Source of the DNA: Marinifilum sediminis
GTDB lineage: Bacteria; Bacteroidota; Bacteroidia; Bacteroidales; Marinifilaceae
Direction: 5' to 3'
NCBI GenBank assembly: GCA_947496465.1
Contig: CANMCX010000002.1
Span: 400,137 to 424,136 of the forward strand
Length of the DNA stretch: 24,000 bases
Part shown: positions 1-24,000 of the stretch, one piece after another
How positions within the stretch are numbered: position 1 is the first letter of the stretch
Layout of the letters: every line of letters starts with the position of its first letter
Made by a program: the position numbers and the translations under genes
The notes under the pieces: generated by a model
What the model was told of the DNA's origin: nothing
The model's input: the letters and a program-made list of their open reading frames with translations, nothing else
Databases searched by the model: none

Positions 1-2
1 TC

Positions 3-629
3 AAGGAAAATCTTTTAAATAATGTTTCTGACTTGTATTCTCTTCAAAAAGACAACATAACTCCATTGGAGAGAATGGGAGATAAATCAGCAGAAAGAAT
101 ATTAAATAGCCTTCAGAATTCTTTACAAATTCCTTACGAAAGAGTGTTGTATGCCTTAGGTATTAGATACGTTGGTGCTACGGTCGCAAAAAAATTGGCT
201 AAAGCAATTCCATCCATAGAACAATTGGCGTCCTCAAGCATCGAAGAATTAATTGAAGTTGATGAAATTGGAGGTAAAATTGCCGAAAGCATTGTAGAAT
301 ATTTCTCTGTAAATTCACATAAAGAATTAATTTCCAAGCTCAAAGAACATGGTCTTCAATTAGAAAGAATTGAGGAAGAAAAAGAAGGTGGAAGTAACAT
401 ACTTGAAGGATTATCAATTGTAATTTCAGGAAGCTTTTCCAAATACTCTCGAGATGAACTCAAAGCTTTAATTGAACTTCATGGCGGTAAAAACGTAGGC
501 TCTATTTCCAAAAAAACCAGCTTTTTACTTGCTGGAGAAAAGATTGGTCCGAGTAAATTAGCAAAAGTAGAAAAACTTGGTATCGACCTAAAAAATGAAG
601 ATCAATTTCTAGAATTGATTGGCTTGTAA
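3..629 (+). CDS. ligA: NAD-dependent DNA ligase LigA, C-terminal part (5' end lies upstream of the window)
   Basis: The frame is open from base 3 (KENLLNNVSDLYSLQKD...), so the listed start at 33 is an internal TTG. The translation shows the LigA helix-hairpin-helix region (ALGIRYVGATVAKKLA, EVDEIGGKIAESI) and a terminal BRCT domain (GLSIVISGSFSKYSRDELKALIELHGGKNVGSISKKTSFLLAGEKIGPSKLAKVEKLGI). Confidence 0.9.
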   Translation, partial: KENLLNNVSDLYSLQKDNITPLERMGDKSAERILNSLQNSLQIPYERVLYALGIRYVGATVAKKLAKAIPSIEQLASSSIEELIEVDEIGGKIAESIVEYFSVNSHKELISKLKEHGLQLERIEEEKEGGSNILEGLSIVISGSFSKYSRDELKALIELHGGKNVGSISKKTSFLLAGEKIGPSKLAKVEKLGIDLKNEDQFLELIGL

Positions 630-667
630 TTCATTTTTCATCATTCTTGATCCTTTAAAAATAGCAA

Positions 668-1255
668 ATGAATTTCACAGCAATAGATTTTGAAACAGCA
701 AATGGTAAACGCAATTCGGCTTGTTCTTTAGGATTGGTTCGTGTTACAAATGGAGTTATAGTCGATAGTAAAGAATGGTTAATTTCTCCACCTGAAATGT
801 ATTTTCATCCAATGAATGTTAGCATACATGGCATTACGGAAGATGATGTAGCCAACCAACCCAGTTTTAATTACATTTGGGACGAAGTAGAAGATTATAT
901 CCAAGGGAATATGGTAATTGCTCATAATGCTAGCTTTGATGTGTCGGTATTGAGAGCCTGTCTTGAAACTTATGGAATTCCACTGCCTGAATTTGATTAT
1001 ATGTGTACTGTTCAGATTGGTCGAAACATTTGGCCCAATATGCCAAACCATAAATTAAATACAATGGCACATCTTTTTGATATTCCATTAAAACATCATG
1101 ATGCTTTAGAAGATACTTTAGCTTGCGCAAAAATTGCCATAAAAGCTTGTGAGGTGATGAGTGTTTCGAATCTTAACGAATTGGCAAATAATATTAAAAT
1201 ATCACCAGGAAAAGTTTTTTCAGGAGGCTATAAAGCACCAAAAAAACTTAAATAA
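668..1255 (+). CDS. DEDDh-type 3'-5' exonuclease (DnaQ / Pol III epsilon-like domain protein)
   Basis: All three Exo motifs are present: AIDFETAN (D-x-E), IAHNASFDVSVL (D) and HHDALEDTLACAKI (H-x4-D). At 195 aa its size is typical of stand-alone epsilon-like exonucleases. Confidence 0.85.
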   Translation: MNFTAIDFETANGKRNSACSLGLVRVTNGVIVDSKEWLISPPEMYFHPMNVSIHGITEDDVANQPSFNYIWDEVEDYIQGNMVIAHNASFDVSVLRACLETYGIPLPEFDYMCTVQIGRNIWPNMPNHKLNTMAHLFDIPLKHHDALEDTLACAKIAIKACEVMSVSNLNELANNIKISPGKVFSGGYKAPKKLK

Positions 1256-1364
1256 GCTTAAATTGAATATCAAAAATGAAATTTTTCCTAACTTGTGATT
1301 TCAAACAGTCAAGCCCATTCAGCTAGTCATTTACTAGCCTGTAATTTAACTATAGAATATTGAA

Positions 1365-1904
1365 ATGAGTTTTTTCCAAAATCTAAAAAAACAACTTGCC
1401 GATCGTATAATTAATGGAAAGCAAAATAAAAATCCTAGAAAAAAGGAATTCCATAATCTGGAAAGTGCTAAAAACATTGGTATTATTTTCGACACTCAAA
1501 ATGATAAAAACCACTCAACGGTAAAAAAATTCTCTGAAAATTTAAGCCAGAAAGGGTATCGTGTAAAAACCATAGCCTGGGTTAATGCAGATGAATTACC
1601 TGATTATGGTGTGGGGCAAAAAATAATATTTTACACTAATAAAGATGTAAAATGGAATGGTGAACCAATAATTCCAGAATTATTGGAATTTGTTGATCAA
1701 AAATTTGATCTCTTGTTTGTCTTAACCGATGCAGATCATATTTCGGTTCAATACATTTCTAAACTATCACAAGCTTCTTGTAAAGTAGGTTCATTATCCG
1801 AGAATAACGAACATTTGGATTTAATGATTGATCAGAGTAAGAATAAAACACTCGAAAATTTAATTGAAGAAAGCTTAAACTACTTAACTCTAATAAAAAA
1901 ATAA
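1365..1904 (+). CDS. hypothetical protein (no recognisable motifs), probably co-transcribed with dapA
   Basis: 179-aa ORF with an ATG start. Its stop lies 4 nt before the dapA start, and no competing ORF exists on either strand. I recognise no family signature. Confidence 0.6.
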   Translation: MSFFQNLKKQLADRIINGKQNKNPRKKEFHNLESAKNIGIIFDTQNDKNHSTVKKFSENLSQKGYRVKTIAWVNADELPDYGVGQKIIFYTNKDVKWNGEPIIPELLEFVDQKFDLLFVLTDADHISVQYISKLSQASCKVGSLSENNEHLDLMIDQSKNKTLENLIEESLNYLTLIKK

Positions 1905-1908
1905 TAAA

Positions 1909-2796
1909 ATGACTATAAATCAATTTTCAGGTACAGGAATCGCAATAATTACACCCTTTAAAGATGACAAGAGTGTAGATTACAATGCACTTGAAAAACT
2001 TGTAAATTATCAAATTACCAATGGTGTGGATTATTTGGTTGTTATGGGAACAACCGGAGAAGCAGCTACCTTATCAAAAGCAGAAAAAAACGAAGTAATA
2101 AAGCATGTTTGCACAACAAATGCTAAACGCGTGCCAATTGTAGTTGGTTTTGGAGGCAATAACACTAGCGAAGTAGTTGAACAAATTAATGATTTCGACT
2201 CTTTTTCAGAAGTTGATGCTATTTTATCTGTTGCACCTTATTACAATAAGCCTAGTCAGGAAGGAATATTCCAACATTATAAATTTATTGCAGACAACAG
2301 TCCTGTTCCTGTAATTATATATAATGTTCCGGGAAGAACAAGTGTAAATATAAGCGCCGAAACTACTGTTCGAATTGCCAACGAAATTGAGAATGTTATT
2401 GCAGTTAAAGAAGCATCGGGTGACATGGAACAAATTATGCAGATATTAAAAAATAAGCCTGCCAATTTCATGGTAATTTCTGGAGACGATGCCTTGACAT
2501 TTCCTATGATACAGTTAGGAGCTTCAGGAGTAATTTCTGTAATTGGAAATGCTTTTCCAAAGGAATTTAGTTCAATGGTTAAAAATGCTATACGGGGTAA
2601 TAATAAAGACGCTCTTACCACACACTACCGATTACTCGATTTAATTCAAAATATTTTTACCGAAGGAAATCCTGCTGGAATCAAAGCCATTCTGCATCAA
2701 AAAGAACTTATCTCAAACGACTTAAGACTACCTCTTGTGCCTGTAAGTTCATCACATTACGAAAAATTAAAAATGCTATACAATAAAATGGCATAA
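1909..2796 (+). CDS. dapA: 4-hydroxy-tetrahydrodipicolinate synthase
   Basis: Full-length DapA-like translation with GTGIAIITPF, VVMGTTGEAATLS, IIYNVPGRTSVNIS and the active-site Lys context AVKEASGD. Length is 295 aa. Confidence 0.93.
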   Translation: MTINQFSGTGIAIITPFKDDKSVDYNALEKLVNYQITNGVDYLVVMGTTGEAATLSKAEKNEVIKHVCTTNAKRVPIVVGFGGNNTSEVVEQINDFDSFSEVDAILSVAPYYNKPSQEGIFQHYKFIADNSPVPVIIYNVPGRTSVNISAETTVRIANEIENVIAVKEASGDMEQIMQILKNKPANFMVISGDDALTFPMIQLGASGVISVIGNAFPKEFSSMVKNAIRGNNKDALTTHYRLLDLIQNIFTEGNPAGIKAILHQKELISNDLRLPLVPVSSSHYEKLKMLYNKMA

Positions 2797-2856
2797 ATAT
2801 TGTCCACAGATACAAGTGTTATTTTACACTTTATTTTTGAAATTAATAAACAAAAA

Positions 2857-3453
2857 ATGATTAAAAATATGAAGTATTCATTTCGCCTATTTGTTTTCGC
2901 ACTTGCTGTAATGAGTTTTGCATCTTGCTCACGACAAATAACCAGAGTTTCCCCTGATCAGCAAATTGATTTAAGTGGACGCTGGAACGACACTGACTCT
3001 AGATTAGCTGCTGAAGCATTAATCGATCAGGTATTAAATCAAGGTTGGATTGGCAATTTCAAAGAAGAATTCAATCGTAAACCAGTTGTAACAGTTGGTT
3101 TAGTAACTAACAAAAGTTCTGAACATATCGATTCTGACACTTATATTAAAGATATTGAAAAAGCGATATTAAATGATGGTCGTGTTAGATTGGTTCAAGC
3201 TGGAGCTAAGCGTGAAGAATTGCGCCAGGAAAGAGCAGATCAACAAGATTTTGCCTCAAAAGAAACCATTAAGAAATGGGGACGCGAACTTGGTGCTGAT
3301 TTTATCCTTCAAGGAGATATCACATCGATAATTGATAGCTACAAAAAAGAAAAAGTAAGATATTATCAGCTAAACCTTGAATTAACCAATCTTGAAACCA
3401 ACGAATTGGTTTGGTTAGGTGACAAAAAAATCAAGAAATACGTTAACAGATAA
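2857..3453 (+). CDS. LpoB-like (COG3417-type) outer-membrane lipoprotein
   Basis: The listed ORF starts at a TTG (2800). In-frame ATGs at 2857 and 2869 precede a lipoprotein signal (MKYSFRLFVFALAVMSFASC). The mature part resembles the LpoB/YcfM-type family as I recall it (SGRWNDTDSRLAAEALIDQ, VTVGLVTNKSSEHIDSDTYIKDIEKAILNDGRVRLV, ELGADFILQGDITSI). Confidence 0.65.
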   Translation: MIKNMKYSFRLFVFALAVMSFASCSRQITRVSPDQQIDLSGRWNDTDSRLAAEALIDQVLNQGWIGNFKEEFNRKPVVTVGLVTNKSSEHIDSDTYIKDIEKAILNDGRVRLVQAGAKREELRQERADQQDFASKETIKKWGRELGADFILQGDITSIIDSYKKEKVRYYQLNLELTNLETNELVWLGDKKIKKYVNR

Positions 3454-3506
3454 ATCCATATTAGGGAAGTCTGATGGCTTCCCTCCTTTCTCTTATCATT
3501 TACCAA

Positions 3507-4916
3507 ATGAACAAAAAGCTCTTCGCAAATAAGATCATTTTCTTGCTTGCAATTTTGTCAAGTATTCTATTTTCAAGTTGTGCTACATACTATGCTCAAA
3601 ATGAAGCGTTCAATCAGTATTTTCTTAATGGAGATATTGCGAATGCCGAAAAAACATTGGATGGTGATGCTAAAAATCAGCGTAAAAAGAATAAATCCTT
3701 ATATCTTTTAAATAAAGGTACACTAGCATGGATGCAACAAGATTACGAAAGAGCAACTGCTTATTTTAACGAAGCCGATTTATTTATTGAAGATCAGAGA
3801 AAAAACATCGCTAACGAAGCCCTAGCATTACTAACAAATCCTGCGACAAAACCATATGTTCCAGAAGATTTCGAAAATGTAATGCTTAACTTTTATAAGG
3901 CTTTAAGCTTTTTGGAAATGGGCAAAAGTCAGGAAGCTTTGGTCGAGTGTAGAAGAGTGAATGAAAAACTATATGCACTTAATGATAAGTATCCGAAAAA
4001 CTATAAAAACAGATATAGTGACGATGCATTTGCTCACACCATAATGGGCTTAATTTATGATTCTACTGGCGATTCAAATAATGCATTTATCGCTTACAGG
4101 AATGCATATAAAATTTACGAAGGTAATTACACCAAAAATTTTAACACACCCGCTCCTAGACAACTTAAAGATGATCTTCTGCGTACAGCATATCAAACTG
4201 GATTGAATCAGGAGTATGAATTTTACAAAAATAAATTTGGATTTGATTTTACTAAAAGAGAAAAAAATCAAGGTGATTTAATAATGATATGGATGACAGG
4301 ATTAGGACCTGTTAAAGACGAATGGAGTATTAATTTTAGTGCTCTCAATGGTCGCGATGGTTATTTAACACTTGTAAACGAAGGTGAAGGTGCTAACTTT
4401 CCTTTTTATGTAGGTGATATGGATAGCAGAACTCGAAATTCATTTAGCGATCTAGATTTTGTGAGAGTAGCCTTTCCTAAGTATCAGGAAAGAATGCCTT
4501 TTTACAATTCAGCTTCAATACAAGTAGATTCTGTTCATTACAATTTAGATAAAGCGCAAGACTTAAATGCTATTGCTTTTAAATCTCTAAAAGATAGAAT
4601 GCTTAGAGAAATGGCGAATTCATTACTCAGATTAGCTACTAAAAAAGCTTTGGAAAATTATGCTCGCAGCAAAGATGATAATATTGGTGCTATTATAGGA
4701 ATTTTTAATGCCGTTACAGAAAAAGCTGATACAAGAAACTGGCAAACCCTACCTCATTCTATTCACTACACGAGATTGCATTTAAAAGAAGGAGAAAACA
4801 ATATTAATTTAAAAGTGCAGTCTCCAAATGGAACATCAAATAATCAAAATTTGAAGTTTACGATAAAGGCAGGACAAACCAGCTTTTTTAGCTTTCACAG
4901 TATGGAATCAAATTAG
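3507..4916 (+). CDS. large lipoprotein with N-terminal TPR-like repeats, function unknown
   Basis: The in-frame ATG at 3507 gives MNKKLFANKIIFLLAILSSILFSSC, a signal peptide ending in Cys. TPR-like helices include YLLNKGTLAWMQQDYERATAYFNEA, FYKALSFLEMGKSQEALVECRRV and GLIYDSTGDSNNAFIAYRNAYKIY. It starts 54 nt after the LpoB-like gene, so the two are likely a pair. Confidence 0.6.
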   Translation: MNKKLFANKIIFLLAILSSILFSSCATYYAQNEAFNQYFLNGDIANAEKTLDGDAKNQRKKNKSLYLLNKGTLAWMQQDYERATAYFNEADLFIEDQRKNIANEALALLTNPATKPYVPEDFENVMLNFYKALSFLEMGKSQEALVECRRVNEKLYALNDKYPKNYKNRYSDDAFAHTIMGLIYDSTGDSNNAFIAYRNAYKIYEGNYTKNFNTPAPRQLKDDLLRTAYQTGLNQEYEFYKNKFGFDFTKREKNQGDLIMIWMTGLGPVKDEWSINFSALNGRDGYLTLVNEGEGANFPFYVGDMDSRTRNSFSDLDFVRVAFPKYQERMPFYNSASIQVDSVHYNLDKAQDLNAIAFKSLKDRMLREMANSLLRLATKKALENYARSKDDNIGAIIGIFNAVTEKADTRNWQTLPHSIHYTRLHLKEGENNINLKVQSPNGTSNNQNLKFTIKAGQTSFFSFHSMESN

Positions 4917-5462
4917 AACGCTGTTTTTTGATAATGTAAACCGTACCACGTCCTTATCAACATTAGCAATATATTCACAACTTAAGGTCAAATCCTCATT
5001 AAAAAATCGCTGACATCCCATAAACATCCCGATAGCCAAATCAACAAAAACCTTTTTTGACTCATAAGAAATTATAAAAGTACTGTCGTCAATTCTTTCT
5101 GCCTTAAAACCTTTCAATCCTTTATGCGGAAAACGTTCCTGCATTTTTACATGAATAAAATAATCTATTTGTTCTAAAAATTCGAACACATCACTATTCC
5201 CAGCAAATTCTGGTCGGTACAAAATTACCAGTCTACTAAATAAATATTCACCAAAATTTTTAGATAAATCTGATTTTGAAAGTCGCGTTTCCTCACTTAA
5301 TAATGTAACCAGCTCGTTGAATTGCTTGTAAGAATAATCTTGCATAGAATCATAAACTCCATTATTCCCTGCTCCCAAAAGAGAAACAACTTTCTCAACT
5401 GTTTCACATCCAAATTCACTTTCCGACATCTCTAAAATTTCTGTAAAAAAAATCCCTTTCAT
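4908..5462 (-). CDS. stand-alone H-NOX (heme NO/O2-binding, HNOB) domain protein
   Basis: The MKGIFFTEILEMSESEFG start is typical of H-NOX. His104 (DYFIHVKMQ) and Y133-E-S135-K-K137 align with H102 and Y131-x-S133-x-R135 of Thermoanaerobacter H-NOX as I recall it, with the same 29-residue His-to-Tyr spacing. At 184 aa it is a single domain. Confidence 0.75.
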   Translation of the reverse strand: MKGIFFTEILEMSESEFGCETVEKVVSLLGAGNNGVYDSMQDYSYKQFNELVTLLSEETRLSKSDLSKNFGEYLFSRLVILYRPEFAGNSDVFEFLEQIDYFIHVKMQERFPHKGLKGFKAERIDDSTFIISYESKKVFVDLAIGMFMGCQRFFNEDLTLSCEYIANVDKDVVRFTLSKNSVLI

Positions 5463-5532
5463 CTACTGTAAATTTTAAATGATTTTATCAAAGTAATAGT
5501 TTATAATAGTGCAACATTAAAAATTCCGACAT

Positions 5533-6717
5533 TTACAATTTTGTTTGGTTTAGCTGAGAATTTTTCAATTCTGCGAGTAATTTTTGCATGGCAAGATATT
5601 TCTGCTCATAATCCCAACGTCCCTTATCCTTATTGTGAGCAACCTCATAAAACTTAATCGCCATATCAGGTTTATTCGTTGTTTCATATATTTCTCCCAC
5701 ATAAAAATACGGCTCTGCCTTATGCGGATAATTATACACGGTATACTTTAAAAATAGTAAAGCTTCCTGATACTTTTTCTCCTGTTTAAGTTGCAAGCAA
5801 ACACTCTCTAATAAAGAATAAGGTAATTTCTCGTTTCTGCCATAATTTAGCATGATGTCTTTCTGATATTCTTTTGCTTTAGCCACACCACCCACAGCTA
5901 AATCATTAACATCCGGATATTTGTAATCCTTAAACAGATGCTCCATACCGTTCATTAAACTCTTTCGATACAAACTATAATGATTTTCATCGGGCATCCA
6001 ATCGCATTTCCAATTTAAATCCCCTGGCGAAGATGTTTCAAGTACTTTAGTTAGCTTCTTACATTCTTCGAGCATGTTCTTTGCCTCTTCGGCAAAACTT
6101 ACGAACAAATGTTTTCTAACTGTAGATTTACCATTTAAAAATTTTTCGGTATCCTTCACAACAGAATTTCCGTTCCACCATAAAATTGGACTAAACGCCA
6201 TATAACGATCAAATAAATCCGTTCCGTTAATAAAAGCATTGATTACGAACAGTCCACTATAATTATGACCCATAACCAATCTACGATTATTAGTTCTGTA
6301 ATTTTTGGAAACATACGGGAAAATATCCGTTTTAAGAACCTCTAAGAATGTGTTTGCTCCTCCTCTTGTTGGAAAAATAGTCTTATTCAATAAACTATCC
6401 ACAGGAGTCATATCCCGAAAACGATCTGTATTAGGAATTCCAACCACCACATGTGGAGGTATAAAATGATTGTCCATTAAAAAACTCAGGACTTCAATGC
6501 TAGTACTAAAATTTGTTTCTGCATCTAGCAGATAAATTACAGGATAAGAAAAATAAGTATTATCAAATTCGGTAGGTAGAAGAATCTGAAGTTCTCTATT
6601 CTCCTTTAGTATAGTAGAATATACACTGGTACTTCGTAAATTTTTAGGGTTTACCTCCGCCAATAAAATACCAATTGTAAAAAAAACAAATAAAGCAGTT
6701 AAAAGGCTTCGCTTCAT
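5533..6717 (-). CDS. secreted alpha/beta-hydrolase (putative-esterase / IroE-like family) with C-terminal TPR-like region
   Basis: N-terminal signal peptide (MKRSLLTALFVFFTIGILLA). Esterase-family blocks include YPVIYLLDAE, the nucleophile-elbow region VMGHNYSGLF and MPDENHYSLY. The C-terminal helices QEALLFLKYTVYNYPHKAEPYFYVGEIYETTNKPDMAIKFYEVA look TPR-like. Confidence 0.7.
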   Translation of the reverse strand: MKRSLLTALFVFFTIGILLAEVNPKNLRSTSVYSTILKENRELQILLPTEFDNTYFSYPVIYLLDAETNFSTSIEVLSFLMDNHFIPPHVVVGIPNTDRFRDMTPVDSLLNKTIFPTRGGANTFLEVLKTDIFPYVSKNYRTNNRRLVMGHNYSGLFVINAFINGTDLFDRYMAFSPILWWNGNSVVKDTEKFLNGKSTVRKHLFVSFAEEAKNMLEECKKLTKVLETSSPGDLNWKCDWMPDENHYSLYRKSLMNGMEHLFKDYKYPDVNDLAVGGVAKAKEYQKDIMLNYGRNEKLPYSLLESVCLQLKQEKKYQEALLFLKYTVYNYPHKAEPYFYVGEIYETTNKPDMAIKFYEVAHNKDKGRWDYEQKYLAMQKLLAELKNSQLNQTKL

Positions 6718-6825
6718 ATAATTCTTGGTTTAGGATTTAAAGTACTGTTAAAATACAATTATTTACAATAAAATCAAAAAAATCCTTTATTAGCAGGCGG
6801 TTAAACATTCTTATATTTCATGATA

Positions 6826-6863
6826 TTAAAAATAATAAAGCCGGATTAAATTAATATCCGGCT
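6826..6863 (-). terminator. intrinsic terminator downstream of the YceI-like gene
   Basis: Perfect 8-bp stem AGCCGGAT (6839-6846) / ATCCGGCT (6856-6863). On the minus strand it is followed by TATTATTTTTAAT. It lies 21 nt past the stop at 6884. Confidence 0.6.
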
Positions 6864-6883
6864 TAAAATACAATATGTAAGAT

Positions 6884-7483
6884 TTAACGTAAATACAAAT
6901 CAAGTGTTAATTCAAAATCGTCATATATGGTTTTATCTCCCAAATTATCGAAAAAGCTTCCAGAACCATAACGAATATTAAACTTACTTCTATCGATAAC
7001 TACTTTTCCACTAACATGAATATCTTCGCCATGTTTATGCAAATTCACAGTAAATTCAATTGGTTTTGTAATCTCTTTAATCGTGATATTTCCTTTCACT
7101 TTATAATTGCCCTCGCCCAAATACTTGCTTTCGACAATTTCAAATTTTGATTTTGGAAACTTTTCTATTCCAAAAAAATCATCCGATTTTAAATGACCTT
7201 CCAATTTCCCTCTGTAGCCTTCGTCTTTAATATCCGTACATTTAATCGAGTTCATATCTACTACAAAACTTCCTGATTTAAGATCATCTCCATTCAGTAT
7301 AATGCTTCCATCGGATATCATTATTGTTCCGGAATGTTCTCCAGTTACCTTTTTACCTAACCACTCCACTTTACTCTTTTGAGTGTCTACTTTATAGGTT
7401 CCATTTTTTGCATTAGCCATACCAACAAATAAAAAAATACCAGCCAACATTGCAATTCCGCTTTTTAAAACATTTCTTTTCAT
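6884..7483 (-). CDS. YceI-like periplasmic polyisoprenoid-binding protein
   Basis: Signal peptide (MLAGIFLFVGMANA) followed by the YceI signature pattern YKVDTQKSKVEWLGKKVTGEHSGT and a beta-barrel-like remainder (FEIVESKYLGEGNYKVKGNITIKEITKPIEF). Length is 199 aa. Confidence 0.88.
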   Translation of the reverse strand: MKRNVLKSGIAMLAGIFLFVGMANAKNGTYKVDTQKSKVEWLGKKVTGEHSGTIMISDGSIILNGDDLKSGSFVVDMNSIKCTDIKDEGYRGKLEGHLKSDDFFGIEKFPKSKFEIVESKYLGEGNYKVKGNITIKEITKPIEFTVNLHKHGEDIHVSGKVVIDRSKFNIRYGSGSFFDNLGDKTIYDDFELTLDLYLR

Positions 7484-7596
7484 AAGTTTTAAATTTTATA
7501 AATCGTTAAATATTAATTTCTTTCTTTAAATACTTACTTACAAAACTAGCTTTAGTTTGTATTTGGGTAAATGGACAATTCTCCGTTATTCTTGTA

Positions 7597-8475
7597 TTAT
7601 TTCCGAACCAGACTCCGAAAATCACTTAATGTTTGATTCGTATATTTTTTGAAAAAACGGCTAAAATAAGCCGGATCCTGAAATCCCAAATCATAAGCAA
7701 TCTCTTTGGTATGTAAATCCGATCCAAACAACATTTTCTTTGCTTCTTTTATCACTCTGCCACGAATCAATTCTCCTGCAGTAACTCCTGTTGTCTTCTT
7801 ACTAATCTCGTTTAAACAACTTGGATTTAAATTGAGCATATCCGCGTACGATGAGACATTCTTTTTATCACGATAATTTTCATCAATCAGTTGTTTAAAT
7901 TTAATGATAACAGATCCAGGATGCTCATCATTCAACGACTGATCCAAATCATGCTGATCTTCATAAATTCTTCTGGACTCCAACAAAAACATCTTCAACT
8001 GATGATAAAGCATATCATGACGATATTTACTCTCACCATTAAATTCACGCTCCATTAGTCCTGCAATACTTTGAAAAATTTGGACTTGCACTTCATCCAA
8101 ATGAATAATGGATTTGAAATCGGGATTGCTAAAAAGAGTAGAATCAGATACTGATCCCTCTCCATTTTCCTTAATTGAAAAAAAAGTTTCATCGAAAGTG
8201 ATTGTATATCCATTGCAATGCTCATTCATTATAAATCGATGCATCAATCCTGGTGGCACAAATAATATTGAATTTGCTCTTAGAGTGTAATCAACATATT
8301 TGGTAGAATGAATAGCCTCTCCTTCCTTAATCCAGGTTATTGTGTAATAATTATGCATGTGAGGAACATCGTTCTGCTTTCTTACCTCTTCGCACATATT
8401 TTGTATTTTATGAATGTGAAATAAGGCTTTCGATTCATCTTTTTCTTGAAATAGCTCTGCAGGATCTCTTTCCAT
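7597..8475 (-). CDS. AraC/XylS-family transcriptional regulator (cupin-like N-terminus plus dual HTH)
   Basis: C-terminal AraC HTH: VSSYADMLNLNPSCLNEISKKTTGVTAGELIRGRVIKEAKKMLF and IAYDLGFQDPAYFSRFFKKYTNQTLSDFR. The listed start at 8484 is a TTG. The ATG at 8475 (MERDPAELF) is the more likely start. Confidence 0.9.
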   Translation of the reverse strand: MERDPAELFQEKDESKALFHIHKIQNMCEEVRKQNDVPHMHNYYTITWIKEGEAIHSTKYVDYTLRANSILFVPPGLMHRFIMNEHCNGYTITFDETFFSIKENGEGSVSDSTLFSNPDFKSIIHLDEVQVQIFQSIAGLMEREFNGESKYRHDMLYHQLKMFLLESRRIYEDQHDLDQSLNDEHPGSVIIKFKQLIDENYRDKKNVSSYADMLNLNPSCLNEISKKTTGVTAGELIRGRVIKEAKKMLFGSDLHTKEIAYDLGFQDPAYFSRFFKKYTNQTLSDFRSLVRK

Positions 8476-8500
8476 TTTTATCAATTGGTTTTATTTAAAT

Positions 8501-8508
8501 CAAATTTA
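8501..8508 (-). promoter_or_regulatory. candidate Bacteroidota -7 promoter box (TAAATTTG) for the AraC gene, embedded in a perfect palindrome
   Basis: The minus strand reads TAAATTTG, matching TAnnTTTG, 25 nt upstream of the ATG at 8475. I found no clear -33 TTTG. It sits inside the 10+10 bp palindrome at 8491-8513. Confidence 0.35.
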
Positions 8509-8693
8509 AATAAAAAGCTACACTATACCTTAGCGAAGCTGTTAATCGATTGTTAAAATCGCTTTTTGTCCGGATTTCCTTACCAGGAATGAATTTTTAA
8601 AAAGATATCGCATTTTTTTGTTAATCTAATTTTCTACCAATAAAGACCTTAGCTTAAACCCCTCAAATTATTTACAAAAAAAACAAAAAAACA

Positions 8694-8726
8694 TTTGCAG
8701 TTCACACAGTAAAACCCCTATATTTG
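8694..8726 (+). promoter_or_regulatory. Bacteroidota-type sigma-A promoter for the tRNA-Arg unit
   Basis: TTTG (8694-8697), a 21-nt spacer, then TATATTTG (8719-8726). This matches the TTTG-N19-21-TAnnTTTG consensus and ends 19 nt before the tRNA 5' end. Confidence 0.55.
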
Positions 8727-8745
8727 CAGCGTCTTAAAGAGATAT

Positions 8746-8819
8746 GGACGCGTAGCATAACTGGATAGTGCACCACGTTACGGCCGTGGAGGTTGGGGGT
8801 TCGACTCCCTCCGTGTTCA
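8746..8819 (+). tRNA. tRNA-Arg (anticodon ACG), copy 1
   Basis: Hand-folded cloverleaf of 74 nt. Acceptor GGACGCG/CGTGTTC (two G-U pairs), D arm GCAT-AACTGGATA-GTGC, anticodon arm CCACG-TTACGGC-CGTGG (ACG at 8780-8782), variable loop AGGTT, T arm GGGGG-TTCGACT-CCCTC, discriminator A. CCA is not encoded. Confidence 0.93.
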
Positions 8820-8870
8820 CATTAAAAATCTTGCTTAGATTAAAGGGGCTTCCACCCTCTAAGTTAAGAG

Positions 8871-8907
8871 ATCGTCACCCTTCATCCGGTGACGATTTTT
8901 TATTTTT
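8871..8907 (+). terminator. intrinsic terminator after tRNA-Arg copy 1
   Basis: Perfect 9-bp stem ATCGTCACC (8871-8879) / GGTGACGAT (8888-8896) with an 8-nt loop, followed by TTTTTATTTTT. Confidence 0.8.
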
Positions 8908-8930
8908 ATTGGAAGAATCTTATAAGATAA

Positions 8931-9004
8931 GGACGCGTAGCATAACTGGATAGTGCACCTCGTTACGGCCGAGGAGGTTGGGGGTTCGACTCCCTCCGTG
9001 TTCA
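8931..9004 (+). tRNA. tRNA-Arg (anticodon ACG), copy 2
   Basis: Same cloverleaf as copy 1. The only differences are A to T at 8960 and T to A at 8972, which pair with each other in the anticodon stem (CCTCG...CGAGG). Confidence 0.93.
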
Positions 9005-9056
9005 CATTAAAGAGCTTGTTTAGACTATAGGGGCTTCCACCCTTCTAAGCTAAGAA

Positions 9057-9093
9057 ATCGTCACCCTTCATCCGGTGACGATTTTTTTGTTTA
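9057..9093 (+). terminator. intrinsic terminator after tRNA-Arg copy 2
   Basis: Identical 9-bp stem ATCGTCACC (9057-9065) / GGTGACGAT (9074-9082), followed by TTTTTTTGTTT. Confidence 0.8.
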
Positions 9094-9110
9094 TATGCTT
9101 TAATTAACAT

Positions 9111-9142
9111 TGAAAAAAAATACCACCCGAAAAATCAAGTGG
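9111..9142 (-). terminator. probable intrinsic terminator of the 217-aa gene
   Basis: The minus-strand RNA folds CCACTTG-ATTTTT-CGGGTGG (7 bp including two G-U pairs) and is followed by TATTTTTTTTCA. It lies 26 nt past the stop at 9168. The G-U pairs form only on the minus-strand transcript. Confidence 0.5.
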
Positions 9143-9167
9143 CATTTCAGAATAACTAGAATTCTAT

Positions 9168-9821
9168 TTATTTAACGATTACACCTAAAACTTCCAATTT
9201 TTGGCGCTCATTGCCTTCGTAAAATAAATCGAGACAGGCACGCAAATCGGAACAGTAGGCCATAAATTCGCCATAGTATTCTTGTTTCTTAGTGGTGGCT
9301 TGTTGAGCTTCACCATCTTCTTTCTCGGCATTCAGTTTTAATTCATCTACGGCAATCAAATCTCCTTGAAGAGCTGTTATTACCTCAGGAGTTAAAGCAA
9401 CCAATGTCAATTTTTCCTGAATTGCTTCATGAGTAATAATTGCATTTACAGTATCATCAGCCAATGCTTTCCACTCAGGATATGCAGTTGGAACTTCCCT
9501 GTTTAAACGCAGAAGAGTTGACAATTCAAGATCATTTTTAAAGAAATAACGACCCACCTTACGAATATGAATCAACTTATCGTGAATCGTGGTATAAGAA
9601 TCGTTAAATACACGAGTTGCCTCGCTCGATTCAATACGTTCGGTATTTTGAACCTCGAAAGCAATTTTGGTTTTGGTATAAAGGGTTTTTCCCAATTCGA
9701 TACGCTCTTCGGGATAGATAAGTGCTATCCGTTCTTTAATAGAGGCATCATTGGAAACTCCATAAACCAATAGTCTTCCTTTTTCGAGTTCTTTCAAATA
9801 ACTTTCTTTCATCTGTTTCAA
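9168..9821 (-). CDS. hypothetical protein, 217 aa, acidic and probably all-helical, no family recognised
   Basis: Clean ATG-initiated ORF, with only a short shadow ORF on the opposite strand. It has its own downstream terminator. There is no signal peptide, TM segment or catalytic motif that I can identify. Confidence 0.6.
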   Translation of the reverse strand: MKQMKESYLKELEKGRLLVYGVSNDASIKERIALIYPEERIELGKTLYTKTKIAFEVQNTERIESSEATRVFNDSYTTIHDKLIHIRKVGRYFFKNDLELSTLLRLNREVPTAYPEWKALADDTVNAIITHEAIQEKLTLVALTPEVITALQGDLIAVDELKLNAEKEDGEAQQATTKKQEYYGEFMAYCSDLRACLDLFYEGNERQKLEVLGVIVK

Positions 9822-10150
9822 TTTTTAAATGTAAGATTAGATGAAACTAAGCTTGATTCAATAATTCTTCACGAATGTGAATTAATAATTACTGAATCAT
9901 GGATGTTTCATAAGATTAAATTTTAATTGTTCTTTTTGAAATGTAAATTGTAGTAATTACTTCGTTTTAATAAGGAAAGCAAGAATAAGTAACTGCCGAA
10001 ATAGACCCTATATTGCTGCAATTGATAGAGATACAAAACAGAATACTTGCCCTACATATTAGAGGATGAATTGATTACAGTAATCAATTCTTAATTATCT
10101 ATAATAAAATTAGAAGAGTATTATGTGAAAGTCAACAAGTGTACTGTACT

Positions 10151-10480
10151 TTTTTTGTGATATTCATCACCTTTTTTAACAAAACACAGTCTGCCATTCA
10201 TTTTTTTGTGACTTTCTGTCATTTTTGAGCAATTCCCCCAGCTTTTTAGCGATTCCCCTCACTTTTCACTGACTTTCCGTCGCTTTGGAATGATTTTCCC
10301 ATACTTTGGGTGAGTTCCCCTCACTTAGGATGCATTTTATTACATTTGGGTTGTATTTTCCTTAGGCTTGGGGCTTCTCCCCTTACTTTGGAGGATTTTA
10401 TATTAGTGTGGCGATTCTGTATTTTGCTTAAGTGGGGTTTTGGATTGGTTTGAAGGGTTGAAATTAGGAATGATGAGACA
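10151..10480. repeat. array of about 12-15 degenerate direct repeats of about 21 bp (T-tract + short dyad GYGA-N5-7-TCAC with pyrimidine-rich centre)
   Basis: Units read on the plus strand begin at 10151, 10201, 10222, 10243, 10263, 10284, 10305, 10325, 10345, 10368, 10387 and 10407, with lengths of 19-23 bp. Examples are TTTTTAGCGATTCCCCTCAC, TTTGGGTGAGTTCCCCTCAC, TTTTTGAGCAATTCCCCCAGC and TTTTTTTGTGACTTTCTGTCA. No ORF of 60 aa or more lies on either strand. Confidence 0.65.
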
Positions 10481-10492
10481 TTAATAGACTTT

Positions 10493-10528
10493 GGAAAAAG
10501 AAAAGGCTGAGCTCTCGCTCAGCCTTTC
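10493..10528 (-). terminator. intrinsic terminator of the KAP NTPase gene
   Basis: Stem AAAGGCTGAGC (10502-10512) / GCTCAGCCTTT (10517-10527) with loop TCTC. On the minus strand it is followed by TTTTCTTTTT. It lies 13 nt past the stop codon at 10541-10543. Confidence 0.75.
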
Positions 10529-10540
10529 AGGAACTTATAG

Positions 10541-11989
10541 TTATATTAATTCATCCATTATTGAAAATCCTTGGATACATAGAGCGTATCTATTTACCTC
10601 TTTTCTAAACAAACTCAGTTCCTTTTTACCAATAATTACTTTCTGATCTTTAATTTCATATTTAAATTCCAAATTATCAACCATAATAGAATAATTACCA
10701 TCCATTCTCGAAAAATTATTTCTATAACCCAATACCTCTATCAACTCAACTAAATGAAATTCATCCAAACGACTAGCAAATCTTGTCTCCGCAAGGGATT
10801 TCATCATTTTTAGAGAATTAAACAACATTTCATTATTTCCATCATATAAAAAAAGTAACACTTTATAACTCCATCCAATCGATTTTTCTTCAATCCTGTA
10901 GTAGCAATCTGATTTTACCCTTAAAGACTCACTTAGTGAAATTGGAAAATTATAAAGTTTCAATAATTGTCGAATATTCAAAAGTCCATTTTGTAACAAA
11001 TCATATATTATAAGATCTATAAACTTAGTAAAATGCTCATTACAATTTGCGCAAAATGAATTCATAGCTATGAATTTCTGAGTCAGTTCTTTTAAATGAT
11101 TATGCCAATTATAAATATTGTTAAAATAAAATATTTCAACAGATCGAAACTTATCGATGTAGCCCTTAAAATCAACATTATTACCGAATTTATTAATGAA
11201 GATTTTTTCAATATTATAAAGATCACAGACCAATATTATTTTAGAGAACCCAAATTTATTATCCAACTCAATTGATTCAAATTGCTGTTGGTCGAAATGA
11301 GCTGAGAACACATTTAACAAACGAAAAATATGATTAGGGTCAACGCGATCTAAATCATCGATAATGAGAACTGTTTCTTTTTTCCCTTTATTTTCATCGT
11401 TCAGCTTATGAATTTCCTCTGAAATAAAATAAGATAATGAATCCATTTCGTAAATAGAGCCTTTGCACGATTGAAAATTCCTAGAATATTCCTCTAGTGT
11501 AGCGAACATTTCATTTTCTGGCTGCTTAAAAGACGAATTCAAATTAGAACAAAATTTTATTATACTCTCAAATGAACTTACAGCCTTACCCAGTTTGGGG
11601 ATCCCTTTAAGGATATCTAAAGCTAAGTTTGCACCATCATTCATTAAATAATACTGAGAGGCCAAAATTTTATCCTTCAAATTATATTCTGGAGTGGTAA
11701 AATCAATAGATGGGATTAATTCAGTTAGAATATCAAACTTTAATAGTTCGAATATATCCTTGTTATTGGCTACTTGATAATTTACAGGATAAAGGTGAAA
11801 TACTTGATATTTATCTTCTTTCCCCTTAAAGAATTCTTTCAAAAAAGTAGTCTTGCCTGTACCGAAGGGAGCTGAGAATAAAATCCTATTATTCTCTGGT
11901 ATATCAAGATGTTTATCAAATTGTTCTAAAGGTTTGGCTATTGGAACAATCAAATCATTTTTTTCTTTTTCTAATGTCTCTGAGGTCAT
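10541..11989 (-). CDS. KAP-family P-loop NTPase, soluble (no TM insert seen)
   Basis: Walker A in the KAP context RILFSAPFGTGKTTFLKEFF. Walker B as the KAP-typical ETVLIIDDLDRVDPNHIFRLLNVF. The later block YIDKFRSVEIFYF resembles the KAP motif that follows. Length is 482 aa, and the gene is visibly more AT-rich than its neighbours. Confidence 0.82.
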   Translation of the reverse strand: MTSETLEKEKNDLIVPIAKPLEQFDKHLDIPENNRILFSAPFGTGKTTFLKEFFKGKEDKYQVFHLYPVNYQVANNKDIFELLKFDILTELIPSIDFTTPEYNLKDKILASQYYLMNDGANLALDILKGIPKLGKAVSSFESIIKFCSNLNSSFKQPENEMFATLEEYSRNFQSCKGSIYEMDSLSYFISEEIHKLNDENKGKKETVLIIDDLDRVDPNHIFRLLNVFSAHFDQQQFESIELDNKFGFSKIILVCDLYNIEKIFINKFGNNVDFKGYIDKFRSVEIFYFNNIYNWHNHLKELTQKFIAMNSFCANCNEHFTKFIDLIIYDLLQNGLLNIRQLLKLYNFPISLSESLRVKSDCYYRIEEKSIGWSYKVLLFLYDGNNEMLFNSLKMMKSLAETRFASRLDEFHLVELIEVLGYRNNFSRMDGNYSIMVDNLEFKYEIKDQKVIIGKKELSLFRKEVNRYALCIQGFSIMDELI

Positions 11990-12116
11990 AAATTCAAGTT
12001 TAAATCAAATTTGAATTTATGAAAAACCAAGCAAGAACAAAAGATTTGAGATGTTAAATTAAAAATAGCAATTTGCTTCCTTATGTGAGATATTCATTCC
12101 AGAATGATACACTCCC

Positions 12117-12151
12117 AAAAACAACAAAAGCCCACTCCGTTTCCGAAGTGG
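12117..12151 (-). terminator. intrinsic terminator closing the glycan-utilisation operon
   Basis: The minus-strand RNA folds CCACTTCG-GAAA-CGGAGTGG (8 bp with one G-U, GAAA tetraloop) and is followed by GCTTTTGTTGTTTTTGGG. It lies 47 nt past the stop of the last gene (12198). Confidence 0.7.
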
Positions 12152-12197
12152 ACTTAAGCAAACCAAATGAAGGTAACCACTACCTATCACATTATTT

Positions 12198-13559
12198 TCA
12201 TAGAGAAGCTTCCGCCAATCTCCTTTTATCCAAATCGGTTTTCATTACTACACAAGTTTCATGATCGATGGTATAGAAATACAAGAGAATGGCACAAGAC
12301 ATGTATAAAATTCCTGGAATTACTGAAATCATCAACTTAATGCCTGTAATTGCGGTTTCTGTTTGTTCTACATTGGGTGCAAATTCGAAAATTGCCAATA
12401 ACCAACCTGCCAATGCTCCACCTATTCCCCAACCAGCTTTTTGTGCAAAAGTGGCTGCAGAAAATACCAATCCGGTTGATCTTCTTCCTGTTTTCCACTC
12501 CGAATAATCAGCTGTATCGGCAAGCATGGTCCATAGTAATGGAACGGCAGGTGCGTATGCCATTTTTGCCAAAATATTAAAGGCATATATCATTGCAGTA
12601 TTCTCTGCATTGGGAATGTATAGGCAGATGAAGAAAAATCCGGAAAGTAATGAACTAGCCAAAAACACATTACGTTTTCCGAATCGTTTTGCCAATGGTT
12701 TAGAAAAAGGAATCGCCACAATTAAAGCAATAGTTCCAATTACATTAAACAACTGAACATTTTCTTCATTTCCTATGTAATATTTAAAGTAGTAAGCAAT
12801 GGATAAATTTTGCATTGCAAACATGATAAACGAAATAATACCCACAAAAAACAGAATTACCCAGGGCTTGTTTTTAAATAGGTTTTTGAAATCTTCTTTT
12901 AAATTCTCCTTTTGTTTTTTGGGTGGTTGCACACGTTCTTTTGTGGTTTTAAAAGTAATCATGAACAAGGCAAAACTGATGATCGAAAATAGAATTAAAG
13001 TGTACTGATATCCTTTTGCATTGTCACCTCCACCAAAATACAAAGCCAAACTTAGAGCCGTTCCCGAGACAATAAACTGCCCAATAAAAGCAAATATAAA
13101 TCGGTATGAGTTTAAGCCTGCACGTTCATAAGAATCAGATGTCATAACGGCTCCTAAAGAGGAATATGGGAGGTTTATAGCTGTAAAAACAGACATCAAC
13201 AAGATGTATGTAACTCCTGCGTAGATCACCTTACCTGTCGCTCCTAAATCGGGTGTTGTAAAAGTAAGAACAGCCAGCACGCTATACGGTAAAGCCATCC
13301 ATAAAATATAAGGTCGAAACTTTCCCCATCGAGTTTTGGTACGGTCGGCAATAATACCCATAATTGGATCACTAATCATATCCCAAAAACGAGCAATTAA
13401 CATGATGGTTCCTGCTGCAGCTGCTGAAATTCCAAATGTATCGGTATAAAATATCAGAATCCAAAAGCCTACCATATCCCATACAAAATGAGAAGCTGTA
13501 TCTCCTAGACTGTAACCTACTTTTTCTTTTAAGGATAATTTTGACTCAATCTTACTCAT
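12198..13559 (-). CDS. GPH-family (glycoside-pentoside-hexuronide:cation) symporter, MelB/YicJ-like
   Basis: About 12 hydrophobic segments and the GPH loop signature ARFWDMISDPIMGIIADRTKTRWGKFRPYILW. Length is 453 aa. Confidence 0.88.
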   Translation of the reverse strand: MSKIESKLSLKEKVGYSLGDTASHFVWDMVGFWILIFYTDTFGISAAAAGTIMLIARFWDMISDPIMGIIADRTKTRWGKFRPYILWMALPYSVLAVLTFTTPDLGATGKVIYAGVTYILLMSVFTAINLPYSSLGAVMTSDSYERAGLNSYRFIFAFIGQFIVSGTALSLALYFGGGDNAKGYQYTLILFSIISFALFMITFKTTKERVQPPKKQKENLKEDFKNLFKNKPWVILFFVGIISFIMFAMQNLSIAYYFKYYIGNEENVQLFNVIGTIALIVAIPFSKPLAKRFGKRNVFLASSLLSGFFFICLYIPNAENTAMIYAFNILAKMAYAPAVPLLWTMLADTADYSEWKTGRRSTGLVFSAATFAQKAGWGIGGALAGWLLAIFEFAPNVEQTETAITGIKLMISVIPGILYMSCAILLYFYTIDHETCVVMKTDLDKRRLAEASL

Positions 13560-13608
13560 GTTCTATTTGTTATATTAAGGGTATACTTAATTTTGTTTTC
13601 TTGTGATA

Positions 13609-14400
13609 TTACTCAACTCCTCCTATGAAAGACAGGACTTTACTTGCCGCCAAACTTCCCTCTAGCATAGCTTTTTTCACATCTTTCGATGTAAACCATT
13701 CAATCATAAATGCTGCTTGATATGCATCACCACACCCAGTAGTATCAATAATTTTATCTACATGGATAGCTTCCTGACGAAAAATTGAATCTTTATAGAA
13801 TGCCACACTTCCCTCGCTTCCTATAGTAGCCACAATCATCTTACCTGATTTAAATGCCAACTTTTTCAAACTATCAAACCTATTTTCATTGGCACTTAAA
13901 AATACAATATCAATATGCTCAATTCGTTTTTCAATGAATTCAATGCTATGGTAATCCAGAAAATCAATTACCACAAGCTGGTTTTGGGTTCTTCTCTCCA
14001 CTAGCGAATCTAAATTAGGATCGCCTGCAGGCATTGCAATAATGTCCCTATTTTCCATATACAACCAATCTTCTTCAGACAAACGAAATTTATCAAAAGC
14101 ACCTCCATTCCAACTATTCTCCTTAAAATAACGATCTCCTTGCTCATTAATGTAAATTCGATTGGAAGCTGTGGGAACATTTAAGCGATACAATCTGGAT
14201 CGGTCAATATTATTTTTATCTAAATGTTGTTCGATAAGATCTCCATACCAATCTTCACCAACTGCACCCATTACCGATATATCAGTTATATTAGAAAGTT
14301 TGCATTGGGTTGCGAAATTCAGGGAATTTCCTCCAACATATACTTTTTCTAATTCCGGAAAAAAATCTACACAACAGGAACTTAGAGCTGTTATTTTCAT
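13609..14400 (-). CDS. PfkB-family carbohydrate kinase (short, FrlD/ketose-kinase-like branch)
   Basis: PfkB signature 2 DTTGCGDAYQAAF near the C-terminus. The N-terminus MKITALSSCCVDFFPELEKVYVGGNSLNFA closely parallels my recollection of E. coli FrlD ([31 protein letters not shown]). Length is 263 aa. Confidence 0.82.
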   Translation of the reverse strand: MKITALSSCCVDFFPELEKVYVGGNSLNFATQCKLSNITDISVMGAVGEDWYGDLIEQHLDKNNIDRSRLYRLNVPTASNRIYINEQGDRYFKENSWNGGAFDKFRLSEEDWLYMENRDIIAMPAGDPNLDSLVERRTQNQLVVIDFLDYHSIEFIEKRIEHIDIVFLSANENRFDSLKKLAFKSGKMIVATIGSEGSVAFYKDSIFRQEAIHVDKIIDTTGCGDAYQAAFMIEWFTSKDVKKAMLEGSLAASKVLSFIGGVE

Positions 14401-14490
14401 TTTCTTTAATTTAAGTGCTATAAATCCTTTCTATATAATTCTAATTGCGGTGTTGGATATTAATACTTAGTATTGAATACTTTTCTTTAA

Positions 14491-15039
14491 TTAATAACCT
14501 TCTCCATTTAAATCTATATCATTATCTCCTACAATACAGGTATTAGGATAAACCATAACGTAAGGATCCCTCCAAGGATTTTTATTTGTTCCAATAGTAC
14601 TTTTTCCATTAATAAATTTATTCTGGATTTGTTTGCAATCGAATCTCTCATAAAATCCCGGCACATTAGTTTGAAATATTGAACAAGAAAATTGTCCATT
14701 GTCTACATATCTGAATGCATTCTCCACCAGACTATATCCAATATCTTTACCTCGGTATTCTGGTTTAACACAAACTCCAGCCAAGGCCAATATTTCCTTT
14801 CTCTCAGAATCAACAATAATTTCCCGATTAAATATTTCGGTATGGCCAATCAACTCTTCTCCTTTAAAATACAAGAGAACCTTATTAAATGAACTTAAAT
14901 TCTTACGTGAATAATCCTGAATCATTTTTTCAGTATCAACGAAACCCACTTGTGGAGGCCAAATGGAGGTAAGTAATTCTAAAATTTTACGAATCTCAGA
15001 TAAGGATAATTCAAGTCTGTCTTTTATATGTATTTTCAT
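14491..15039 (-). CDS. GNAT-family N-acetyltransferase
   Basis: Acetyl-CoA motif A context LALAGVCVKPEYRGKDIGYSLVENAF. Length is 182 aa, with no signal peptide. Confidence 0.78.
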   Translation of the reverse strand: MKIHIKDRLELSLSEIRKILELLTSIWPPQVGFVDTEKMIQDYSRKNLSSFNKVLLYFKGEELIGHTEIFNREIIVDSERKEILALAGVCVKPEYRGKDIGYSLVENAFRYVDNGQFSCSIFQTNVPGFYERFDCKQIQNKFINGKSTIGTNKNPWRDPYVMVYPNTCIVGDNDIDLNGEGY

Positions 15040-15080
15040 CTCTTTAATTACTCCCCATTAACTTTTATAGAAATCTATTA

Positions 15081-16040
15081 CTATTCAACTTCATAAACGG
15101 CATAGGCTCGAGACCATTCGATGGTCTTTCCGGGTTCCACGCTTAAATCGAAAAACAACTCCGGACTTATCACATGTTTCCATCCCCATAGGTTTACTTT
15201 GTTTGTTTTAAAGCTTCCTGTTTCCCTTATTCCAATCTTGCTCTTCGTATTGATTAACTCCCAACTTGCATCAACCATTTTATTACCTGTAAGATTTCCA
15301 TAAAAGAATTGTTCTTCAGGCGTGCTATTGAAAGTAATTTTCTCCTTTTCAACCAATACTTTTCCTTCTGGATTTAGTGCTGCATCAAATAATTCCGCAT
15401 TGAGATCGAATGGAAATTTTAATATGTAATCACTTCCCATTAACTCTTTATTGATGGCTAAAAAATTGTGACAGTATTCATTGGTTGTAATGGTTTTTAC
15501 TCCTGTATTTCGTAGGCTGTATCGAATTATAAAACTACTTTCCAGTAGTTCTGTTTCTTTTCTCAGAACATAGGAATAACCATTCATACTTTTTGATTCA
15601 CATTCTACAATTAGCTTATTCTTTTCTGTTGTCACCTTAAAATTGGCTGGTAGAATTTCATAATTCTTGCTAAAAGCGTAATTCTTTCCCTCCTTTTTTA
15701 AGGATCCTATCCCGATTTTAGGAAAATACTCACCCTCTTTTATATCATCAAAACCAATGGGCATTTCAATACCAAACTCATTGTAAAAACCTTTGCCATA
15801 AATATTCTCTTTATCTCCACTTATTTTTTCTTGAGTGGAAACAGGAATGCCTTTAAATTTTACGGCTGCGATTTTACCCGTCCAATCGAATCTTGAAAAC
15901 TGATAATTCTTTAAGGGAAAATCAATACAAATTTCAAGATTATTATTTTTAAGAATGTGTTCCATATTTGCGTCTTTTCTTTGCTGAGCTGAACTATTAA
16001 AGGCAAAAATGATCAGTAAAATCAATAGTATATTTTTCAT
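15081..16040 (-). CDS. secreted hypothetical protein, possibly with a galactose-mutarotase-like beta-sandwich fold
   Basis: SPI-type signal peptide (MKNILLILLIIFAFNSSAQQ). The sequence is beta-rich with no catalytic motif that I recognise. The fold guess rests only on general resemblance and operon context. Confidence 0.5.
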   Translation of the reverse strand: MKNILLILLIIFAFNSSAQQRKDANMEHILKNNNLEICIDFPLKNYQFSRFDWTGKIAAVKFKGIPVSTQEKISGDKENIYGKGFYNEFGIEMPIGFDDIKEGEYFPKIGIGSLKKEGKNYAFSKNYEILPANFKVTTEKNKLIVECESKSMNGYSYVLRKETELLESSFIIRYSLRNTGVKTITTNEYCHNFLAINKELMGSDYILKFPFDLNAELFDAALNPEGKVLVEKEKITFNSTPEEQFFYGNLTGNKMVDASWELINTKSKIGIRETGSFKTNKVNLWGWKHVISPELFFDLSVEPGKTIEWSRAYAVYEVE

Positions 16041-16058
16041 TCTTTGGAATTTGAAAAA

Positions 16059-17072
16059 CTAATTTGACTTCGATAAATTGGTGTACTTCTCTTTGACGAT
16101 CTGAAAAGCCTTTTTCTTGTTCCGATCTATATCTACAATTCCCCAATACTCTTCATTAGGAGCTCCATCGTAAGGAACGCCACTGCTATTTGGAGCCCAT
16201 CCACCTGTATCTAAAACGTCATTATTACCTGCTTTCCACAATTCATCTACAAAAGCAAAAAGAGTTACACCCGAACAAATTTCCTGATTTCGAAATGTGG
16301 CATCTAAAATATTAGTTGTAGCATCGGCTTGAGCCAACTCGTTTGCGCCTTTGCTGTAACCACTTTTTTCGATGGTCATATAACTGTCTGCGCCAGCCTC
16401 CGATAAATACATCGGCTTATCACTTACAGCAGCCCACTGTGAAAATATCTCTTCCGGATTGTCCCAGCGATACACATTCATTCCCCAAACATCAATATTA
16501 GGGCACATGCTTAAAGCCAAAGCATCTGGCAATTCTCCATGTGCTGTTGTAACAGGATGTAATGGATCTTGCTCATGAATTAGTTTTGCCGCATTATTCA
16601 TAGCTGTGTACCAATTTTTCATATCTCCCTGAAACCACTCTGGATGATAATTGTATTCATTGCCCAATTCCCACATCAAAATTGCCTCGTGGTTCTTGAA
16701 TGCATTTACGTAATCGATAAAAGTTCCGGATAGAATATCATTCTCTCCTCCCTGATTGTAGCCAAAGCCAATGATCACTTTCAAACCAGATTCATGTATT
16801 TTATCAAGAACAGAAAGCTCTGTAATTGGTTCATACACACGAATCGTATTGATTCCTGCCTCTTTCATTAAAGCCAAATCTTCCTTCAAATTATCAAAAC
16901 TTCTTTGATCGCTCCCTTTTGGCACAGGATGATAACATATCCCCCTAATTGTATAAACAGAATCGTTTACTAAAATATCCCGTCCATTAATAGAAATGGC
17001 ATCTGTATTAGCTTGTTTACATGAAATGAGCAGTATACTCAGCGTAAAAATCAACACAATATTTTTAATCAT
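16059..17072 (-). CDS. clan GH-A (beta/alpha)8 glycoside hydrolase lipoprotein, family unassigned
   Basis: Signal peptide ending in Cys (LSILLISC). Strand-4 acid/base context ILMWELGNEYN and strand-7 nucleophile context KPMYLSEAGADS. The N-terminal IRGICYHPVP...LMKEAGINTIRVY is typical of GH-A TIM barrels. Confidence 0.68.
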   Translation of the reverse strand: MIKNIVLIFTLSILLISCKQANTDAISINGRDILVNDSVYTIRGICYHPVPKGSDQRSFDNLKEDLALMKEAGINTIRVYEPITELSVLDKIHESGLKVIIGFGYNQGGENDILSGTFIDYVNAFKNHEAILMWELGNEYNYHPEWFQGDMKNWYTAMNNAAKLIHEQDPLHPVTTAHGELPDALALSMCPNIDVWGMNVYRWDNPEEIFSQWAAVSDKPMYLSEAGADSYMTIEKSGYSKGANELAQADATTNILDATFRNQEICSGVTLFAFVDELWKAGNNDVLDTGGWAPNSSGVPYDGAPNEEYWGIVDIDRNKKKAFQIVKEKYTNLSKSN

Positions 17073-17107
17073 GGAAAGGATATTAGTTTGTTTCTAATTA
17101 CAATAAC

Positions 17108-18601
17108 TTAAGCTGGAACAATCACAGTTTGAATTGCTTGTGCATTAATCTGAAATTTAACCGAACGATCGCCTAATGAAATTTCTAAATTCTTTGTTTT
17201 CTCATTCATATTTAAAATCACAATAGCTATGGTACCATCAGGATTTTTTGCTGCTGTCATCATTACATCTTTATCAGATATCTTAAAACCAATACGAACA
17301 GCGTCAGGACGAATGTACTTGCTAAAATGAGCTAAAGTGTAGTACATTGGCGTAAAATACACCTCATCTTTTTCAGGGTCGACAATAACAGGAGCCAAAC
17401 ACCAGTTATTTGCCCAGTTTGGTCCGCCTTTAGTATCCAATACCATATTCCAGTCAATCCAAGCTTGTACGTAATTGTTTAAGCAGCCAATAATATCTCT
17501 TGCATAACGATATACTGGTACATATTTAGGGTGTAAATGTTTTTGATCATCCGGAGCCCAATCAAAGCCCCAATCAGTTGCCTCTTTTTTCCAGTACCAG
17601 GCATCATCATTCCAATGAGGAACTTCTGCATCAACGCAAGCTTCAGACTGAATCATCAGTTTATTTGGTGCCTTTTTGAAAGTATATTGCAAAACTTCAG
17701 GCATATAATCGTATGTACTGGCATACCAATGAATTGCCATACCATCAAAATATTTAGATGATTCCTCATCCTTGTACATGATATCAGCCCATTCTTCCAA
17801 TTCATCCCTGTTTTGATCATATCCCAAAATCTTAACATCATGACCATCTTCCTTTAGTTTTGGTCCCATGTGTTTGCTCACAAATTCTACCATTTCCTCA
17901 GGAGAAAAATGCATACTTTCCCAATTGTTTCCATTTCCCAATGGCTCATTTTCTACAGTCAGTCCCCAAATATCAATTCCTTCTTTTTTGTACTCCTGAA
18001 TGTATTTTGAGAAAAATAGTGCCCAAGTATCATAGTATTCTGGCAACAATTTTCCACCTACATACTTGTTGTTATCTTTCATCCAGGGTGATGCTGTCCA
18101 TGGAGATGAAAGTATTTTAAAGCCATCCTTAGATGCTTCCATAGCCTCTTTTATCATTGGAATGATATCATCACGATCTTCATCGATAGAAAAGTGTTTT
18201 AATTCTTTATCCCCTTCAACCGGAGCGTAAGAATAATTGCTAAGCGAGAAGTCACAAGAGTTAATATGTGTTCGGGTTAGTGAGTATTTTGCGCCCTCTT
18301 CAGCGAAATAGGCATCCAAGATCAATTTCCTATTTTCTTTACTCATTTGATTCAACAAATAAGCCGATGACTCGGTAAATGAACCTCCAAAACCTATGAT
18401 TTCCTGATATTTTTCCTCAGGTAATATTTGAATGCTTACAAACTCATCTCCTGATTCAAATTCTGTTATTTTTGTTAATTTATTACCACTTGCAGATGTT
18501 TCGTAAACATCAACCAACAAGTTTTTTTCTTTTGTATTACAAGCCATAACAACAAGACTTAAAAGAATACCGATAATGTATTTTGATTTCATAATTTTCA
18601 A
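17108..18601 (-). CDS. GH30 glycoside hydrolase (glucosylceramidase-like; candidate beta-1,6-glucosidase), lipoprotein
   Basis: Signal peptide ending in Cys (LLSLVVMAC). The acid/base motif WGLTVENEPLG and nucleophile motif LMIQSEACVD match ENEP and SEAC of GH30 enzymes such as human GBA. Length is 497 aa. Confidence 0.87.
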   Translation of the reverse strand: MKIMKSKYIIGILLSLVVMACNTKEKNLLVDVYETSASGNKLTKITEFESGDEFVSIQILPEEKYQEIIGFGGSFTESSAYLLNQMSKENRKLILDAYFAEEGAKYSLTRTHINSCDFSLSNYSYAPVEGDKELKHFSIDEDRDDIIPMIKEAMEASKDGFKILSSPWTASPWMKDNNKYVGGKLLPEYYDTWALFFSKYIQEYKKEGIDIWGLTVENEPLGNGNNWESMHFSPEEMVEFVSKHMGPKLKEDGHDVKILGYDQNRDELEEWADIMYKDEESSKYFDGMAIHWYASTYDYMPEVLQYTFKKAPNKLMIQSEACVDAEVPHWNDDAWYWKKEATDWGFDWAPDDQKHLHPKYVPVYRYARDIIGCLNNYVQAWIDWNMVLDTKGGPNWANNWCLAPVIVDPEKDEVYFTPMYYTLAHFSKYIRPDAVRIGFKISDKDVMMTAAKNPDGTIAIVILNMNEKTKNLEISLGDRSVKFQINAQAIQTVIVPA

Positions 18602-18613
18602 TTAAAAAGTTCT

Positions 18614-20047
18614 TTAATGTTTTACTCTTCCTCTTTTTGCGATTAAGGCTTCACGAATTTCCAGTGCTCTACTTTCAGTGATATCATATTTCCATACTAG
18701 TAGAATAGCCATTAATGCAGTTACTATAGGAATTACGATATCTGCAATTCTCAAATTGGTTAATGTTTCAACACTTTGCTGATCTACAGATTCGTTAAAA
18801 CCAACCATTTGCAACACAATTCCACTAGTAAGCAATGCCAAAGCGGTTCCTAACTTCACCATCCACCAGTAAACGGCTCCAAACATTCCCTCTCTTCTTT
18901 CTCCATTGTTCAATTCATCTAAATCGCAAACATCGGCTGTCATCGACATCATTAATGTGAATAAACCACCAATACCGAACGACAAAAATGGAATTGGCAT
19001 GAACATTAACCATGGATTAGCAGGATTGAAGCCCCACCATTTTAATGCATATCCAACAATGGAAACAAAAGTTGCTATTACAAAAGCATTTTTCTTACCC
19101 ACTCTTTCTGACAATTTTGTTACAATAGGAATAACAAGAAAGGCTGTAGCCATTGCACTTATTGTTCCAAACCATGCTGGCCAGGAACCTGCAGCAACTT
19201 TATCGCCCTGAAATAAATAATAAACAATAATGAACATCGCAAATTGCGCGATGGTTTGAAAACCATTAAATATGAAAAAAGTAGAACCACAAAGTTTCAT
19301 AAACTGCTTATTTTTAATAGTCAGCTTAATTCCTCTAACAAATTCTTTAGCATTCACGGCCAAATCCTTCATACTTAAATCAGCCATTTTACTCTTATCA
19401 GGAACAATCATCTCTTTGTTGAAAATGGCTGGTAAAATTCCAAGCACCATACAAATTCCTCCTACCCAAATCGCTAAAATTCTTGCTCCTTCGGGAGCCG
19501 ATGCAAAAATTGATGGATCATATATGATCACCCAAAACCAAGGAGCAATCATCCAGGCAACCTGCCCCATCCATTGAGATACTGCCATCAAACGGGTACG
19601 CTCATTGTAATCGGAAGTCATTTCGTAACCCAAACCAATTAAAGGAGTGGCAAAAATGGTATAACCGATGTAGAAAAATACAGAAACAATTAGGAAGTAG
19701 ACGAAATTATAGGTTTGAGAATCTTCTGGGTTTAGTTGCCACATTACCATAAAGGCAACACCAGTTATAGCACTTCCCAATAAAATATATGGCTTTCTTC
19801 TTCCCCACTTCGATTTGGTATTATCCGAAATGAATCCCATAATTGGATCTGTTAATGCATCTAAGAATCGTGGAAGAGCTCCTAAAATACCCGCCAAAAC
19901 TGGATTCATATTTAAGGACATCACCAACACAACCATAAACACACCCAGAGCAGCAGGAAACAACTGATTTGCCAAATGTCCCGATCCAAATGCTAGTTTT
20001 TGCCCAAACGGGACAATGTCTTCCTTTGCCGTTTTATAATGTGTCAT
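18614..20047 (-). CDS. second GPH/MFS-type sugar:cation symporter
   Basis: Polytopic protein with the loop signature PRFLDALTDPIMGFISDNTKSKWGRRKPYILLG. Length is 477 aa. Confidence 0.85.
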   Translation of the reverse strand: MTHYKTAKEDIVPFGQKLAFGSGHLANQLFPAALGVFMVVLVMSLNMNPVLAGILGALPRFLDALTDPIMGFISDNTKSKWGRRKPYILLGSAITGVAFMVMWQLNPEDSQTYNFVYFLIVSVFFYIGYTIFATPLIGLGYEMTSDYNERTRLMAVSQWMGQVAWMIAPWFWVIIYDPSIFASAPEGARILAIWVGGICMVLGILPAIFNKEMIVPDKSKMADLSMKDLAVNAKEFVRGIKLTIKNKQFMKLCGSTFFIFNGFQTIAQFAMFIIVYYLFQGDKVAAGSWPAWFGTISAMATAFLVIPIVTKLSERVGKKNAFVIATFVSIVGYALKWWGFNPANPWLMFMPIPFLSFGIGGLFTLMMSMTADVCDLDELNNGERREGMFGAVYWWMVKLGTALALLTSGIVLQMVGFNESVDQQSVETLTNLRIADIVIPIVTALMAILLVWKYDITESRALEIREALIAKRGRVKH

Positions 20048-20080
20048 AGTTTTAAGATTTGAGATGTTATAGTTATGATT

Positions 20081-21166
20081 CTAGAGTTCTGGAAATAGAT
20101 TTTGCATTACCTTTTTTGGTTTTCTGTCCACTGTAAATAATCCCCAATGCTTTTCAGCTCCGAGAGGATTAGCGGTTTCCCCTTTCCAATCCTCATCAAA
20201 AGCTTCGAAAAAGAAAGTGGTTATATTCATTGCTTTCGTCCATTTCATCAATTCATGGTAATATTTCTCTTGCTTTTCTTCATTAGCTCTATCACCAAAT
20301 TCAGATGCTACAGTTGCCCATCCTGCTTCGGTAATTACAAGTTTGCTATCTGGTATTGCATTGCGCACTTTCTGAACATTTTCGATGGTATAAGACATTG
20401 CTTCATCAATATCCCTCCCTTCCCAAACCGGATAAACATGAATGGAAACAAAATCAACTGCCTTTGCCAATTTTTGACCTTTTAAAGCCCACCAATCGTA
20501 ATTATCGGCAACTGTTACCGGTTGTTTGATAGCTGCCTGTACTTGTTTCACATAAGAGATAATAGTATCGGTATCCACTTTATGGTCGTTCCATTCCACC
20601 AAAGCCTCGTTACCCACATTCACAGCAAGCACTATTTCAGAATATTTATTCGCCAGTTGAATTCCTTTTTGGATTTCCTTGTGATTTAAATGTCTGTTTT
20701 CATCTAAAACATTCTGTGCAATTGGTTCTGTAAGCCAAGCACAGGTTTCGTGAGCACTTAATTCTGCCTTAAGCCAAATTCCTAGCATCACCTTGATATC
20801 TAATTTTTGTTCTTCAATAATCCTAAGAACAGCTTCGGAGTTTTCTCCACAATCATAAAGGCGAATCAAATTGAACAATGAATCTTTTGAAATGATTCGA
20901 AGATCTTCCAATATTTCCGCATCGCTCGGATTTATTGCGCCATTTCCTCTATCGGGATGCTGACCACTTCTAAATCCAGAGTAACAAACAGCTCTGGACA
21001 TCCCATTTAGTAGGTCTTTCTCGTTTTGTTTAATTTCAATTTTATCAGATTTCTTCACAATTGTCTCTTCTCCTGATTTTTTATTTTCATTCTTACATGA
21101 TACAAATACAACTGAAGCGATTGCTAAAAATGTAAGCAGTGTATGTTTAAGATTTGAGCTTTTCAT
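20081..21166 (-). CDS. GH17-like beta-1,3-glucanase/transglycosylase, exported lipoprotein (paralogue 1)
   Basis: Signal peptide ending in Cys (LAIASVVFVSC). Acid/base context LAVNVGNEALVEW and nucleophile context LVITEAGWAT, compared with plant GH17 VSESGWPS. It also has FFFEAFDEDWKG and a C-terminal EKHWGLFTVDRKPKKV. Confidence 0.8.
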   Translation of the reverse strand: MKSSNLKHTLLTFLAIASVVFVSCKNENKKSGEETIVKKSDKIEIKQNEKDLLNGMSRAVCYSGFRSGQHPDRGNGAINPSDAEILEDLRIISKDSLFNLIRLYDCGENSEAVLRIIEEQKLDIKVMLGIWLKAELSAHETCAWLTEPIAQNVLDENRHLNHKEIQKGIQLANKYSEIVLAVNVGNEALVEWNDHKVDTDTIISYVKQVQAAIKQPVTVADNYDWWALKGQKLAKAVDFVSIHVYPVWEGRDIDEAMSYTIENVQKVRNAIPDSKLVITEAGWATVASEFGDRANEEKQEKYYHELMKWTKAMNITTFFFEAFDEDWKGETANPLGAEKHWGLFTVDRKPKKVMQNLFPEL

Positions 21167-21177
21167 GTTTCAAAAAT

Positions 21178-22125
21178 TTAAGATTGAGTTATTACGCTAT
21201 TAAATAATTCTTGAGTTACTTTCTTTGGTTTTCGATCAACCGTAAACAAACCCCAATGTTTTTCAGGCTCCAATGGTTCAGCCGATCCTTTCCATGGCTC
21301 ATCAAAGGCTTCAAAAACAAAAGTGAGAATCTCCTCTTCCTTACTCCAGTTCACCAAATCGTTATAGTATATCTTCTGAAGATCCTGACTTACATTTCCA
21401 GGACAAATTCCTCGTCCATTTGAATTGGTTGCCCAACCAGCTTCAGTAATCACAACAGGTTTATGCGGATATCTGTCTGCAACACTGTAGTAGTTTTGCT
21501 TGGTGTATTCTAATGCTTCATGAATATTTTTATACTCCCAAACCGGATAGGTATGAATGGAAATAAAATCAACCTCTTCTACCAAGTCCTTTAGTTTATC
21601 CAGCCAAGGCACATAATTTTCACAGAATGTAACAGGTTGTCTGCAAGCCTTTTTAATAATTCGAACGTAATTAATCACATTTTCTACCGGCACATAATGA
21701 TCTGTCCAGTGAACTGTAGCTTCATTTCCTGCTGATAATGAAAAAACAATCTCAGGATATCGATTTGCCAGAAGAATTAATTTTGATATTTCCTGTAGGT
21801 TATGTTCTTTGTTATCAAACAATTCTTCTTCGGAAAAAGAACCTCCCCAAGGACAACCGAAATTGTTCATTTCGGCACCAATATATGCTCCAAGCATTAC
21901 CTTAAAATCAAAACCTTCTTTTTCTATTACCTCTAAAATGGTATCTGTTTGCTGATCGCAAGCATACAAACGAAGAAATTTCCAATGACCTTGAAGAATC
22001 GTTAAATCTTCTTTTATCTGATCGTAAGTAGGAAAAACTCCTGTATGCGGACTCTGTCCTTCTCTAAATCCTGAATAGCAAATGGCATTGTCAACCTGTA
22101 TATTAATTTGATCTTCTAGTTTCAT
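21178..22125 (-). CDS. GH17-like enzyme, no signal peptide (paralogue 2, predicted cytoplasmic)
   Basis: Motifs SLSAGNEATVHW, VVITEAGWAT and FVFEAFDEPWKG. The tail EKHWGLFTVDRKPKKV is identical to paralogue 1. The protein starts directly with MKLEDQINIQVDNAICYSGFREG and has no hydrophobic leader. Confidence 0.8.
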   Translation of the reverse strand: MKLEDQINIQVDNAICYSGFREGQSPHTGVFPTYDQIKEDLTILQGHWKFLRLYACDQQTDTILEVIEKEGFDFKVMLGAYIGAEMNNFGCPWGGSFSEEELFDNKEHNLQEISKLILLANRYPEIVFSLSAGNEATVHWTDHYVPVENVINYVRIIKKACRQPVTFCENYVPWLDKLKDLVEEVDFISIHTYPVWEYKNIHEALEYTKQNYYSVADRYPHKPVVITEAGWATNSNGRGICPGNVSQDLQKIYYNDLVNWSKEEEILTFVFEAFDEPWKGSAEPLEPEKHWGLFTVDRKPKKVTQELFNSVITQS

Positions 22126-22171
22126 TAAATTTCAATTGGTTTCTAGCTTTTTCTTACTATCAATCGTAAGA

Positions 22172-23056
22172 TTAATACTTCAACTTCTCATTCTTATCCC
22201 AAATTCCCCAATAAGCACCTACATCTCCTTCATCAGTAGTTTTCCATCCTTCGTCGAATGAAGAGAAATAGAAAATATCAATATCTTCTTCCTTTGACCA
22301 TGATTGTGTTTGAATAAAATATTTCAATGCATTTTCTACTGATGGCTCTGCACCATGGAATGGTTCACCAACATTCGGCCATCCAGTTTCCGTAATGATT
22401 ACTTTTTTCCCATTACCAGCTCGCAATGCTCTATTATACATATCTTTCATATAGAGATAGGAATGCTCAAGACTACAACCTTCCCAAAAAGGATAGCAAT
22501 TCGCGAGGATTACATCGCATGCTTCAGTTATTCGAGGGCGATTTCCGAATTCATAATAAGCATCAACATAACCAACAGGAATGCCAGGAAGAGCTTCCTT
22601 TACCTTGTAGATGTAATCCAACAATTCATCTTCACTTAAATCCTCACGATATAATACTTCATTACCAACAGCCACGATATCTGCATGTCCGGCTTTTGCA
22701 ACTTCAATTAGTCCTTCGATTTCTTTATCGTTAATACTCTTGTATTTTCCTAACCAAGCTCCAACCAAAGTTTTTAAACCATTCTCCTTAGCTATTTTCG
22801 GTATCAATTCGTTTCCTTCGGTACATGAAAATGATCGAATCCATTTGGTATGTGGATTAATTATTTCCATTCTTCGTCGAATTTGACCCTCACCAATCTG
22901 ATCACCAGGCTCTTGCTCATCCATATATGGACTAAAACAGATTCCATGCATTCCACTATTCAGATACTGATAATATATAGATCTCAATTCATCTTCGCTT
23001 TTACCATTTAGGTCGACTCCTGCTAAAGACAAGAGATATTCACTTCGTACAGACAT
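22172..23056 (-). CDS. GH17-like enzyme, no signal peptide (paralogue 3, more divergent)
   Basis: Motifs IVAVGNEVLYRE, VIITETGWPN (closest to the canonical GH17 nucleophile motif), FYFSSFDEGWK and YWGIWDKNEK. There is no leader peptide. Confidence 0.77.
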   Translation of the reverse strand: MSVRSEYLLSLAGVDLNGKSEDELRSIYYQYLNSGMHGICFSPYMDEQEPGDQIGEGQIRRRMEIINPHTKWIRSFSCTEGNELIPKIAKENGLKTLVGAWLGKYKSINDKEIEGLIEVAKAGHADIVAVGNEVLYREDLSEDELLDYIYKVKEALPGIPVGYVDAYYEFGNRPRITEACDVILANCYPFWEGCSLEHSYLYMKDMYNRALRAGNGKKVIITETGWPNVGEPFHGAEPSVENALKYFIQTQSWSKEEDIDIFYFSSFDEGWKTTDEGDVGAYWGIWDKNEKLKY

Positions 23057-23085
23057 AGGTTTAATAGGTTAAAGTTTAAGCTAAT

Positions 23086-23120
23086 CTGTATGAGATATCA
23101 TTGCGGATAATCTCACACAG
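23086..23120 (-). other. intercistronic RNA hairpin between the large upstream gene and GH17 paralogue 3
   Basis: The minus-strand RNA folds CTGTGTGAGAT-(13 nt)-ATCTCATACAG into an 11-bp stem with one G-U pair. On the plus strand that pair would be an A-C mismatch. No U-tract follows on the minus strand. Confidence 0.4.
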
Positions 23121-23132
23121 ATATGGTTTATT

Positions 23133-24000
23133 TTATTTTTTTCTGATTGAATAATCGATTCTATCAATTTCTCCGTTTCTATTGAAGATCCTTGCACTGA
23201 TTTCCTGATCAATTGCATTGGATTTTATCAGTTTTGTTTCTCCATTTTTAAACGAAATAGAGATTTGACTTTCATCGGAAACAGAATAAACTACAGGCAC
23301 TTTACAAAAGGTAAAAGCCAATTGTCCCTTGCCTAATTTTATTTGTTGCTTATTGCCAAACACATCGAAGTATGCAAACTGATCTTCCTGATTAAGTAAT
23401 TCAAGATCATTCAACAGGGATGTTGAAAAAACGATTTGTCCATTTTTTACATGAACGCCCAATTCTCCAATTCTTGAAATGAAATCCTCTTTCACCTGAC
23501 CTGTCATACCTGGTTGCTGTGCACCAGCAGTTGATGGTGTATGTGAGTAGGCATCAGTTGGAAAAGCACCATACAATTCAGGAGATTTGTACAAGCCAAT
23601 TCCTGCTTTAATCTCAAAATAATGATCCTTTATTTTTCCACGAGTAATCGGATTAGCTCCTTCTTCAATTGCATGGAAATAACTCTCTTGTGCAGCAAGT
23701 AATAGTTTAGAAACCATGTGCCAATAAATACTTCCTAAGCCTTCAAAACCATAAAAAGTACCCGATCGACCAGTAAAAGATTGATGATCGAACATCTCCT
23801 CGAAAATATCCAGCACCTTAGCTTTTTCTTTATCAACTAATGACTTATAATCAGCATTAGCAAGATTCTCTAAAGCATTCTTTAAAACTTCCGCATTTCT
23901 AAACGAACCATTAAAGTGATAGCCTCCAGCCTGATCAACTCCTAGAATTGTTGTGTCATTATTCTGAATTAGCTTTGTCAAAAGTTCAGATTCTTTAACT
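23133..24000 (-). CDS. C-terminal part of a larger protein (frame open to the window edge), possibly a glycan-active (alpha/alpha)6-type enzyme or phosphorylase
   Basis: The listed start at 23981 is an internal TTG, and the frame continues to 24000 (..VKESEL-LTKLIQ). Conserved-looking blocks are FTGRSGTFYGFEGLGSIYWHMVSKLLLAAQE and AYSHTPSTAGAQQPGMTGQVKEDF. The family assignment is a guess from operon context only. Confidence 0.55.
   Translation of the reverse strand, partial: VKESELLTKLIQNNDTTILGVDQAGGYHFNGSFRNAEVLKNALENLANADYKSLVDKEKAKVLDIFEEMFDHQSFTGRSGTFYGFEGLGSIYWHMVSKLLLAAQESYFHAIEEGANPITRGKIKDHYFEIKAGIGLYKSPELYGAFPTDAYSHTPSTAGAQQPGMTGQVKEDFISRIGELGVHVKNGQIVFSTSLLNDLELLNQEDQFAYFDVFGNKQQIKLGKGQLAFTFCKVPVVYSVSDESQISISFKNGETKLIKSNAIDQEISARIFNRNGEIDRIDYSIRKK

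Follow-up and report, generated by a model that had tools for sequence, protein, structure and literature searches.

KAP NTPases fused to C-terminal regions without a known domain were described as anti-phage proteins in 2026 (PMC13552941). For EF_KAP, the only one of them tested for this, protection needs both the Walker B motif and the C-terminal region (PMC13552941). The published KAP defenses come from Firmicutes and have transmembrane helices both at their N-terminus and within the NTPase (PMC13552941). Tmn (YobI/KAP-like) and PifA of the F plasmid are likewise single-gene NTPase defenses of the KAP/YobI class, and RdrA of RADAR is a ring-forming defense ATPase. Subirana and Messeguer (PMC8161180) described noncoding repeats of 20 to 21 and 40 to 41 nt that have a constant ~21-nt period and a locus-specific sequence, and named no partner gene for them. 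In core-gene-anchored defense hotspots, alternative defense systems occupy one position beside a fixed anchor, and some sites are empty.

Here we compare these systems with a 3-kb block in Marinifilum sediminis, which lies within a 24,000-nt stretch of contig CANMCX010000002.1 (the window). Like the KAP proteins of PMC13552941, the 482-aa KAP protein of this block is the product of a single gene, with an N-terminal Walker A/B NTPase, a variable C-terminus without a known domain, and an accessory or defense-associated location. Unlike them, it has no transmembrane helices, and the likeness is one of architecture rather than of compared sequences. It differs from Tmn in having neither a PADLOC Tmn match nor the transmembrane insert. 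An earlier sequence-only reading of the locus had proposed that any defense system here would be minimal or undescribed, which was an overstatement, as single-gene KAP-NTPase defenses have been published (PMC13552941). A repeat array in the same block shares the constant ~21-nt period, locus-specific sequence, and noncoding nature of the Subirana and Messeguer repeats, but here such arrays stand upstream of PQLLE genes. The position of the KAP gene resembles a core-gene-anchored hotspot in its fixed anchor, its alternative defense systems, and its empty sites; unlike such hotspots, only the right-hand anchor is conserved, and cargo and anchor meet exactly at a palindromic terminator that the loci share.

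Layout and composition of the block

Two unrelated parts make up the 3-kb block: an exchangeable KAP NTPase gene, and an old, conserved pair of the array with a PQLLE-family gene. Its features, with their flanks, are the following.

8746-8820 and 8931-9005, plus strand: two tRNA-Arg(ACG) genes, convergent with the PQLLE gene; a syntenic neighbor, not an integration site
9117-9148, minus strand: terminator of the PQLLE gene, a terminator-like hairpin
9168-9812, minus strand: PQLLE-family gene, 214 aa, the conserved anchor of the locus (NF052641)
9813-10204, minus strand: AT-rich spacer or leader from the array to the PQLLE start (alignment of 7 orthologous spacers)
10205-10395, minus strand: repeat array of about 9 to 10 units (autocorrelation; orthologous arrays)
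10501-10528, minus strand: hairpin terminator GGCTGAGC-N-GCTCAGCC at the cargo/array junction (terminator scan)
10541-11989, minus strand: gene for a KAP-family P-loop NTPase, 482 aa, variable cargo (PF07693)
11990-12110, minus strand: leader of the KAP cassette, putative promoter region, with about 100 nt 5' of the ATG conserved
12128-12155, minus strand: terminator of the upstream glucan/MFS operon, a hairpin with a T-run; left border of the variable slot

Everything listed in the sequence-only reading was found: two tRNA-Arg genes, a gene then given 217 aa, a phased repeat array (of ~21 nt), a soluble 482-aa KAP protein, and three terminators. The length of 214 aa follows from homologs, which begin at the ATG at 9812 within a minus-strand open reading frame of 9168 to 9821. 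Terminator-like sites number 7 in the region versus 2.2 expected, and the terminator of the glucan/MFS operon lies directly 3' of the MFS_2 gene (12198 to 13559). In a scan of its open reading frames with Pfam, the block showed neither an integrase nor a nuclease nor a methylase, as the earlier reading had stated. An Rfam search returned the two tRNAs and no other known RNA family. No copy of a tRNA 3' end bounds the block, the sole tRNA-derived repeat being the tRNA duplication itself.

The KAP gene is the most AT-rich in the window (GC content of 28.7%, versus 34.7 ± 2.3% for the other 22 open reading frames), with a GC3 of 25.9% that is inside the range of 27.2 ± 3.2%. Because GC3 is within range, the deviation stems from amino acid composition and only weakly suggests transfer. 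The AT richness reported from the sequence was real, but its value as a sign of horizontal acquisition is small. The 214-aa PQLLE gene has a GC content of 37.3%, slightly above average and, as had been noted, closer to the core genome.

The KAP NTPase and its homologs

The KAP protein passes the Pfam KAP_NTPase profile (PF07693) with 31.3 bits versus a cutoff of 20, over residues 37 to 281. Both the Walker A (PFGTGKT) and Walker B (LIIDDLDR) motifs are present, and G43, G45, and K46 in the former and D211, D212, D214, and R215 in the latter are invariant across 30 homologs. Of the profile searches proposed along with the sequence-only reading, Pfam thus bore out the family, while PADLOC gave no defense model; its sole match, mad8 (E = 0.0023), covers the P-loop only. 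The claim that the protein lacks the transmembrane insert also held, with no transmembrane segment along the sequence and a highest 19-residue Kyte-Doolittle mean of 1.14.

In the AF2 model (pLDDT of 76), the region from about residue 95 to 200, an insert between Walker A and Walker B, is predicted to be helical and amphipathic, at low pLDDT. The N-terminal NTPase takes up approximately residues 1 to 290 and is followed by a variable C-terminal region of ~190 aa; residues ~290 to 482 had no match in Pfam, NCBIfam, or PADLOC, and no effector domain is recognizable. The top fold match of the model in the PDB is the RADAR ATPase RdrA (8hr8; probability of 1.0, E = 1.8e-3), but the match is weak, with a TM score of only 0.42. 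RdrA is also much larger, at 835 aa, and positions 9100 to 12200 contain no RdrB-type adenosine deaminase gene. A profile of KAP searched against PDB sequences found no relative.

Family-wide conservation, which would have spoken against an accessory gene, was not seen, with KAP found in only 3 of 41 related genomes. In a word-filtered search that scored 8,000 candidates, at least 1,701 proteins were homologous at E ≤ 0.001; the named homologs among the best 120 are mostly from Bacteroidota, with one from a cyanobacterium. Distant homologs stand between hsdS and hsdR, or immediately 3' of hsdR, in type I restriction-modification (R-M) operons that have no PQLLE gene. Another lies within an element carrying an integrase, Fic, and nSTAND3, and one homolog adjoins a TIR-TPR gene. 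Five contexts outside the PQLLE slot were sampled (three of distant and two of closer homologs), and defense or mobile-element genes occur in four; the fifth, L117, has neither a PQLLE gene nor an array, and none of its called genes matched a defense or mobile-element Pfam family. Among the six loci besides the window with homologs at least 52% identical, KAP adjoins or lies near PQLLE in three, a proximity for which function, and not common ancestry, could be the cause. The rarity of KAP among relatives, its homologs inside R-M operons, and the presence of AbiL or PDC-M31 in the same slot agree with the earlier view of an accessory, probably defense-related gene.

The variable slot and its conserved neighbors

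The slot directly upstream of the array is a probable hotspot of defense-cassette exchange. In the window and in L017 and L018, its occupant is KAP. In L112, KAP occurs together with AAA_15/RloB, an AbiL pair lies between KAP and the array, and the downstream genes are common to L112 and L018. About 100 nt 5' of the KAP ATG is common to the homologs of L017, L018, and L112, with the sequence diverging further 5'. The slot of L021 contains AbiLi (E = 2.9e-75) and AbiLii; that of L027, L028, and L032 contains MTase_II with PDC-M31A (E = 1.4e-87) and PDC-M31B, a candidate system; and in L029 and L034, it is empty. Among the slot loci that were inspected, none showed an integrase or recombinase. 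The junction hairpin in its N7-loop form matches ten loci, among them L019 and L020 (contigs that duplicate L018 and also carry KAP), and in eight of the ten it closes KAP, AbiLii, or PDC-M31B cargo. With its 6-nt loop, the copy in the window falls outside the N7-loop search pattern; L017 has a degenerate copy only, and the hairpin is missing at empty slots.

On the other side of the array, the anchor protein passes NCBIfam NF052641 (169 bits versus a cutoff of 80), and the 9168 to 9821 open reading frame had no Pfam match. Its C-terminal PQLLE-type motif reads ERQKLEVLG, in which L206, E207, and G210 are invariant. The AF2 model (pLDDT of 93) is all-helical, with two helices of ~56 residues; Foldseek found no match at E ≤ 0.001 in the PDB or BFVD, and PQLLE-like proteins had no meaningful match in PHROG that would suggest a phage origin. 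A search of the literature on PQLLE, DUF6261, and 21-bp repeats found nothing relevant. Homologs in Ancylomarina, Labilibaculum, and Marinifilum are 79 to 86% identical.

Synteny was compared in three other Marinifilaceae genomes from the genera Labilibaculum and Marinifilum. The order in L034 is PQLLE, tRNA-Arg(ACG), AraC (77% identical), and YceI (69% identical), and tRNA-Arg(ACG) is also beside or near PQLLE in L027 and L035. Because neighbor order is kept across these genomes, the PQLLE gene and its array are probably ancestral here. The earlier picture of a single tRNA-targeted islet is not supported by this comparison, as PQLLE, the array, and tRNA-Arg/AraC/YceI are syntenic across genera. 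In rough tallies, PQLLE loci often neighbor defense genes.

The array itself consists of 19- to 21-nt units, roughly CAAAAGTGAGGGGAATCGCT on the gene strand, with a super-period of ~61 to 62 nt. Between 10190 and 10400, identity is 0.46 to 0.55 at lags of 20/21, 41, and 61/62, versus a maximum of 0.444 in 1,000 shuffles, and the gene strand is 44% A and 15% T. Orthologous arrays are found in L017, L018, L021, L027, and L034. More widely, in a set of 73 PQLLE loci drawn from several phyla, 49 have a period-21 array upstream, compared to 2/75, 1/58, and 0/55 control regions; the units are specific to each locus and T-poor on the gene strand in 51 of 57 loci. The array accompanies PQLLE with or without KAP, and on these sequence patterns we assign it to PQLLE instead of KAP. 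This does not support the suggestion that the array or the 217-aa protein serves as the partner of KAP, given that close KAP homologs also occur without PQLLE; the caveat that the two genes might not be linked was well placed.

The spacer has conserved blocks in 7 orthologous sequences, including a dyad, ATGATA..TATCAT. A possible promoter near 10095 to 10135 (-33 TTG / -7 TAATTTTA) is suggested by the Bacteroidota consensus. The canonical Bacteroidota promoter motif, TAnnTTTG, is almost absent on both sides of the arrays and does not discriminate between an RNA and a DNA role. The array in the window is not spanned by any open reading frame of 50 aa or more. Several other identities were considered and rejected. 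A structured leader RNA disagrees with RNAalifold of the 7 orthologous spacers (-2.8 kcal/mol and almost no covariation). Coding heptad repeats disagree with the unit variation in the arrays of other loci, which is in contiguous blocks and is not three-periodic. VIPR-type repeat RNAs differ in having GGY/NN units of 5 nt and in working with a RAMP protein. An iteron/Rep origin would fit the phased ~21-bp repeats and AT-rich spacer, but the protein is all-helical with no Rep-like match and the locus has a syntenic, chromosomal core position.

Competing explanations

From the observed gene content, synteny, cargo turnover, and defense neighborhoods of homologs, we consider it likely that the block combines an ancestral PQLLE/array module with a mobile KAP cassette, the latter most likely a single-gene anti-phage NTPase. 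The ancestral Marinifilaceae module would be the PQLLE gene and its upstream 21-nt array beside tRNA-Arg(ACG), AraC, and YceI, with defense cassettes exchanged just upstream of the array and bounded by the conserved hairpin terminator. The present occupant would be self-contained, having its own promoter region, soluble KAP gene, and terminator. If it works like the published KAP fusions, its conserved N-terminal NTPase may act as an NTP-driven switch or oligomerizer, and the fast-evolving C-terminal region of ~190 aa may sense phage or execute the effect. The contexts of the homologs and the precedent of PMC13552941 suggest that KAP is a new, transmembrane-less member of the published KAP defenses. 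The array would act with PQLLE rather than with KAP, either as phased DNA binding sites or, in RNA, as a repeat leader.

One alternative is that KAP, the array, and PQLLE form a three-part system, with the NTPase, for example, loading or remodeling PQLLE on the repeats. The three adjoin in the window, L017, and L018, and in L113, another 21-nt array and a gene for a helical protein come after a 52%-identical KAP homolog. However, the array and PQLLE are also found alongside AbiL or PDC-M31 and without any upstream cargo, the AbiL pair of L112 splits KAP from the array, KAP in L117 and in R-M operons does without PQLLE, and strong terminators separate the units, so that a joint system is very unlikely. 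It is highly improbable that the whole block is a remnant of a mobile element integrated at tRNA-Arg; despite the nearby tRNA, the AT-rich KAP gene, and the terminators on the flanks, there is neither an integrase nor a tRNA 3'-end repeat, and the tRNA-adjacent PQLLE gene keeps its position across genera, with the variable part on its far side. KAP could also be a housekeeping or regulatory NTPase outside conflict, in coincidental neighborhoods, in keeping with its normal GC3 and the absence of a match to known defense models. Its patchy distribution, a slot common to AbiL and PDC-M31, and the defense or mobile-element genes in most sampled contexts make this unlikely.

Two further explanations place the interest of the locus in PQLLE. 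The array could be a type III toxin-antitoxin-like RNA that neutralizes PQLLE, making that pair, rather than KAP, the conflict element. In its favor, the tandem repeats stand directly 5' of the gene on the same strand and are mostly T-poor and locus-specific in sequence, and defense genes are frequent near PQLLE loci. We think this quite unlikely: the PQLLE model is all-helical rather than of the ToxN-type fold, the unit is 21 nt rather than 34 to 45 nt, no minus-strand terminator-like site lies between array and gene (9822 to 10200), a conserved promoter-like block does lie there in this subfamily, and PQLLE is syntenic and core-like here. There is also a small chance that PQLLE and the array are an undescribed defense-island module, in which the junction captures or exchanges cassettes or the pair senses or controls the neighboring cassette. 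If true, this would explain why AbiL, PDC-M31, KAP, R-M, and NACHT/WD40 genes are often immediately upstream on the same strand.

The locus brings out a branch of soluble KAP NTPases, free of transmembrane segments, as a candidate defense family. Because KAP homologs recur in defense hotspots and type I R-M operons, they are good and cheap phage-defense candidates outside model phyla. With one anchor, four or more alternative cargos, and empty sites, it could also serve as a comparison set for cassette exchange in marine Bacteroidota, and the locus gives a genomic context to the pairing of 21-nt arrays with PQLLE. Period 21 is the commonest tandem-repeat period in this genome, where arrays also stand ahead of a DUF6261 gene and of genes encoding helical proteins that contain a CarboxypepD_reg-like domain.

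Layout of the block beside the tRNA-Arg genes

The window corresponds to G000:C2:400137-424136, in a genome of ~34% GC, and its proteins have their closest homologues in Ancylomarina, Labilibaculum, and Marinifilum, three genera of the Marinifilaceae. The features picked out by the sequence-only reading (tRNA-Arg pair, small gene, repeat array, soluble KAP NTPase, and terminators) were all present, ordered as follows.

12155-12128, minus strand, terminator of the MFS_2 gene
11989-10541, minus strand, 482-aa ORF (KAP)
10528-10501, minus strand, hairpin terminator after KAP
Between the 10528-10501 hairpin and the 217-aa ORF, 719-nt stretch without genes
~10205-10395, repeat array in the gene-free stretch, ~9 to 10 units of 19 to 21 nt each
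10160-10185, minus strand, conserved dyad, GTGATGAATATCAC in the window and ATGATA-N2-TATCAT in the orthologous spacers of relatives
9821-9168, minus strand, 217-aa ORF (PQLLE), 214 aa from the ATG at 9812, the start used by homologues
9148-9117, minus strand, terminator past the PQLLE ORF
Plus strand, two tRNA-Arg(ACG) genes, convergent with the PQLLE gene

Self-identity of the array was 0.46 to 0.55 at lags of 20/21, 41, and 61/62 nt, above all 1,000 shuffles (maximum, 0.444). The AT richness attributed to KAP was borne out insofar as its 28.7% GC (against 34.7 ± 2.3%) was the lowest of any gene in the window, but its third-position GC was normal, making the compositional signal weak.

PQLLE and its repeat array

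The 214-aa protein matched the NCBIfam "PQLLE family" (NF052641; 169 bits, cutoff of 80), and a Pfam search returned no match. AlphaFold, given a 34-sequence alignment, predicted an all-helical fold (pLDDT 93) with two helices of ~56 residues, for which Foldseek against PDB and BFVD found no match at E ≤ 0.001, only generic coiled-coil matches. Orthologues with 79 to 86% identity were found in Ancylomarina euxinus, Labilibaculum euxinus, L. manganireducens, and Marinifilum breve. The L. manganireducens locus (L034) has the window's order of PQLLE, tRNA-Arg(ACG), AraC (77% identical), and YceI (69% identical), the L. euxinus locus (L027) has the same genes plus one inserted glycoside hydrolase, and in M. 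breve (L035) two tRNA-Arg genes also lie close to PQLLE. Such conserved synteny across genera argues that PQLLE already adjoined tRNA-Arg before these genera split, rather than belonging to an insertion; the earlier view of the whole block as a tRNA-adjacent islet is not supported by the order kept in Labilibaculum. PQLLE-family genes occurred in 13 of 41 related genomes, often in multiple copies.

One and the same recognizable unit, AAAGYNRGGGGAAYYGCT, precedes PQLLE in five fetched loci (L017, L018, L021, L027, and L034), regardless of the genes further upstream, and a 58%-identical PQLLE paralogue or orthologue (L029) has a related but different unit. Arrays were surveyed with TRF at 79 PQLLE loci; those with clear titles came from Bacteroidota, Cyanobacteria, Chloroflexota, and Ignavibacteria.

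Table. Loci with period-21-family arrays (21, 42, 63 nt, and so on) by position relative to the PQLLE gene
600 nt upstream: 49 of 73
600 nt downstream: 2 of 75
600-nt window 4 kb upstream: 1 of 58
600-nt window 4 kb downstream: 0 of 55

Units are in strict register, differ in sequence by locus, and often alternate between two subtypes; 51 of 57 arrays were T-poor on the gene strand. Judged from these comparisons, the array travels with PQLLE, and the two form an old, conserved pair.

Bacterial tandem repeats of constant size (20 to 21 nt) and variable sequence, without known function, have been described (PMC8161180). The array might act as RNA, consistent with its fixed orientation and T-poor sense strand, or it might act as DNA, consistent with a period of two helical turns and, in this PQLLE subfamily, with the conserved dyad and promoter-like block between array and gene. 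This dyad, just downstream of the array and followed by the conserved promoter-like block (−33 TTG, −7 TAATTTTA), looks like an operator. A type III toxin-antitoxin made up of array and PQLLE fits poorly: PQLLE is helical, no terminator lies between array and gene, and the synteny is core-like. In rough tallies of 63 PQLLE loci, made without a matched control, immediate neighbors included seven N6_Mtase/Eco57I-type enzymes, three NACHT proteins, and WD40/TPR proteins, and downstream genes encoded ResIII helicases, HEPN/nucleotidyltransferase pairs, TIR, DpdE, and ZorD-like proteins, which suggests that PQLLE modules often reside in defence islands.

Across G000, period 21 led all tandem-repeat periods by a wide margin: TRF gave 26 rows at 21 nt and 14 at 42 nt, compared with 3 at 20 nt and 9 at 22 nt. 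Intergenic period-21/42 arrays (for example, C17:73907-74051, C18:797-1055, C8:12277-12671, C22:25799-25972, and C1:1009213-1009303) also lie upstream of a DUF6261 gene, of a gene for a distant PQLLE-like protein of 254 aa, and of three paralogues encoding helical proteins that carry a CarboxypepD_reg-like domain and whose N-terminal region looks helical. At G000:C2:133952-136691, a 21-nt array separates divergent genes for a 214-aa helical protein and a 404-aa protein weakly matching CTD7, a C-terminal domain of ABC-3C systems (E = 1.6e-4). At G000:C1:1008400-1011900 (L023), Vsr-like endonuclease and IS200/REP-type Y1 transposase-like genes, named from ORF translations, flank a distant PQLLE-like gene; the array ahead of that gene, if translated, would give DKPLGxx heptads.

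Cargo at the upstream edge of the array

The same-strand slot that borders the array on its upstream side held different genes in different loci, as judged from simple ORF calls.

Table. Slot cargo by locus
Window, L017, L018: KAP
L112: KAP, then an AAA_15/AAA_21 gene and an RloB gene
L021 (A. euxinus): AbiLi (E = 2.9e-75) and AbiLii (E = 1.8e-15)
L027, L028, L032: type II methyltransferase (E = 9e-103), PDC-M31A (E = 1.4e-87; fused to a BsuBI/PstI N-domain), and PDC-M31B
L029, L034: no gene on the same strand

Because L112 and L018 share downstream Cupin_2 and 488-aa genes, they differ by the AAA_15/AAA_21-RloB pair. Upstream of the AbiL pair, L021:1-1103 encodes a group II intron reverse transcriptase (RVT_1, GIIM).

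A palindrome, GGCTGAGC-N-GCTCAGCC, terminates the KAP, AbiLii, and PDC-M31B cargo and is absent at the empty slot sites. Perfect copies mark the cargo/array junction at window 10501-10528, L018:1916-1936, L021:3771-3791, and L027:6456-6476; L017 has only a degenerate copy. Between loci of different cargo, sequence similarity begins at this hairpin, which could be simply a retained terminator or a recombination site. At the other edge, ~100 nt 5' of the KAP start codon are conserved in all four KAP loci and sequence further out is unrelated, so KAP is a self-contained cassette that brings along both leader and terminator. The gene turned up in 3 of the 41 related genomes searched, all outside the window genome's genus. 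These patterns point to KAP as exchangeable cargo in a defence slot; what the window newly brings out is that defence cassettes turn over where the array begins on its upstream side, together with a conserved tRNA-Arg/AraC/YceI anchor.

The KAP protein and its relatives

KAP matched Pfam KAP_NTPase with 31.3 bits (threshold, 20), and its Walker A (PFGTGKT) and Walker B (LIIDDLDR) motifs were invariant across 30 homologues. It has no hydrophobic segment (top 19-residue hydropathy mean, 1.14). PADLOC has no model for KAP, and the sole match was to mad8, confined to the P-loop (E = 0.0023). No sequence relative was found in PDB; the best match of the AF2 model (pLDDT 76) was the RADAR ATPase RdrA (8hr8; probability 1.0, E = 1.8e-3, TM 0.42). 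Homologues share residues ~1 to 290, whereas the last ~190 are divergent, the pattern expected of a constant NTPase engine that would carry a changeable C-terminal sensing or effector part. KAP NTPases fused to uncharacterized C-terminal regions have been shown to protect against phage; in EF_KAP, the one such protein that study examined in detail, protection requires Walker B as well as the C-terminal region and is not via abortive infection (PMC13552941). A related streptococcal system has been reported in a preprint. The KAP proteins of PMC13552941 have transmembrane helices, but the window's KAP has none. It is classed here as a probable new, soluble member of this known kind of NTPase, its function being proposed from context.

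Homologues of KAP also occur in other settings. One (L113, 52% identical) has a TIR-TPR gene upstream, and another (L117, 54% identical) has neither PQLLE nor a tandem repeat nearby. Three more match KAP in length at ~40% identity: the L114 copy belongs to an element that carries integrase, Fic, MobC, and nSTAND3/S8 peptidase genes, the L115 copy sits in a type I R-M operon with hsdS on one side and hsdR on the other, and the L116 copy comes directly 3' of hsdR.

L115:4806-14794, hsdM-hsdS-KAP-516aa-DUF413-hsdR
L116:2225-9443, hsdS-YhcG-hsdR-KAP-291aa

A gene found inside a type I R-M operon very often serves in defence. The suggestion that KAP may use the array or the 217-aa protein as a partner is not supported, since some homologues occur without PQLLE (L117 and the R-M operons). 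KAP is probably not tied to PQLLE, and common ancestry of a single hotspot is the best explanation for the recurring KAP-array-PQLLE order in Marinifilaceae.

In both L115 and L116, an unannotated same-strand gene directly after the KAP homologue could be a partner. After the L113 homologue lies a different 21-nt array (L113:7400-7640; unit GWCTTTRAG-N12, rich in T on the gene strand), and the gene that follows it encodes 308 aa, including a CarboxypepD_reg-like domain.

Follow-up and report, generated by a model that had tools for sequence, protein, structure and literature searches.

What is the role of a gene-free stretch of DNA that is filled with short, degenerate repeats and lies between a KAP NTPase gene and a small uncharacterized gene? 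We addressed this question for a locus in a 24-kb stretch of DNA (hereafter the window) that matches Marinifilum sp. N1E240. A sequence-only reading had described a phased array of T-tracts and small dyads with a repeat length of about 21 bp and had offered three non-exclusive interpretations, i.e., tandem regulator sites at the DNA level, a string of small RNA hairpins resembling CsrB-type protein sponges, or a decaying minisatellite. We find that the array is real and that such an array recurs upstream of the same gene family in 29 of 30 loci examined across Bacteroidota. It looks like an undescribed DNA-level control region rather than an RNA element or a junk repeat.

A periodic array between a terminator and a promoter-like site

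The KAP NTPase gene is encoded on the minus strand (10541–11989), and no open reading frame of 60 or more amino acids lies between its stop at 10541 and the next gene downstream. The start of this downstream gene, previously read as a 217-aa frame, is the ATG at 9812, which gives a protein of 214 aa (9168–9812, minus strand) and a gap of 728 bp. Autocorrelation of positions 10141–10480 showed identities of 0.41, 0.43, 0.43, 0.455, and 0.464 at lags of 20, 21, 41, 61, and 62, respectively, compared to 0.288 expected (z = 5.1, 6.2, 5.7, 6.5, and 6.7), while the largest z in any of 500 dinucleotide-preserving shuffles was 3.9. Segmentation by dynamic programming resolved about 16 head-to-tail units of 19–24 bp between 10160 and 10489 (mean 20.6 bp), and a super-period of three units (62 bp) is marked by TTCCCCTCACTT at 10253, 10315, and 10377 on the plus strand. 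Tandem Repeats Finder (TRF) recognized only 2.4 copies with default settings but periods of 21 and 62 bp with lenient ones, at a match between units of about 60%.

The seven dyads listed in the sequence-only reading are all present. Dyads with 4-bp arms are about twice as frequent as in shuffled sequences (12 versus 5.1 ± 2.5, p about 0.01), whereas those with 5-bp arms are not enriched, and only three of the seven hold up in orthologues. The unit is better described on the minus strand, i.e., in gene orientation, as an A-tract followed by G(Y), two nucleotides, a GGGGAA-type core, and a variable tail of 5–6 nt. The best-conserved part of the array (10202–10386) comprises nine units, including the GGGGAA units and two GAC-N5-GTC units, while the distal third (about 10387–10489) contains degenerate C/A-rich units. 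The motif AAAGYNNGGGGAA occurs five times in the 24-kb window, always inside the array. The dyad unit TGAC-AGAAA-GTCA at 10209–10221 is kept in 89% of orthologue cells and has a second, weaker copy (GAC..GTC) at 10271–10281, and variants of it recur in arrays of distant lineages as CGACAATTTGTCG, TGACTCTTTGTCA, and CGACACAAAGTCA.

On its distal side, the array is bounded by a rho-independent terminator (10501–10528, minus strand) with a 12-bp stem (GAAAGGCTGAGC / GCTCAGCCTTTT) and a T-run that closes the KAP NTPase gene, and the same GGCTGAGC stem bounds the array in relatives whose upstream genes are different. On its proximal side lies the palindrome GTGAT-N4-ATCAC (10157–10170), which is of FNR/CRP type and has its TGA-N8-TCA core kept in 9 of 9 close (clade-A) orthologues, followed by an A7 run (10150–10156) and a promoter-like site (10100–10135, minus strand). 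The latter reads TTG (10135–10133)-N20-TAATTTTA (10112–10105), which appears to be of the Bacteroidetes -33/-7 type, and it is overlapped by a sigma-70-type match (TTCACA-17-TATTAT). The block TTTG-N20-TAATTTYATTATGG is conserved in relatives, and the palindrome would be centered about 65 bp upstream of the start inferred from it. Between this inferred start and the ATG, we infer a long 5' leader of about 285 nt (9813–10099) that holds a perfect palindrome with 11-bp arms at 10068–10090 and a stable hairpin module at about 9841–9911.

Linkage of the array to the PQLLE gene family

The downstream gene encodes a full-length member of the PQLLE family (NCBIfam NF052641; 169 bits, cut-off 80), while searches of the protein against Pfam, PHROGs, and PADLOC gave nothing. 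Eight independent metagenome contigs of the same strain from different samples carry a spacer of identical length with 0–2 substitutions, and we therefore turned to homologues. In Ancylomarina, Labilibaculum, and uncultured Marinifilaceae, the gene always has a long gene-free upstream region that contains the same array, unit for unit, when read in gene orientation. A scan of species-representative genomes added Marinifilum breve, more Labilibaculum, Carboxylicivirga, Saccharicrinis, and Marinilabiliaceae, whereas a metagenome scan added only six loci. All 23 close and intermediate loci show peaks at 21, 41–42, and 62–63 bp (z of 5.6–17).

An exhaustive profile search showed that the family is large, with 1,174 clusters at 50% identity in public data, and that distant members end in ...PQLLE.LGI.VRS. 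Among these, loci at 23–30% protein identity (here numbered L044, L045, L047 from Chryseobacterium, L048, and L049) and at 48–51% identity (L041/L043) also have an upstream array with a 21-bp period, while one distant locus (L046) has a period of 15 bp, which is not an integral number of helical turns, and one (L042) shows no array. Overall, 29 of 30 loci carry such an array, from 86% down to 23% protein identity (Marinifilaceae, Carboxylicivirga, Saccharicrinis, Chryseobacterium, and MAGs), usually with a period of 20–21 bp and often with a 62–63 bp super-period. By contrast, the genes beyond it vary and include a group II intron-type reverse transcriptase (RVT_1 + GIIM) plus AAA_15/RloB, restriction-modification, CBASS SMODS/SLATT, an ECF sigma factor, CRISPR, or, as here, a KAP NTPase. 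The array is therefore a companion of the PQLLE gene, which is the only gene always linked to it, and the KAP NTPase is an interchangeable neighbor, a point that the sequence-only reading had not seen.

Notably, the units are individually orthologous and under purifying selection. In-register identity of the array core to the window is 0.66–0.81 but drops to 0.40–0.57 when the partner is shifted by one to three units, while identity at synonymous sites of the gene is 0.43–0.60. Across nine orthologues, the A-tract with its G and the GGGGAA are 90–100% conserved, whereas the tail is only about 45% conserved. Length differences between orthologues are mostly whole units of about 20, 22, or 40 bp, though such indels can arise from unequal crossing-over without any selection for phase. 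The unit start AAA(A/R)GTGA recurs from Marinilabiliales to Chryseobacterium and the MAGs, as AAAGTGA, GAAATGA, or ATTGTGA, but the core differs by lineage (GGGGAA, TTCCC, CTGCAGA, GTACTT, or GGTAGC), which could also reflect concerted evolution. Two paralogous loci in one genome even carry GGGGAA and its inverse TTCCC behind the same A-tract polarity (L021 and L026 of Labilibaculum euxinus A4; L024 and L028 of Labilibaculum sp. K2S).

A DNA-level control region and its rivals

We favor a reading in which the array is a cis-regulatory region of the PQLLE gene, with abutting units of about 20.7 bp (two helical turns) each presenting an asymmetric site on one face of the helix, i.e., an A-tract plus GYR (AAAAGTGA-like, resembling a CRP/FNR half-site) followed by a G/C-rich core. 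A few units are true palindromes (GTGAC-N5-GTCAC-like, besides the GTGAT-N4-ATCAC site next to the promoter-like site), and the upstream terminator shields the block from read-through. We infer that a sequence-specific DNA-binding protein loads cooperatively along the array to form a large, probably wrapped, nucleoprotein complex that sets transcription from the promoter immediately downstream. Periodicity, linkage, selection, and placement are directly supported by our data, but protein binding, its cooperativity, and the regulatory output are inferred from sequence alone without measurements of transcription or binding, so that our confidence in this mechanism is moderate (about 0.55). No regulator gene is consistently linked to the array. 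A Crp/Fnr-type regulator is our first guess for the binder. AAATGTGA would be the CRP half-site and 20–22 bp the size of one Crp/Fnr dimer site, and one reading is an array of abutting, mostly half-degenerate Crp/Fnr-like sites with an orientation-free G/C center. The PQLLE protein itself is a weaker candidate. It is acidic (pI 5.1; family median 5.4) and has no recognizable DNA-binding fold. Its confident AF2 model (pLDDT 91.6) is an internally duplicated all-helical rod with two 56-residue helices, for which Foldseek found no PDB match better than E = 0.15.

Among the alternatives, a neutral, decaying minisatellite is rejected despite the degeneracy of the units, because the array is conserved in position and register across genera and across the family, is more conserved than synonymous sites, and shows no copy-number variation in the eight metagenome contigs. 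A transcribed element, e.g., part of a purine-rich 5' leader or a separate sponge or scaffold RNA, is doubtful. The A-run sits on the sense strand of the gene in most lineages examined even where the core is inverted (it is absent or replaced in L032/L033 and L048), which could point to a strand-specific role of a transcript, 4-bp dyads are enriched, and no transcription data exclude a promoter between 10489 and 10501. However, neither strand folds better than shuffles (z of -0.57 and -0.91), and consensus folding of nine orthologues gave only -5.2 kcal/mol (sense) and -3.2 kcal/mol (antisense) with essentially no covariation. The seven dyads projected onto orthologues gave 72% paired cells compared to 68.6% in shuffles, with four of them kept in only 47–75% of cells and the three that hold (TGAC..GTCA at 89%, GTGAT..ATCAC at 89%, and GAC..GTC at 81%) kept mostly by invariance, as expected for palindromic protein sites, while the right arms of most dyads fall on the least constrained positions. 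Searches of Rfam 15 with the window at gathering score and with 9700–10700 at E ≤ 10 gave only two tRNAs and noise. In addition, the array sits downstream of a strong terminator and upstream of the only conserved promoter-like block, and a hairpin string would not need a strictly preserved period of 20.7–21 bp. We also found no complementarity of unit cores to the leader or coding sequence and no consistent open frame. PQxxE heptads read from the Chryseobacterium array resemble the family motif but do not generalize, and a 74-aa gene call on the array of L047 is spurious. The idea that each unit is a Bacteroidetes promoter or a mini-terminator on the T-rich strand was rejected by spacing (14 or 35 nt instead of 19–21) and by weak, non-conserved stems.

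Structural DNA acting without a protein, e.g., as an extended UP element, a supercoiling or temperature sensor, or an insulator between a variable gene island and the PQLLE promoter, seems unlikely as well. It would fit the recurrence of A-tracts every 20.67 bp (2 × 10.33), the G-run in either orientation (GGGGAA or TTCCCC), and the position at the border of variable defense-type genes. A wedge model, the parameters of which may not be exact, predicted more curvature than average (end-to-end/contour 0.68 versus 0.84 ± 0.09 for the window and 0.87 ± 0.075 for shuffles), but this is only at the 7th percentile of the window and several coding segments score higher. Moreover, some lineages lack A-tracts (L032/L033: CCCGAG...) or G-runs (L030, L033, L046) yet keep the array, and non-tract positions such as the G(Y) and the palindromic units are conserved. 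An iteron- or centromere-like loading site for a segregation, replication, or nucleoid-anchoring complex involving the PQLLE protein is similarly improbable. The order of tandem repeats, palindromes, promoter, and one small gene would fit, as would the joint divergence of repeats and protein, the differences between paralogues in one genome, and the length of the helices (about 84 Å at an assumed 1.5 Å per residue, comparable to about 71 Å for a 21-bp step at 3.4 Å per bp). However, no Rep, ParA, ParM, or TubZ partner is conserved. A further reading, of low probability, is a self-contained, phylum-wide module in which an enhancer-like homotypic cluster of 8–16 phased sites is read by a co-evolving factor, possibly a filament of the rod-shaped PQLLE protein with a partner laid along the DNA in steps of about 21 bp, to build a wrapped nucleoprotein that acts as a boundary or anchor at the edge of defense-gene islands as well as a switch for the gene.

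Comparison with known systems

We found no paper that names the PQLLE family and no Rfam family or paper that describes such an array. Its presence as a 150–350-bp phased block in front of the promoter of nearly every examined member gives the family its first functional handle, and it may be one of the largest conserved bacterial cis-regulatory arrays tied to a single gene. It offers a natural system to study cooperative, helically phased site arrays, their co-evolution with a binder, and possibly the organization of defense-island borders in Bacteroidota.

Like CsrB/RsmZ-type sponge RNAs, the array has many short repeats with GGA or GGGGAA motifs that can be drawn as hairpin loops, but there is no evidence of structure, covariation, or an Rfam match. 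Phased A-tract curved DNA and UP-element-like upstream activating regions share the A-tracts in helical phase upstream of a promoter, though curvature may be moderate only, non-tract bases are conserved, and some lineages lack A-tracts. The iterons of theta-replicating plasmids (pSC101, F oriS, R6K gamma, RK2 oriV) probably likewise have tandem direct repeats of 17–22 bp spaced about two helical turns apart, a lineage-specific repeat sequence, and partial palindromes that overlap or precede the promoter of an adjacent small gene. However, the gene adjacent to our array is not a Rep-type winged-helix protein, no TTATCCACA-like DnaA box (up to one mismatch) was found between 9822 and 10540, there are 8–16 units rather than 3–7, and the contigs are chromosomal (up to 5 Mb), with no homologues in a tblastn search of 72,556 plasmids and 50,697 phages with a family member. 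Type II/III partition centromeres bound by ParR or TubR (R1 parC; pSK41 parC with 20-bp repeats; tubC) and the omega-protein heptad arrays of pSM19035 likewise seem to have a tandem repeat block just upstream of a promoter that is coated cooperatively into a superhelical nucleoprotein and also serves as operator, yet here there is no linked motor NTPase or ribbon-helix-helix adaptor but a single, monocistronic gene of unknown function in a phylum-wide, chromosomal family. Finally, compared to CRP/FNR-family operators (22-bp AAATGTGA-N6-TCACATTT; TTGAT-N4-ATCAA), the conserved GTGAT-N4-ATCAC fits the FNR-type spacing, the left end of the unit (AAAAGTGA) resembles a CRP half-site, and the 6-nt center tolerates inversion, but most units lack the second half-site, no Crp/Fnr gene is linked to the array, and known CRP/FNR promoters have one to three sites rather than 16 abutting ones.

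Elements between the array and the start codon, and genes on the other flanks

On the minus strand of the window, a stable hairpin module of about 70 nt (ATGAAAC...GTTTCAT; about 9841-9911) lies just before the start codon of the PQLLE gene, with a folding energy of -20.8 kcal/mol and a z of -3.8. Related modules occur once to three times in the leaders of Labilibaculum loci (e.g., TRF reports a period of 96 with 2.3 copies in the Labilibaculum locus L022) but not in M. breve. However, the consensus structure of this module is modest with little covariation, and it has no Rfam match. In addition, a perfect palindrome, GAATTGATTAC-a-GTAATCAATTC, is found at 10068-10090 just downstream of the inferred transcription start. 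This palindrome is not conserved outside the genus and could be an operator or a 5' stem-loop.

Directly downstream of the PQLLE gene, two identical-anticodon tRNA-Arg(ACG) genes sit in tandem on the plus strand (8746-8820 and 8931-9005), while they are absent at this position in Labilibaculum, where a GH2 gene sits instead. A few genes away, an H-NOX (haem-NO-binding) domain protein is encoded at 4908-5462 next to esterase, YceI and AraC-family genes, though no connection of this gene to the array was found.

PQLLE paralogues and a gene call across the Chryseobacterium array

Two Labilibaculum genomes each encode two PQLLE paralogues, i.e., Labilibaculum euxinus A4 (loci L021 and L026) and Labilibaculum sp. 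K2S (loci L024 and L028), with about 80% and about 58% identity to the window protein. Each of these paralogues has its own array, and the core motif is in opposite orientation. In the Chryseobacterium locus L047, a 74-aa ORF is called across the array (2701-2925 of that locus). Its heptad 'xPQxxEM' translation is a by-product of the 21-bp period, and the gene call is thus probably spurious.

Variable gene content and a recurring terminator beyond the array

The same terminator stem (AAGGCTGAGC-loop-GCTCAGCCTT plus a T-run, with variable loops) that is found at 10501-10528 of the window also lies upstream of the arrays in L011, L013, L019, L020 and L024, where it ends different upstream genes in different genera. 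It therefore seems to belong to the conserved PQLLE module or to mark the junction where cargo is exchanged. In L020, this stem is split by an insertion of about 140 bp with a duplicated CGCTCAG(C/T)CTTTTTCTTTC.

The side of the array away from the PQLLE gene is a variable slot that is often filled with defence-type genes, as seen in the window and at loci L011-L015, L019, L044, L045 and L048 of the PQLLE family. In the window, this slot holds a KAP-family NTPase (10541-11989), while elsewhere it holds AAA_15/RloB beside a group II intron-type reverse transcriptase, restriction-modification, CBASS (SMODS + SLATT), a CRISPR array with cas2, a TPR/STAND-like protein, or an RM S-subunit with RhuM. 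The CRISPR array of L044 (positions about 1700-2600 of that locus) lies after cas2 and runs up to the PQLLE array with a 65-bp period and the 36-nt repeat GTTGTGGTTTGATGTAATTTCAGGATCATAAGAAAC, so that two unrelated repeat arrays sit side by side. The PQLLE locus looks like a border of a defence-island hotspot.
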